Positions 1-64,000 of a DNA stretch of 64,000 nucleotides are shown here, one piece after another. The DNA is from an uncultured Clostridia bacterium. GTDB taxonomy: Bacteria; Bacillota; Clostridia; Christensenellales; UBA1242. Every line of letters starts with the position of its first letter. Positions within the stretch are counted from its first letter, which is position 1. The stretch covers positions 28,257-92,256 of the forward strand of contig CALWTK010000002.1 of the NCBI GenBank assembly GCA_944384465.1. Reading direction: 5' to 3'. Made by a program: the position numbers and the translations under genes. The notes below the pieces were generated by a model. That model was given only the letters and a program-made list of their open reading frames with translations. It searched no databases and was not told the origin of the DNA.

Positions 1-820
1 GTCCACTGGATATGATGGTTTTCATGGTTAAACTGATATTTGTCTCGCTTAAGTCTATAATCCCGCGAGTCATTTCAATACCGCCCGACATAATTGCAGA
101 TACGACATCAGTGCTATGTTGCAGATGAAATACACTACATATTGCGGTAGACGCTCTTTCGATGATGTGCAAGTTTTTAAGTATATCTATTACCAAAAAA
201 CTGAATACAATAAACCCACCCACAATCAAAATTGATATAATCGAGTCATACATTGAGTCGTATAGTAGATTTGATGAGTCGTGGCGTGGGATATTTATTT
301 CATCATTTTTATTTATGTTTTTCCCGCGGTAGATCAAGCCGTTCAGTAAACTAGCGATAATATTTGCTATCAAAATAATCAATCCCGCTTTGTATGAGAA
401 AAGGATAGATACTCCTACAGTGCCTACTATAAACATAGGTCCACTGATAGAACAAAACGACATCAATTTTTTTGCATCCTGGGTGTCAATGTGACCTTTA
501 TCATACATAGAACAAATCAATTTCGCTCCCATAGGATATCCGGATATAATCGATAAAAAGAAAATAACTGTACTACCGCTGGGCGTGTGATAAACTTTTT
601 TGAAAAACTTGTCCATCTTATTTTGTTTTATTTCATACAGATTAACAATTAGTCTAGTCATAATAAAAAATGGGAACAAGACAGGCAAAACACTAATACT
701 CCATACAGATATAGCATTCAAACACGACTTTGAATAAACTGCTGGCTGAATAATAAATATAATACATATCAATAATAAGATAAAAATAATTATTTTGTTT
801 GATTTTATTAATTTGTTCAT
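1..820 (-). CDS. ylbJ: YlbJ-like sporulation integral membrane protein; 3' end runs off the window
   Basis: Absent from the ORF track because it leaves the window. My hand translation of the minus strand from the ATG (complement of 818..820) reads MNKLIKSNKIIIFILLLICIIF..LNAISVWSISVLPVLFPFFIMTRLIV..MDKFFKKVYHTPSGSTVIFFLSIISGYPMGAKL.. and stays open to position 1. It is multi-TM, and the VLPxLFPFFI and GYPxGAK motifs are as I recall for YlbJ. No SD precedes the ATG, so the start is uncertain. Confidence 0.6.
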   Translation of the reverse strand, partial: MNKLIKSNKIIIFILLLICIIFIIQPAVYSKSCLNAISVWSISVLPVLFPFFIMTRLIVNLYEIKQNKMDKFFKKVYHTPSGSTVIFFLSIISGYPMGAKLICSMYDKGHIDTQDAKKLMSFCSISGPMFIVGTVGVSILFSYKAGLIILIANIIASLLNGLIYRGKNINKNDEINIPRHDSSNLLYDSMYDSIISILIVGGFIVFSFLVIDILKNLHIIERASTAICSVFHLQHSTDVVSAIMSGGIEMTRGIIDLSETNISLTMKTIISSG

Positions 821-852
821 GTATAATATATATGAATTCAAAAAGGGGATTT

Positions 853-1659
853 ATGAAAAAGTTTGCTTTAGTATTAGGTGGTGGCGCAGCTAAAGGATAT
901 GCGCATATCGGTATTTTGAAAGTGCTAGAAAAAAATGGACTTAAACCTGATTTGATTGTAGGTACTTCAATTGGAGCTTTGGTGGGCGGCATTTATGCGT
1001 CCGGGAAGACCATCGCTGAGTTAGAAGACCTTGCTGCTAAGTTCAACGGAATAGGGACATTCAGTCTATATTCTGCACTCTTCAAAGATAACTTGCTAAA
1101 TGTAGACAAAATCAAAAGGCTCATCAACAAAGCGGTTGGCGACATAACTCATGAACAGGCGCCAATAAAGTTTGTTTCAGTATCTACCGAACTAAATACA
1201 GGGAAAGAAAAATATTTTAGCACTGGACTGTTGCGGGATAGCATTATGGCTAGTATATCAATCCCTGGTGTGTTCCCTAGATTCAAGGTAGGGGAAAATC
1301 TCTATTGTGATGGTGGGCTACTAAATAATTTGCCGGAAGATGTCGCTCGTGAGATGATGCCAGACGCAGTCGTAGTGTCAGTCGATGTCATAGGAGATTA
1401 TGAAAAACAGGTAGAACATTGCAGGTTGAAAACTATTGAAACCATCATAAACGCATCCACCTTGATGACGCAAAATAATGTCAAGCACAAACCACAAATG
1501 GCTGACCTTAGGATAGCCATTTCGCAACCACATATCAGTCAGATGGGCTTTAATGGAAAGAATGCAAAGAAATCTATAAACAAAGGTGTGAATTTTGGGA
1601 AAAGATACATCAGCACCATTAAAAAATTATTAAATGGAGAGAAACATGAAAATAATTAA
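853..1659 (+). CDS. patatin-like phospholipase
   Basis: ORF track 799..1659, trimmed to the ATG at 853 behind AAAAGGGGA. Motifs: GGGAAKG (oxyanion GxGxxG), GTSIG (GxSxG nucleophile), CDGG (catalytic Asp). Confidence 0.85.
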   Translation: MKKFALVLGGGAAKGYAHIGILKVLEKNGLKPDLIVGTSIGALVGGIYASGKTIAELEDLAAKFNGIGTFSLYSALFKDNLLNVDKIKRLINKAVGDITHEQAPIKFVSVSTELNTGKEKYFSTGLLRDSIMASISIPGVFPRFKVGENLYCDGGLLNNLPEDVAREMMPDAVVVSVDVIGDYEKQVEHCRLKTIETIINASTLMTQNNVKHKPQMADLRIAISQPHISQMGFNGKNAKKSINKGVNFGKRYISTIKKLLNGEKHENN

Positions 1660-2620
1660 TGAGATTAAACAACGAGCAAAGAAGATTGCTGCTACCATAA
1701 TTTTGCCTGAAGCAAATATTGACAAAAGAGTGTATGACGCTTGCCTTTATATTTTAGAAAATAAGCTGTCAAAAATTATTGTTTTAGGTAAGACATCCGA
1801 CTTTGACGAGCGTTTCCAGGATAAAAATTGTCAGATTATTGATATAGAAAATTATGCCGAATTAGATAAATTTGCTCAGCAATTATATGAGTTGCGAAAG
1901 AAAAAGGGAATGACCCTTGATGAAGCAAAAGTGAAAGTCAAGAGTCCGGACTATTTTTCGTGCATGATGTTGTACAACAATCTTGCTGACGGAATGGTGG
2001 CGGGGGCTACGTGGACGACAGGGGATACGCTTCGTCCAGCGTTGCAGATCGTCAAGACTAAACCGGATAAGTCCATTGTGACAGGCGTCATGCTGATGGT
2101 GAAAGATAGATGTGCTCCACTTGTATTCGGCGATGTGTCGTTGATCGAAAATCCTAGTGAAGAAAACTTGGCGGATATTGCAATATCTAGTGCTGAGTTC
2201 ATGAAATCAATTTTCGACATTGAACCGAAAGTTGCCATGCTCAGCTATTCGACTAAGGGTAGTGCGAAAAGCGAAATGGTGGACAAGGTAAGAAATGCCA
2301 CAATCATTGCTAATAAAAAATCAAAGTTTTTAATTGATGGCGAGATGCAGGTAGACTCTGCCTTGGACGAAAAGACCGCCAAGAAAAAGGGTATAACAAG
2401 TGCGGTGGGCGGGAACGCCAATGTGCTCATCTTCCCAGACCTTAACGCAGGAAACATTGGATACAAATTGGTCGCTCGATTGGGTGGATATACTGCGGTA
2501 GGTCCTATAATGCTGAATTTCAATAAACCAGTCAACGACCTAAGTCGTGGCTGTACAGTTGATGAAATTGTCAGCACAGTATGTATAACAAAATTGCTGA
2601 CAGATACAAAAAATAAATAA
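1646..2620 (+). CDS. pta: phosphate acetyltransferase (short PTA_PTB-only form)
   Basis: ORF 1634..2620; the ATG at 1646 follows GGAGAG. It lies next to ackA, and the C-terminal NAGNIGYKL and SRG motifs are typical of Pta. Confidence 0.85.
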   Translation: MKIINEIKQRAKKIAATIILPEANIDKRVYDACLYILENKLSKIIVLGKTSDFDERFQDKNCQIIDIENYAELDKFAQQLYELRKKKGMTLDEAKVKVKSPDYFSCMMLYNNLADGMVAGATWTTGDTLRPALQIVKTKPDKSIVTGVMLMVKDRCAPLVFGDVSLIENPSEENLADIAISSAEFMKSIFDIEPKVAMLSYSTKGSAKSEMVDKVRNATIIANKKSKFLIDGEMQVDSALDEKTAKKKGITSAVGGNANVLIFPDLNAGNIGYKLVARLGGYTAVGPIMLNFNKPVNDLSRGCTVDEIVSTVCITKLLTDTKNK

Positions 2621-2673
2621 TATCAGCAAATATATGGAGTAAATCGTGAATTTACTTCATTTTTACGTCAATT

Positions 2674-2714
2674 TTGTGAAATCATTTTGTGATTGATATA
2701 ATTTGTGATATAAT
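2674..2714 (+). promoter_or_regulatory. two tandem sigma-A-type promoters upstream of ackA
   Basis: TTGTGA(2674..2679)-17 nt-TATAAT(2697..2702) and TTGTGA(2687..2692)-16 nt-TATAAT(2709..2714). Both -10 boxes have the TGn extension (TGATATAAT). The two look like a local duplication. Confidence 0.5.
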
Positions 2715-2739
2715 AAAATCAATTTTTTAAGGAGAGACA

Positions 2740-3924
2740 ATGAAAGTTTTAGTTATTAATTCAGGGAGCAGTAGTTTAAAAGCACAGTTGATGGAGACTG
2801 ACAATGGCAAAGTGCTTGCAAAAGCTTATTGTCAACGCATAGGACTAGACAAAGCGTTTATGGATTTCAAAACTGATGAAAAACGTGTCATCAATGCGGA
2901 CATGCCTACGCACAAGGAAGCATTCCAAGTTTTTTTGAACGCCTTGACGGATAAAAAAATTGGCGTTATATCCGACTTAAGTGAGATAAAAGCGATAGGG
3001 CACAGATTAGTAAATTTTGGCGAAAAATACAACAAATCTATTGTAGTCACAAAAGAGATCTACGAAGATTTGAAAAACTATATCCATTTTGCTCCATTAC
3101 ACAACCCTCCAGCAATGTTGGGTATTCAAGTTTGTATGGAATTGATGCCTGGGGTTAAAAATGTTGCCGTTTTTGACACAGCATTTCATTCAACCATGCC
3201 TGAAAAGGCATACATCTATGCAATTCCATACGAGTTCTATACTGAAAACAAAATTCGTAGATATGGTGCACACGGCACTAGCCACAGATATATCGCTAGA
3301 AAATGTGCAGAATTATTTGGCGATCTTAAGGGGAAGAAGATCATTTCATGCCATTTAGGAAGCGGTAGCAGTATATGTGCTATCAAAGACGGGAAATGTG
3401 TCGATACATCTATGGGCTATACGCCACTCGCTGGTGTAGTGATGGGGACTCGTTCGGGCGACCTCGATCCAGCTGTTGTGAAAGAAATAATGGATGTAAA
3501 GGGTATCAGCGTCGATGATACTATCAACTTGCTGAACAAGCAGAGTGGACTTATCGGACTTACCGGCGGATTGAGCGACATGCGTGATATTGACGCCAAT
3601 TTAGACAAACCTAGAATAAAACTGGCATTTGATGTGATGGTGTATTCTATCAAAAAATATATTGGAGCATACGCTGCTGCGATGAACGGAGTGGACTATA
3701 TCATCTTCACTGCTGGGGTTGGTGAGAATGACCATTTAGTTAGAGAAGCAGTTTGTGAAGGGTTGGATTATCTTGGCGTTGATTTTGACAAAAATGTCAA
3801 TGAGTCCGCCCCTAGAGGAACAGTACAGGAATTCACGAAGAAAGGCAGCAAGGTAAAAGTATACCGTATTCCTACTGATGAAGAATATATGATAGCGCTT
3901 GACACTGCAGAATTAGCAAAATAA
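2740..3924 (+). CDS. ackA: acetate kinase
   Basis: Starts MKVLVINSGSSSLK; also has GHRLV, AFDTAFH and RYGAHGTSH motifs. RBS AAGGAGAG. Confidence 0.95.
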   Translation: MKVLVINSGSSSLKAQLMETDNGKVLAKAYCQRIGLDKAFMDFKTDEKRVINADMPTHKEAFQVFLNALTDKKIGVISDLSEIKAIGHRLVNFGEKYNKSIVVTKEIYEDLKNYIHFAPLHNPPAMLGIQVCMELMPGVKNVAVFDTAFHSTMPEKAYIYAIPYEFYTENKIRRYGAHGTSHRYIARKCAELFGDLKGKKIISCHLGSGSSICAIKDGKCVDTSMGYTPLAGVVMGTRSGDLDPAVVKEIMDVKGISVDDTINLLNKQSGLIGLTGGLSDMRDIDANLDKPRIKLAFDVMVYSIKKYIGAYAAAMNGVDYIIFTAGVGENDHLVREAVCEGLDYLGVDFDKNVNESAPRGTVQEFTKKGSKVKVYRIPTDEEYMIALDTAELAK

Positions 3925-3949
3925 AAAAGGCTTACTAAAGCCCTTTTTT
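3923..3949. terminator. bidirectional intrinsic terminator between convergent ackA and the 231-aa gene
   Basis: AAAAAAGGCTT-acta-AAGCCCTTTTTT: a short GC core stem flanked by an A-run and a T-run. Confidence 0.5.
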
Positions 3950-4643
3950 AATTTGATGTCAGTGTATTTGATTGAAAATATTTTTTGCTTAGATATAAAT
4001 AGTGCGTCTTGACTTCTTTTATTGAGTCATATATTTCGCTCAAAATATAGTCACGACTTTTCGTAGATAGCACATTTTTATAAACTGAAATGAGCACACT
4101 ATATGAATACAATATATCATCTAATTTTTTGTTCAGATTCAATATTTCTTTGAAAACTTCATTTGATGTTATTTCGTCATATTTTGCCATTTGTTCGTAA
4201 ATTAAGCCTGCATTTTTCTTTATGTTAGACAGATTTTCAATCAAAAAATTGTAGTTGTTTTGAATAATATTATCTTGATTGCTATTTAGGTCAATTATAG
4301 CGTTCAACATAGCTGCTTTGGCAGTATAAGCTTCTGATTCAGTCTCTAAATTGACAAAATTTTCGTGTATTTTATATATTTTGTTACTTTTATGACCCTT
4401 TTTGATCAACTTTAACACATCAGCGCTCGTCTTGATGTCTTGAGACACGTCTTTAAAGGATGACAATTTCTTTTGTAAACTCTCAGATAATTTATCTAAA
4501 AAAAATTTGTCTTCAGATAATTTTTCATTGATTGAGTCGACTTCACAAAATAGTTTTTTTGTAAAAGCTTCGTTTGATAAATCTAAAAATTTTATATTTT
4601 TAGTTAGTTTTCCTTTCAAATTTTCATCTATAACAATATCCAT
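3948..4643 (-). CDS. hypothetical protein, 231 aa, predicted all-helical, K/N/S-rich
   Basis: Clean ORF with RBS AAGAAGGTG and an upstream TTGACA-17-TAATCT on the minus strand. I recognise no family motif. Confidence 0.55.
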   Translation of the reverse strand: MDIVIDENLKGKLTKNIKFLDLSNEAFTKKLFCEVDSINEKLSEDKFFLDKLSESLQKKLSSFKDVSQDIKTSADVLKLIKKGHKSNKIYKIHENFVNLETESEAYTAKAAMLNAIIDLNSNQDNIIQNNYNFLIENLSNIKKNAGLIYEQMAKYDEITSNEVFKEILNLNKKLDDILYSYSVLISVYKNVLSTKSRDYILSEIYDSIKEVKTHYLYLSKKYFQSNTLTSN

Positions 4644-4723
4644 TATACACCTTCTTTTTATTGAGAGAGATTATCACGTTTATGTTTAATTGTCAAGAGA
4701 GACGATAAAATTTATAAAACCAG

Positions 4724-4752
4724 TTGACATAGTTAATTTATTTTGATATACT
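4724..4752 (+). promoter_or_regulatory. sigma-A promoter of rpmF
   Basis: TTGACA(4724..4729)-17 nt-TATACT(4747..4752), with a TGn extension. Confidence 0.6.
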
Positions 4753-4809
4753 AAAACCATATTTTGTCGAGTGCTCGAATGAGTACGAATATTTTATGGA
4801 GGTAAATAT

Positions 4810-5001
4810 ATGGCTGTTCCAAAGGGAAAAGTGTCAAAGAGCAGACGAGATAAACGTCGTGCCAATTGGAAAGCAACAGTTCCTACATTAGTTGAATGTC
4901 CACATTGTCATGAAAAGAAAGTGGCTCACCAAGTTTGTAAAAATTGCGGATATTATGATGGAGAACAAGTTGTTAATCTTGACAAAAAAGAAGCAAAATA
5001 A
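4810..5001 (+). CDS. rpmF: 50S ribosomal protein L32 (zinc-ribbon form)
   Basis: Starts MAVPKGKVSKSRRDKRRA; CPHC..CKNC zinc ribbon. Confidence 0.95.
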   Translation: MAVPKGKVSKSRRDKRRANWKATVPTLVECPHCHEKKVAHQVCKNCGYYDGEQVVNLDKKEAK

Positions 5002-5021
5002 GGATTTTTCCTTATTTTTTT
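4998..5021 (+). terminator. rpmF intrinsic terminator
   Basis: ATAAGG-attttt-CCTTAT followed by a T-run; overlaps the stop codon. Confidence 0.5.
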
Positions 5022-5097
5022 ATTGTGTTAACAACAAAACATATTTTCGTAAAAAAATTGTTTTCTTATAATTATTTTTATCATGTAGAGGTTGAGT

Positions 5098-6216
5098 ATG
5101 GATGTAATTGAAGCTATTATAGCCAATCAGTCAGATGTCAAAAAGGTGATTTTGAGTGACGCGAAAGGGGATATCAAAAAAATCATAATTAGACCGATTG
5201 AATTGAAAGGTAAATTTATGTGGCAGATTGAAAGATATATTGGCACGCAAGTTTTTCATGAAAATGTAGATAATAAGAGTCTAAAAAGTCTTGATTATAA
5301 AATTTTTAAACAAATTTCAATAGAGATGATAGGGAAAACCATATATTTTACTAAAAAGAATGATACTTATAAGTCAAAAGAAGTAAAAAACAATATTGAA
5401 AAATCAAATATTAGCTTAACTCACAACAAGACGAAATCATATCTTATCAACGAAGGAGACAATGTTCCCGCTCTAGTAGATCTAGGAATATTTACAATGG
5501 ATAAAAAGATAGTCCGTTCGAAATATGATAAATTCAAACAAATCAATAGATTTATAGAGATTGTTGATGATGTGATTCAGCATGAGGGAAAGGAAGATTT
5601 TACTATACTAGATTTCGGGTGTGGCAAGTCATATTTGACATTTTTATTGTACTATTATTTTGTAGAAATAAAGCACAAAAATGTAAAAATTATAGGCTAT
5701 GACCTAAAAGCTGACGTTGTGAAAAATTGCAACGAAATAGCAGAGAAATATGGCTATAAAAATTTGAAATTCTATGTAAGCGATGTGACAAAAGATGAAC
5801 TGTTTTCAGGGAAGATTGATATGATAATCAGTCTGCATGCATGCGATACGGCGACCGATTATGCACTAAATTATGCCATACAACATGATGTAAAATATAT
5901 CTTTTCTGTCCCTTGCTGTCAGCACGAAATCAATTTGAGTATAAAGCATGGTGGGGACTTTGATCTACTTATGAAAGACGGCTTAATCAAAGAGAGATTT
6001 TCTGCTCTTCTCACCGATGCTATTAGAGCGGAGATATTGAGATGTTTGGGCTATAGCGTTGATGTTATAGAATTTGTAGATTTTGCTCATTCGCCTAAAA
6101 ATATCATGATAAGGGCAACATACAAGGGAGGCAAAAAATCTATGCATGACATTGAAAATCTGATTGACAAATATCATTTTAGTCAAACGTTATTTAATCT
6201 CGTCAAAAATAAATAG
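5098..6216 (+). CDS. class I SAM-dependent methyltransferase
   Basis: ORF 5092..6216; ATG 5098 has better GAGG spacing. Motif ILDFGCGKSYLT (SAM motif I) followed by acidic D/E loops. Confidence 0.7.
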   Translation: MDVIEAIIANQSDVKKVILSDAKGDIKKIIIRPIELKGKFMWQIERYIGTQVFHENVDNKSLKSLDYKIFKQISIEMIGKTIYFTKKNDTYKSKEVKNNIEKSNISLTHNKTKSYLINEGDNVPALVDLGIFTMDKKIVRSKYDKFKQINRFIEIVDDVIQHEGKEDFTILDFGCGKSYLTFLLYYYFVEIKHKNVKIIGYDLKADVVKNCNEIAEKYGYKNLKFYVSDVTKDELFSGKIDMIISLHACDTATDYALNYAIQHDVKYIFSVPCCQHEINLSIKHGGDFDLLMKDGLIKERFSALLTDAIRAEILRCLGYSVDVIEFVDFAHSPKNIMIRATYKGGKKSMHDIENLIDKYHFSQTLFNLVKNK

Positions 6217-6317
6217 TTTAGATTAATTTAATATTTGAGAATTTAATTTACATTTATTGAAAAAAAGTATACAATATAATCATAGACAAATTAATTTTGT
6301 TTTTATTAGGAGATTAT

Positions 6318-7322
6318 ATGAAAATAGTTGTTGATGCTTTTGGGGGCGATTTTGCGCCTTTTGAAATAGTTGCAGGTGCAGTGAAAGCTTTGCAACACAA
6401 TAAAGATTTGAACGTTGTTTTGGTGGGGGATAAAGACAAGATTACAGAGATTTTACAAGAACTAGTCTTTGTATCCGACCGCCTTGAAATAGTCCATGCA
6501 CCTGATGTCGTTACCATGGAAGACGTACCCACTGTTGCCATTAGGACTAAAAAGACCTCAAGCATAGTTGTGGCATATGATTATTTGAAAGAAAATGATG
6601 ATGCTGTCGCTTTGGTCAGTGCGGGTAGCACAGGGGCGACTTTAACTGGAGCCGTATTAAAATTAGGTAGAATTCCAAACATAAGCAGGCCCGCTTTGGC
6701 ACCAATATTACCTACGGTCAATGATGGTGGAGTGATGTTGCTAGATTGTGGGGCGAACGCTGACTGCAAACCAGAATATTTGTTGCATTTCGCTATAATG
6801 GGTAGCGAATATATGAAAGCAATCGGTATCAAAAAACCTAGGATAGGGCTCTTAAATATTGGTACAGAAGAAGAAAAGGGAAGTGAATGTGTGAAGCAAG
6901 CACATCAACTTCTGAAGGCATCAAAATTGAACTTTGTTGGCAACATTGAGGCGCGTGATGTCTTGCGTGGGAATGTAGATGTTGTCGTAAGTGATGGGTT
7001 CGCAGGAAATATATGTTTGAAAACGATTGAGGGTACAGCAGAGATTTTGTTCGGCGAACTAAAGGACATCATCAAGTCATCTTTCAAAGCAAAATTAGGT
7101 GCACTGCTATTGAAGAAAAACTTGAAAGCACTAAAACAAAAATATGATTACAAGAAAGTAGGCGGAGCACCATTGCTTGGTGTCAATAAAATCGTGTTGA
7201 AATGTCATGGAAATAGCAAAGCGGATAGCATTGCATCCACTATTGAACAAGCCTATATTTTAGGAAAAAATAAATTGGTAGACAAGGTAAAATCAGCCGT
7301 TGAAAAGAATGAAGAAAAATAG
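6318..7322 (+). CDS. plsX: phosphate acyltransferase PlsX
   Basis: ORF 6297..7322 trimmed to ATG 6318 behind TAGGAG. Motifs MKIVVDAFGGDFAP, GSTGA, HG.S. Confidence 0.9.
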   Translation: MKIVVDAFGGDFAPFEIVAGAVKALQHNKDLNVVLVGDKDKITEILQELVFVSDRLEIVHAPDVVTMEDVPTVAIRTKKTSSIVVAYDYLKENDDAVALVSAGSTGATLTGAVLKLGRIPNISRPALAPILPTVNDGGVMLLDCGANADCKPEYLLHFAIMGSEYMKAIGIKKPRIGLLNIGTEEEKGSECVKQAHQLLKASKLNFVGNIEARDVLRGNVDVVVSDGFAGNICLKTIEGTAEILFGELKDIIKSSFKAKLGALLLKKNLKALKQKYDYKKVGGAPLLGVNKIVLKCHGNSKADSIASTIEQAYILGKNKLVDKVKSAVEKNEEK

Positions 7323-7974
7323 TTTTTTAGATTTATTTGAAAAGTGTAGTGATGATTTAAAAGCATTGGCTTTTACTCATTCTTCATACGCACATGACAA
7401 AAACATTGAGAGCAACGAACGTGTCGAATTTCTTGGAGATAGCGTGTTGTCGACTATTGTCAGTGATTTTTTATACAAACATTATCATCAAAATGAAGGC
7501 AAGATGACAAAAATTCGTGCGAGTTTTGTCTGTACAGAGAGTTTGAGCAATCTCGCTAAAGAATTGAATATTGAAAACAGGATAAAATTAGGGAAAAGTT
7601 TTAGTTCGAAGAAAATATCTAACGCCATTTTGGCGGACACAATAGAGAGCATGATAGGAGTGATGTATCTAACCTTTGGACTGCATTCAATTTCAACTGC
7701 TGTCCTGCAGGCGCTGAAGGTAAAGGACAAGATAAAAGCGGGGCTATATACGACTGATTTCAAATCTGCATTACAGGAACTTATACAAAACACCAAACGT
7801 ACGCTTGAGTATAAGGTAGAAAAATATTTAACAAAAGGCGGACAAGAAAATTTTAGAGCGAACCTTTTTGTTGATAATGAATTCATCTCCTTTGGTCAAG
7901 GGTCAACAAAGAGAGAAGCAGAACAAAATGCCGCAAAACTAGGACTTGAAAAATTAAACAAAGACAATGATTAA
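7309..7974 (+). CDS. rnc: ribonuclease III
   Basis: ERVEFLGDSVL signature and a C-terminal dsRBD (GQGSTKREAEQNAA). Overlaps the plsX stop. Alternative TTG start at 7300. Confidence 0.9.
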   Translation: MKKNSFLDLFEKCSDDLKALAFTHSSYAHDKNIESNERVEFLGDSVLSTIVSDFLYKHYHQNEGKMTKIRASFVCTESLSNLAKELNIENRIKLGKSFSSKKISNAILADTIESMIGVMYLTFGLHSISTAVLQALKVKDKIKAGLYTTDFKSALQELIQNTKRTLEYKVEKYLTKGGQENFRANLFVDNEFISFGQGSTKREAEQNAAKLGLEKLNKDND

Positions 7975-8025
7975 ATCTGTTTAATAAAAAGACAATTCAA
8001 TTCATAAGTTAAATAAGGAGAGAAC

Positions 8026-8556
8026 ATGGACGATAAAGAATTATTCAATCCCGTGCTGGACCAAAATGAAGAGATTTTAAAAATTTATAGACCGAACAAA
8101 TTGCGTGCTTATTTCAATTTAATTATTTTTGTAGTGTTTATTGCTATAATATTCGTACCAATAATGATACTTTCGTATATTCAAGAGCCAGAATCTGCAC
8201 CTACCATGTGGGTGTGTGTAGGGCTGTTTGCATTTATTTTTGTGATATATTTGATTATGATGATTTTGTGGTGCAAGAAGACGGTGTACGCAGTTACGAC
8301 CAAACGTATAATCATCCGCACAGGCTATATTGGAGTCGACTACAAAGCGTTAGATTTCAATACAATAGGGGCAGTGACTGTCAATGTAAACTGGCTAGAC
8401 AAATTGCTTCGCAAAAATACTGGATATATTTCGTTTGGTAGCATGGCTAGCCCAATGATAAATACAGCGAATTATAAATTTTCTTTCTTTTACATCGAAA
8501 AACCATACGAAGTGTACAAGGAAGTGAAAGGAATAATCGATAGTGTAAATAAATAA
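8026..8556 (+). CDS. membrane protein with bacterial PH (YdbS/YdbT-like) domain
   Basis: Two TM helices followed by YAVTTKRIIIRTGYIGVDYKALDFNTI, typical of bPH_2. Confidence 0.7.
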   Translation: MDDKELFNPVLDQNEEILKIYRPNKLRAYFNLIIFVVFIAIIFVPIMILSYIQEPESAPTMWVCVGLFAFIFVIYLIMMILWCKKTVYAVTTKRIIIRTGYIGVDYKALDFNTIGAVTVNVNWLDKLLRKNTGYISFGSMASPMINTANYKFSFFYIEKPYEVYKEVKGIIDSVNK

Positions 8557-8612
8557 TTGATTGACAAAATAATTTACATGTGTTACAATGATATGGAGAG
8601 TAAGGAGTAAGT

Positions 8613-8810
8613 ATGTTATTTGAACCACCTATTGATTTATTAGTTAAAAAAGCAGGTTGTAGATACGCCGTTGCAGTGATCGTCGGTGCAAGGGCTAAAG
8701 ACTTGGCGAATAAAATTCCTACAATTTTGAATGGTAGTGATAATTTGGCTATCGATTATGCTGCTAACGAAGTTGCTAGGGGCGAAGTGATTGGAGTTCA
8801 ATCTAAATAA
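8613..8810 (+). CDS. rpoZ: DNA-directed RNA polymerase subunit omega
   Basis: MLFEPPIDLLVKKAGCRYAVAVIVGARAKDL matches the omega N-terminus; RBS AAGGAG. Confidence 0.85.
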   Translation: MLFEPPIDLLVKKAGCRYAVAVIVGARAKDLANKIPTILNGSDNLAIDYAANEVARGEVIGVQSK

Positions 8811-8812
8811 CA

Positions 8813-10990
8813 ATGTACGCTCGTGTAATCGTTGATATATCTAATGATGCGGTTGACAGAATTTTTGATTACAAAGCTCTAGAAGATACACAGGTTGGCA
8901 TGCGAGTCAAAGTTCCTTTCGCGAATCGTACAGTGATGGGGTATGTTATTGGACTTAGCGACACGACAGATGTTGATATAAAAAAGATTAAACCCATAAT
9001 TAAAAATTTAGAAAGTGTTCCTAAACTTAAACCAGAGATTATTGATTTATGTTTATTTTTAGCAAAACACTTTTTTTTACGTTTAAGCGATTGTATCAAA
9101 CTCGTCCTGCCTTCATGTGTGCGACTTGATAGCCAAAGAGAGCAAAACCTATATATGTTGTATTTGATTTACGACATAGACAATGCTATAAACATTTTAG
9201 GTAAGAGAGTCAAAAATCAGTTGTCTGCCGTTGCTTTTTTGAGCGAACAGGGCGAGTGTGAATTCTCTAAAATGGTTGAATTGTTCGGTAGATCCAGCAT
9301 CAACGCTCTTATTCAAAAAGGAATAGTTGGCAAAAGGGCGATAAGGCGATTTAGAACACCATCTGTTCAGCAAGTTTCTTGTGTCAAAAACCTACTGACA
9401 CCATCCCAGCAAAATGCTGTCGACATTATGTCAAATCAGGACAAGACGTTTTTGCTAAAAGGGGTTACAGGCAGTGGCAAGACAGAAGTATATATGACCA
9501 TCATTGAAAAGGCAATCAAGGACAACAAAACTGCCATTATGCTAGTGCCCGAAATATCACTTACTCCGCAGATGATGCAGAGATTTAATTCACGTTTCCC
9601 TAATGATGTGGCTGTGTTGCACAGTGGCTTGACTGAAGGGGAGCGATTTGATGAATGGAATAGAATTTTCAATGGCGAAGTGCATGTAGTTTTGGGGGCT
9701 AGATCAGCGATCTTTGCACCGATTGAAAATCTAGGTGTGATAGTGATAGACGAAGAACACGACTCGTCCTATATCAGCGAGACGAACCCGAGATTTATCA
9801 CACATGATGTGGCAGAATATAGGGCTAGGCAAAACGCATGTCCGCTTATATTAGGGAGTGCGACTCCTAGTATAGATAGTTTCAAAAAGGCAAAAGATGA
9901 CGTGTATACATTGGTCGAATTGCCTGAGCGTATCAATGGTCTTAGCATGCCAGAAATTGAAATTGTAGACATGCTTAATGAAGTACTTGACGGCAATACA
10001 TCTCCTTTTAGTAGAAGGTTGTTAAACAAGTTATCCGAATGTATAAACAACAAAAAACAAGCAATTTTGTTTATCAATAGGCGTGGGTTTGCCTCCTTCA
10101 TGATGTGTCGTGAATGCGGCTATAGAGCAAAGTGTGATGATTGTGAAGTGAGCTTAGTATATCACAAGGAAGACAATGAACTGAAGTGCCATTTTTGCGG
10201 TAAACGCTATAGAGCTTTGACGAATTGTCCAAATTGTAACAGTACGAATATAAAGTATGGGGCGCTGGGAACAGAAAGAGTCTGTGACGAATTACACAAG
10301 ATTTTTCCTGATATTCCTATTTTTAGAATGGACAATGATACGACTCGTGGCAAGGACGCACATAAAAAGATCTTGGAAAAATTTTCTAACACAACTCCAA
10401 GTATATTGGTCGGCACACAGATGATAGCAAAGGGGCATGATTATCCAAACGTCTCGTTTGTGGGCATTTTAGATGCAGATGTCAGCTTATATAACAGTGA
10501 TTATAAGTCCAACGAAAGGACGTTCCAATTAGTGACGCAGGTCGCTGGACGAGCAGGCAGGAAAAACAATGACGGATATGTCATTTTGCAAACATACGCA
10601 CCCAAGCATTATGTCTACCGATTCGCTCAACACTATGATTATGTGGGATTTTATGAAAAGGAAATCAATTTAAGACAGACGACGGGCTTCCCACCATTTA
10701 GTACAATTTTAAGAATTCTAGTTTCAAGTGTCAGCGACAATAAGGCAAAGGAAGTGACAAAAAAATTATATGATAAGGCAATGCTACTGAAAGAAAAATT
10801 CGGTAAAAAAATAATATTTTTACAGGCGATGCCGTCACCAGTGAAGCGTATTCAAACAAAATATAGGTATCAAATCTTGACTAGATACGTTCCAGATGAT
10901 AAAATAACTACAGAGTTTTTCAATATCAGTGATATAATTGAAAAAGATGTATCAATTTTTGTTGAAATTAACCCAAACAATTTGAGGTAA
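8813..10990 (+). CDS. priA: primosomal protein N' (replication restart helicase)
   Basis: GVTGSGKTEVY Walker A, DEEHD box, Cys-rich zinc region (CRECGY..CDDC..CHFCG..CPNC). Confidence 0.95.
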   Translation: MYARVIVDISNDAVDRIFDYKALEDTQVGMRVKVPFANRTVMGYVIGLSDTTDVDIKKIKPIIKNLESVPKLKPEIIDLCLFLAKHFFLRLSDCIKLVLPSCVRLDSQREQNLYMLYLIYDIDNAINILGKRVKNQLSAVAFLSEQGECEFSKMVELFGRSSINALIQKGIVGKRAIRRFRTPSVQQVSCVKNLLTPSQQNAVDIMSNQDKTFLLKGVTGSGKTEVYMTIIEKAIKDNKTAIMLVPEISLTPQMMQRFNSRFPNDVAVLHSGLTEGERFDEWNRIFNGEVHVVLGARSAIFAPIENLGVIVIDEEHDSSYISETNPRFITHDVAEYRARQNACPLILGSATPSIDSFKKAKDDVYTLVELPERINGLSMPEIEIVDMLNEVLDGNTSPFSRRLLNKLSECINNKKQAILFINRRGFASFMMCRECGYRAKCDDCEVSLVYHKEDNELKCHFCGKRYRALTNCPNCNSTNIKYGALGTERVCDELHKIFPDIPIFRMDNDTTRGKDAHKKILEKFSNTTPSILVGTQMIAKGHDYPNVSFVGILDADVSLYNSDYKSNERTFQLVTQVAGRAGRKNNDGYVILQTYAPKHYVYRFAQHYDYVGFYEKEINLRQTTGFPPFSTILRILVSSVSDNKAKEVTKKLYDKAMLLKEKFGKKIIFLQAMPSPVKRIQTKYRYQILTRYVPDDKITTEFFNISDIIEKDVSIFVEINPNNLR

Positions 10991-10993
10991 AAT

Positions 10994-11461
10994 ATGGCAA
11001 TTAGAGAAATAGTTCCACATACTGACAATTTTATTAGAAAGAAAAGTAAACCTGTGAATGATTTTGATGAGAAATTATGGGAACTCCTTGACGATATGAG
11101 CGAGACGTTGGACGCAAAAAACGGGGCAGGGTTAAGCGCTGTCCAAGTAGGAGTTTTGAAACGTGTTTTCATCATAAACATCAACAATATGAAGATTGAA
11201 TTTATCAATCCGACAATTGTTAAAGCAAGTGGAGAACAATATAAAAAAGAAGGGTGCTTGAGTGTAGCGCTTCCTTTTGGCTACGTAAAGCGTCCAAAGA
11301 CAGTAACTGTAACCGCTTTTGATAGGTACGGCAACAAGTTCACTTTGACATGTGAAGATTGGACAGCGGTATGTATCTGTCATGAAAGCGACCACTTAGA
11401 CGGAATTTTGTATATTGATAAATTATGTGAACCACCAAAAGGATATAAAGAAGAAGAATGA
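10994..11461 (+). CDS. def: peptide deformylase
   Basis: GAGLSAVQVG, EGCLS and HESDH motifs. Confidence 0.95.
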   Translation: MAIREIVPHTDNFIRKKSKPVNDFDEKLWELLDDMSETLDAKNGAGLSAVQVGVLKRVFIININNMKIEFINPTIVKASGEQYKKEGCLSVALPFGYVKRPKTVTVTAFDRYGNKFTLTCEDWTAVCICHESDHLDGILYIDKLCEPPKGYKEEE

Positions 11462-12378
11462 GAATAGTGTTTTTCGGATCAGGGGAATTTAGCTTGAATA
11501 TTTTGAAAGGTTTGCTCGACGACAAAAGAGAAGTGGTCGCTGTTGTTTCGCAACCAGATAAAATCAATGCAAGGAACAATAAAATCAACTTTTCTTTAGT
11601 CAAGACTTTTTGTATTGAAAAAAATATTCCAATATATCAATTCGAAAAATTAAATAAAGAAGGAGAAGAACCGCTAAAAGCGTTGAAGCCGGATATTTTT
11701 GTGACCGCCAGTTATGGTCAAATCATAAAACAAAATATTTTAGACATACCAAAATTCGGGACTGTAAATGTTCATGCTAGTCTTCTTCCTAAATACCGCG
11801 GACCTGCACCTATTCAGTGGGCAATAATCAATGGAGAGAAAGAGACAGGTGTCACAATTATGCGTACCGAATTGGGTCTAGACACTGGAGATATTTATCT
11901 TCAAAAATCAATAGAAATTGAAGATGCAGACACATCATCTAGTGTGTTTTCAAAACTAGCCACTCTAGGTGTAGAGTGTATGAAAGAATTTTTTGACAAT
12001 TTTGATTATTATATAAAACACCCACATAAGCAGGACGAAAGTCAAATGTCGTACTATCCAATGTTCAAAAATGAAGACTTTTTGATTTCTTTCGATGATA
12101 CGAGCGAAAATATCTGTAACAAGATTCGTGGATTAGAAAATTGTTATTTTATTTACAATAAAGTTAGATACAAAGTCTTATTTGCAGTACCTTGCGACAA
12201 GCACGGAAGAGTGGGTGAAATCCTAGTATGCGATGGGAAAAATGGTTTTGTTGTGGCGACAAAAGATTCTGCCATTGATATAATCAACATTCAGCCAGAA
12301 GGCAAGCAAAAGATGCTTGCGCTCTCGTACATGAATTCAAACAAATTCAAAAAAGGTGACATTATTGAAAATTCTTAG
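11458..12378 (+). CDS. fmt: methionyl-tRNA formyltransferase
   Basis: MRIVFFGSGEFS and HASLLPKYRGPAPIQWAI; 4-nt overlap with def. Confidence 0.95.
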   Translation: MRIVFFGSGEFSLNILKGLLDDKREVVAVVSQPDKINARNNKINFSLVKTFCIEKNIPIYQFEKLNKEGEEPLKALKPDIFVTASYGQIIKQNILDIPKFGTVNVHASLLPKYRGPAPIQWAIINGEKETGVTIMRTELGLDTGDIYLQKSIEIEDADTSSSVFSKLATLGVECMKEFFDNFDYYIKHPHKQDESQMSYYPMFKNEDFLISFDDTSENICNKIRGLENCYFIYNKVRYKVLFAVPCDKHGRVGEILVCDGKNGFVVATKDSAIDIINIQPEGKQKMLALSYMNSNKFKKGDIIENS

Positions 12379-13402
12379 TGATTATTCTCTATTAGAATTA
12401 AAACAGATTTTGGCAGATTTTCCATCCTTTCGTGCCAAACAAGTTTTTGATGCAATCATTCAAGCAAAAGACTATAGTGAAACTAATCTACCAAAAAGTA
12501 TGATAGAAAACTTGAAAAAGGATTTTATTCTAAAACCTATCAATATATATAAAGTTTTGACCAGCAAAGATGGGACAAAAAAATACCTTTTATCTACCTA
12601 CGATAACAATCTTGTTGAGTGCGTTTTTTTACATCAAGATTACGGCAACACCATTTGTATGTCAACGCAGATTGGCTGCAGAATGGGGTGCAAATTTTGT
12701 GCATCCACTTTGAATGGTTTGATCAGAAATCTATCAGCTGGCGAGATGCTCAGTATGATAGCTGTTGTCAATGCGGACAATGGGAAGAATAGCGAAAGAA
12801 ATTTTACAAACATAGTTTTGATGGGAAGCGGAGAGCCTTTTGATAATTACGCCAATGTAGTGAAATGGCTAGAGTTGATTACAGATAAAGACGGCTTCAA
12901 CGTGAGTGAAAGGAATATCTCAATTTCTACATGCGGACTAGTTGACAAAATATATGAATTTTCAAAATTGAATTATAACATTACACTTTGTGTCTCATTG
13001 CACGCAACTGACGATGAGACGCGAAAGACAATCATGCCGATAGCGAACAAATATTCGATCGATGAAATCATAAAAGCGTTACAGTCGTATGTAAAAGAGA
13101 ACAAAAGGCGAGTAGTTTTCGAATATTGTTTAATAAAAGATGTAAATGATAGTTTTCAAAATGCAGAGAGATTGAAAAAACTTACAGAGAATCTAAATTG
13201 TCATATCAATGTAATATGTCTGAATCCCAACGGAGGTACACTAAAAGCGACCACAAAACATGAAGCATATGCCTTTGTAAAAAAATTGAACGATTTAGGA
13301 GTATCTGCAACCTTAAGGCGCAGTCAGGGTAGCGATATAGAGGGGGCGTGTGGCATGTTGAGAGCAAAGACTTTGAATAAAATTAATAAAAAAAACAGTT
13401 AA
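12356..13402 (+). CDS. rlmN: 23S rRNA/tRNA A-C2 methyltransferase RlmN (radical SAM)
   Basis: CRMGCKFCAS radical-SAM cluster and a C-terminal GSDIEGACG. Start is GTG 12356 or TTG 12365. Confidence 0.9.
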   Translation: MTLLKILSDYSLLELKQILADFPSFRAKQVFDAIIQAKDYSETNLPKSMIENLKKDFILKPINIYKVLTSKDGTKKYLLSTYDNNLVECVFLHQDYGNTICMSTQIGCRMGCKFCASTLNGLIRNLSAGEMLSMIAVVNADNGKNSERNFTNIVLMGSGEPFDNYANVVKWLELITDKDGFNVSERNISISTCGLVDKIYEFSKLNYNITLCVSLHATDDETRKTIMPIANKYSIDEIIKALQSYVKENKRRVVFEYCLIKDVNDSFQNAERLKKLTENLNCHINVICLNPNGGTLKATTKHEAYAFVKKLNDLGVSATLRRSQGSDIEGACGMLRAKTLNKINKKNS

Positions 13403-13464
13403 TAAACACATAAAATCAATTTTAAAAATTGATGAACTATGCTATAATAATCCAAGGAGATATT

Positions 13465-14127
13465 ATGCGAAAAGTAGTGATTTCTGCATCAAGCCTTCCA
13501 GCAGGAAGAAATATGTCTAGCCAGATTGAATACATCCAAAGGATGAGTAATTATGGTGCGGACATGTATCATCTAGACGTCATGGACGGCGAATTTGTAA
13601 AATACAAGACAATTGACTATACATATTTTGAGCAGTTAAGAGAAAAATCTGCACTCCTTTTTGACACTCATCTGATGATCAGCAATCCTGAAAAATTCAT
13701 CAGCAAATATATTAAAGCGGGAGCAGATATCATCACTATTCATTATGAAGCGGTTGAAGATAAAGAAAAATTGATTAAATTACTGCAAAAAATCAAAAAA
13801 AATAAAAAATTAGTTGGTCTAGCGCTTGATTTGGATACAGATGTGACAGTTATAGATCCTTTTATAAAATATTTAGATTTAGTACTAATACTTTGCGTCA
13901 AGGCGGGAAAAGGTGGGCAGGAATTCGATAAAACTGCATTGAAAAAAATCAAATATGTTAGAAACATCAGCCCTGATATATTGATAGAAGTAGACGGTGG
14001 GATCAATCCGGACACTGGGGCACAGTGCGTCCGCGCAGGAGCAGATATATTAGTTAGCGGAAATTATATCTATTCTAATGATGCATACGATGCCATTCAG
14101 CACTTGAAGGGTGGCAAAAATGGATAA
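13465..14127 (+). CDS. rpe: ribulose-phosphate 3-epimerase family protein (divergent)
   Basis: ORF 13429..14127 trimmed to the ATG behind AAGGAG. Motifs HLDVMDG, THLM and EVDGGI are present, but FVKY replaces FVPN and KAGKGGQ replaces NPGFGGQ. Confidence 0.75.
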   Translation: MRKVVISASSLPAGRNMSSQIEYIQRMSNYGADMYHLDVMDGEFVKYKTIDYTYFEQLREKSALLFDTHLMISNPEKFISKYIKAGADIITIHYEAVEDKEKLIKLLQKIKKNKKLVGLALDLDTDVTVIDPFIKYLDLVLILCVKAGKGGQEFDKTALKKIKYVRNISPDILIEVDGGINPDTGAQCVRAGADILVSGNYIYSNDAYDAIQHLKGGKNG

Positions 14128-14815
14128 TAGATACTATTTCCATGAATACCAAGATGATTTTGTGGTGATCTCATCGCAAGAATTTCAGCATCTAACAAAG
14201 GTCAGACGATGTAAAGTAGGAGACAGCATTGTCGCCTTTAATGGAGACGGGTATGACTACCACTTAACTATTAAAGAAATGAAAAAGGACAAAGCTCTCT
14301 GTTCAGTAGTGAAAAAAGAATTAAATCGTGCTGTACGAGACACACAAATAACCGTTTATTTAGCTATGATAAAAAACGATGCTCTCTCTACTGCGATTGA
14401 CAATCTAGCTGAACTGAATGTTCGTCACGTCAAATTGTTTAGAGCTGACAACAGTGTGGCGAATATTGACGACAGTAAATTGAATAAACTAAAATTATAT
14501 TCCATACAGGCGAGCAAGCAATGCGAGCGAGCGGACATCATGGACGTATCTATTATTGATAAATTTCAGATAGAAGAAGATGTTATGACATATAAAAACC
14601 GATTTTTTGCATATGAAAATTCCACTCAAAATATAACAAAATTCAGTGGTGATTTTGCTGTGATAGTTGGTCCAGAAGGTGGGTTCTCAAGTGATGAAGT
14701 GAAGTATTTTTCTAGTTTTGCGAAGAATATTTCCTTGTCAAAAACTATTTTGCGTGCTGAAGTGGCATGTGTATGTGCTGTGTCGGCACTAAAGGCAGTG
14801 AGCTATGAAAGCTAG
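14120..14815 (+). CDS. rsmE: 16S rRNA m3U1498 methyltransferase RsmE
   Basis: IVGPEGGFSSDEV and TILRAE motifs. Alternative GTG start at 14111. Confidence 0.85.
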   Translation: MDNRYYFHEYQDDFVVISSQEFQHLTKVRRCKVGDSIVAFNGDGYDYHLTIKEMKKDKALCSVVKKELNRAVRDTQITVYLAMIKNDALSTAIDNLAELNVRHVKLFRADNSVANIDDSKLNKLKLYSIQASKQCERADIMDVSIIDKFQIEEDVMTYKNRFFAYENSTQNITKFSGDFAVIVGPEGGFSSDEVKYFSSFAKNISLSKTILRAEVACVCAVSALKAVSYES

Positions 14816-16052
14816 TGTCATCACTTTGGGCTGTAAAGTCAACGAATATGAAAGTCAGTCCATTTTAAATCAACTGAAATCAAATGGCTTTGAAATTAGC
14901 GAAGGGCTAGTCCCTGCAGATGTGTATGTCATAAACACTTGTGCGGTAACAAATATCGCGGAGAGAAAATCTAGACAAGTTTTATCAAAGATAGAAAAGA
15001 TAAATAAAGATGCAAAAATAATTGTGTGCGGATGTGCGTCTCAAAACAATCCAACAAAATTTTTGCAAAATCCAAATGTCTTTTCTGTGACGGGCAATGC
15101 TAAAAAAAATGAAATAATGAACTTTATCAACAAGCGAAATACTTTCCTGCCTGAAATAGATGATAAAATATATGCTACAACAGCTAGACCGATTGAGACT
15201 CGCACTAGGCAGTTTATAAAAATTCAAGACGGGTGTGATTACTTTTGTACTTATTGCTTAATACCTTATGTCAGGGGGAGGAGCAGAAGTCGCGATCTCG
15301 GTGATATATTAGATGAAATCAAGAACACAACTTCCAATGAAATTGTGCTGACCGGTATCAATATGACTGACTATAAAATTGATAATAAACCAGCTTTGAA
15401 ATATCTAATCAAAGAAGTTGATAAATTGAATAAACGTTTTAGATTGTCATCAATAGAATGCATGGCGTTAGATGATGAGATGATAGAGATATTAAAAAAT
15501 TGTAAAAACTTCTGCCCACATCTACATATCAGTCTGCAGTCTGCTTGCAATGAAACTTTAAAACGCATGAACCGTCATTATACTATAGAACAGTTCATGG
15601 ACAAGATAAAAAAATTAAGGCAACAAATTCCTAATATCACTTTATCTACTGATATTATTGTCGGCTTCAAGGGAGAGACTGATGAAGAGTTTGAAACCAC
15701 TTATAAAAACTTAAAAAAGATAAAATTTAGCTTCATGCACATATTCCCATATAGTGTGAGAGTTGGCACTGTTGCTAGCAGACTAAAAGGGGACGTAGAT
15801 AAGAAAACCATAAAACTTAGAGAGCAAAAACTTATTGATTTAAACAAAAAGTTCAAAGCAGAATTTTATAATAGCAATAAAAACTCAATTCACACAGTTT
15901 TGATTGAAGAAGTGATTGACGAAAAATATTCTTTGGGGTATACTGATAATTATATATATACCAAGATCGATGAACCATTAAAAATTGGGGGAATATATAG
16001 TATAGAATTAGTTGATACTTACAATAATGGCATGATTGGAACAAGGAGGTAA
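14805..16052 (+). CDS. mtaB: tRNA methylthiotransferase MtaB (MiaB-like radical SAM)
   Basis: TLGCKVNEYES N-terminal domain, CDYFCTYC radical-SAM cluster, C-terminal TRAM-like domain. Confidence 0.85.
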   Translation: MKASVITLGCKVNEYESQSILNQLKSNGFEISEGLVPADVYVINTCAVTNIAERKSRQVLSKIEKINKDAKIIVCGCASQNNPTKFLQNPNVFSVTGNAKKNEIMNFINKRNTFLPEIDDKIYATTARPIETRTRQFIKIQDGCDYFCTYCLIPYVRGRSRSRDLGDILDEIKNTTSNEIVLTGINMTDYKIDNKPALKYLIKEVDKLNKRFRLSSIECMALDDEMIEILKNCKNFCPHLHISLQSACNETLKRMNRHYTIEQFMDKIKKLRQQIPNITLSTDIIVGFKGETDEEFETTYKNLKKIKFSFMHIFPYSVRVGTVASRLKGDVDKKTIKLREQKLIDLNKKFKAEFYNSNKNSIHTVLIEEVIDEKYSLGYTDNYIYTKIDEPLKIGGIYSIELVDTYNNGMIGTRR

Positions 16053-16054
16053 TT

Positions 16055-16390
16055 ATGGAAGATTGTGTTTTTTGTAAAATAAGATTAAAAGAATTGCATG
16101 GGACGATTCTCTATAGTGATGATGACTTTATGATAATAAAGGACATCAATCCACAAGCGAAAATCCACTTGATTGCAATCCCTAATACTCATGTGCCATA
16201 TATTGATATGATGACAGAAGATGGCGCTTGCCTTTTGGGGAAGATTATATCTAAAATATCCCATATGCAAGAGGAATTAGGGATCACGGGTGGCTATAGA
16301 TTGATTATCAACCAGGGAGACAACGCAGGGCAGACAGTAGCTCACGTGCATATACACATTTTGGGTGGAGAAAAGTTAAAAGAGTTTTAA
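16055..16390 (+). CDS. HIT-family nucleotide hydrolase
   Basis: CVFCKI and HVHIHILGG histidine triad. Confidence 0.9.
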   Translation: MEDCVFCKIRLKELHGTILYSDDDFMIIKDINPQAKIHLIAIPNTHVPYIDMMTEDGACLLGKIISKISHMQEELGITGGYRLIINQGDNAGQTVAHVHIHILGGEKLKEF

Positions 16391-16476
16391 TATTAATATT
16401 TTCATAGAAAGTGATGAAAAAACAATTATAAAAATACGAAACACATAAAATAGATGAAAAAAATTGATACATTTTA

Positions 16477-16518
16477 TTGACAATATCAAAATTCTAGTGT
16501 AAAATAAACTAGAATTTT
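16477..16518 (+). promoter_or_regulatory. rpsU promoter with an inverted repeat spanning the -10 element
   Basis: TTGACA(16477..16482)-17 nt-TAAAAT(16500..16505), TGn-extended. A perfect 10-bp inverted repeat, AAAATTCTAG(16488..16497)/CTAGAATTTT(16509..16518), brackets the -10. Confidence 0.5.
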
Positions 16519-16540
16519 AAATTAAAGGTGGGTGAGAGAG

Positions 16541-16729
16541 TTGACTACAGTTCGTTGCGGTGAGAATGAATCTATTGAAAGTGCATTGAAACGTTTTAAA
16601 CGTAAATGTCAAAAAGACGGTATCATTGGCGATTTGAAGAAGAACGTTGAATACAAAAAGCCAAGCGTACGTCGTAAAGAAAAGAGCAAGGCCGCTCGCA
16701 AACGTGCCATGAAGCGCAATCGTTATTAA
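16541..16729 (+). CDS. rpsU: 30S ribosomal protein S21
   Basis: ENESIESALKRFKRKCQKDG..KPSVRRKEKSKAARKR. The TTG at 16541 sits 9 nt after AAAGGTGG; the track start at 16532 overlaps the RBS. Confidence 0.9.
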   Translation: MTTVRCGENESIESALKRFKRKCQKDGIIGDLKKNVEYKKPSVRRKEKSKAARKRAMKRNRY

Positions 16730-16733
16730 TATT

Positions 16734-16762
16734 AAGCACTGACATATTGTTGGTGCTTTTTT
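16734..16762 (+). terminator. rpsU intrinsic terminator
   Basis: AAGCAC..13 nt..GTGCTT followed by TTTTTT. Confidence 0.45.
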
Positions 16763-16918
16763 GTAGGAAATTAAAAAAGTTGTATTAAAGATTTTGAAAT
16801 TAATTTTTTATTTGTTATAATAAAAATGTAATATGATTATGTTGTTGTGCATACATATTCCATTTTTTTAATTATAATCAAAGGTTATCATATAAAAATT
16901 AGATTTTAAAAGGGTAAT

Positions 16919-21126
<4,208 letters not shown>

Positions 21127-21181
21127 TTATAATATAATTGTTTGTTGACATATCTTTGTCTAAAATTAATTTGGGGTAAAC

Positions 21182-24100
21182 ATGATAACATTTAAAGAAA
21201 TTGAGATGGCAGGGTTCAAATCCTTTGCTGATGAAACTCATATCAATTTTGACGGTGGGATAACCGCTATTGTTGGACCGAACGGCTGTGGCAAATCTAA
21301 CGTCAGTGATGCAATTCGTTGGGTGCTAGGTGAACAATCTAGTAAAGCCTTGCGTGGCAAATCTATGCAAGACGTCATTTTTGCCGGCACAGAAAAAAGA
21401 AAAAAATTGAGTTATTGTGAAGTGTCTTTGATTTTTGACAATACGAATAAATGGTTCAACATTGATTATGATGAAGTCGTGATCACGCGTAAATTGTATA
21501 GAAGCGGGGAAAGTGACTACCAAATCAATAGAAAACCTTGTAGATTAAAGGATATTCGTGACCTGTTGTACGACAGCGGTATAGGAAAGGATGGTTATTC
21601 AATTATAGGACAGGGACGAGTAGAAGAGATCATTCAATCAAAACCAGAAGAGAGACGTGCCATATTCGAAGAAGCGGCGGGCATCGCTAAATACAAGGCG
21701 AGAAAAGTGGAGACAGAAAATCGTCTAGAACGCGTCCGCGACAACCTTAGTAGAGCGGGCGACATAATGAGCGAAGTAGAAAGGCGCCTTGGACCACTTA
21801 AAAAGCAAAGCGAAGACGCAAAAAAATATCTAGAATATAGAGATATATTGAAACAATTAGAAATCAATGCCTACATCTATCAGTTTGACCATGCAGCGCA
21901 GACCAAGCAAGAGATCAATGAAAAATTGCAAGGATATAGTGATAATTTAAACATATTAAACAATAGCCTAGAGACAGAGCAAGCTAAATATGACAAATCA
22001 TTGAATGAGATAAATCAACTGGACAAAAAAGCTAACGACCTTCACGAGCAGGTGTTGGTGAAAACTGTATCCTTAGAAAAGCGCCAGAGCGACAACAGAT
22101 TATTGAATGAACAGACGAGATACTTAAAAGAGCAGATAGATAGATTAAAATCTCAGTTAGATGGCTATAATATGGATTTCAATCAACGTATGGCGTTGAT
22201 TAATAATGCGACTGCCTTGCGTGATGAAGAGAAAGAGAATTTGAACAACCTTTATCTAGAATCTCAAGAAAACTCTAACAAATATTTGCAATTGATAGAT
22301 GAACTGACAAAAAGTGAAGGTGAAAAGGAAGAAAATCAACGTGCCATAATTGATAATTTGTCAAAACTTACCGATTTGAAAGCAAATCTATCTGGATATA
22401 TTGCGAAGCGTGACACAATGCAAGAGAATATCAAACAAGACAAAGAGAAACTTGATACATTGTTGAACGAAAAAAAGTCATTGCAAGATGAATATATTCA
22501 ACTGAAAAATGAAGTAGATAATCTATACAACACAAAGACTAGCAAAGAAGAAAATATCGAAAAAATCAATGCAAAGATGAGTTCTGTCACTGACTCAATT
22601 GATGAACTCAATAATAGAATTTACGCCTTAAAAACGAGCATTTCGAATGACACCAACAGGAAAAATATATTGACTAATTTGCAGGCAGATTTTGAAGGGT
22701 ATCAATTTGCTGTCAAAAGATTGTTGCAAGAGAGCAAAAATAATACCACTCTCAACAATGCGATAAAAGGCGTAGTAGGCAACATTATTTCTGTCGATAG
22801 TAAATATCAGACGGCGATAGAAATTGCCCTTGGCGGAAGTATTCAAAACATTGTCACAAAAGATGAAAATGACGCCAAAATTTTGATAAATTACCTAAAA
22901 GAATCTAGACTCGGTAGAGCGACATTCCTGCCTATATCTGCGGTGAAACCTAGGAGTCTATCTAGTAGCGATAGGCAATATCTGTCAAGCAACGGATGTC
23001 TAGGGGTGGCGAGTGAATTGGTAAAGACGGACAACATTTATAAATCAGTTATAGATAGCTTACTAGGTGCTACCGTGGTGTGCGACACGCTAGACAATGC
23101 GGTCAATCTTGCGAAACGTAGCGGATATTCGTTTAGAATAGTGACGCTAGAAGGTGATATATTGTCTCCGCAAGGTAGCATGTCGGGCGGTAGCAAGAAG
23201 AGCAATGATAGTTCTCTTTTAGGTAAAGAAAACGAGATTAAAATTCTAACTAAAAATATTGAAGAGAAATCAAAAGAGTTAGAAAACGTGAATTCACAAT
23301 TCGCTTCATACAACAATGCGCTGACTAAACTAAAGGACCTTTTGTCTAGTGAGACAAACAACTTGCAGGTGTTAAACAACGATTATTATTCAAAAAATAC
23401 TAAATTAGAAAATATAAAGCAAAACCTTGATTCATTGGAAGAAGATGTATTCTCATTGAATAGTCAATTGAAAATTGCTGAAAATATTGTTAATGATTTA
23501 AATACAAAAATCAATTCAATTGATCAAGCAGAATTAGATTATACATCCACACAGGCAAAGGTAGGGGAATTCAACGAGACCAACAAAAATGCCTATGAAG
23601 AATTGAAACAAAAGAGAGACGAATATCAGGAGATTGTGACTCAGTCAAAGATCAAAATCGCGTCAACAGAAGAGAAAATCAGGTCGCTAAATAAAGATAT
23701 TGATTCGTACACTCAAGAGATTGAAAATGTCAAAAAATTAATTGAAAATGTTCAAAATGAACTATCCAGTCAGACTAGAGTCTACGATGAAGCAATGTCG
23801 CTAAACAAATCAAAACAAGAAGATATAGAAACAGAAAATATAAAAAATGAGTTGGATGAATTGAATTCAAAATTGGCACAATTTGACGAATTCAAGCAGA
23901 CATTGATGAAAGAATTAAAGGACTTGGATGACAAGAAGACAGTAATCAGCAACGATATTGCCAGATTGAATAACAAAATTTATCAAGAAGAGACCAAGCT
24001 ACAAAAAGTCGATATTGATATAGAAAACATGCAGGAACGCATCTACGAAGAATACGAAATGACATATAATGACTGCCTGCCATTCAAATCACAAGATGAG

Positions 24101-24784
24101 AATTTTGATATAAAAGAGACATTGATAAAAATAAATAAGATCAAAAATCAAATCACGGGGCTTGGCTATGTAAACATCAACGCTATAGAAGAGTACAAGA
24201 GCGAAGGCGCTAGATATGAAGAAATGAATGCCCAAGTAGAAGATTTGAAGAAAGCAGAAGAAGACGCGGTAAAGATTATAAAAGATCTATCTAACGAAAT
24301 GCTCGAAAAATTCAATACCGAATTTGTAAAAATCCAAGAAAACTTCACTAAGGTATTCAAAGAATTGTTCGGTGGCGGGAATGCTAGGTTGGAGCTGTTG
24401 CCAAGCGAAGATCCATTGACCGCTGGGGTGGAAATCATTGCTCAACCACCGGGTAAAGTCTTGCAACAAATATCCTTGCTTAGCGGTGGTGAAAAGACCA
24501 TGACAGCAATTGCAATATTGTTCGCGATACTAAAATTGAAACCAATGCCATTCTGTTTCTTGGACGAAATAGAGGCGGCACTCGACGACGCCAATATTGA
24601 GCGTTACGCTAGATACTTAAAGCGATTTAGCGACGAGACACAATTTATTGTCATCACTCACAGAAAACCTACTATGGAACTAGCAGACTCATTGTACGGC
24701 GTGACGATGGAAGAAAAAGGCGTCAGCAAGATAGTATCAGTCAAATTGAGCGATGCCGTCAAAGCTGTAGAACCAAATCAATAA
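21182..24784 (+). CDS. smc: chromosome segregation protein SMC
   Basis: 1200 aa. GPNGCGKSN Walker A, long coiled coils with a central hinge, C-terminal LSGGEKT and FCFLDEIEAALD. Confidence 0.97.
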   Translation: MITFKEIEMAGFKSFADETHINFDGGITAIVGPNGCGKSNVSDAIRWVLGEQSSKALRGKSMQDVIFAGTEKRKKLSYCEVSLIFDNTNKWFNIDYDEVVITRKLYRSGESDYQINRKPCRLKDIRDLLYDSGIGKDGYSIIGQGRVEEIIQSKPEERRAIFEEAAGIAKYKARKVETENRLERVRDNLSRAGDIMSEVERRLGPLKKQSEDAKKYLEYRDILKQLEINAYIYQFDHAAQTKQEINEKLQGYSDNLNILNNSLETEQAKYDKSLNEINQLDKKANDLHEQVLVKTVSLEKRQSDNRLLNEQTRYLKEQIDRLKSQLDGYNMDFNQRMALINNATALRDEEKENLNNLYLESQENSNKYLQLIDELTKSEGEKEENQRAIIDNLSKLTDLKANLSGYIAKRDTMQENIKQDKEKLDTLLNEKKSLQDEYIQLKNEVDNLYNTKTSKEENIEKINAKMSSVTDSIDELNNRIYALKTSISNDTNRKNILTNLQADFEGYQFAVKRLLQESKNNTTLNNAIKGVVGNIISVDSKYQTAIEIALGGSIQNIVTKDENDAKILINYLKESRLGRATFLPISAVKPRSLSSSDRQYLSSNGCLGVASELVKTDNIYKSVIDSLLGATVVCDTLDNAVNLAKRSGYSFRIVTLEGDILSPQGSMSGGSKKSNDSSLLGKENEIKILTKNIEEKSKELENVNSQFASYNNALTKLKDLLSSETNNLQVLNNDYYSKNTKLENIKQNLDSLEEDVFSLNSQLKIAENIVNDLNTKINSIDQAELDYTSTQAKVGEFNETNKNAYEELKQKRDEYQEIVTQSKIKIASTEEKIRSLNKDIDSYTQEIENVKKLIENVQNELSSQTRVYDEAMSLNKSKQEDIETENIKNELDELNSKLAQFDEFKQTLMKELKDLDDKKTVISNDIARLNNKIYQEETKLQKVDIDIENMQERIYEEYEMTYNDCLPFKSQDENFDIKETLIKINKIKNQITGLGYVNINAIEEYKSEGARYEEMNAQVEDLKKAEEDAVKIIKDLSNEMLEKFNTEFVKIQENFTKVFKELFGGGNARLELLPSEDPLTAGVEIIAQPPGKVLQQISLLSGGEKTMTAIAILFAILKLKPMPFCFLDEIEAALDDANIERYARYLKRFSDETQFIVITHRKPTMELADSLYGVTMEEKGVSKIVSVKLSDAVKAVEPNQ

Positions 24785-24850
24785 TATATACATATATGGT
24801 GTATTTAGATTTTAAAATACACTATATATTTCATTTTAATAGGAGTAGAT

Positions 24851-25714
24851 ATGGGAATATTTAAGAAATTTTTTGACAAACTAAAATACACTTTCAAGCG
24901 TACAGAACTCAACGATGATTTTTATGATGAACTGGAAAGTATCTTGATCTCTAGCGATATGGGTGTGGAAACTGCTATGGACATCATGGACGAGTTGCGC
25001 GATGTGTGTAAGAAAAAACTGATAAAAGATGTTGAGCGCGCGCAGATTGAATTGAAGCAATTGTTGATTGACAAATTGAATGTGCAACCGGTTGAATTCG
25101 ACTATCCTATGATTATCACTGTGGTAGGAGTGAACGGCGTAGGGAAAACGACATCCATTGCCAAGATGACGAAATATTTTTTAAACAAAAAGAAAAATGT
25201 CATTTTGGCAGCGGGTGATACATTCCGCGCGGCCGCGACAGAGCAGTTGTCAAATTGGGCAGAAAAATTGAAAGTAAAGATAATCAAACAGGGAGAAGGA
25301 GCGGATTCTGCTGCCGTCGTGTTTGATGCGATCAGCAGTATGAAAGCAAAAAATAATGATGTTTTGATTGTCGATACCGCGGGAAGATTACACACCAAGA
25401 CAAATCTCATGAAAGAGCTGGAAAAAATCAACAACATCATCAACAGAGAATATCCAGAAGCCAAAAAAATGAATTTAATAGTATTGGACGCATCAATTGG
25501 ACAGAATTCAATAGCGCAAGTCAAAGCATTCAAAGACAGTGTCAACATTGACGGAATCATTCTTACAAAATTGGACGGCACTTCAAAAGGCGGGGTGGTA
25601 TATCCTATAATCAACGAACTCCATGTGCCGATAATCTTTACAGGTTTTGGTGAAGGGGTTGACGACCTAGATGTGTTTGATGCAGAAAATTTTGTAAATA
25701 AAATATTGATGTAA
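24851..25714 (+). CDS. ftsY: signal recognition particle receptor FtsY (short form)
   Basis: GVNGVGKTTSIAK, DTAGRLH and TKLDGTSKGG motifs. Confidence 0.95.
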   Translation: MGIFKKFFDKLKYTFKRTELNDDFYDELESILISSDMGVETAMDIMDELRDVCKKKLIKDVERAQIELKQLLIDKLNVQPVEFDYPMIITVVGVNGVGKTTSIAKMTKYFLNKKKNVILAAGDTFRAAATEQLSNWAEKLKVKIIKQGEGADSAAVVFDAISSMKAKNNDVLIVDTAGRLHTKTNLMKELEKINNIINREYPEAKKMNLIVLDASIGQNSIAQVKAFKDSVNIDGIILTKLDGTSKGGVVYPIINELHVPIIFTGFGEGVDDLDVFDAENFVNKILM

Positions 25715-25833
25715 TATGAAGATATTTATAAAAAAATTAATCAATTAAAAACAATTTTTAGTAATCAAAATTTCATATTAAATTGAAAAAATTTAAAAAT
25801 GAACCAAGTAAATCAATTATTAAAAGGTAAAAT

Positions 25834-26154
25834 ATGGACATAAAAAGACGGGTTGAAATTGCTGTTTTGGTCAAATATTATGGTGCAATATTGACTGAGA
25901 AACAGCGTGAAATAATAAATATGTATGTAGACAACAATTTGTCGTTGAAAGAAGTGAGTGACGAGCTTAATATTACTAGGCAGGCAGTGAAGGATGCTTT
26001 GGATAACGCAATTGAGACTCTAGAAAATACCGAAAATAAATTGCATTTTATTGCTCGGGATGATAAAATAAAAAAATTATTAGAAAACAAACTTTCTAAT
26101 CAAATTGATATGAGTACAAGATTGGAGATCTTGTCTATACTGGAGGGAGAATAA
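25834..26154 (+). CDS. ylxM: YlxM/UPF0122 HTH protein of the SRP operon
   Basis: YYGAILTEKQREIINMYVDNNLSLKEVSDELNITRQAV; lies immediately upstream of ffh. Confidence 0.85.
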   Translation: MDIKRRVEIAVLVKYYGAILTEKQREIINMYVDNNLSLKEVSDELNITRQAVKDALDNAIETLENTENKLHFIARDDKIKKLLENKLSNQIDMSTRLEILSILEGE

Positions 26155-27500
26155 TGGCACTATTTTCAAGTTTGAGCGAAAGATTAAATCATATATTTAG
26201 CAAGATGACAAAACACGGAAAACTGACCGCTTTGGAGATAAAAGAAGCTATGCGTGAAATTAGAGTGGCACTGCTGGAAGCGGATGTCAATTTCACGGTA
26301 GCGAAAAATTTTATAACAAAGGTCAGTGAATTGGCGGTCGGCGAAGAAATCCTGAAAAGTTTGACCCCGACTCAGCAAGTGATAAAAATCGTACGTGACA
26401 ATCTGATTGAACTGATGGGCGGAGAAAATCAAAAACTAAATGTTTCACCAAAACCGCCTACAATCATCATGATGTGCGGATTGCAAGGTAGTGGTAAGAC
26501 GACTCTGTGCGGAAAATTGGCTCTGAAGTTGAAAAAGGAAGGTAAAAAACCACTTTTAGTCGCGTGTGACATTTATCGTCCAGCAGCGATCGATCAACTA
26601 AAAGTCCTAGGGAAATCAATTCAAATTGATGTCTTCGAACGCGGGACACAAAACCCAGTCAAGACCTGCAAAGAAGCTATAACGTATGCAGAGAAATTCG
26701 CACTAGATACAGTCATCATTGATACAGCAGGGCGCTTGCAGATAGACGAAAAATTGATGGACGAATTAAAGGAAATCAAAAAAGCAATCAACCCGACCGA
26801 AATCTTGCTCGTAATTGACGCCATGATAGGGCAAGAAGCGGTGGCAGTCTCAAAAGCATTCAATGACGCGTTGGACGTTACTGGCGTTGTGCTGACAAAG
26901 ATTGATGGCGACACACGTGGTGGTGCTGCTCTTTCAATCCGCTCAGTTATAGGTAAACCAATCAAATTCGTGGGCGTAGGCGAGAAATTGACCGACCTAG
27001 AACCTTTCTTTCCAGATAGAATGGCGTCCAGAATTTTGGGTATGGGCGATGTGCTGACTTTGATTGACAAAGCGCAAGAAGCAGTGGACGAACAGACAGC
27101 GAAGGAACTGGAAAGGAAATTCAAAGAAAACAGTTTTGATCTAAACGACTATATTGAACAGGTTAATTCGCTGAAAAAAATGGGCGGACTAAAATCAGTC
27201 CTTTCAATGATGCCTGGACTGGGCGGAAAATTGAAACAGATTGAAGACCAAATTGACGAAAAAGCACTAGAAAGGAACAAAGCTATCATCCAATCTATGA
27301 CGGCAAAAGAGAGGGCTAACCCTGACATCATCAATGGTAGCAGACGCCAAAGGATAGCAAAGGGCGCAGGCGTACAAGTGAGCGACGTCAATCAACTTAT
27401 CAAACAATTCAACCAATCAAAAGAAATGATGCGTATGATGAAGAATCCAAAAGCTTATGGCGGTAAAATGGCAATGATAAGAAAACTTATGGGCAATTAA
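26154..27500 (+). CDS. ffh: signal recognition particle protein Ffh (SRP54)
   Basis: GLQGSGKTT, DTAGRLQ and TKIDGDTRGG motifs, followed by a Met-rich M domain. Confidence 0.97.
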   Translation: MALFSSLSERLNHIFSKMTKHGKLTALEIKEAMREIRVALLEADVNFTVAKNFITKVSELAVGEEILKSLTPTQQVIKIVRDNLIELMGGENQKLNVSPKPPTIIMMCGLQGSGKTTLCGKLALKLKKEGKKPLLVACDIYRPAAIDQLKVLGKSIQIDVFERGTQNPVKTCKEAITYAEKFALDTVIIDTAGRLQIDEKLMDELKEIKKAINPTEILLVIDAMIGQEAVAVSKAFNDALDVTGVVLTKIDGDTRGGAALSIRSVIGKPIKFVGVGEKLTDLEPFFPDRMASRILGMGDVLTLIDKAQEAVDEQTAKELERKFKENSFDLNDYIEQVNSLKKMGGLKSVLSMMPGLGGKLKQIEDQIDEKALERNKAIIQSMTAKERANPDIINGSRRQRIAKGAGVQVSDVNQLIKQFNQSKEMMRMMKNPKAYGGKMAMIRKLMGN

Positions 27501-27514
27501 TAAGCTTTTGGATT

Positions 27515-27529
27515 ATGAAGAATACAGCT
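27515..27529 (+). repeat. short degenerate copy of the ffh tail start (ATGAAGAATacAGCT)
   Basis: Compare ATGAAGAATCCAAAAGCT at 27438 in ffh. Confidence 0.35.
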
Positions 27530-27561
27530 CGTCCAAAAATCTTATTTTTGGACTTGAACGG

Positions 27562-27633
27562 ATGAAAAACCCTAAAGGCAAAGGCGAAAAATTTAAGATG
27601 ATGAAGAACTTGTTGAATGGCGGAGGTTTTTAA
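27562..27633 (+). pseudogene. relic of an alternative ffh 3' end
   Basis: In-frame 23-codon relic, MKNPKGKGEKFKMMKNLLNGGGF*. It begins with the same MKNPK as the ffh tail and has no RBS. Confidence 0.5.
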
Positions 27634-27678
27634 TCTTAAATTTTCAAACGTTGATTTAGGGGAAAGGTGTCATCATTA

Positions 27679-27704
27679 CATATGGCAAATAATTTTGCCA
27701 TATG
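27679..27704. repeat. perfect palindrome with 11-bp arms
   Basis: CATATGGCAAA-taat-TTTGCCATATG, located immediately 5' of the second ffh-tail copy. Confidence 0.8.
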
Positions 27705-27708
27705 CGAG

Positions 27709-27771
27709 ATGAAGAATCCAAAAGCCTATGGTGGTAAAATGGCTATTATACGTAAATTAATGGGGCAATAA
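27709..27771 (+). pseudogene. displaced copy of the last 21 codons of ffh
   Basis: MKNPKAYGGKMAIIRKLMGQ* versus the native MKNPKAYGGKMAMIRKLMGN* (27438..27500). By my hand alignment 52/63 nt are identical. Confidence 0.8.
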
Positions 27772-27782
27772 ATTGCAAAAAG

Positions 27783-27811
27783 TTATAGTAAATTTTACTA
27801 TAATTTTTTTT
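27783..27811 (+). terminator. intrinsic terminator after the displaced ffh tail
   Basis: TTATAGTA-aattt-TACTATAA followed by TTTTTTTT. The stem is AT-rich and weak. Confidence 0.45.
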
Positions 27812-27891
27812 AATAAAAATTCTTATTCCTGTTTAGGAATATTCAAGACAGATCCTTTTTATTGTTGTAGAATATAAAAAGGAGAATGTTT

Positions 27892-28121
27892 ATGAGGAAT
27901 AGAATTAAAATTGAAATGGTATATGATTATATGAAGAAGAACAATCTATCAAAAACGAAGTTCTGCAAGATTGCAATATCAGTCCTATAATCTTCAAAAA
28001 AATAGAGATGTTCAATCTCACTGGCGGAAAAATACCAAAAGGTTACAATTTTAATATTGCGACGTTATTTAAGATTGCAAAATTCATAGGCGTTAAGTTA
28101 TATGAATTGTTTGAAAATTAA
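27892..28121 (+). pseudogene. XRE-family HTH regulator, frameshifted
   Basis: Frame 1 reads MRNRIKIEMVYDYMKKNNLSKTKFCKIAISVL*. Shifting one base restores NISPIIFKKIEMFNLTGGKIPKGYNFNIATLFKIAKFIGVKLYELFEN*. The 230-nt span is not a multiple of 3. RBS AAGGAG is present. Confidence 0.7.
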
Positions 28122-28273
28122 TTTGCATATTATATATTCTTAAGAGATGAAAGGGGGTGTGAAAAACTAAATATTACTATGCTTTTTATAAATAATTGCT
28201 AAATATGTACAGGAATATATAAATGATTACACGAAAAATAAATATACAATATATTGTGTAAATAAATATAAAA

Positions 28274-28298
28274 AACCACAAGTCATATGCTTGTGGTT
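28274..28298 (-). terminator. intrinsic terminator of the 406-aa gene
   Basis: AACCACAAG-tcatatg-CTTGTGGTT. On the minus strand it is followed by a T-run (the A-run at 28269..28275 on the plus strand). Confidence 0.65.
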
Positions 28299-28356
28299 CG
28301 ATTTTCCAGATTAATCATATCACAAAATTTGATATTGTCAATACCTATTTAAAAAT

Positions 28357-29577
28357 TTATGCTTGTTCTTGAAGATTTCTTAAATTCATATATTTATTTT
28401 GTTCCAAGTTTGATGTTACCATTTGAACAATCTGTCCAAATTCTTCATAATTAGTTGGTTGGATACCAGTCTTTTTGATATAATCAACACAATAATTAAT
28501 TGCGTTAGTCGACTGCTCAGTGAAGCAGTTGCTATATTGATTAAGGATATTGTCAGGGATATTACCTTGAAGTGAGGCAATATTTTTTGCTTGTTTATCG
28601 TTGTTGACCAAAACGTCTTGCATAGTTTGATAGATCAATTTTGATAGAGATTGGTTCAACTCTTGAGAGTTGTTTGACATATTTGCTAGAGCGATTTGAG
28701 TATTTTGATTTGAATTACTTTTCGCTACAAATTCGTTACTGGCAGTTTGACCTTGACTAGATAAATTTGACAGCATGATAGGTGCTGTGGTTTCCAATTC
28801 TTTGAATGATGTAGTCGAACTAATGAATGATGTGAATATGTTGTGTTGTTTTATGAATTCCTCTAGTTCAGGGCTATAATTGGATAGGGCAGTCGTATCA
28901 ACTATGTTTATTTGTTGTTCTATTTGATCAAGGGAGGATCCTATTTCATCGGCAATGTTTTGAGGAATGTCGCCTTGCTGGGTATAGGTAGAAGCCTCCA
29001 GTGGAAACTTTTGCATCTCTTGCTCATAAGCATTGAGAAGAGATTTTATTGCATTTTGTAGTTTTGAAAAATCAGGGTCGTTATTGTTTAAAATATCCAA
29101 ATTTTTCAATCTAGCCAGATTTTTTGTCGCAACTCTTTCGTCCGCTGAGCCATTTTGATATTTCTCTTCTATCAAAACGATTTTATCTATTATATCAGCA
29201 TATTGCTTAGTTAGTTCACAATGTTGAATGTCCGCTTTCATAGTCTGTAATGATTTTTCGAGGTTTGATAAGACGGTTTGTGGGTTTTCTGTTTTATTAA
29301 ATTCGGTATATTCATTTACAAATATGTTTGTTCCTTCACATACATTTTGAATATTGTGAAACAGTTGAGATGTTTGATCTATGACATCTTGAGGGAATAC
29401 GTCAGGTTGATTGATATATCTTAGCATGTTGTTTGCATATTCATACAATCTAACATTTCTAGTTTTCATAACCTCAATTTCTTCTGTATAATCGGGTTGG
29501 GAGGATAGTGTGGCTTTCCTTTCTTCAATTTGAGTCAAAAGTTGGTCTATCTTTTGAGATAATTCGTTATAAGTCAT
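28357..29577 (-). CDS. hypothetical protein, 406 aa, Q/N/S-rich, helical, with three internal repeats
   Basis: Clean ORF with RBS AGGAGA. A repeated motif occurs at aa 58 (PDVFPQDVID), aa 201 (QGDIPQNIAD) and aa 337 (QGNIPDNILN). There is no TM helix or signal peptide, and I recognise no family motif. Confidence 0.6.
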   Translation of the reverse strand: MTYNELSQKIDQLLTQIEERKATLSSQPDYTEEIEVMKTRNVRLYEYANNMLRYINQPDVFPQDVIDQTSQLFHNIQNVCEGTNIFVNEYTEFNKTENPQTVLSNLEKSLQTMKADIQHCELTKQYADIIDKIVLIEEKYQNGSADERVATKNLARLKNLDILNNNDPDFSKLQNAIKSLLNAYEQEMQKFPLEASTYTQQGDIPQNIADEIGSSLDQIEQQINIVDTTALSNYSPELEEFIKQHNIFTSFISSTTSFKELETTAPIMLSNLSSQGQTASNEFVAKSNSNQNTQIALANMSNNSQELNQSLSKLIYQTMQDVLVNNDKQAKNIASLQGNIPDNILNQYSNCFTEQSTNAINYCVDYIKKTGIQPTNYEEFGQIVQMVTSNLEQNKYMNLRNLQEQA

Positions 29578-29595
29578 CTTTTTCTCCTATATTTT

Positions 29596-29624
29596 ATTAT
29601 AACATATCAAATCTATATTGTCAA
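29596..29624 (-). promoter_or_regulatory. near-consensus sigma-A promoter of the 406-aa gene
   Basis: The minus strand reads TTGACA-17 nt-TATAAT with a TGT extension (complement of 29619..29624 and 29596..29601). Confidence 0.65.
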
Positions 29625-29679
29625 AAATAATGATGTGCGATATATGGCAAATATAAACGTAAAAATTTATAAAAAACAC

Positions 29680-29708
29680 TTTACAAATATTTGTCAGTAT
29701 GATATTAT
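29680..29708 (+). promoter_or_regulatory. rpsP operon promoter
   Basis: TTTACA(29680..29685)-17 nt-TATTAT(29703..29708), TGn-extended. Confidence 0.55.
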
Positions 29709-29751
29709 GTAAAGGTAAAATACTTTACAGATGTAAATAAAAGGAGAAATT

Positions 29752-30048
29752 ATGGCTGTTAAAATTAGATTGACTCGTTTGGGAGACAAAAAATCACCTT
29801 TTTATCGTGTCGTTGTTGCTGACAGTAGAGTGGCTAGAGATGGTAAATACATCGAACAGATCGGTACTTACAATCCGCTAAAAGACCCTGCTGAAATCAA
29901 AATCAACAATGAACTCGCTCTCAAATGGTTGCGTCAAGGTGCTCAACCTACTGAAACTGCTAAAACATTGCTTCAAAAAGTCGGCGTTTTGGAAGTGAAA
30001 GGTAATTCTGTACCTAAGACAAACAACAAGAAAAAGAAAAAAGCATAG
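29752..30048 (+). CDS. rpsP: 30S ribosomal protein S16
   Basis: [26 protein letters not shown]. Confidence 0.97.
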
Positions 30049-30059
30049 GAGAGTAGTTT

Positions 30060-30290
30060 ATGCAAGAAATTTTGGAGTACATTGTCAAGAATTTGGTGTC
30101 ACATCCAGATGAGGTTGAAATCGCTAGCGAAAACCAGGGCAAAACTAAAGTCTTCAAAGTCACTGTCAATCAAAAAGATTTGGGCAGTGTCATTGGAAGG
30201 GGCGGAGTGATTGCCAACGCTATTAGGACAATAGTGAAGTCAACTGCAGACAATAAAGGAAGATTAGTAATTAAATTTGATGCAAAATAA
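30060..30290 (+). CDS. KH-domain RNA-binding protein (YlqC/UPF0109)
   Basis: LGSVIGRGGVIANAIRTIV, a GxxG KH motif; conserved position after rpsP. Confidence 0.85.
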   Translation: MQEILEYIVKNLVSHPDEVEIASENQGKTKVFKVTVNQKDLGSVIGRGGVIANAIRTIVKSTADNKGRLVIKFDAK

Positions 30291-30305
30291 ATTTAGGATT
30301 ATTAT

Positions 30306-30806
30306 ATGCAAAAATTACTAGAAATTGGAAAAATTGTACGAACTCACGGCATTAAAGGTGCGGTCAAAGTTATTAGTTACCTTGATGGCGTGAATTTTTC
30401 TATATTCAAACATATTTTTATTGGCGAAAAGTTGCTTGAAGGAAATATAGAGCACGTTATGAAATTGAATAATGACGCTTTTTCAATAAAAATAGACATT
30501 ATAAACTCAATCGACGAAGCCGAAAATTATAGGAATAAATCTATATATATTGATAGGAATGAATACAAAGAGTTCAAAGATAAAGTCTATCTAAACGACT
30601 TGATCGGCAAACCTGTATTGGACGAAAATCATGAAAAAATTGGCGAACTTATTGACTTTGATGACTATGGTGCAAGCGTGATTTTGCAGATAAAGACGGG
30701 TATTGTGACGTATTCGTTGCCATTTGTCGAAGACATAATCACGTATGATGAAGATCTTGACGCCTTTTTGACTACCAAGCAAAAATTTAAGGATTTGCGC
30801 GTATGA
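30306..30806 (+). CDS. rimM: 16S rRNA processing protein RimM
   Basis: IGKIVRTHGIKGAVKV N-terminus and a PRC-barrel C-terminus. Confidence 0.9.
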   Translation: MQKLLEIGKIVRTHGIKGAVKVISYLDGVNFSIFKHIFIGEKLLEGNIEHVMKLNNDAFSIKIDIINSIDEAENYRNKSIYIDRNEYKEFKDKVYLNDLIGKPVLDENHEKIGELIDFDDYGASVILQIKTGIVTYSLPFVEDIITYDEDLDAFLTTKQKFKDLRV

Positions 30807-31465
30807 AAGTAGATATTCTCACTCTTTTCCCAGAAATGTTTGCTCCTCTAAAAGAGAGCATCATCAAGCGCGCCGTCGAAGATCAGAAGGTAGAAATCAA
30901 TATCATCAATATACGTGATTTTGCCACTCCACCACACTATAAATGTGATGACGAGCCATTCGGCGGTGGTGCTGGGATGGTGATGATGTGTGAACCATTG
31001 TTTAAGGCGATTGAAAGCGTGATGACGCCTGATAGCAGGATCATTTATATGTCACCTAGAGGCAAGGTGTTCAATCAAAAATATGCTGAAGCTTTGTCAA
31101 AATTTTCGCATCTGATTTTAATCTGCGGGCATTATGAAGGAATTGATCAGCGTGTGATTGATTATTTTCATATAGAAGAATTGTCTATAGGCGACTATGT
31201 TTTGACGGGTGGAGAGTTGCCAGCTATGGTTGTAGCTGATAGCGTCATTAGATTGTTACCGAATGTGATAAAAGACGAGAGCAAGACTGAAGAGAGTTTC
31301 AGCAGTGAACTGCTTGAATACAATCAATATACTAGACCTGCAGAATACAGGGGGATGAAAGTCCCTGATGTTTTGCTAAGCGGAAATCATAAAAAAATCG
31401 CAGAATATAGAAAAGAAGAATCAATGAAAATCACTAGGAAAAATCGTCCAGATTTGTTAAAATAG
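30803..31465 (+). CDS. trmD: tRNA (guanine37-N1)-methyltransferase
   Basis: MKVDILTLFPEMF, GGGAGMVM and GHYEGIDQRV motifs. Confidence 0.97.
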   Translation: MKVDILTLFPEMFAPLKESIIKRAVEDQKVEINIINIRDFATPPHYKCDDEPFGGGAGMVMMCEPLFKAIESVMTPDSRIIYMSPRGKVFNQKYAEALSKFSHLILICGHYEGIDQRVIDYFHIEELSIGDYVLTGGELPAMVVADSVIRLLPNVIKDESKTEESFSSELLEYNQYTRPAEYRGMKVPDVLLSGNHKKIAEYRKEESMKITRKNRPDLLK

Positions 31466-31483
31466 TTTTATCAAAGGATGTAA

Positions 31484-32323
31484 ATGATAAATTGGTTTCC
31501 TGGGCATATGAATAAAACCTTGAAGCAGATGCAACGTGACAGCAAACTCTGCGATTGTTTTTTATATGTCGTGGATGCTAGATGCCCACTTAGTTGCATC
31601 AACCCAGAATTTGTGAAAGTGATAGGGGACAAACCTATCATTTTCGTAGTGAGCAAAATTGATTTGATAGAGAAAAAGACCTTTGAGAATATTAAAGCAT
31701 ATTTCAATTCACATGGACACGCTTGCGTAGGTGTAAATGCAGTGGTCAGCGGAAGCGCAAAAATAATTGTCTCAGCTATAAATAAAACCTTCATAGAGAG
31801 ACTAAATAAAAACAAATTGAATAATGTAAACTTTATCATCCGGGCAATGATTTTAGGAGTGCCGAATTCTGGGAAATCTACGATTGTCAACAATCTATGC
31901 AACAAGGCTAGAGCGGTCACTGGAAACAGAGCAGGAGTGACCAGAAGTAAACAATGGGTGAAAATTGGCGGCAATATTGAAATCATGGATACGCCAGGGG
32001 TATTGCTCCCAAATTTTGATAATGATGACTATGCCTATAATCTCGCCATTGTGGGCAGTGTGAAAGATGAAGTCCTAAACCTTGTTGAAGTTGCTTGTAT
32101 GCTTATCAAGAAATTAAATATGATAGATACAAATATCATCAAGTCTAAATATGGCGTAGATTATGATAAAAATACTCTAGATATAGATATTTTACGTGCA
32201 GTGGGCAAGAAAAGGGGTTGTATCATAAAAGGTGGTGAAATTGACACCGAACGCGCAGCAAAATTGTTGCTAAATGATTTTAGGTCGGGCAAACTCGGTA
32301 AAATCTACTTGGAGCAAATATGA
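31484..32323 (+). CDS. rbgA: ribosome biogenesis GTPase A (YlqF/RbgA)
   Basis: MINWFPGHMNK, circularly permuted GTPase, GVPNSGKST, DTPG. Confidence 0.9.
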   Translation: MINWFPGHMNKTLKQMQRDSKLCDCFLYVVDARCPLSCINPEFVKVIGDKPIIFVVSKIDLIEKKTFENIKAYFNSHGHACVGVNAVVSGSAKIIVSAINKTFIERLNKNKLNNVNFIIRAMILGVPNSGKSTIVNNLCNKARAVTGNRAGVTRSKQWVKIGGNIEIMDTPGVLLPNFDNDDYAYNLAIVGSVKDEVLNLVEVACMLIKKLNMIDTNIIKSKYGVDYDKNTLDIDILRAVGKKRGCIIKGGEIDTERAAKLLLNDFRSGKLGKIYLEQI

Positions 32324-32970
32324 TAGACACCAAAAAATTGTTTGATTATGATAAATCCTTGATGAGCGAGAAAGTTAAATTGATTGCCGGCATGGACGAA
32401 GTGGGGCGTGGACCTTTGGCGGGACCTGTGGTCGTCGCTTGTGTGATGATGCCGTATGATGAGATGATTGACGGAGTCTTTGATAGCAAAAAGGTCACGA
32501 AAAAGAATAGAGAACGTCTGTATGACGAAATACAAAAGAAAGCTATCGCTATATCAATTTGGAAAGAAGAGCAGGATATTATAGATACAGTAAATATCCT
32601 CAATGCCACAAAACTCAGCATGAAAAAAGCCTTTGAAAATTTGACCATCAAGCCTGACCTGCTACTCATAGACGCTGTGAAAATGAATATATGTGACAAC
32701 GAAAAGTCAATTATAAAAGGGGACGCCACCAGTTATGCGATAGCGTGCGCGTCAATTGTTGCGAAAGTGTACAGGGATAGGATTATGGAAGGTTATTCAA
32801 AAAAATATCCGCAATATGACTTTGAAAACAACGTGGGATATGGCACGAAAAAGCACATTGACGCCATCAAAAAGTTTGGGATCACTCGCATACATAGATT
32901 GAGTTTTTTGAAAAACATTATTGGGGAAGAAGAATGCAAAAGAATATATTTGGAAAGAGAAGCGAAATAA
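32320..32970 (+). CDS. rnhB: ribonuclease HII
   Basis: GMDEVGRGPLAGPVV, DSKK and ASIVAKV motifs. Confidence 0.95.
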   Translation: MIDTKKLFDYDKSLMSEKVKLIAGMDEVGRGPLAGPVVVACVMMPYDEMIDGVFDSKKVTKKNRERLYDEIQKKAIAISIWKEEQDIIDTVNILNATKLSMKKAFENLTIKPDLLLIDAVKMNICDNEKSIIKGDATSYAIACASIVAKVYRDRIMEGYSKKYPQYDFENNVGYGTKKHIDAIKKFGITRIHRLSFLKNIIGEEECKRIYLEREAK

Positions 32971-33281
32971 TAGCAATGAATTTCTTGAAAAAGAAAGGAT
33001 ATAAAATCCTAGAGACAAATTACAAAAATTCTATAGGCGAGATTGACATAATAGCAAAAGATAATGATTACATAGTGTTCGTTGAAGTGAAAGGCAGAAT
33101 GAGCAAAAAATTTGGCGACCCAGTAGAAGCCGTGGACTATAAAAAGCAATTCAAGATAAGGAATGTCGCCACAATGTATCTAAAACAAAAGCACCTTTTG
33201 GACACAAATTGTCGTTTTGATGTAATATCCGTCCTAGGCGACAGCGAAGAAGAGATCCGCCACATAGAAAACGCTTTTTGA
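32934..33281 (+). CDS. yraN: YraN-family (UPF0102) endonuclease-like protein
   Basis: GKRSEIIAMNFLKKKGYKILETNYK..GEIDIIA..VFVEVK. Confidence 0.85.
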   Translation: MQKNIFGKRSEIIAMNFLKKKGYKILETNYKNSIGEIDIIAKDNDYIVFVEVKGRMSKKFGDPVEAVDYKKQFKIRNVATMYLKQKHLLDTNCRFDVISVLGDSEEEIRHIENAF

Positions 33282-33315
33282 ATATAAAAATATTTGATAA
33301 TGAAAGGAGATAGAT

Positions 33316-34536
33316 ATGGAAAAAATTGTAGATGATGAATTGAAAAAAGCATATAAACAACTCAAATATTGGGGTATAGCGGCTAAAGAATTGAGCGATT
33401 CTAAAATAATTGAACGTGTAGAACTATTAAAAAAGGCACCTAGACACTCAGCCATCGATGAATTGTATTCGTCTAAATATATTTGGGGAGTCACAGCTGC
33501 TAACCTTAGGAATTATGACTTATCTAATCTACCTATAGATCTATTGTACCGAACAAGTTTTTCTAATAAGACAAAATGGCCATCACAAGACAAATTGCCA
33601 AAAGGGTTTCATCCTGATAAGATTATCGAACAAGCAAAGACTTTTAAAGGATTAGGTGTAGAAAAATTACATGAGCAAGGCGTGACAGGGAAGGGAGTGA
33701 CAATAGTATATATTGATAAACCTTTTGACACCCGTCATATTGAATTTGACAGTAAAAAAATTGAATATATAGTGAGGGGAGACGGAGAATTTAATTTTCA
33801 CGGGTATGCAGTAGCTGCACGTTTGGCTGGTCAAAACATGGGGATCGCCAAAGACATTAATATGATATATTATGCTTGTGGTGGTATAGGGAAATATAAT
33901 GATTATTTTACTGACTATGTTTCATATGAACTAAAAATATTGAAAGATATCATCAAAAGGGTGGAAAACAATGAGCAAATTGCCGCTATAGGAGTATCTG
34001 CTTCCATATCTTATCATATATATATGTTAAAAAATGATAGACTGAAAAAACGTTTTGAATCAACATTCAATGAATTGAAAAAGAGATTGGACGAATTAGG
34101 TGTTCCATTGATAGATAGCGAAACTTTTTGGGATAAAGGTTTTTCATATTGCTTTAAAATTGATCCAAAATTGCCAAATGACTATGTTGACAACTATTTT
34201 GATAGATTTTCTGCTATGAGCAATGAGGAAAAGATGTCTGTAATAGATGCCGATAAATGCATACCTCTAGTTTACACATTAGATAGTTATAAATATGAAA
34301 ATTTGATAGGGAGTGCCAGTTGGAGTATTCCACAGGTTGTGGGGCTATATGCTTTGGCAAAGCAAATTGATAAAGATCTAACCTTTGATGAATTCGTAGA
34401 GATAACAAGAAAAACATTGGATCCAGCCAACATACATGGAGTCAGATTGATCAATGCTCCAAATTTGATCAAAGAAGTACAACATCAAAAAGAAGTGAAA
34501 GCAGAATCAACATTAACTATAAGTCCAGAAAATTAA
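33316..34536 (+). CDS. subtilase (S8)-like serine peptidase, no signal peptide, divergent
   Basis: Triad-like motifs in the order and spacing of subtilisins: [10 protein letters not shown]134KPF, FH162[10 protein letters not shown] and GSAS335[13 protein letters not shown] (compare GTSMAxPhVAG). The N-terminus is hydrophilic. Confidence 0.6.
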
Positions 34537-34555
34537 TAAAATTTTTGAAAAACAC

Positions 34556-34584
34556 TTGCAAATATTATTTTTGTATGTTATATT
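34556..34584 (+). promoter_or_regulatory. rplS promoter
   Basis: TTGCAA(34556..34561)-17 nt-TATATT(34579..34584), TGT-extended. Confidence 0.55.
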
Positions 34585-34589
34585 CATAT

Positions 34590-34646
34590 AGTTATGTTGG
34601 CGGTCCGCTGCAGTCCAATTGCAAGAACGTCAAAAGGAGGTTAAGT
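34590..34646 (+). ncRNA. candidate ribosomal protein L19 leader (cis-regulatory 5' UTR)
   Basis: A GC-rich island, GTTGGCGGTCCGCTGCAGTCCAATTGCAAGAACGTC, lies in an otherwise AT-rich UTR. Nested pairings TTGG..CCAA and GCG-gtc-CGC are possible. L19 leaders are known upstream of rplS in low-GC Gram-positives. Confidence 0.35.
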
Positions 34647-34988
34647 ATGACTATAATCGACCAAATCGAGAAAGAGCAATTGAGAAATGACATCACTCCT
34701 TTCAATATTGGAGACACCGTACGCGTTATGGTTAAAGTCAAAGAAGGAGATAAAGAACGTGTGCAAGCATACGAAGGTGTAGTAATTGCGAAGAAAGGTT
34801 CTGGCATTAGAGAAAACTTTACTGTTAGAAGAGTATCTTTCGGTATTGGTGTGGAAAGAACTTTCCCTATCAATAGTCCTAGAATTGATAAAGTTATTCT
34901 TGTTAGACGTGGTAAAGTTAGACGTGCTAAAATTTATTACATTCGTGGTCTTTCTGGTAAAGCGGCTAAAGTTAAAGAAGTTAAATAA
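34647..34988 (+). CDS. rplS: 50S ribosomal protein L19
   Basis: ORF 34545.. trimmed to ATG 34647 behind AAAAGGAGG. Sequence [27 protein letters not shown]. Confidence 0.95.
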
Positions 34989-35000
34989 AAGTAATAAATT

Positions 35001-35024
35001 AGACACATTATGTGTCTTTTTTTT
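35001..35024. terminator. intrinsic terminator between convergent rplS and the XRE gene
   Basis: AGACACA-tta-TGTGTCT followed by TTTTTTTT. Confidence 0.65.
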
Positions 35025-35031
35025 GTCTATA

Positions 35032-35235
35032 TCATTTTGCAATAAAATCATGTCCTGTTATCAAATAGTCAATTGACACATTGAAATATCTTGACATCGT
35101 GATCAAAAGTTTTAGACTCGGTTCACGCTTGCCATTTTCATAATAAGATAGTGCTTCACGTGAAATATTTAAATCAATCGCTACTTTTTGTTGATTTAGA
35201 CCTTTTATTTTTCTAATTTCTTTTAAACCCTTCAA
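35032..35235 (-). CDS. XRE-family HTH transcriptional regulator (67 aa)
   Basis: LKEIRKIKGLNQQKVAIDLNISREALSYYENGKREPSLKLLITMSRYFNVSIDYL is a canonical HTH_3. Confidence 0.85.
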   Translation of the reverse strand: MKGLKEIRKIKGLNQQKVAIDLNISREALSYYENGKREPSLKLLITMSRYFNVSIDYLITGHDFIAK

Positions 35236-35263
35236 TTTATTTCCTTAAAAGTTAAGATATCTG

Positions 35264-35315
35264 TTGACAATATTGTAACATTTTGTTAATATTTAAATGT
35301 AACATTATGTTACAT
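35264..35315 (+). promoter_or_regulatory. promoter plus palindromic operator of the membrane-protein gene
   Basis: TTGACA(35264..35269)-17 nt-TAATAT(35287..35292). A 19-bp palindrome, ATGTAACAT-T-ATGTTACAT (35297..35315), lies between the -10 and the RBS. A third half-site, TTGTAACAT, is in the spacer (35273..35281). Confidence 0.6.
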
Positions 35316-35325
35316 GGGAGGTAAT

Positions 35326-35973
35326 ATGCAAAAAAGGATATTAGATAAAAGAGAGAGTATTATTATAATTATATTTTTAACAATAATATCAATATTATGT
35401 TTTGTGAAATTTATAATTGATTATATTGATATATCTGAATCGCTAAAATTACTGCAACAAAGCTATGATTCACTTCAGCTATCAAATATAAATATCATTA
35501 AATTTATTTCAATTTTTGCCTTGGTACTATGCATGATTTTATTTTTATCAACATTTGTACCTCTGTTTATAAAGAATATCAATGTAAAGAGGGTACTGTT
35601 GTTGTCGACAATCATATTTTGCGCCACATGTATTGTGTTCTATTTCATATTATTATTTTATTTGGGAGACGGGTCAAATTTAGATTCAGAAGAGTTTCTA
35701 ACATACATGATTGAAAGCCAATTCGTTGATAATTTTAGTTACTTGATAAGCCCTATTATATTGATTGTCTTGCTATGTTTTTCAAGCTTTTATCTATCAA
35801 ATTTATTGTTTGACAAGGAAAAAGTTGTTGATCAAATTAGCACTGAATCAGCTACCGACAAACCTATTCAAGAAAAAACTTTAGAAGTAGAAATTGAAAA
35901 ACTAAAAAGTCAATTGCGCATAAAAGATCTAGAAAAAGAGTATATGAGATTGAAAGGCAAGCTTGACGAGTAG
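35326..35973 (+). CDS. hypothetical membrane protein, about 4 TM helices plus a C-terminal coiled coil
   Basis: ORF 35314.. trimmed to ATG 35326 behind GGGAGG. Four hydrophobic segments are followed by KTLEVEIEKLKSQLRIKDLEKEYMRLKGKLDE. Confidence 0.6.
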   Translation: MQKRILDKRESIIIIIFLTIISILCFVKFIIDYIDISESLKLLQQSYDSLQLSNINIIKFISIFALVLCMILFLSTFVPLFIKNINVKRVLLLSTIIFCATCIVFYFILLFYLGDGSNLDSEEFLTYMIESQFVDNFSYLISPIILIVLLCFSSFYLSNLLFDKEKVVDQISTESATDKPIQEKTLEVEIEKLKSQLRIKDLEKEYMRLKGKLDE

Positions 35974-36108
35974 AGAATGTTTCACATTTTGTCATAATGA
36001 ACAAATGATTTATAAAATTTAAGCAGCATATGAGTTTATCGAACAAATGTTTGATAAATCGCTTGACAAAATTTTCCAATATATGCTATGTTTATCTCAA
36101 GAGGAATT

Positions 36109-37641
36109 ATGTTAGCGAAAATTTTGTCTTTTGGTTTAAATGGGATAAATGGTTATCCAGTGGTTATTGAATTGGACATTAACGCGGGCTTGCCCGGATA
36201 TGACGTCGTGGGTCTTGCAGACACTGCGATAAAAGAGAGCAAATCTAGGGTGAAGGCAGCCATAAAAAATAGTTCTTTCAATTATCCTATCAACAAGGTT
36301 ATCATCAATCTGGCGCCAGCAGATACTAAAAAAGAAGGTAGCATGTATGATCTACCTATTGCTTTGGGTATTTTGGTCGCTGAAGATGTATTACCTAATA
36401 CGGCAGTGAAAGATTATGTAGTTTTGGGCGAATTGAGTCTAAATGGCGAGATTCGTAAATTGAATGGTATTATGCCTATGCTAATTTCAGCTAAGCAGAT
36501 GGGATATAACAAATTCATCATTCCGAAGGACAATGCAATGGAAGCATCATTTATAGATGAGATAGAAGTCTATCCTGTCGAAAATTTGAAGCAAGTTGTG
36601 TCTTTTCTAAAAGGTGAAATTGAGATAGCGAAAAATGATTGCAAAACTTTTGAGTCGGCGCTAAAAGAGCATGATTTCAATCATGATTTTGCGTATGTGA
36701 AAGGTCAAGCTAGCGCCAAGCGCGCCATGGAAATAGCAGCTGCTGGATGGCATAATATTTTATTGATTGGTCCACCAGGAGCAGGTAAGACAATGCTTGC
36801 TAAATGTTTTCCGTCAATTTTGCCTGATTTAACTTTTGAAGAGAGTCTGGAAGTGACGAAAATACACAGTGTAGCGGGAATATTGGACCCTAAAAAAGGG
36901 ATTGTCGTGGAGCGTCCATTTAGAAGTCCACACCACACAGCGACGCTGATTGCGCTCACAGGTGGTGGGGCGAAGGCAAAGCCTGGAGAGATAAGTCTAG
37001 CACACAATGGAGTACTGTTTTTAGATGAAATGCCCGAATATGCCAGGAACACTATAGAGACCCTGCGTCAGCCTATGGAAGACGGGTATATAACGGTAGC
37101 TAGGAATGCTTTAACTGTTCAATATCCTGCCAATTTTATTCTTGTTGCCAGCATGAATCCATGCCCATGCGGATATTATGGTAGCAGTACAAATCAATGT
37201 AAATGTACGCCAGCCGCTATCCATAAATATCTGTCTAAAGTCAGCGGACCACTGCTAGATAGAATAGATTTACATATAGAAGTAGATAGCATCAATTACG
37301 AAGAATTGTCGCATTATGAATTGGAAGAGCCGAGCCGAGAGATCAAAAAGCGCGTAAACAAAGCACGAGAGATACAACTCAACCGCTTTAAGGACAGCAA
37401 CATCTATTCAAATGCGAAGATGAATGAAAAGGAATTCAAACAATATTGCAAACTAGATAAAGACAGCAACGACTTACTAGAATTGGCGTTCAAAAAACTG
37501 AATCTGTCAGCACGTGCATACAACAGGATTTTGAAAGTGGCGCGGACCATTGCGGATCTGGACGGGAAGGAAAATATTGAAAAGCAGCATGTCATGGAAG
37601 CAATACAATATAGGACATTAGACAAAAAATATACGGTGTGA
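36109..37641 (+). CDS. comM: YifB/ComM-family Mg-chelatase-like AAA+ ATPase
   Basis: MLAKILSFGLNGINGYPV, GPPGAGKTMLAK, VLFLDEMPEY. Confidence 0.9.
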   Translation: MLAKILSFGLNGINGYPVVIELDINAGLPGYDVVGLADTAIKESKSRVKAAIKNSSFNYPINKVIINLAPADTKKEGSMYDLPIALGILVAEDVLPNTAVKDYVVLGELSLNGEIRKLNGIMPMLISAKQMGYNKFIIPKDNAMEASFIDEIEVYPVENLKQVVSFLKGEIEIAKNDCKTFESALKEHDFNHDFAYVKGQASAKRAMEIAAAGWHNILLIGPPGAGKTMLAKCFPSILPDLTFEESLEVTKIHSVAGILDPKKGIVVERPFRSPHHTATLIALTGGGAKAKPGEISLAHNGVLFLDEMPEYARNTIETLRQPMEDGYITVARNALTVQYPANFILVASMNPCPCGYYGSSTNQCKCTPAAIHKYLSKVSGPLLDRIDLHIEVDSINYEELSHYELEEPSREIKKRVNKAREIQLNRFKDSNIYSNAKMNEKEFKQYCKLDKDSNDLLELAFKKLNLSARAYNRILKVARTIADLDGKENIEKQHVMEAIQYRTLDKKYTV

Positions 37642-37645
37642 TTTT

Positions 37646-38725
37646 ATGAATATTGATGATAAAAATATAATATGGTTAGATCTATTTGGATTTTTGACCT
37701 ATCACAAAAAGAAGAAAATTTTGAGTTGTTTTGATAAAGGCGTGGATATCAAAAATGGTTTTAAATTCAATCAAAATTTAAGGGTAATTTTGACCGATAT
37801 GGAATATAGAAAAATGTCAAATCTACTTGATGATAATTTCCTAGACGCCCAGATAGAAAAATTTACTAATGATGGTATCATCATGATCACTATCAATGAT
37901 AGCAGATATCCATTTTTGTTGCACCAAATAGATGAACCGCCTTTGTGCCTATATTGCAAAGGAAATGTTCAATTGTTGAATAGTTTGTGTTTTGCGGTCG
38001 TTGGGACCAGGAAACCCACTGATTACGGAGTCGTGGTTACAAAACAATATGTGAAAGAATTATCGAAATATGACATCACCATAGTGTCTGGACTGGCGCA
38101 GGGTATTGACACAGTCGCGCATAAAACAGCAATAGAAAACAATGGAAAAACGATAGCAGTTTTAGCTGGTGGTCTGTATCATATTTATCCAGCATCAAAC
38201 TATCATCTCGCAAAAGAGATGACGCAAAACAATCTGATATTGAGCGAAAACAGTCCAAATATCACACCAATGACTTATTCTTTCCCGTTTAGGAATAGAA
38301 TCATTGCGGGATTGTCTCGCGGTGTGCTTATTCCAGAAGCAACTTTGAATAGCGGATCATTGCATACGAAAAATTATGCTCTGGATTACAACAGAGATGT
38401 TTTTGTCGTCCCTGGCAAGATCACATCTCCAGCTTCTGCGGGTACCAACGCTCTCATTAAAGAGGTGCCAATCGCTATGACGACTAGCCCAGATGATATA
38501 CTAATTTCTCTAAATATTGATAAAAAGAATGAAAAAACTTCCGCTCTACAACTTGACATGACCGAACAAATTATATTAGATTATATCAGGACTGAAAAAA
38601 AGACCTTTCAAGAAATAGTGGATTTTACGAAACTCTCAGCTAGTGAGTTGAACACAATTTTGTTCAATCTTGAATTGTCTGGATTAGTTCTTCATACATC
38701 TAATAATAGTTATATTATGGCATAG
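37646..38725 (+). CDS. dprA: DNA processing protein DprA
   Basis: VVGTRKPTDYG, GLAQGIDTVAHK, FPFRNRIIAGLS. Confidence 0.9.
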   Translation: MNIDDKNIIWLDLFGFLTYHKKKKILSCFDKGVDIKNGFKFNQNLRVILTDMEYRKMSNLLDDNFLDAQIEKFTNDGIIMITINDSRYPFLLHQIDEPPLCLYCKGNVQLLNSLCFAVVGTRKPTDYGVVVTKQYVKELSKYDITIVSGLAQGIDTVAHKTAIENNGKTIAVLAGGLYHIYPASNYHLAKEMTQNNLILSENSPNITPMTYSFPFRNRIIAGLSRGVLIPEATLNSGSLHTKNYALDYNRDVFVVPGKITSPASAGTNALIKEVPIAMTTSPDDILISLNIDKKNEKTSALQLDMTEQIILDYIRTEKKTFQEIVDFTKLSASELNTILFNLELSGLVLHTSNNSYIMA

Positions 38726-38794
38726 TTATTTTTAATTTGCTATCTTGAATAACATCGTAACTAATAATATATACATTAATTAAAGGGAGAAAAC

Positions 38795-40870
38795 ATGAAA
38801 TTAGTATTTATAGAAGGACCAGGTAAACGTGATACGATCAAAAAATATTTAGGTAGTGAATATGTTGTTTTCCCAACGAAAGGTCATGTTAGAGACCTGC
38901 CTGCAAAAAGTTTCGCTATTGATATAGAGCATGGATATGAGCCTACATATGAAATAATCCCAGAGAAAAAATCCATAGTCAATGAGCTGAAAAAGCAAGC
39001 AGAAAAAGCGGACGCCATATATCTTGCTACCGACCCGGATAGGGAAGGAGAGGCGATAGCATGGCATCTGGCGACAATACTAAACCTAGACAAAGACGCA
39101 TTGGTGAGGACTGCTTTCAATGAAATCAGCAAAAAAGCAGTGCAAGAAAGCATTCAGCATCCAAAACCAATCAATTACGACCTAGTCAATGCCCAACAAG
39201 GGAGACGCGTCTTAGATAGGATAATGGGATACAAATTGAGCCCATTGTTGTCAAAGAAGATTCACGGCAAACTCAGTGCTGGGCGTGTGCAATCGGTCAC
39301 TTTGAAGCTCATTGTAGATAGAGAAAAGGCGATTCAATCGTTTGTTCCAGTAGAATATTGGAACATCACAGCTGAACTAAAAAAGGACAAAGATAAATTC
39401 AAGGCAGAATTGATTCAATATAAAGACAAGAAATTGGAAATTCCGAATAAAGATGCTGTAGATAAAATATTGGCAGACATTGAGAATGCGGAATACAAAG
39501 TATCGAATGTAAAACGTCAGGTGACATACTCAAAACCGCCAGCACCATATATCACTAGCAGTTTACAGCAGGACGCTGTCAGCAAACTGAAGATGACATT
39601 GAATGCATATACCAAATGTGCTCAATCGCTGTACGAAGGTGTAATGATAGCGGGTGAAGGTAAGACCGCTTTGGTGACATACATTCGTACCGACTCGACG
39701 CGTGTCAGTCTGGATGCACAGTTTATGGCAAAAGATTATATACTCAATAATTTTGGCGAAGCATACGCACCAAAAAAATTCAATGAATACGCCTCAAAAG
39801 AGAGCGCGCAAGATGCTCACGAAGCAATCAGACCTATCAATTTGAAATACACGCCAGAATATTTAAAAGGAAAGATAGAAGAACAATATTTGAAATTGTA
39901 TACATTGATATTCAAGCGCTTTGTGGCGAGTCAAATGAGTTTTGCGCAATATGACAGCTTAACTGTAGATATACTTGCTAATGATTATAAATTTAGAGCG
40001 AGTGGGAAAGCACTTATCTTTGATGGATATACCAGGGTATACAAAGTGCAAGAAGATGATAAAAATGGAATAAATATTCCAGCATTAAATGAAGGTGAAA
40101 TCGTAGATAAAGAGAAGCTGATCACAGAACAAAAATTTACCAAACCACCTGTTAGATTTACTGAAGCCAGTTTGATCAAAGAGATGGAAGTGCAAGGGAT
40201 AGGTAGACCAGCTACATATGCTTCCACCGTCATGACATTATTTAATAGAGAATATATTAAGACAGAGAAAAAATATCTTGTACCGACTGAATTGGGAGTA
40301 CAGGTGACTGAATATTTGGAAGAGCATTTCAAAAATGTGATGGATATTAAGTTTACTGCCGACATGGAAAAGCAACTTGACGATGTAGAACTCGGCAAGG
40401 TAAAGTGGCAAGATATAGTAGACAATTTCTACAAAGATTTTAGCAAGCAACTGGACATTGCGAGTAAAGAAATTGGGTCAACTATAAAATCTGCTCCCGA
40501 ACCTAGTGACATTAAGTGCGACAAATGTGGGGCAATGATGGTATATAGGGATGGAAAATTCGGTAGATTCCTAGCATGTTCGAATTTCCCACAATGCAAG
40601 AACACAAAGAATATCAATCAACCACAGTCTCAAGTTACAGAAACAGGTATCTGTCCAAAATGTGGTGGAGTAGTCAGTGCAAAATATAGCAAGCGCGGAA
40701 AACTATTCTTTGGGTGCGACAATTTTCCAAAATGTGATTATATCTCGTGGGATTTGCCGCTAGAGAAAAAATGCCCAAAGTGTGGCGCAAATTTATTTAA
40801 AAAGTTTGGTGCCAAAGGCAAAACGAGTGTAGTATGCAACAATAAAGGTTGTACTTATGTTGAAGATTAA
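38795..40870 (+). CDS. topA: DNA topoisomerase I
   Basis: TOPRIM domain (ATDPDREGEAIAWH), YIRTDSTR active-site Tyr motif, three C-terminal Cys4 zinc ribbons. Confidence 0.97.
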   Translation: MKLVFIEGPGKRDTIKKYLGSEYVVFPTKGHVRDLPAKSFAIDIEHGYEPTYEIIPEKKSIVNELKKQAEKADAIYLATDPDREGEAIAWHLATILNLDKDALVRTAFNEISKKAVQESIQHPKPINYDLVNAQQGRRVLDRIMGYKLSPLLSKKIHGKLSAGRVQSVTLKLIVDREKAIQSFVPVEYWNITAELKKDKDKFKAELIQYKDKKLEIPNKDAVDKILADIENAEYKVSNVKRQVTYSKPPAPYITSSLQQDAVSKLKMTLNAYTKCAQSLYEGVMIAGEGKTALVTYIRTDSTRVSLDAQFMAKDYILNNFGEAYAPKKFNEYASKESAQDAHEAIRPINLKYTPEYLKGKIEEQYLKLYTLIFKRFVASQMSFAQYDSLTVDILANDYKFRASGKALIFDGYTRVYKVQEDDKNGINIPALNEGEIVDKEKLITEQKFTKPPVRFTEASLIKEMEVQGIGRPATYASTVMTLFNREYIKTEKKYLVPTELGVQVTEYLEEHFKNVMDIKFTADMEKQLDDVELGKVKWQDIVDNFYKDFSKQLDIASKEIGSTIKSAPEPSDIKCDKCGAMMVYRDGKFGRFLACSNFPQCKNTKNINQPQSQVTETGICPKCGGVVSAKYSKRGKLFFGCDNFPKCDYISWDLPLEKKCPKCGANLFKKFGAKGKTSVVCNNKGCTYVED

Positions 40871-42158
40871 TATCATTGGGGCAGGATTGGCAGGGTGTGA
40901 AAGCGCTCTGTATTTGGCGAACAAGGGCTACCTTGTTCATCTTTTTGATATTAAAGGAAAGTCAAGGACTCCTGCTCATCATACTGATGACTTAGCAGAA
41001 ATAGTGTGTAGTAATTCATTTAAAAGTGATGATGAAAACACTGCATCTGGTGTATTCAAAAGAGAACTTACACTATTAGGCAGTGAGTTGCTGAAAACCG
41101 CTTATGAAAATAAGGTACCGGCAGGACAGGCTCTAGCGGTAGATAGAGAAAAATTTTCTACTGAGATTACTGCAAAAATAATGAACAATAAAAATATAAT
41201 TTACCACAGCGAAGAAGTCTCAAGCATTGAAAAAGATGCAATAACTATCATTGCTACAGGACCCTTGACGACAGATAAAATGTGTCTTGCCCTAAAAGAT
41301 TTGATTGGTACAGATTTTTTATATTTTTATGACGCGGCAGCACCCATCATTTCAGCTGACTCTATAGACATGAACAAGGCATATTTCAAAGCAAGATATG
41401 ACAAAGGAGACGCAGCTTATCTCAATTGTCCTATGAACAAAGATGAGTATACAAAATTTTACAACGAACTTATAGGAGCAAGGACCATTCAGCTGCATTC
41501 GTTTGAAAAGAATAACATTTTTGAGAGTTGTATGCCGATAGAAATTTTGGCAAAACGTGGAGTAGATGCCATTAGATTTGGTCCACTGAAACCTGTAGGA
41601 TTAAAAAATCCGAAAAATTTTGACAAACCATATGCCGTCGTTCAGTTGAGAAAAGAAAATAAATGTGCTACAATGTATAATATGGTTGGCTTTCAGACCA
41701 ATCTCACATTTCCAGAGCAAAAGCGCGTGTTCAGACTGATTCCTGGATTAGAAAATGCCGAATTCTTGCGCTACGGGGTGATGCATACCAATCATTTTGT
41801 CAATTTCCCAAAATGTTTAGATGTATATTCGCGTGTCAAGAATAATACTAATGTATTTATAGCGGGACAGCTCAGCGGAGTGGAAGGATATGTAGAAAGT
41901 ATTGCCAGCGGATTGTATTGTGCCATCAATGTTTCTCGCATGCTTGAAGGAAAATCACTTATAAGATTTTCATCAGATACCATTATCGGTGGATTATATA
42001 ATTATTTAATCAATGCAAACACTGACAATTTTCAACCAATCAACGCCAATTTTGGCATTTTGAATCCTATTGATGAACGCGACAAGCAAAAACGATATGA
42101 ATTGTATAGATTGCGCTCGCTGAAGGAAATTGAAAAACTAACTAAAATGAAAGATTAA
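40857..42158 (+). CDS. trmFO: folate-dependent tRNA (U54) methyltransferase TrmFO
   Basis: INIIGAGLAGCE FAD motif, VCSNSFKS, GQLSGVEGYVES. Confidence 0.92.
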   Translation: MLKINIIGAGLAGCESALYLANKGYLVHLFDIKGKSRTPAHHTDDLAEIVCSNSFKSDDENTASGVFKRELTLLGSELLKTAYENKVPAGQALAVDREKFSTEITAKIMNNKNIIYHSEEVSSIEKDAITIIATGPLTTDKMCLALKDLIGTDFLYFYDAAAPIISADSIDMNKAYFKARYDKGDAAYLNCPMNKDEYTKFYNELIGARTIQLHSFEKNNIFESCMPIEILAKRGVDAIRFGPLKPVGLKNPKNFDKPYAVVQLRKENKCATMYNMVGFQTNLTFPEQKRVFRLIPGLENAEFLRYGVMHTNHFVNFPKCLDVYSRVKNNTNVFIAGQLSGVEGYVESIASGLYCAINVSRMLEGKSLIRFSSDTIIGGLYNYLINANTDNFQPINANFGILNPIDERDKQKRYELYRLRSLKEIEKLTKMKD

Positions 42159-42168
42159 AGGAGAAGAT

Positions 42169-42702
42169 ATGGAACAATTTAGAGGGACAACTATTGTTGC
42201 GGTAAAGAAGGGTGGAAAGACAGTTATCGCTGGAGACGGACAGGTAACTATGGGGCAATCTGTGATCTTGAAAGGTACCGCACACAAGGTTAGAAGATTA
42301 TATGATGACAAAGTAGTAGTGGGTTTTGCTGGTGGCACTGCTGATGCTTTCGCTATGTGTGAAGAGTTCGAAAAGATGCTGAATAAATATAGCGGAAGTT
42401 TGATGCGCAGTGCAGTAGAATATGCAAAAAATATCCGTAACAGTCATCGTGGGAATGCAGAAGCGATGATGATTGTAGCAGACAAAGACACACTGTTGAT
42501 TTTGACGAGTGTGGGTGATGTGGTAGAGCCAGATGACGGAGTTTGTGCAATCGGTAGTGGCGGGAATTATGCATTGTCTGCAGCGAAAGCTTTGATCAGA
42601 AATACCGACCTAGACGCTAGAGAGATTGCAGTCAGAGCTATGGAAATAGCATCCAGTATCTGCGTTTTCACCAATACTAATTATGTGATTGAAGAGGTGT
42701 AA
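42169..42702 (+). CDS. hslV: ATP-dependent protease subunit HslV
   Basis: GTTIVAVKKGGKTVIAGDGQVT with the N-terminal Thr nucleophile context. Confidence 0.95.
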   Translation: MEQFRGTTIVAVKKGGKTVIAGDGQVTMGQSVILKGTAHKVRRLYDDKVVVGFAGGTADAFAMCEEFEKMLNKYSGSLMRSAVEYAKNIRNSHRGNAEAMMIVADKDTLLILTSVGDVVEPDDGVCAIGSGGNYALSAAKALIRNTDLDAREIAVRAMEIASSICVFTNTNYVIEEV

Positions 42703-42703
42703 T

Positions 42704-44011
42704 ATGATGACATGTAAAGAGATTGTAAAGAATTTAGATATGTATATCGTCGGTCAAGCTAAGGCAAAACGCGCTGTTGCAATAGCTTTGAGAAACAGAT
42801 ATAGACGAAGCAAATTGCCAAAAGAATTGAGCGATGAAATCACTCCTAAAAACATTATATTGAAAGGACCTACTGGCGTTGGTAAAACTGAAATTGCTAG
42901 AAGACTAGCAAAATTGGTCAATGCTCCATTTGTGAAAGTGGAAGCTACCAAGTATACAGAAGTAGGTTACGTTGGTCGTGATGTAGAGAGCATGATACGT
43001 GATTTGGTAGAAGCGTCTGTAAGGATTGTTCGCCAAGAATATACAGAAAAAATAAAAGATAAAGCTAGCGTTGTTGTAGACAAAAAGATCACAGATATAC
43101 TCTATCCTTTGAAAAAGGCGAACAAACCAGAAGAGGTTGATACAGAGAAATTCAGACAAAATTTCTATAAAGAATATGAGAAAGGCTTGTACAATAATGA
43201 TGTGATAGATATTGATGTCAAAGAGCAACCAAAACAAATCAACCTGCTTGACGGCGGTGGCGGTGAGATCAACATTGGGCAAATCATGGGCGGGATGTTC
43301 AAAGGTCCAAGAAAAATCAAGAAAATGACAGTAGAGAGAGCGAAAGAGATTTTGCTAGAAGAAGAATGCGAGAAGATGATAGATCCAGACATGTTGAACA
43401 AGGAAGCTATATTCAGAGCAGAGCAGGAAGGCATCATCTTCATAGATGAGATTGACAAGATCGCCGCCAAGAAAAACAATGGGCAAGATGTCTCTAGAGA
43501 GGGCGTGCAACGTGATATTTTACCTATTGTAGAAGGCAGCGTCGTAAACACTAAATATGGTGTAGTTCATACGGATTATATCCTATTTATAGCGGCAGGT
43601 GCGTTCCACATTGCCAGCGTGAGTGATCTTATTCCAGAGCTCCAAGGACGTTTTCCAATCCAAGTAGAATTAGATAGCCTTGACAAAAATGACTTCAAAA
43701 AGATTTTGACAATACCACAAAATGCTATCACAACTCAGTACGAACAACTCCTGAAAGTGGACAATATTGATCTAGAGTTTACGGAAGATGCGATTGATGC
43801 CATAGCGGAGTTGGCAGCGGATGAAAATGAAACTAATGAAAATATAGGAGCAAGACGTTTGCAGACTATCATGGAAATGCTTTTAGAAGATATCTCATTT
43901 AATGCCAGCGAAGAAAATCCGGTCGTGAAAGTAAAAATTGACAGACAATTTGTTGTGTCCACCATGAAAGATTTGATTCATACGCATGATTTCAAAAAAT
44001 ATGTTCTGTAA
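42704..44011 (+). CDS. hslU: ATP-dependent protease ATPase subunit HslU
   Basis: GPTGVGKTEIARRLA, GIIFIDEIDK, GARRLQTIME. The track start at 42689 overlaps hslV. Confidence 0.95.
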   Translation: MMTCKEIVKNLDMYIVGQAKAKRAVAIALRNRYRRSKLPKELSDEITPKNIILKGPTGVGKTEIARRLAKLVNAPFVKVEATKYTEVGYVGRDVESMIRDLVEASVRIVRQEYTEKIKDKASVVVDKKITDILYPLKKANKPEEVDTEKFRQNFYKEYEKGLYNNDVIDIDVKEQPKQINLLDGGGGEINIGQIMGGMFKGPRKIKKMTVERAKEILLEEECEKMIDPDMLNKEAIFRAEQEGIIFIDEIDKIAAKKNNGQDVSREGVQRDILPIVEGSVVNTKYGVVHTDYILFIAAGAFHIASVSDLIPELQGRFPIQVELDSLDKNDFKKILTIPQNAITTQYEQLLKVDNIDLEFTEDAIDAIAELAADENETNENIGARRLQTIMEMLLEDISFNASEENPVVKVKIDRQFVVSTMKDLIHTHDFKKYVL

Positions 44012-44104
44012 AAATCGATTATTTAGATGTGAACTGTTTATTTGAACAAATTCCGATTTAATTCAAGAAACAATGATATAATTCTAAAAAAAAGATAAAG
44101 ATCA

Positions 44105-44797
44105 ATGACTGATGCAATGCAATTTTTAGATAGATTTAGACTTATGATAGGAGATAAAAATATTGGGAAAATAGTAAAAACTCGTATCATAATTTTTGGT
44201 GTCGGTGGAGTCGGGAGCGCTGTGGCACAGTTTTTGGTTAGGTCAGGTGTATCTTATCTTGATATAGTAGATTTTGACAGAATTGATGTCACAAATATAA
44301 ATAGGCAACTAGTTGCATTTCAGTCAAATATAGGGATGATGAAAGTCGATGAAATGAAACGTCAGCTTTTAGATATCAATCCAAATTTAAGTATTGAGAC
44401 TTTTCCTTTCAAATTAGATGGGGATACTATAAGTAAGATTAATTTTTCAAACTATGATATCATCATTGATTGTATTGATGATTTGAAAGCAAAAAAACTA
44501 TTAATAAAGTCTGCCCATGAACATAAAATTTACATTTTGTCATGCATGGGAGCGGGAAATAGATTTAAAGATTTTCCAAAATTTGAAATAGACGACATTC
44601 ACAAAACTTCGTATGACCCTATAGCTAAAATTATAAGGAAATTTTGCACCCAAGAAGGAATAAATCATCTTGATGTATGCTATACTAAACAAAAGGCTAT
44701 GAAAATTGATTGCAAAGCTATTGGAAGTGTGGTATACTATCCAATAAGTATGGCAACTGTCGTCTCAACTAAAATTATAAATAAAATTATTGAATAG
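44105..44797 (+). CDS. tcdA: ThiF/MoeB-family E1-like protein, TcdA/CsdL-like (tRNA ct6A dehydratase family)
   Basis: IIIFGVGGVGSAVAQFLVRSG, DVTNINRQ, CIDD, MGAGN and KTSYDPIAKIIRK parallel E. coli TcdA as I recall it. Confidence 0.7.
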   Translation: MTDAMQFLDRFRLMIGDKNIGKIVKTRIIIFGVGGVGSAVAQFLVRSGVSYLDIVDFDRIDVTNINRQLVAFQSNIGMMKVDEMKRQLLDINPNLSIETFPFKLDGDTISKINFSNYDIIIDCIDDLKAKKLLIKSAHEHKIYILSCMGAGNRFKDFPKFEIDDIHKTSYDPIAKIIRKFCTQEGINHLDVCYTKQKAMKIDCKAIGSVVYYPISMATVVSTKIINKIIE

Positions 44798-44806
44798 GAG
44801 AGAAAT

Positions 44807-45136
44807 ATGGATATAGTTAATGAAGAAAATTTTGATGATATAATCAATAAAAAGACTTTGACAGTAGTAGATTTTTCTGCATCTTGGTGCATGCCATGTA
44901 GGATGCTGAAACCTATTCTAGAGAGAGTGGCTGAAAAATTAGACAATATTGATTTTTACAATCTCGACATTGATGAGAGTGAAGATATTGCTAAAAGATA
45001 TCGCGTGTTTAGCGTACCTACCATCATCTGCTTCAAAGAAGGTAAGAAAGTCGACAGCATGGTTGGACTCAATTCGTATGACGATGTAATGGAATTCATC
45101 CTTCGTTGTGAAAAGACGGATGTCAATGAAAATTAA
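44807..45136 (+). CDS. trxA: thioredoxin with a WCMPC active site
   Basis: VVDFSASWCMPCRMLKP, VFSVPT (cis-Pro). Confidence 0.85.
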   Translation: MDIVNEENFDDIINKKTLTVVDFSASWCMPCRMLKPILERVAEKLDNIDFYNLDIDESEDIAKRYRVFSVPTIICFKEGKKVDSMVGLNSYDDVMEFILRCEKTDVNEN

Positions 45137-45158
45137 GTGCTTATAGCACTTTTTTTTA
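45135..45158 (+). terminator. thioredoxin intrinsic terminator
   Basis: AGTGCT-tat-AGCACT followed by TTTTTTT. Confidence 0.6.
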
Positions 45159-45226
45159 TTTATTTATAATTATCACTATTGACAAAACTGCTATATTATG
45201 ATAAATTTTAAATGGAGATTAAATTT

Positions 45227-46420
45227 ATGGAAAGAATTTATTTAGATAATGCAGCGACAACGTCTCTTGGTGCTGAAGTCTTGAATTCTATGATGCCTGT
45301 CATGACTGATGTCTTTGGCAATACCTCTTCCGTGCATTCGTTTGGAAGAGATGCTGCTAGGCTTGTAGATGAGAGTAGAGATATTATTGCAAATAGTATC
45401 AACGCAAAATCAAATGAAATTTATTTTACTGCCAGCGGCTGCGAAGCGAACACTTGGGCTATGATTGGTATCGCCAACGCCAACAGGAGTCATGGCAACC
45501 ACATCATCACTAGCAAGATAGAGCATCCTTCTATCATGGAAGCATGCAAATATCTAGAGAAAAATGGATTTAGTGTGACTTATCTTGACGTTGACCAAAA
45601 CGGATTTATCAGATTTGTTGACTTGTTGCGTGCAATCAAATCTAGTACAATCATGATTTCTATCATGGCAGCGAACAACGAAATTGGCACAATCCAAAAT
45701 CTGAAAGCAATCGCTCAAACCGCTCACGAAAAAGGTATAATTTTTCATACTGACGCAGTGCAGTTGTATGGGAATATGTATCTAGATGTGAAAGATATTG
45801 GGATTGACGCTATGACCATGTCTGCGCACAAGATTTATGGACCTAAAGGTGTGGGATGTTTGTATGTATCTAATAATATAAAGATTGACACTATCATTTT
45901 TGGCGGAAATCAAGAGCGTAGTAAACGTGGCGGTACGACTAACACCGCTGGCATTGTCGGATTTGCAAAAGCTGTGGAGATAGCTAATCGTGATATGCGT
46001 ACTAATAATCACAAAGTGCGCCTATTGAGCGAGTATTTCATTTCTAAATTGACCGAAAATGTAGAGAACATTGTAATCAATGCCCACATCAAACAAAAGT
46101 TGCCACAGATTATATCTGTCACGTTCATAGGAGTTGATGGTGAAAGTCTTATGACGAAATTGGACTTAAACGGGGTGGCGGTCTCTACTGGAAGCGCTTG
46201 CTCAACAAATAGTTTGACAGTATCTAATGTGCTGACTGCTATAGGGCTAACAAATGACAACGCTCGTAGCACAATTAGATTTAGCTTAAGTAAGAATAAT
46301 TCGTATGATGAAATTGATAAAGCAATCACTATCATCAAACGATGTGTAGACGAATTGCGCGCATATTCTTCAACTTATGGCATAAAGACACGTAAGAGAA
46401 AGGGGGATAAGAATGTTTAG
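45227..46420 (+). CDS. nifS: cysteine desulfurase (NifS/IscS class)
   Basis: MERIYLDNAATT, SAHKIYGPKG (PLP Lys), STGSACS (active Cys). The track start at 45212 is less well spaced from GGAG. Confidence 0.92.
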   Translation: MERIYLDNAATTSLGAEVLNSMMPVMTDVFGNTSSVHSFGRDAARLVDESRDIIANSINAKSNEIYFTASGCEANTWAMIGIANANRSHGNHIITSKIEHPSIMEACKYLEKNGFSVTYLDVDQNGFIRFVDLLRAIKSSTIMISIMAANNEIGTIQNLKAIAQTAHEKGIIFHTDAVQLYGNMYLDVKDIGIDAMTMSAHKIYGPKGVGCLYVSNNIKIDTIIFGGNQERSKRGGTTNTAGIVGFAKAVEIANRDMRTNNHKVRLLSEYFISKLTENVENIVINAHIKQKLPQIISVTFIGVDGESLMTKLDLNGVAVSTGSACSTNSLTVSNVLTAIGLTNDNARSTIRFSLSKNNSYDEIDKAITIIKRCVDELRAYSSTYGIKTRKRKGDKNV

Positions 46421-46796
46421 TAATATTGTTTTAAATATTTTTGAAAACCCTAAAAATGCGGGCAGGATATCCAAACCGGATGGTATTGCTGACGTATACA
46501 ATGAAGATTTGACCGCTAATGTTGAATTTTCTTTGAGAATAGTCAGCGGAATCATCACAGATTGCAAATTTAGGGCACAGGCAAATCCATATATTATTGC
46601 GATATGCTCAACTATCACTGAAATGGTGAAAAGGAAAATGGTAGATATGGTTTTCCTTGACCCATATGGAGTAAAAAATCAACTAGGGGACGATCAACCT
46701 ATTGATATCATGTTCTGCATTGATTGCGTGAAGATGGCGATAGATGATTACAAAGCAAAGTTAGAAAAAGCGAAAAAAGACTCCGCTACAGAATAA
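46413..46796 (+). CDS. IscU/NifU-like protein lacking two of the three canonical cluster cysteines
   Basis: The fold-level motifs align with clostridial IscU: FENPKNAGRI, CKFRAQ, TEMVKRK, MFCIDCV, AIDDYKAKL. However, GNxxCGD is replaced by YNEDLTAN and FGCG by AQANPY. Confidence 0.7.
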   Translation: MFSNIVLNIFENPKNAGRISKPDGIADVYNEDLTANVEFSLRIVSGIITDCKFRAQANPYIIAICSTITEMVKRKMVDMVFLDPYGVKNQLGDDQPIDIMFCIDCVKMAIDDYKAKLEKAKKDSATE

Positions 46797-46873
46797 AATA
46801 ATACGAATTAACGTGATTTATATTTGATACTAAATATACTTTTACTTTAAAATTATAAAATTACTAAAAAATT

Positions 46874-46901
46874 TTGACTTTTCCTAAAATTTACATATAA
46901 T
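46874..46901 (+). promoter_or_regulatory. sigma-A-like promoter firing directly into a terminator hairpin
   Basis: TTGACT(46874..46879)-16 nt-TATAAT(46896..46901). Confidence 0.4.
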
Positions 46902-46908
46902 TATATAT

Positions 46909-46955
46909 AAACTTGAAGGTCGAGCTACGTGCTCTAGTGGCTTCAAGTTTTTTTA
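46909..46955 (+). terminator. strong intrinsic terminator or candidate ~45-nt sRNA body
   Basis: AAACTTGAAG(46909..46918) pairs with CTTCAAGTTT(46941..46950). An inner GAGC-tacgt-GCTC stem is possible. A T-run follows. Confidence 0.6.
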
Positions 46956-47168
46956 TTTTAGAATGAATTTGATAGTAATATCTAGAAATAGAATTATTTA
47001 GCAAATATCAACAAAAATTATGCATAATCTATATTTAGGGAAGATTATAGAAAACAATATAAATATGTTCTAATCAATAATCAATTCAATAATCAATTTC
47101 GCGACAAAATTTATAACAAATTCTACATAATTAGTCAAATTTAGCAAATAATATCACTAGGAGGAACT

Positions 47169-47351
47169 ATGAAAGAATTGATTATTGGTATGGGCATTGG
47201 TTTTGTTGTCGGAGCCATTGTCTGCAAAGTAAATAAACCAGTAGCTGACACGATAGAAAAAGGTGTTGAAAAGAGCAAAGAAATTATTGAAGATATCAAG
47301 GACGAAGTAAAAACTCAAACGCAAAAAGCTAAAAATAAACAAGAAAATTAA
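47169..47351 (+). CDS. small membrane-anchored protein, YtxH-like
   Basis: RBS TAGGAGGA. N-terminal TM segment LIIGMGIGFVVGAIV followed by a charged helical tail. Confidence 0.55.
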   Translation: MKELIIGMGIGFVVGAIVCKVNKPVADTIEKGVEKSKEIIEDIKDEVKTQTQKAKNKQEN

Positions 47352-47492
47352 TTGTAATAAATGATTTTAAAGAGTCGCATATTTTGCGATTTCTTTTTTA
47401 TTTCGGATTATAGACAAGTTAAATGAAATATTATTTAAATAATTATAAAAAATATGTTTTACAAATTATAATAAATTTGCTAAAATTATATC

Positions 47493-47903
47493 ATGAAAGC
47501 AATGGGAATTGATTTTGGTTTAGCACGAATAGGTATTGCTTTATCTGATGAGACAAAATTTCTTGCATCCCCATACATGACTTTAAAGCGAAAGGGTGAT
47601 GAGTCTGACATTGACAGATTGCTAGACATTATAAAGAAAGAAAAGGTAGATGAAATAGTGTGCGGTTTGCCATATAATATGCAGGGCGAGGAGCAAAATA
47701 TTGCTTCAAAGACACGTGCTTTTATGGGTAAATTGGCTAGTCAAACTGGGCTTGAAATTCATTATGTGGACGAAAGATTGTCATCAGTTATGGCTGAAGA
47801 TATTTTGAAAAACACTGAACGGGACTGGAAGAAGCGAAAGGAAAAATTGGACAGTGTTGCCGCGTCAATCATATTGCAAGATTATTTAGATATAAGGAGA
47901 TAA
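47493..47903 (+). CDS. ruvX: Holliday-junction-resolvase-like nuclease RuvX/YqgF
   Basis: MKAMGIDFGLARIGIALSD..VDERLSS. Confidence 0.9.
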   Translation: MKAMGIDFGLARIGIALSDETKFLASPYMTLKRKGDESDIDRLLDIIKKEKVDEIVCGLPYNMQGEEQNIASKTRAFMGKLASQTGLEIHYVDERLSSVMAEDILKNTERDWKKRKEKLDSVAASIILQDYLDIRR

Positions 47904-47904
47904 A

Positions 47905-48237
47905 ATGAAAGATTTAAGAGATGAAATTAATTCAAAGAAAAAATTTAAAGCAAAAGATCCTATCAAACAAATCCTGGACGAAAAGAATAATGAAAATGTC
48001 ATTTTATACGATGCAGATCAAAATCCTATTGAGTTTGAACAGGTTGCAGTAATTCCGCTAGAGAGGACGGGCAAATTGTATGCTATCTTGATCCCTGTGA
48101 CTCCTATGAAAGATGTGGAAGAGGGTGAGGGAGTACTGTTCGTCATCGATGAAGATGCTTGGGACCTAGACATAGAACGCGACCCTAATGTCATTGATGA
48201 AGTGCTAGAAATATATAAAAAATTGATAGAAGATTAA
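47905..48237 (+). CDS. DUF1292 family protein (YrzB-like)
   Basis: Small acidic protein directly after ruvX, its conserved position; EFEQVAVIPLERTGKLYAIL. Confidence 0.7.
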   Translation: MKDLRDEINSKKKFKAKDPIKQILDEKNNENVILYDADQNPIEFEQVAVIPLERTGKLYAILIPVTPMKDVEEGEGVLFVIDEDAWDLDIERDPNVIDEVLEIYKKLIED

Positions 48238-48245
48238 AATTTTTA

Positions 48246-48274
48246 TTGACAAAATATCATATTTTTGCTAATAT
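48246..48274 (+). promoter_or_regulatory. rpsB-tsf promoter
   Basis: TTGACA(48246..48251)-17 nt-TAATAT(48269..48274). Confidence 0.6.
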
Positions 48275-48378
48275 CAACAATGTTCAATGAAAAGCACCTA
48301 TCATGATTGCTAGTCTGTTGCCTTATGGTTCATAGCAAAACGATTGGTAGGGAAGTAGACAAACAGGAGGATTATATT

Positions 48379-49230
48379 ATGTCAGTTATTTCAATGAAAC
48401 AATTATTAGAAGCAGGTTGCCATTTCGGACACCAGACAAGAAAATGGAACCCAAAGATGAAAAAATACATCTTCACAGATAGAAATGATATCCATATTAT
48501 CAATCTTGAAGATACATCTAAAAAAATTGATGAAGCATACGTCTTCATCAAAGAGAAAGTGCTAGCTGGTGCTAATGTCTTATTTATTGGTACCAAAAAG
48601 CAGGCTGTCGAGACAGTGAAACAAGAAGCAGAACGTTCTGGTATGTTCTACATCAATTCACGTTGGTTGGGCGGCACGTTGACCAATTTTGTCACTATTC
48701 GTAAAAGAATTGACAGAATGAACAAACTCAATAATATGGAAGCATTGGGCGATTTTGATTTGTTGCCTAAAAAAGAAGTGGCTAAACTAAAAGCTGAGAG
48801 AGACAAACTAGCTGTCAACCTATCTGGTATCAAAGATATGACATCTCTTCCAGGCTTGATCATATTGGTTGACCCACATACTGAACACATTGCCGTGAGA
48901 GAAGCAAAGAAATTGCACATCCCTACAGTTGGTATTGTAGACACAAACAGCGATCCAGACGATGTAGACGTTTGCATCCCTGCTAACGATGATGCTATCG
49001 GTTCAATTAAATTAATTTTAAGCGTTTTGACCGATGCTATATTGGAAGCTAAAGGTGGAGTAATCTTGCACGACTTGAATGCTAAAGATGACGAAGTGTC
49101 TATGGAAGCAATGGTCAGTGGCGATATTGTAAAAGATGAAGAAAAACCTGAAGAAAAGAAAAAACGTCCAGCAAAGAAACAAAAGAAAGTGGATGAAAAG
49201 GTAGAAGAAACTCCTAGCGAAGAAAAATAA
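48379..49230 (+). CDS. rpsB: 30S ribosomal protein S2
   Basis: ORF 48307.. trimmed to ATG 48379 behind ACAGGAGG. Sequence [27 protein letters not shown], with a K/E-rich C-terminal tail. Confidence 0.95.
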
Positions 49231-49293
49231 TATATAATAGTGTTTAATTTTTATAAAACAAAGAATAAAATAATTTTAAATTAAGGAGAATTT

Positions 49294-50181
49294 ATGAATA
49301 TTACAGCAAAAGATGTTGCAAATTTAAGAGATATGACTGGAGCAGGAATGATGGACTGCAAAAAAGCCTTGGTAGATGCTGAAGGAAACATTGACAAGGC
49401 AGTCGAACTTCTTCGTGAAAGAGGAGTAGCAAAAGCTGCTAAAAAAGAGAGCAGAATCGCTGCTGAAGGTGCAGTCGGTGCGTATGTAAACGGTGACGTT
49501 GGCGTACTTTTAGAGATCAACTGCGAATCTGACTTTGTGTCAAAAGGCGACAAATTCCAAAATATCGTCAACACTATTGCAAAAGTTATTGCTGAACAAA
49601 AACCTAAAGATATTGAAGCATTGAATTCTTGCAGTGTAGAAGGAAAAACTGTCAAAGAATATATCACAGAACAGACAGTTGTAATAGGTGAAAAACTTTC
49701 TATCCGTAGATTTGAATGTTATCAAACAAAGGGTAAAATTGAGACATATATCCACATGGGTGGTAAAGTAGGCGTCATGGTAGAAGCATATCCTTATAAT
49801 TCTGGCGAAGATATTTTACATGACGTAGCTCTTCAAATCGCTGCCGCAAAACCTAGTTATATCACTAAAGACAATGTACCTAGTGATGTGATTGAAAAAG
49901 AAAAAGAAATTTTATTGGTTCAGATGCAAAACGATGAGAAAAACGCTAATAAACCTAGAGAAATCCTTGAAAAAATCGTTACTGGTAAAATAGGAAAATA
50001 TTATACTGAAAACTGTTTGATGGATCAACCTTTTGTAAAGGATGACTCTATGACAATATCTAAATTGATTGGGGACAAATTTACAGTCGCTCGATTTGTT
50101 AGATGGGAAATGGGCGAAGGACTTGAAAAGCGTAATGACGATTTTGCTGCAGAAGTGGCTGCTCAAACAGGTAAAAATTAA
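49294..50181 (+). CDS. tsf: elongation factor Ts
   Basis: ITAKDVANLRDMTGAGMMDCKKAL. Confidence 0.95.
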   Translation: MNITAKDVANLRDMTGAGMMDCKKALVDAEGNIDKAVELLRERGVAKAAKKESRIAAEGAVGAYVNGDVGVLLEINCESDFVSKGDKFQNIVNTIAKVIAEQKPKDIEALNSCSVEGKTVKEYITEQTVVIGEKLSIRRFECYQTKGKIETYIHMGGKVGVMVEAYPYNSGEDILHDVALQIAAAKPSYITKDNVPSDVIEKEKEILLVQMQNDEKNANKPREILEKIVTGKIGKYYTENCLMDQPFVKDDSMTISKLIGDKFTVARFVRWEMGEGLEKRNDDFAAEVAAQTGKN

Positions 50182-50207
50182 TTATCAAAATTTACAATTA
50201 AAAGTAA

Positions 50208-50232
50208 AAGATGGCTTGCGCCATCTTTTTTT
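50208..50232 (+). terminator. tsf intrinsic terminator
   Basis: AAGATGGC-ttgc-GCCATCTT followed by TTTTT. Confidence 0.7.
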
Positions 50233-50370
50233 AATCATTTTTAGTTAGACAGACAAATATTTTTTAATATATAATATAAATATAAGATATATTATTTATT
50301 TTAGTATAATTAAATTAGTTGCTATTTTTTTTCAAATTAAGTAATATTGATTGTATATTAGGAGTTTTTT

Positions 50371-50937
50371 ATGAATGAATTAGTTGAAGTCAGTTTGATG
50401 GAATATGAAGAAAATTTATCAAAGTCATTTGATAGACTTCTTGATGAATATATGATAATTAGAGTGGGGAGAGCGAACCCAAAATTGATTGAAAATATCA
50501 AGGTGGATTATTATGGAACTAAAACACCCATTTATCAAACATCCAATGTAACAGTTCAAGATGCTCGAATGTTGATTGTGTCTCCTTGGGACGTCTCTAC
50601 ATTAAAATCTATCAAAGCTGGTATTGAAGCAGCCAATCTTGGCGTTTCAGTCAGCGATGATGGGAAAATTATTCGGGTTAACTTCCCAATGTTAACTGAA
50701 GAGAGACGAAAAGAATTTTCGAAAGAAGCAAAAAAGTTGTTGGAAGAAGCAAAGATCGCCATGCGAAATGCTCGACGTGACTGCTTGGATGTGTTCAAAG
50801 AGATGAAGAAGAATTCTGAAATCAGCGAAGATGAATATGCCACTTTAGAAAAAGATGTCCAAAAGACTTTGGACAATTACACAGACAAAGCGGACAATGC
50901 TTGCGAAAAGAAAATCAAAGAGATTATGGAAGTGTAG
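50371..50937 (+). CDS. frr: ribosome recycling factor
   Basis: IRVGRANPKLIENIKVDYYG..LTEERRKE..RNARRD. Confidence 0.95.
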   Translation: MNELVEVSLMEYEENLSKSFDRLLDEYMIIRVGRANPKLIENIKVDYYGTKTPIYQTSNVTVQDARMLIVSPWDVSTLKSIKAGIEAANLGVSVSDDGKIIRVNFPMLTEERRKEFSKEAKKLLEEAKIAMRNARRDCLDVFKEMKKNSEISEDEYATLEKDVQKTLDNYTDKADNACEKKIKEIMEV

Positions 50938-50938
50938 A

Positions 50939-51658
50939 ATGAATTTGGAGAAAATAATCAATAATCCCAAGATGCCTAAGCATATTGCTTTTATCATTGA
51001 CGGCAATGGTAGATGGGCAAAGAAAAGGGGATTGCCTAGAAGCTTAGGCCATAAGGCTGGCTTTGATAACCTTAAAAAACAGACTGAATTTGTCCAAGAA
51101 TTGGGTATCAAAACATTGTCAATGTACTGCTTTTCAAAAGAGAATTGGAATAGACCAAAGCAAGAAGTCGACTATTTGATGCAACTTTTTGACCAAATGC
51201 TGGATGAATATAAAAAAGATTATTTAGCTAAAGACGTGAAAATTGTCATATCTGGCGACATGGAAGATGAACGAATTCCTTCATCTGTTCGTCAAAAAGC
51301 AAAAGAATTGATGGCACTCACAAAAGATAGGCAAGGTTTCGTTATCAACGCGTGTATAAATTATGGCGGAAGGCAGGAAATTATCAAAGCGGTCAACGAA
51401 ATCATTGATGAAGGGTTAAAAAATATCGATGACCGCATATTTGAACAACATCTATATACAAAAGATTTGTTGCCACTAGATTTTATTATTCGCACTTCTG
51501 GGGAACAGCGTACCAGCAATTTCTTACCATGGCAGGCGACATACAGCGAATGGCATTTCCCTAAGACATATTGGCCTAGTTTTTCTAAAAAAGATTTAAT
51601 AAAAGCATTGAAAATTTATATGAAAAGAAATAGACGTTTTGGTGCTATTAAAGGATAA
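50939..51658 (+). CDS. uppS: isoprenyl transferase (undecaprenyl diphosphate synthase)
   Basis: ORF 50855.. trimmed to ATG 50939. Motifs [28 protein letters not shown]. Confidence 0.93.
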
Positions 51659-51659
51659 T

Positions 51660-52556
51660 ATGAAACAAAGATTTATTACAAGTATTTTCATAGTTTTGGC
51701 AGTGGTGCTCGTCGTGGCAAGCAAATTTTTGCCGTATCAAATTGGCGACTATATATTTGATATTTTCATTGTGTGTATCAGCATCGTTGCTGCTTTCGAA
51801 ATGTGCAATATAATGGAAAAGGGCGGACGAAAATTAAACAAATATCTGGCGTCAATGTATCCTATTTTCAACTATATCATATTTTTATCTTGTAATAAAC
51901 TTACAGAAATTTACTACGTACTTTTGATTCAAATTGCATCCTTAGTCGTATATTTTTTAATAATCCTTACAACAGAAGCAATTAGGAACAAAACATCGTT
52001 TTCATTGACTCTTAAATCCGCTTTGAATAGCCTTCTAGTTTGTCTGTATCCTAGTTTCTTCTTCTGCCTATTCTTGAATATCAATCATCTTGACCATTAT
52101 GCAGGAATATCTGGATTTTCAATCGTCTTTATAATTATGGTATTTGCAATAACCATGTTGAGCGACACCTTTGCATACCTTGTGGGGCGCACATTTAAAG
52201 GCCCAAAATTGGCACCAAAAATTAGCCCAAACAAGACAATCAGTGGGGCAATAGGCGGACTCTTGGGTGGAATTGCTGGAGCTATGTTAGTATACGCTTT
52301 GGTATACAACATTTCATCTTGGTCGACTATGCTTAGTATGTACAATCTCACGTGGTGGTATTTCTTGATTATAGGTCTAGTTGGCTCACTTGTCAGCCAA
52401 TGTGGTGACCTGCTAGAGAGCAAAATCAAGCGTAGCGCTGATGTAAAAGATAGTGGGAATATTCTGCCTGGGCATGGTGGAATGTTGGATAGAATTGATG
52501 CTATGATATTTTGCGTCACATTTATTTTCATAGTCAATTTAATTATTGTTATGTAA
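51660..52556 (+). CDS. cdsA: phosphatidate cytidylyltransferase
   Basis: [28 protein letters not shown] signature; multi-TM. Confidence 0.93.
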
Positions 52557-52649
52557 CCTTGATACTTATAACAATTTTTTATATGTCTATAATTATTAAA
52601 ACTCAAGAATAAATTCAATTTTTCAAAAATATTAATATGTAAGGATAGC

Positions 52650-53819
52650 ATGTCTAATTTACTAAGTGTTTCAACCGTTTTCACATATATTGGTTACATT
52701 ATTGTAGCCATTATTGTTTTATTATTGATGGTTTTGATTCACGAATTAGGGCATTATACCGCTGGGAAAATTCTAAAGTTTAAAATAAACGAATTTAGTG
52801 TTGGTTTTGGTCCAAAAATTTTACAAAGAACAAAGAAAAACGGTGAAAAAATCACATTACGTGCGTTCCCTCTGGGCGGTTATTGTGCTTTTGAAGGTGA
52901 AGATGAAGAGAACAAGGACAATCTAGAAGCTTTCAACAATCAAAAGCCGTGGAAACGCTTGATAGTTCTATTTTGTGGCGCATTTTTCAATTTTTTGAGC
53001 GCAATAATCTTTTCATTTATCCTTTTGATCTCTTGCGGGTATGACCTTGTGCAAGTTGACAAAATTAGTGAGTCATCTATCAACTATGGATGCTTGCAGA
53101 CAAACGATGTGATATATGGCATTGACGGGAAAGAGATCAATTTCGTGCATGATGATTATCTAAATAACTTAATTACCGAAACTTTGAATGAAAAATATTC
53201 TAAATACACCGGTGAAAATCTTGAAGATGAATATTCGTTCCCAAGAGACGGCGAGACGTATTATATGGATACATGTTCAATCACATTTAATGTCCGAAGG
53301 GACGGTGACGAGATTGTAGTTGATGGGTATATAAATGTAGTATACGATACAAGTGGCAATTATTCAGGATGGTCGCTACTGACGAGCGAAAATGTAAATG
53401 CTGATGAATTTGAAATATCCAATTACGAATATTCATTTTGGGAAAGTCTAGGGCAAGCGGTACCTTTTACTTGCAAATGGGCTTGGAAAATATTGATAAT
53501 ATTTGGGCAACTGCTTACTGGGCAACTATCTATCACTTCTTTAGGTGGACCGGTCACTACAATAAATATGATAGCTTCATATACGCAGATGAATTTTAGT
53601 TATCTACTATTGTTGTTGCCTTTGATCGCTGTCAACTTAGCTGTCTTCAATCTATTGCCAATACCTGCATTGGACGGCTTCCAGATGATATTTGTTCTGA
53701 TTGAATGGATTAGAAGAAAGCCGGTCAAGCGAACAGTCGTCAATGCTGTGAACAATATTGGACTCATTGTCTTATTGGGTTTTGTCATTGTTGTAGATAT
53801 ACTGCAATTTGTTTTATAA
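52650..53819 (+). CDS. rseP: RIP metalloprotease RseP/RasP (M50)
   Basis: HELGH, a central PDZ-like segment, and NLLPIPALDG. Confidence 0.9.
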   Translation: MSNLLSVSTVFTYIGYIIVAIIVLLLMVLIHELGHYTAGKILKFKINEFSVGFGPKILQRTKKNGEKITLRAFPLGGYCAFEGEDEENKDNLEAFNNQKPWKRLIVLFCGAFFNFLSAIIFSFILLISCGYDLVQVDKISESSINYGCLQTNDVIYGIDGKEINFVHDDYLNNLITETLNEKYSKYTGENLEDEYSFPRDGETYYMDTCSITFNVRRDGDEIVVDGYINVVYDTSGNYSGWSLLTSENVNADEFEISNYEYSFWESLGQAVPFTCKWAWKILIIFGQLLTGQLSITSLGGPVTTINMIASYTQMNFSYLLLLLPLIAVNLAVFNLLPIPALDGFQMIFVLIEWIRRKPVKRTVVNAVNNIGLIVLLGFVIVVDILQFVL

Positions 53820-53857
53820 AGTCGAAAGTGTGCGCGTTGACACTTTCGACTTTTTTT
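53820..53857 (+). terminator. strong intrinsic terminator after rseP
   Basis: AGTCGAAAGTGT-gcgcgttg-ACACTTTCGACT 12-bp perfect stem followed by TTTTTTT. Confidence 0.85.
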
Positions 53858-53873
53858 GATATAATATAAAATT
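53858..53873 (+). promoter_or_regulatory. extended -10 promoter placed for a leaderless transcript of the PolC-like gene
   Basis: TGATATAAT with TATAAT at 53860..53865. Only 8 nt (ATAAAATT) separate it from ATG 53874, and no SD is present. Confidence 0.4.
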
Positions 53874-55394
53874 ATGGAAAACAAATTAGATATATTAGAT
53901 AGAATTTTCGATGGTTTGAAGTTTAAAGACGCGCTATATAAGGAAAAAAATAACACTTGTGTTATGAATTTTTTGTACAATCCAGAGACATTCAAACCGA
54001 CTGATGAGAACAAAAAAATCCTTATAGAAAAATGCCAGGATATAATAGGTGATTATGTTAAGTACGATATCAATTTAATAAGTTGCCCGTTGGACAAAAG
54101 AGCAATAGCTAATCACACATACACTACAATTATAAATTATTTTCCAGCTATATCCAAGAATTTCACTTTTGATGACGTATCTGTAGACATTGACAATATG
54201 AATGTGAATATCTCACTAAGGCTCACGCCGAGCGCGTACGAATATGCAAAAGGGTTAAATAGAGAAGATTTGATCGCACAAAAATTGCAGGAAAGTTTTT
54301 TGGCTGATTTTCATGTGACCTTTGTTAGAAAAGATGATGAAGTGATGGTAGAAAGTTATATTGAAAAGAATATGGAACTCATGGCATCCATCAAAGAAGC
54401 GGAAGAAAAGACAGTGTATGAACTCTCTGAAATAGCAGACATTATTGGGAAAAATGATTATAGTTTAGCGATTGATTTTAGCAAAGTGAATTCACCTATC
54501 GAAAACGTTGTCGTGTGCGGTGAAGTGACTTCAATACAGCGAAAGTCATACAAAAGAGAATATTCTAGGAATGGAGAAAAGAAAGAGATAGAAAAAGCGT
54601 TTTATAATTTTGCGATCAGAAATGAAAACAAAGTTTTGTATTGCAGCATTTTCCCTAAACAATCTGATGAAGCTAAAGGCGATTTGATTGAAGTCGGTAT
54701 GCATGTGTGTTGCTATGGGTCATTTAGAGAATTCAATGGGAAATTGAATTTCACAGCGCAAACTGTCGCTCGATGCGTATACAAAAGAGAAGAGATAAAA
54801 TCTGGTTTTAAGCATGTAAATGAAGAATATCATACTGTGTTTCCAAAAAAGTATGTGGATTATGAGCAGGCAGATTTGTTTGATCTGGAAGAAAAAACTT
54901 TTGACGGAACATATGTGGTATTCGACTTGGAAACTACAGGACTGGAGCCAACAAAAGACGAAATCATTGAAATTGGCGCATGCAAAATTATCAACGGAAA
55001 GATAGAAGAAGTCTTTTCTACCTTTGTGAAACCTTCGCGCCATATTCCAAAAGAGATAACAGAACTCACCGGCATTGATGACAGCATGGTAGAAAATGCA
55101 CCTACAATCAATTATGTTTTGCCGGATTTTTATAAGTTTTGTTATAATGCAACCCTTGTCGCACACAATATTTCTTTTGACATCTCTTTTATACATAATA
55201 TCGCTAAAAAACTTGCATACAACTTCGATAATCCACTGATGGATACTATCGAGATGGCGAGGAAAAAACTCCCTGGGCTCAAAAATTATAAATTAGGGAC
55301 CATTGTAGATAAATTGAATATTGTGTTAGATAACGCACATAGGGCAATCAATGACGCTACGGCGACTGCAAAAGTTTTTATAAAATTAATGTAA
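53874..55394 (+). CDS. PolC-like N-terminal domain + OB fold + DEDDh 3'-5' exonuclease, with no PHP or polymerase core
   Basis: Exonuclease motifs YVVFDLETTGL (ExoI), LVAHNISFDISFI (ExoII) and HRAINDATATAKVF (ExoIII, DEDDh). Upstream, VVVCGEVTSIQRKSYK..FYNFAIRNENKVLYCSIFPK..VGMHVCCYGSF resembles the PolC OB domain. The protein stops directly after ExoIII, 95 nt before rimP. Confidence 0.7.
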   Translation: MENKLDILDRIFDGLKFKDALYKEKNNTCVMNFLYNPETFKPTDENKKILIEKCQDIIGDYVKYDINLISCPLDKRAIANHTYTTIINYFPAISKNFTFDDVSVDIDNMNVNISLRLTPSAYEYAKGLNREDLIAQKLQESFLADFHVTFVRKDDEVMVESYIEKNMELMASIKEAEEKTVYELSEIADIIGKNDYSLAIDFSKVNSPIENVVVCGEVTSIQRKSYKREYSRNGEKKEIEKAFYNFAIRNENKVLYCSIFPKQSDEAKGDLIEVGMHVCCYGSFREFNGKLNFTAQTVARCVYKREEIKSGFKHVNEEYHTVFPKKYVDYEQADLFDLEEKTFDGTYVVFDLETTGLEPTKDEIIEIGACKIINGKIEEVFSTFVKPSRHIPKEITELTGIDDSMVENAPTINYVLPDFYKFCYNATLVAHNISFDISFIHNIAKKLAYNFDNPLMDTIEMARKKLPGLKNYKLGTIVDKLNIVLDNAHRAINDATATAKVFIKLM

Positions 55395-55400
55395 AATCTA

Positions 55401-55429
55401 TTGATTTTCAAATTTTGGTATGTTATAAT
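55401..55429 (+). promoter_or_regulatory. rimP-nusA-infB operon promoter
   Basis: TTGATT(55401..55406)-17 nt-TATAAT(55424..55429), TGT-extended. Confidence 0.6.
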
Positions 55430-55441
55430 GTTTTTGACGAC

Positions 55442-55466
55442 TAGGAGTGGATTTGTGCCACTCCTA
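55442..55466 (+). promoter_or_regulatory. leader hairpin of the nusA operon
   Basis: TAGGAGTGG-atttgtg-CCACTCCTA 9-bp perfect GC-rich stem in the 5' UTR. No T-run follows it. Confidence 0.55.
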
Positions 55467-55489
55467 AATTAATTTAAATAGGAGTTATC

Positions 55490-55942
55490 ATGAAAGTTGC
55501 AAATTTGGTTTATGATACTATTAAACCGCTATTCAAAAAGGACATAAAATTATTAGAAGTAGAATATGTCAAAAAGAACGACGGAATGCATCTCGTTGTA
55601 TACATTGATAAGGAAAATGGGGTGACAATTGATGATTGCGTTTATGTCAATGACCTTATTAGTGACACGTTGGACGAATTAAATCCGACCAATGATGAAA
55701 AATATGTGCTAGACGTTTCCTCATACGGGTTAGATAGGCCTCTAAAATATGATTGGCAGTTCAAAAAATATCAAAATCAAAATGTAAACGTTAAATTATA
55801 TAAAAAACTTGACGGCAAAAAAGAGTTCGTCGCCACACTTCTTGGCAAAGATGATAACAATTATTATTTTAATCTAAATGATGAAAATATCACAATAAGT
55901 ATTGCTGATGTAGCGTATGTTACACCATATATTGAATTTTAA
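55490..55942 (+). CDS. rimP: ribosome maturation factor RimP
   Basis: Conserved position upstream of nusA; LEVEYVKKNDGMHLVVYIDKENGVTIDDC. Confidence 0.9.
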   Translation: MKVANLVYDTIKPLFKKDIKLLEVEYVKKNDGMHLVVYIDKENGVTIDDCVYVNDLISDTLDELNPTNDEKYVLDVSSYGLDRPLKYDWQFKKYQNQNVNVKLYKKLDGKKEFVATLLGKDDNNYYFNLNDENITISIADVAYVTPYIEF

Positions 55943-55956
55943 AAGGGAGAAACAAG

Positions 55957-57084
55957 ATGATTAACAAAGATTTTTTTGAAGCATTAAAAGATTTAGAAGC
56001 AGAAAAAGGTATAAAACAAGATGTATTTATCACTGCATTGGAGCAAGCACTCACCGCTGCTTACAAGAAAAATAGCGGTATGGCTAAAAATGCACAAGTA
56101 AAACTAATACCAGAAAAAAATACAATCAAAATTTATTCATATAGAACAGTTGTTGACAATGTCGAAGATGAAGAAAAAGAGATCAGTCTAGAAGACGCAA
56201 AACAAATTAAACACTCATACAAAATTGGTGATTTAGTCATGCAGGAAGAGAGCACGAAAGACTTCAACAGAATTGCCGTTCAGACTGCGAAACAAGTAAT
56301 CACTCAAAAGATAAAAGAGATTGAAAAACAGTCAATATACAAGGACATTGCTGAAAAAGAAGGTAAATTGATTGTCGCTAATGTGAAGAGAATAGATATT
56401 GACAATGTTTATCTCGAAATTGGCGGTACAACATTGGAAGGTCTCTTAACTAAAAAAGATATGTTACCAAATGACAATTTTAAGCCTGGTGACAAAGTGA
56501 AAGTCTATGTTAGACATATAAAGGACGACTTCAAGGGTACAGTGGTTCAAGTGACTAGAACTCATCCTAATTTCGTGAAATTGCTTCTAGAAATGGAGGT
56601 CCCTGAACTAAATAATGGCGAAGTAACTATTGTTGGACTAGTGAGAGAAGCAGGACTTAGGACAAAGATTGCAGTGACCACCACAGTCCCTAACCTCGAC
56701 CCGGTAGGAGCCTGCATCGGGAACAAAGGTTCACGTATCAATGCGGTAATTAATGAATTAAATGGCGAAAAAATAGATATCATTAATTATAGCGAAAATC
56801 CAGCTGATTATATTGTCGCTGCATTGAGCCCGGCAGAAGTCAGTGAAATAACTGTTGACACAGCCGCCGGAATTGCTAATGTTTTGGTACCAGAAAATAA
56901 GTTATCACTAGCCATAGGTAAAGGTGGGCACAATGTGCGTCTAGCTGCAAAATTGACAGGATATAAAATTGATGTGAAGCCTACGACTCAAACTTCAGTT
57001 AGCACAAAATCAAATGATGTGGTAAGTATAGGCAATGCCAACATCATTATCGATGATGATTTCTTCAGTGACATCGATGAGTAG
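55957..57084 (+). CDS. nusA: transcription termination/antitermination factor NusA
   Basis: N-terminal domain, S1 domain and two KH domains (GACIGNKGSRI, LAIGKGGHNVRLA). Confidence 0.96.
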   Translation: MINKDFFEALKDLEAEKGIKQDVFITALEQALTAAYKKNSGMAKNAQVKLIPEKNTIKIYSYRTVVDNVEDEEKEISLEDAKQIKHSYKIGDLVMQEESTKDFNRIAVQTAKQVITQKIKEIEKQSIYKDIAEKEGKLIVANVKRIDIDNVYLEIGGTTLEGLLTKKDMLPNDNFKPGDKVKVYVRHIKDDFKGTVVQVTRTHPNFVKLLLEMEVPELNNGEVTIVGLVREAGLRTKIAVTTTVPNLDPVGACIGNKGSRINAVINELNGEKIDIINYSENPADYIVAALSPAEVSEITVDTAAGIANVLVPENKLSLAIGKGGHNVRLAAKLTGYKIDVKPTTQTSVSTKSNDVVSIGNANIIIDDDFFSDIDE

Positions 57085-57092
57085 GAGACTGT

Positions 57093-57350
57093 ATGCACAT
57101 AAAAAATGAAAGAAGATGTGTGGCATGCAGAGAAAACAAGCAACAAAACGATATGCTTCGTATAGCAAAAATCAATGACGAATTTTATATTGACCAAAAA
57201 TACAAATTGGGCGGACGTGGAGCATATATTTGTAAAGAAAAAAAATGTATTGATTTATGTATAAAAAAACGACTGCTCAATCGAGCGTTTAGAACAAATG
57301 TCTCTCAATCAATATATGATAAAATAGGAGAATATGAGAAAGATAATTAG
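57093..57350 (+). CDS. ylxR: YlxR family RNA-binding protein (DUF448)
   Basis: RRCVACRE..GRGAYIC. Confidence 0.88.
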   Translation: MHIKNERRCVACRENKQQNDMLRIAKINDEFYIDQKYKLGGRGAYICKEKKCIDLCIKKRLLNRAFRTNVSQSIYDKIGEYEKDN

Positions 57351-57633
57351 TTATATAGGTTTTGCTAATAAATCTAATAACATCCTAGTGGGGCAAACTC
57401 ATTTAAAACATTTCAAAGGAAAGTTGTATCTAATTTTGGTTTGCTCGTCTGCCAGTGAAAACTTGATTAATTTAGCAAAAAATTTAGCGATCAAGCATTC
57501 ATGCGAATATATTGTCACGGCGCCGAAATTAGAAATGCTGACAAATATTAAAGATGTGAAAATTATTGGTCTTACGGACGAAAATTTAAGCAAAGCGATT
57601 ATTAATAATAAGGAGAGTATAAATATTGGCTAA
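57334..57633 (+). CDS. ylxQ: L7Ae/L30e-family protein YlxQ
   Basis: Conserved position between ylxR and infB; about 100 aa. Confidence 0.75.
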   Translation: MRKIISYIGFANKSNNILVGQTHLKHFKGKLYLILVCSSASENLINLAKNLAIKHSCEYIVTAPKLEMLTNIKDVKIIGLTDENLSKAIINNKESINIG

Positions 57634-60115
57634 CGAAAACAGAAATCAAGAATTTAATAAATCAATAAAACAACTTCAATCTATGGTGAATGACAAGATG
57701 ATCATAAGTCTTGCTGAAAAATTCTATAATTTGAAAGTTGAAATGAGCAATTTGACGAGGAACATCAAAGATAAAGAGTCCAAATTACTACTAGAAGAAT
57801 CAAAAACTTTGCTAGCAAAGCAGGAAGAGCAGAAGGAGACTACTCCTGCTAATATTTCAGTTTCTACTGAAGAGAAGAAAGATGTATCTCAACCCACGAT
57901 TAAGAAAGAGATTGAAGAAAGACCAACTATGCCTTCCTCAAAGCCACAGTCTCCAAATTATAATCGCAACAATGCTTACAATAACAATTACAATAAAAAT
58001 AATTTTTCTAATCAAAGGAAACCTTTTAATAGTCGCACTCCAAATCAAAATACTCAAAGACCATTCAACAATAAGCCAAATAGTCCGAACAATCGAAATT
58101 TTCAAAAATCTCCGTTCAACAAAGACAACAAGCGTCCAGCCATAAATTATGCTCAACCAATCATTACTGCTAGTCCAGCTAGGTCATTTACGAACAAGAA
58201 AAAGGATACAGAGCGACATGAAGAGAAACGTCAATACACAAAGCGTGATTTAATCAAGCGCGGTATGATTGATGAGGAGAATATTGAAGACAGAATGGTC
58301 AATCGTAGAATTCGACCAAAGAAAAAGGAGACTCCAGTTCATGTTGCAGAAAAACCACAGGGACCAGCAATTATCACGACTGACAATATTACGGTGAAGT
58401 TATTGTCAGAAGCTAGCGGTAGACCAGTAAGTGAAATCATCAAGAAATTCATGGAACTAGGCATGATGGTCACGATCAATTCAACGGTAGATTTTGCTAC
58501 AGCGGAACTAGTTTTGTCTGATTTGGGGATTGAATTAGTACAAAAACTAGATAAGACCAGCGAAGAGAAGCTGAAAGATGTTCAAAAGAATATTCGCTCA
58601 TATGATGACAAAGATGCAGTGCCACGTCCGCCTATTGTCACAGTTATGGGGCACGTTGACCATGGTAAAACGAGTCTACTAGACTATATCAGAAAGACAA
58701 AAGTGACCTTGGACGAAGCGGGTGGAATCACTCAAGCAATCGGCGCCTACAAAGTGAATGTAAATGGCAAATATATCACCTTTATAGACACTCCTGGGCA
58801 CGAAGCGTTCACAGCAATGCGAGCAAGGGGAGCATCTGTGACGGATATAGCAATCTTGATCGTCGCTGCAGATGACGGTATCATGCCACAGACTGTGGAA
58901 GCTATCAATCATATAAAATCAGCAAATATCCCTATGATAGTAGCAATCAACAAGATGGATAAACCTCAAGCTGACCCAGATAGAGTGATGCAACAATTGG
59001 CAGAGCACAATGTCCTTCCTGAAGCGTGGGGCGGTGATGCTATAATCTGTAAAATATCAGCGCATACTGGAGAAGGTATTGACAAGCTGTTGGAAACTAT
59101 ATTGCTTGTAGCAGACATGCAGGACTTAAAAGCAAATCCTAATGTGCCTGCAATAGGCACCATCCTTGAATCTAGATTAGACAAGGGTAAAGGGGCGATA
59201 GCATCATTGATTGTGTTGGACGGCTCGTTGCATATTGGCGACACCATAGTCTCTGGAACTAGTATTTGTAAAGTAAAAGCGATGATGGATGAGAACAACA
59301 AAGTCGTCAAAGTGGCAACCCCTAGCATGCCAGTGACTGTATTAGGCTTTAACGAAGTCCCTAGCGCTGGGGAATCATTCACAGTCGTGGATGAAAAACT
59401 TTCAAAACAGATTGTAGAAGAAAGAAAAGCAAAATTAAAAGAAGACCTGATCAAACACAGTGGCGGAAATACGCTTGAAGATTTAATCCAGAAGACCAGT
59501 GAAAAAGATGTGAAAATCTTAAATATTATCCTTAAAACAGATGTACATGGTTCACTAGAAGCTATCAAGTCATCTATAATGAAACTTGTAAATGATGAAG
59601 TGAAAATCAACATATTGCACAGCGGAGTCGGTGCTGTCAGCGAGAGTGATTTGATCTTAGCTAACGCTTCCAATGCGATGGTCATCGCCTTCAATGTGGG
59701 GCAAGATAGCAAAGTGAAGACACTCGCTGAAAGGATGAAAATAAAGATTTATTCATACAAGATTATTTACGAGCTGCTTGATGAACTTGAAAGGGTCATC
59801 AAGGGCATGAAAGAACCTAAATATGAAGAAGTCTACCTTGGAAGAGCGGAAGTCATCGCTGTATTCAAATTGTCAAATACCGGGATTGTTGCTGGTTGTA
59901 TGGTTCGTGATGGTAAAATTATTAGGGGCGAACATGCAAGAATATATCGTGGTGATGAAGTCATAGCTGACACTGAGATCAAGTCTTTAAAGATTGTCAA
60001 AGACGATGTGAAAGAAGCGGGTAAAGATAGAGAATGTGGTATCAAGACTAATTATGATGACGTCATGGTTGGCGACAGGATAGAATGTTATTCACTTAAA
60101 AGGATTGATGAATAA
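57626..60115 (+). CDS. infB: translation initiation factor IF-2
   Basis: TTG start 8 nt after AAGGAGAG. Motifs [17 protein letters not shown] and NKMD. The N-terminal linker is N/P/Q-rich. Confidence 0.96.
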
Positions 60116-60492
60116 TGAAAAATGTTAGAATAGAAAGGATAAATAGTGAAATTCAAAAAACTATATCATATATCATTGACAACAAAATCAGAGATCCTCA
60201 AATTGACTCAATAATTAGTGTAAGTAAAGTAGATACTACACCAGATTTAGCATATTGTCGCGTTTATATCACTTCGTATGGGAAAACTCCAAACGAAGAA
60301 ATTGTCGCTAGACTCAAAGGTGCAGCAGGCTTTATTCGTGGCGAATTGTCAAAAGCTATCAAATTGAGAATTACTCCTAGATTGGAATTCATGTGCGATG
60401 ATAGCGTAGAATATTCAAATAGGATAGAAAACATTTTGAAAAATATCACCTATTCTACAGAACCGGATGGAGACACGGATGGCCAAAAATAA
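60115..60492 (+). CDS. rbfA: ribosome-binding factor A
   Basis: RIERINSEIQKTISYII..VSKVDTTPDLAYCRVY. Confidence 0.93.
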   Translation: MKNVRIERINSEIQKTISYIIDNKIRDPQIDSIISVSKVDTTPDLAYCRVYITSYGKTPNEEIVARLKGAAGFIRGELSKAIKLRITPRLEFMCDDSVEYSNRIENILKNITYSTEPDGDTDGQK

Positions 60493-61336
60493 AGGTTTTT
60501 TATCCATCAACAAACCGAAAGATTGGACAAGTTTTGACGTTGTCAATAAGGTGAAACATCTGCTGAAATTCAAAAAAGTGGGACATTTAGGGACTCTTGA
60601 CCCTATGGCTACAGGAGTTTTGATTGTCACAATAGGTAAAGCTACAAAATTGTTTGATTTCTTGCAACAAAAGAAAAAAACATACCTTGCCAAATTCGAA
60701 TTTGGATACTCTACCAACACATTGGATTCTACAGGCAGCGTGACAAATAGGGTAGATACAATTCCCACTAAAGAGGAAATTGAAAATATACTGCCAAAGT
60801 TTGTTGGCGAGATCAATCAAATTCCGCCTAAGTTTAGTGCAAAATCTGTTGACGGCAAGAGAGCATACGATTTAGCTAGGCAAAATGTTGACTTTGAATT
60901 GCAACCTAAATTGGTAAACATATATGACATTAAACTTTTAGGGTGTGAAAACAATGTTGCGACAATGGAAATTATGTGTGGTAGTGGCACATATATCCGC
61001 GCTATAGGTAGAGATATAGCAAACGACCTAAAATCTTGCGCCACAATGACAGAATTAATTAGGACAAAAATTGGCAAAGTTTCAATAGATAATTGTGTGG
61101 CAATAAATGAGTTAAATGAAGACAATATACAAAATTTCATTGTGCCAATTGACGAATTTTTAGATTGTCCAATACTAAATCTATCCATTCAAAATGGGCA
61201 AAAACTTCTAAATGGTCAAATCATTCCAGTAAAATTTGATGATGGTGTATACAAATACAATCTCATTGATGAGACCGTCGCTTTGGTAAAAGTACAAGCT
61301 TTTCGAGCAAAAATGATGATTTATTTAGGAGATTAG
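60479..61336 (+). CDS. truB: tRNA pseudouridine55 synthase
   Basis: GFLSINKPKDWTSFDVV, GHLGTLDPMATGVL. Alternative start at 60467. Confidence 0.93.
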   Translation: MAKNKGFLSINKPKDWTSFDVVNKVKHLLKFKKVGHLGTLDPMATGVLIVTIGKATKLFDFLQQKKKTYLAKFEFGYSTNTLDSTGSVTNRVDTIPTKEEIENILPKFVGEINQIPPKFSAKSVDGKRAYDLARQNVDFELQPKLVNIYDIKLLGCENNVATMEIMCGSGTYIRAIGRDIANDLKSCATMTELIRTKIGKVSIDNCVAINELNEDNIQNFIVPIDEFLDCPILNLSIQNGQKLLNGQIIPVKFDDGVYKYNLIDETVALVKVQAFRAKMMIYLGD

Positions 61337-61391
61337 ATTGGCAAACTTAAAATTTTATGTTATAATAAACTAAATAAATAAAGGAGAATTT

Positions 61392-61970
61392 ATGATTACT
61401 GCAGGAGATATTAGAAAAGGAGTTATTTTTGATGATGGTTCATCTACTGACCCTAAAAAACCAAGTTTATATTTAGTCGTTGATTTCCAACATGTGAAGC
61501 CTGGTAAAGGCGCTGCTTTCGTGCGTACAACGCTAAAGAATGTTTTGACAGGCAAAGTTATAGAAAAGACCTACAATCCATCTGAAAAGATAAACGACAT
61601 CTCTATCGAAAGAAAAGAGATGATGTATCTATACAATGAAGGTGGACTATATTATTTCATGGATAATGAGACATATGATCAGATACCTTTCAACTATGAG
61701 ACAGTCAAAGATGCTCTAAATTTTGTCGTAGAAAACACCAATTGCAATGTACAATTTTATAATGGACAACCTATCAGCGTTGAGCCACCTATCTTTGTTG
61801 AATTGACTATCAAAAAGACTGAACCCGGAGTGAGAGGAGACACAGCTAAAAGTGGTGGTAAACCCGCCATATTGGAGACGGGCTATACCATTCAAGTCCC
61901 ACTTTTCGTCAATGAAGGTGACAGAGTGCGCGTTGATACACGTACAGGCGAATATATGGAAAGATTATAA
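61392..61970 (+). CDS. efp: elongation factor P
   Basis: [25 protein letters not shown]. Confidence 0.95.
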
Positions 61971-62027
61971 TATTTTGTCTAAATTTAAAAGGTAGATTTG
62001 AATATAAATTTTGTTTTAAAGTCGAAA

Positions 62028-62058
62028 AATCAGTACTCTTGCAGTATTGATTTTTTTT
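62028..62058 (+). terminator. efp intrinsic terminator
   Basis: AATCAGTACT-cttgc-AGTATTGATT (one G-U pair) followed by TTTTTTTT. Confidence 0.7.
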
Positions 62059-62094
62059 ACGTATTTTAGAAAAATTTTCTTAATACCTTTATGT

Positions 62095-63000
62095 ATGTTA
62101 AAGGACTATTTGGATAGAGAATTATACAACACAATTATAAAAACATTCTGTTTCAATGATATAACAGAAATTCGTATGCGCGCAAATGAAAACTTGATTG
62201 TCGTCGTAAAAAACAAAAAATTTTACCTAAAAGACAACCAAGGTGAATTCATAAAAGTGAATACCAATCTCATCGAAAATTTCATCAAAAAAGCTAGTGA
62301 AAATTCAATCTACGCTTTCAACGACAGTATAGTAAATGGCTATATTACTTTGCCAAAAGGGATAAGGGTAGGACTGTGCGGAAATATTGTGACTGATGAC
62401 GATAAGATAGTCACCATAAAAGAATTCCAAGCCATCAACATACGAATACCACATTTTATAAAAAATTGTAGTTTGCCTGCATTTGATTTTATTGTCAATG
62501 GTGAAGAAATAAAAAATACGCTGATAATATCCCCGCCTGGCGCGGGTAAGACCACTTTTATACGCGACCTAGTCTATCAATTAAATCAACATAATATACC
62601 TAAAAATATTTTGATAGCAGATGAGCGAAATGAGATATGTTCGGTTGTGAATGGTGAGCCAAATGTGAATTTGGGTGGCTTTTGTGACGTGTATTCAAAT
62701 TGCTCAAAAAAATTTGCCTTCAAAAATGGAATTAGGAGCATGCGTCCAGACGTCATTGTCACGGATGAAATAGATTTAGAGCGAGATCTAGAGTACATAA
62801 TTGAAGCTATCAATTCGGGTGTAAATGTCATTGCAACAATACATGCAAAAGATTTAAACCAACTGAAAAAGAAGAAAAATTTTGACACTATTTTAGAAGA
62901 AAAATTCTTCTCTAGATTCGTTGTCCTATCTAGCGATGAGGGACCTGGTACGCTTTGTGGGGTGTATGACGAAAAATTGAATTGTATTTATTGTAGGTGA
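62095..63000 (+). CDS. spoIIIAA: stage III sporulation protein AA (ATPase)
   Basis: ISPPGAGKTTFIRDL Walker A, VIVTDEI Walker B. The track's TTG start at 62047 lies inside the efp terminator, so ATG 62095 is preferred. Confidence 0.85.
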   Translation: MLKDYLDRELYNTIIKTFCFNDITEIRMRANENLIVVVKNKKFYLKDNQGEFIKVNTNLIENFIKKASENSIYAFNDSIVNGYITLPKGIRVGLCGNIVTDDDKIVTIKEFQAINIRIPHFIKNCSLPAFDFIVNGEEIKNTLIISPPGAGKTTFIRDLVYQLNQHNIPKNILIADERNEICSVVNGEPNVNLGGFCDVYSNCSKKFAFKNGIRSMRPDVIVTDEIDLERDLEYIIEAINSGVNVIATIHAKDLNQLKKKKNFDTILEEKFFSRFVVLSSDEGPGTLCGVYDEKLNCIYCR

Positions 63001-63479
63001 ATATGATAAAGTGGATTTTAATAATAGTGCTAATAGCAGTCATAATGCTGATCGCCTATTCGGTGAGTGAACAATATAAGGACAAATATGACTTTTATAA
63101 CAACCTGAAAATGTTTTTAAATCAGTTCAAAATAAACATCTCTTTTAGACAGGAAAAAATCAATAATTTTCTAAACAGTATCACCCCCAAAAGACAATTT
63201 AAATGCTTTATAGAAGAATATAAAAAATATTTATCATCTGGTGAACTTAACCTAGACAATGTAAAAGTTCTAGAAGATGAAGACAAGGCAATTTTGAATG
63301 ATATAGTAAAAAACATAGGAAAATATGACGCAAAAAATGAAGTACAGCAATTAGATACATTTTTGTTGACAGTAGATAGTAAACTAAGCAAAGCACTACA
63401 AGACAAAAACAAATTGTGCCCCATGATAATAAAACTGGCACTATTGTTTGCAATAGGACTAAGTATTCTGTTGATTTGA
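62997..63479 (+). CDS. spoIIIAB: stage III sporulation protein AB
   Basis: About 160 aa with an N- and a C-terminal TM helix; position after spoIIIAA. Confidence 0.75.
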   Translation: MNMIKWILIIVLIAVIMLIAYSVSEQYKDKYDFYNNLKMFLNQFKINISFRQEKINNFLNSITPKRQFKCFIEEYKKYLSSGELNLDNVKVLEDEDKAILNDIVKNIGKYDAKNEVQQLDTFLLTVDSKLSKALQDKNKLCPMIIKLALLFAIGLSILLI

Positions 63480-63489
63480 AGGAGAGAGT

Positions 63490-63678
63490 ATGGAAATAAT
63501 TTTCAAACTGGCGGGAATCGGATTAATCACATCCATTGTCAATCAAATCTTAAAGTATTGTGGCAAAGAAGAGATAGCATCTATCACAACATTGGCGGGA
63601 CTTATCATTAGTCTTTTGATGGTACTTGATTTGATCCAAAGCCTTTTTGATACAGTAAAATCCTTATTTATATTTTAG
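63490..63678 (+). CDS. spoIIIAC: stage III sporulation protein AC
   Basis: 62-aa two-TM protein, IFKLAGIGLITSIVNQILK. Confidence 0.8.
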   Translation: MEIIFKLAGIGLITSIVNQILKYCGKEEIASITTLAGLIISLLMVLDLIQSLFDTVKSLFIF

Positions 63679-63685
63679 GTAGGAT

Positions 63686-64000
63686 ATGGTCGAATTATTG
63701 AAGATATTGGCAGTTGCTATAGTCACAGTTTTTGCCCACATGTTGGTCAAGCAGACAAAACCAGAAATTGCCATGATAATTTCTATAGCGGGCAGTGTAT
63801 TAATAATTGTAATGGCAGTAGATGCGCTAAACTCTGTCATATCTTCTTTTTATCAAATATTTGAGACAACAGGGGTAGACACGACACTATTGACGCCTTT
63901 GTTTAAAATCATTGCAATAGGTTATATCACCGAATTTGGAGCAAACATCTGCTTGGATGCAGGCGCTAGCAGTGTCGCAGACAAAGTGCTTTTCGCAGGA
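63686..64000 (+). CDS. spoIIIAD: stage III sporulation protein AD; 3' end off the window
   Basis: My hand translation from ATG 63686 reads MVELLKILAVAIVTVFAHMLVKQTKPEIAMIISIAG..FKIIAIGYITEFGANICLDAGASSVADKVLFAG, open to the window end. Confidence 0.75.
   Translation, partial: MVELLKILAVAIVTVFAHMLVKQTKPEIAMIISIAGSVLIIVMAVDALNSVISSFYQIFETTGVDTTLLTPLFKIIAIGYITEFGANICLDAGASSVADKVLFAG

Follow-up and report, generated by a model that had tools for sequence, protein, structure and literature searches.

RESULTS

Copies of the ffh gene end

Analysis of the ffh locus of Candidatus Onthoplasma faecigallinarum, an organism from the chicken gut, was carried out on a stretch of 64,000 nucleotides (the window). 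The genes upstream of the stack described here are smc, ftsY, ylxM and ffh, and no recombinase is among them. The universal and essential ffh gene (positions 26154 to 27500, plus strand) encodes an SRP54/Ffh protein of 448 amino acids that matches the M-domain Pfam model. This model stops at Ffh residue 426, which is the start of the exchangeable tail. The junction region AAAGAA ATG^ATG CGT ATG (27420 to 27437, plus strand) contains the fixed joining point (GAA ATG^ATG), which lies at 27428^27429, between Ffh codons M425 and M426. The live tail N, MKNPKAYGGKMAMIRKLMGN*, occupies 27438 to 27500 and belongs to the newest cassette. It is followed on the same strand by spacer 1 (sp1; 27501 to 27561), the displaced tail B, MKNPKGKGEKFKMMKNLLNGGGF* (27562 to 27633), spacer alpha (27634 to 27708) and the displaced tail Q, MKNPKAYGGKMAIIRKLMGQ* (27709 to 27771). 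Q is the ancestral tail and runs straight into native downstream sequence, as in the empty-site strains L098 and L099.

A preliminary description of this DNA had reported that the last 63 nt of ffh recur downstream, and the repeat was confirmed: N and Q agree at 52 of 63 nucleotides and 18 of 20 residues. Most of the differences are synonymous, as described, with eight of the 11 differing nucleotides falling in six synonymous codon changes and the remaining three producing two replacements, M to I and N to Q. Such synonymous-rich divergence indicates that the copies evolved as live coding sequence, as had been proposed, and displaced copies match live tails of sister strains at 62 of 63 and 72 of 72 nucleotides. 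The N/Q pair is the sole sizeable short-range direct repeat in the 64-kb window, and no comparable gene-end repeat was found in 331 kb of related DNA. A diversity-generating retroelement was rejected: there is no RT gene, and the 11 differences involve all bases and are not A-specific.

The in-frame segment between N and Q, previously read as another Ffh tail variant, is a decayed copy from a 451-amino-acid Ffh allele that is live in sister strains. Aligned to the type B Ffh tails of relatives with the stop codon kept in register, relic B scored 66 to 68 (BLOSUM62). The objection that the intermediate relics might align no better than chance was examined for B, and 0 of 2000 dinucleotide shuffles of the gap scored above 33. 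Sister strains P0013 to P0021 have its final 14 residues (KFKMMKNLLNGGGF*) unchanged in their live tail. The smaller relic claimed at 27515 is there, as ATGAAGAAT (27515 to 27523) within sp1, but it is weak; sister strains have GTGAAGAAT or ATAAAGAAT at this position.

Spacers, hairpins and the joining point

Analysis of sp1 revealed an inverted copy of the start of its own cassette's tail, 27500 to 27514 being the reverse complement of 27444 to 27458. The inverted repeat reported around the live stop codon is therefore real and longer than the 10 bp claimed, with 15-nt arms in which AATCCAAAAGCTTAT (27444 to 27458) pairs with ATAAGCTTTTGGATT (27500 to 27514). The spacer also contains the hairpin GTCCAAAAA-TCTTA-TTTTTGGAC (27531 to 27553). 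Spacer alpha has a conserved core, AGGGGAAAGGTGTCATCATTACAT (27658 to 27681), which includes TCATCAT (27670 to 27676), the reverse complement of the junction sequence ATGATGA. The perfect palindrome noted at 27679 to 27704 is exact (CATATGGCAAA/TTTGCCATATG) and represents the inner hairpin of alpha; the spacer also contains the junction remnant ATGCGAG (27702 to 27708).

Comparison of at least 10 junctions drawn from at least five non-homologous spacer families revealed an identical boundary, [hairpin ...T]^ATG NNN ATG ATG AAR, and across these unrelated families the displaced copies all start at the same base (GAA ATG^ATG). Each displaced copy lies directly 3' of a perfect hairpin and usually also of an inverted junction copy. 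All 13 junction segments fold into a hairpin, and for six of them none of 200 shuffles folded as well. An outer stem that pairs the inverted copy with the junction or the tail start was found in at least seven segments; the sp1 and L017 spacer families have no outer inverted copy beside the hairpin. Tail copies follow one another at distances of 95 to 203 nt, and no ORF intervenes in any of about 34 arrays. The repeats flank merely 37 to 140 nt of spacer, and cargo-like genes sit past the distal repeat. Spacers were confined to stacks, and the rest of the window contains no source for them; an origin by templated copying from nearby sequence or from the XRE allele was rejected, as alignment scores were no higher than those of shuffles. 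The alpha spacer is present in four species, among which its core beside the hairpin is 90 to 100% conserved.

Variation of the stack among strains and species

All stack states were found within one species (Ffh 97 to 99% identical). The predicted empty site with a single Q-type tail was recovered in L098 to L101, which carry only Q; L090 is also empty. The window carries exactly 271 extra nt compared to empty sites. Stepwise intermediates were likewise borne out (L110 to L112, which are B-alpha-Q, and L123 to L126). The arrangement N-sp1-B-alpha-Q is shared by the window, L103 to L105 and L107 to L109, and L102 and L106 show N-sp1-B followed by XRE. A sister species carries both B-alpha-Q and N-sp1-B-alpha-Q. 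N, B and Q are each the live tail in some strain of the species, the distal copy (Q) being ancestral and the newest (N) adjoining the gene body. Decay of silent copies was seen in W.2 (W, window), in L113 (31-nt deletion) and in L105 (frameshift) and in L016/L087. The live tail of L092 is a chimera with an N start and a B end, and the N and Q tails of species 2 agree at every position over 50 nt; both observations indicate recombination between copies. The tail stack is locus specific and specific to the genus Ca. Onthoplasma, and a metagenome scan yielded five relevant contigs.

The data all come from mixed-strain metagenome assemblies, in which strain alleles might have been joined artificially. 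Such an artefact is almost out of the question: the same structures were obtained via SPAdes, MEGAHIT, IDBA and Logan, from ENA and NCBI sources and in dozens of samples, the unique spacers exist between copies only, and the repeats (at most 95 nt, and diverged) are shorter than the k-mers implied by the contig names (k141, k127).

It is very unlikely that the stack is an ancient in situ tandem duplication kept as an RNA element (ffh 3' UTR or rpsP leader), in which gene conversion homogenises the copies and unequal crossing-over shuffles them with neither insertions nor foreign DNA. The sequence behind the distal copy is not spacer, and thus the copies are not simple tandem units; similarity past the distal copy stops 16 to 40 nt beyond the stop codon. 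Simple tandem duplication was also rejected on the grounds that the whole unit is not repeated, the spacers are unique and stacked spacers are unrelated, as are the two spacers in three-copy stacks. Moreover, the tails within one stack fall into different allele classes (A and B), each of which is live elsewhere, a single tail suffices for many strains and for whole species, and silent copies decay. The occurrence of alpha in four species would suit such a duplication, as would the position of the stack inside the ffh transcript, upstream of the terminator. The copies of L008 and L014, 96 to 97% identical over 91 to 95 nt, fit concerted evolution together with the 50-nt identity in species 2. 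The hairpins also remain perfect despite sequence turnover. An Rfam scan of 27300 to 29800 found no family at an E value below 0.1, which speaks against an RNA element; the five matches obtained, all to eukaryotic snoRNA models, were sub-threshold (best E = 0.11) and far below the gathering scores.

The region between the stack and rpsP

The distal copy is followed, as had been noted, by a terminator with a T-run. This AT-rich hairpin plus T8 (27777 to 27811, plus strand) folds with -12.1 kcal/mol (z = -5.4) and is too AT-rich for the consensus terminator scan. It represents the native ffh terminator, common to the window and single-tail strains. A frameshifted remnant of a 76-amino-acid HTH-like ORF lies outside the stack (27892 to 28121, plus strand). 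The ORF is intact in sister strains and confined to this species group, and its assignment to a known mobile module was dropped. An all-helical orphan ORF of 406 amino acids (28357 to 29577, minus strand) resides in the ffh-rpsP gap and has a consensus promoter (29624 to 29596) and a terminator (28299 to 28273) of its own. Both genes sit after the distal copy and not between tail copies. The 406-amino-acid ORF and the other gap ORFs had no match in Pfam, PHROGs, PADLOC, NCBIfam or PDB, and a homing endonuclease in the island accordingly found no support. An AF2 single-sequence model of the 406-amino-acid protein was all-helical, with a pLDDT of 47 that is too poor for a fold search. The two 406-amino-acid ORFs of the window were rejected as paralogues.

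The rpsP gene (ribosomal protein S16; 29752 to 30048, plus strand) is the normal downstream neighbour of ffh. The distance between the two genes, described as unusual, is 2251 nt here and 24 to 384 nt in distant relatives (752 nt in one; mostly 35 to 130 nt; 59 outgroups with rpsP on the contig). No tail copy was found in any of 61 outgroups. The segment from 27432 to about 29700 was acquired as a block from a different lineage of the species: this block is 96 to 98% identical to L098, L103 and L110 and 80 to 92% identical to L100, and its flanks are approximately 99% identical to L100. The breakpoint between clade I and clade II sequence in the window lies within 27420 to 27431, the same 12 nt as the junction.

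This import, which begins exactly at the junction and is one-sided, extending 2.3 kb to rpsP, is consistent with an explanation that we regard as rather unlikely, namely, a recurrent double-strand break at ATG^ATG (by a nuclease or at a fragile site) followed by template-switch repair, with no mobile cassette. The tail would be copied from homeologous DNA, either the sister chromosome or an incoming strand, and rejoined by fold-back or microhomology, leaving a palindromic scar and the intact old tail. The spacers indeed hold scrambled forward and inverted tail-start fragments (spacer 1 of L018 is similar to sp1), and sp1 consists, in order, of the reverse complement of tail nt 7 to 21, forward nt 1 to 9 and a hairpin of TCCAAAAA-like sequence. 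In the two-tier hairpin, the 15-nt junction sequence recurs in inverted orientation as the outer arm; microhomology is available in the ATG cluster, and the hairpins end in ...ATG. However, single-tail alleles have no palindrome at the junction to make the site fragile, the one-base precision would still require a sequence-specific enzyme, of which none was found, and the island ORFs bear no nuclease signature. The conservation of the alpha core in four species is also unlike random filler.

Search for an element or enzyme at the locus

Neither an integrase, in agreement with the preliminary description, nor a transposase turned up in the window. The search of more than 100 contigs from at least four species revealed no integrase, transposase or full element at the ffh locus, and the element expected between an ffh tail and its duplicate did not appear there. 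Recombinase Pfam families were absent from the called genes around ffh in L001 and L092 to L136. Neither Y1_Tnp nor another candidate joining enzyme was found in the window, and no excised or circular cassette form was seen. No tail-bearing attP was found in 2.9 million viral contigs, 50,697 phage records and 72,556 plasmids. The degenerate tail pattern gave 0 matches in the viral contigs, in which the alpha-core motif had one chance match inside a CDS with no tail beside it; tblastn with the tail gave no match in the phage records, and blastn with 27420 to 27830 gave one irrelevant 46-nt match among the plasmids.

Features of known mobile elements were compared with the locus. For an integrated element at ffh, empty sites equivalent to attB exist in relatives, and there is neither a recombinase gene nor direct repeats around cargo. 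For a CIME, which keeps attL and attR of a related ICE/IME but has lost the recombination and transfer genes, flanking repeats are present, and no parental ICE/IME was found in the genome, viral, phage and plasmid collections. An IS200/IS605-derived PATE would have subterminal hairpins at both ends and a fixed 4- to 5-nt target 5' of the left end; a right-end hairpin and a fixed target (..ATG^) were seen, and a left-end hairpin occurs in some cassettes only. For an integron, there is a two-tier hairpin but no GTTRRRY, and no intI or attI is adjacent.

The locus had originally been interpreted as the footprint of repeated site-specific integration with an attL/attR-type layout. The analysis supports repeated, position-specific replacement of the Ffh C-terminus but not a classical attL/attR integrative element, given the copy spacing of 95 to 203 nt, the lack of an ORF between copies and of an integrase, and the two-tier hairpins at the joints. 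Close relatives with the same multi-copy arrangement but no insertion had been named as evidence against that interpretation, and L103 to L109 and L113 to L122 are such strains. To our knowledge, neither a hairpin at the joint nor a two-tier hairpin is a feature of classical att sites. It is decidedly unlikely that integrase-bearing elements (prophage, ICE, IME or satellite) repeatedly entered an attB at the ffh 3' end, each with a replacement tail, and lost their interiors, leaving CIME-like remnants in tandem. The layout of gene body, new tail and old tail fits, as do the sharp left homology edge and the proximal position of the newest copy, and it is well documented that elements at the 3' ends of housekeeping genes accrete in tandem and decay to CIMEs (PMC5704250). 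In some strains, a phage-type XRE repressor gene lies directly after the B tail, divergent from a small HTH ORF, which resembles a lysogeny-switch remnant, and 4 nt (TCTT) of the XRE gene end are retained in B-alpha. Against these points stand the absence of an integrase and of a tail-bearing attP throughout the collections searched, and the absence of any gene remnant between copies in all of the approximately 34 stacks. Independent deletion to such a size in at least five spacer families is implausible, and no tail copy lies distal to the XRE, 76-amino-acid or 406-amino-acid genes.

DISCUSSION

Proposed mechanism

In the genus Ca. Onthoplasma, the codons that follow the conserved M domain, the last 20 to 23 of ffh, can be exchanged, and the stack is built of hairpin-ended pieces of about 130 bases, not of integrase-carrying elements. 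We tentatively propose, at a little less than even confidence, that these pieces are tail cassettes inserted site specifically, in association with hairpins, by a trans-acting enzyme, followed by recombinational reshuffling and collapse. A short piece (95 to 203 nt) would bring an alternative tail, a stop codon and a hairpin-ended 3' flank and would join ffh at one phosphodiester, GAA ATG^ATG (27428^27429). The resident tail would be shifted downstream intact, then fall silent and decay, and repeated rounds would give the N-B-Q order seen here, in which the newest copy adjoins the gene. Every joint lies at the 3' foot of a perfect hairpin, usually with an inverted junction copy, from which we infer a structure-specific enzyme. 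Such a site- and structure-specific enzyme would be encoded elsewhere in the genome and might be a recombinase or an HUH-type nuclease acting on a folded single strand, in a manner likened to integron attC, CTX-phi attP and IS200/IS605 ends.

Finished stacks would be carried between strains and species by homologous recombination, and recombination between copies would collapse them into chimeric tails. The presence of alpha in four species suggests that some stacks are old or were spread by ordinary recombination and, hence, that there were fewer independent insertion events. Three-copy stacks could also be products of homologous recombination between two-copy stacks. Two further points speak against the proposal: palindrome-correcting template switching can yield perfect but hypervariable hairpins without selection, and comparable scars would be left if a site that breaks repeatedly were repaired by fold-back.

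Relation to known systems

Integrative elements and CIMEs accrete in tandem at the 3' ends of housekeeping genes, as do ICESt1 and a CIME at fda, and rpsI, rplL, rpmG and guaA are listed as IME targets (PMC5704250). The ffh gene is not mentioned as a target in that article, and a second one (PMC12540744) mentions only ffs. As in CIME accretion, the ffh gene stays intact through an incoming replacement end, events stack, and remnants without recombination genes persist. In contrast to CIME accretion, the ffh stack has no integrase-bearing partner, its units of 95 to 203 nt hold no gene remnant, and its joint adjoins a hairpin foot, together with an inverted junction copy. The literature search turned up no article that treats the 3' end of ffh as an att site and none on homology-facilitated illegitimate recombination together with hairpins. 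Likewise, we know of no description of the ffh 3' end as an insertion hotspot or of the Ffh C-terminus as a modular, exchangeable part.

Integrons accumulate short promoterless cassettes at one fixed insertion site, with the newest proximal. Their attC site is an imperfect palindrome at the cassette 3' end. Its outer boxes are conserved, one of them being contributed by the next unit or by the target; its inner stems are variable but complementary, its loop is variable, and recombination takes place at the foot of the structure. The ffh cassettes resemble integron cassettes in being short and promoterless and in the fixed site, the proximal newest unit, the 3' palindrome with its conserved outer boxes and variable stems and loop, and the proposed recombination at the foot. 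The ffh site differs in having no adjacent intI, shorter stems and the boxes TCATCAT/ATGATGA instead of RYYYAAC/GTTRRRY. Furthermore, the equivalent of attI lies inside the essential ffh coding sequence, the cassettes carry a gene end and not a gene, and the host is a Clostridia-type Firmicute.

In the rhs, cdiA and maf systems, a new C-terminal toxin module recombines at a conserved point and the old one is displaced downstream, where it is silent and still begins with a piece of the conserved region; the arrays are polymorphic between strains. The modules comprise hundreds of codons, are accompanied by immunity genes and recombine homologously at a long conserved motif. The ffh stack resembles such orphan modules in its displaced silent C-terminal segments and strain-polymorphic arrays, but its tails are 20 to 23 codons of a housekeeping protein and its joints are hairpins. 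Paquin et al. are said to have described in 1994 the insertion of a foreign in-frame end into mitochondrial atp6 of Allomyces macrogynus, with the native end left as an untranslated downstream relic. The atp6 element has a homing endonuclease ORF between the ends, whereas the ffh stack has no ORF between copies.

IS200/IS605-derived PATEs and CTX-phi-type hairpin attP sites involve hairpin units of 100 to 200 nt and folded single-strand sites, with insertion beside a short fixed sequence without target duplication; repeated insertion places the newest unit proximally. The ffh cassettes share the unit size, hairpins, fixed target without duplication and proximal newest unit and, as proposed here, the folded single-strand sites. 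They differ in that no TnpA and no dif-like site were seen and that they carry a host gene end. Cleavage in the ffh stack would fall at the hairpin foot and not 8 to 19 nt away from it.

A more specific and fairly improbable reading is that the stack consists of undescribed miniature hairpin-ended gene-tail cassettes, integron-like with the attI inside ffh and with alternative SRP54 C-termini as cassettes, which would insert as folded single strands, be mobilised by a trans-acting recombinase or HUH enzyme and perhaps be kept by conflict selection. Switching between A- and B-type tails might, for example, be favoured by a phage or toxin factor directed at the Ffh tail.

Implications

Three alternative endings of one essential protein coexist within one species, and the history of their replacement can be read as a stack behind ffh, with every intermediate still in the population. 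The locus thus offers a natural, testable system for a coding-end swap that never inactivates the gene, for base-precise, hairpin-associated joining independent of a resident integrase and for asking whether genetic conflict acts on the SRP54 tail. Should a structure-specific recombinase make the joint, single-strand recombination of the integron/CTX-phi type would extend to Clostridia and to intragenic targets; should the joint arise by break repair, a site-specific nuclease of a new kind would be implied.

Copies of the ffh 3' end and their distribution

The ffh gene (26154-27500, + strand) is separated from rpsP (29752-30048, + strand) by a region containing displaced copies of its own end. 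The duplicate claimed in the preliminary description was recovered: the terminal 63 nt of ffh have a second copy at 27709-27771, in which 52/63 bases and 18/20 residues are identical, 8 of the 11 differences are synonymous, and the left edge of similarity between the tail copies is abrupt. Between the live copy (copy 1) and this distal copy (copy 3) lies copy 2, MKNPKGKGEKFKMMKNLLNGGGF* (27562-27633), which had been described as another Ffh tail. This assignment was borne out: aligned stop to stop with relatives' type B Ffh tails, copy 2 scores 66 to 68, against a maximum of 33 for 2000 dinucleotide-shuffled versions of the complete gap. The palindrome with 11-bp arms (27679-27704) was also present. 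An inverted repeat flanks the live ffh stop, but its length is 15 nt (27444-27458 versus 27500-27514) and not the 10 nt initially given. The hairpin with a T-run after the distal copy was found as an AT-rich hairpin followed by T8 (27777-27811; fold z -5.4), yet it was not picked up by a terminator scan, which demands GC. The tail repeat is the sole sizeable short-range direct repeat within the 64-kb window, and no comparable gene-end repeat was found in 331 kb of related sequence.

The window Ffh is 99% identical to Ffh of Candidatus Onthoplasma faecigallinarum. Despite the "-plasma" name, the window encodes spoIIIAA and spoIIIAB (62047-63479), and the host is therefore a Clostridia-type Firmicute; public records label the organism variously as Clostridia, Christensenella or Firmicutes. 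The + strand carries almost every gene of the window. In 20 species-level relatives, whose Ffh is 85-94% identical, ffh and rpsP are 188-2284 nt apart, and six of them (L008, L014, L016, L017, L018 and L019) carry two or three tail copies. No tail copies were detected in 61 more distant genomes; in those with rpsP on the contig, the two genes lie 24-384 nt apart (35-130 nt in most), except for one at 752 nt. A metagenome scan yielded further stacks of tail copies (L086, L087) and a single tail (L090). Besides the window's species and the sister species described below, a third species had a single tail in 22/22 contigs read (10 inspected).

Tail alleles within the species

Three live Ffh endings were found among proteins 97-99% identical to the window Ffh: N (...AMIRKLMGN, window copy 1), Q (...AMIRKLMGQ, close to window copy 3) and B (...KFKMMKNLLNGGGF, 451 aa, the intact form of window copy 2). 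With sp1 and alpha denoting the spacers that separate the copies, every state was present on contigs of sister strains (Ffh 97-99% identical): Q only (L098-101), B-alpha-Q (L110-112), N-sp1-B-alpha-Q (the window, L103-105 and L107-109), N-sp1-B followed by a phage-type XRE repressor gene (L102, L106), and B with the XRE gene and without the distal copy (L092-097). The Q-only strains represent the anticipated empty site, relative to which the window is longer by exactly 271 nt, located between GAAATG and ATGCGAG. Past the distal copy, the next 110 nt are identical in L099 and the window. Displaced tails agree with endings that are live in sister strains: 62/63 nt are shared by the distal Q of L110 and the live Q in L098, and 72/72 nt by the middle B of L103 and the live B in L110. 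The B-alpha-Q and N-sp1-B-alpha-Q states occur again in a sister species (Ffh 95%). The strain series and the matches of displaced copies to live alleles show that the distal copy is the ancestral tail and that the newest tail adjoins the gene body. The stack is a population polymorphism and not a private relic. An assembly artefact was ruled out by recovery in dozens of samples via different assemblers and by spacers found only between copies.

The silent copies are relics. In window copy 2, AYGG has become GKGE through a compensated frameshift. A 31-nt deletion affects the distal copy of L113, a frameshift occurs in L105, and the 3' ends are decayed in L016 and L087.

The window ffh body and the sequence from rpsP onward are ~99% identical to L100/L101; the segment from 27432 to ~29700 matches the other lineage of the species (~12% diverged in ffh) at 96-98%. 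By these identities, everything between the ffh tail and rpsP was imported from the second lineage. Its left breakpoint falls within 27420-27431, the same junction as the tail joints. In addition, the live tail of L092 fuses an N-type start to a B-type end, the N and Q tails of the sister species are identical over 50 nt, and the tail copies of L008 and L014 are 96-97% identical. Together with the imported block, these features indicate that homologous recombination moves, homogenises and collapses stacks. In other strains, segments of the two lineages alternate along the ffh body as a fine-scale mosaic.

Genes and other features around the stack

All gap genes are located downstream of the distal copy. 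The 76-aa HTH-like ORF is frameshifted in the window (27892-28121) and intact in sister strains, and it is restricted to the species group (8 proteins in 5.8 billion). The XRE gene next to the live B tail (67 aa; L092 5353-5556, - strand) is convergent with ffh, overlaps the ffh stop codon and diverges from the 76-aa ORF, with which it forms what resembles a cI/cro-type pair. The second gap gene, a 406-aa all-helical, Q/N-rich orphan between ffh and rpsP (28357-29577, - strand, the minority strand of the window), has a perfect TTGACA-17-TATAAT promoter (29624-29596, - strand) and its own terminator (28299-28273, - strand). It gave no family match in Pfam, PHROGs, PADLOC, NCBIfam or PDB and an AF2 model of pLDDT 47; homologues by position from other species (L008, L015) share just 16-23% identity with it. 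A 125-nt intergenic segment including this minus-strand terminator (28234-28358) is ~80% conserved, with its counterpart directly 3' of the ffh stop in L004 and of the second tail in L014. It probably derives from the ancestral spacer between ffh and rpsP.

Orphan genes are interspersed among housekeeping operons of this genome. A second, unrelated 406-aa orphan (33316-34536, + strand) is flanked by yraN (UPF0102) and rplS, and on the far side of rplS is an orphan of 219 aa (35314-35973, + strand); neither has a Pfam family. Upstream of ffh in L014 (smc/ftsY area), 4831-5475 contains an internal repeat of ~84 nt period (64-71% identical).

The joining point and its possible origin

In all ~34 stacks, successive tail copies are spaced 95-203 nt apart with no ORF between them. 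The spacers fall into at least five families mutually unrelated in sequence (sp1, alpha, beta, gamma/epsilon and delta), which occurred exclusively within stacks and could be traced to no other sequence of the window. Simple tandem duplication was rejected because no repeat of the spacer follows the distal copy, and a DGR because RT is absent and the differences are not A-specific.

Every displaced copy starts at the same base (...T^ATG NNN ATG ATG AAR AAY CC), corresponding to the first/second ATG boundary in the native GAA ATG^ATG CGT ATG ATG AAG (27428^27429), which coincides with the end of the Pfam M-domain model. A perfect 6-12 bp hairpin is always directly 5' of the joining point. The fold was obtained for 13/13 junction segments, and in six of these 0/200 shuffles folded equally well. 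At least 7/13 folds have an outer stem as well, formed across the hairpin by pairing with an inverted copy of the junction/tail start (TCATCAT/ATGATGA, TTTCATCAT/ATGATGAAA, GGATTTTTT/AAAAAATCC). The inner stem is wholly different between species (GGCAAA.., AATAAAA.., GAC.., AAC..) but still perfect, and the 24-nt alpha core beside it is 90-100% conserved across four species.

The preliminary description read the stack as attL/attR footprints of decayed integrase-bearing elements. Such elements would account for the polarity of the stack and the sharp left edge, in agreement with the known accretion of integrative elements at gene 3' ends (PMC5704250). However, the absence of an integrase now extends to more than 100 contigs without recombinase, transposase or element remnant at the locus; no tail-bearing attP was found in viral, phage or plasmid collections, and five unrelated elements would have to be trimmed, each to 40-140 nt. 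This origin is improbable, and even more so is an old duplication that is kept as an RNA element; both are less likely than break repair or cassette insertion. In the literature searched, ffh was not reported as an integration target; the reported target is ffs (PMC12540744). Four known systems come closest: CIME/IME accretion at gene 3' ends, integron cassette arrays, the orphan C-terminal modules that follow rhs/cdiA, and atp6 C-terminal displacement in Allomyces mitochondria. Each shares its logic with the stack, but the stack lacks a defining feature of each.

What remains is a base-precise, hairpin-associated joining reaction. The main rival explanation for it, a recurrent site-specific break followed by fold-back or template-switching repair, would also produce inverted junction copies and agrees with the scrambled tail-start fragments in spacer 1; we consider it rather unlikely. 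Our tentative preference, held at somewhat less than even confidence, is the insertion of short tail cassettes at the ffh junction by a trans-encoded enzyme recognising a folded single strand. The R''-L''-loop-L'^R' architecture is formally like that of integron attC, and the ffh junction would contribute the R' box. The enzyme at work, the reaction intermediate and any selection that might favour alternating A-type and B-type tails are putative; by cassette insertion, the newest tail would come to lie proximal to the ffh body.
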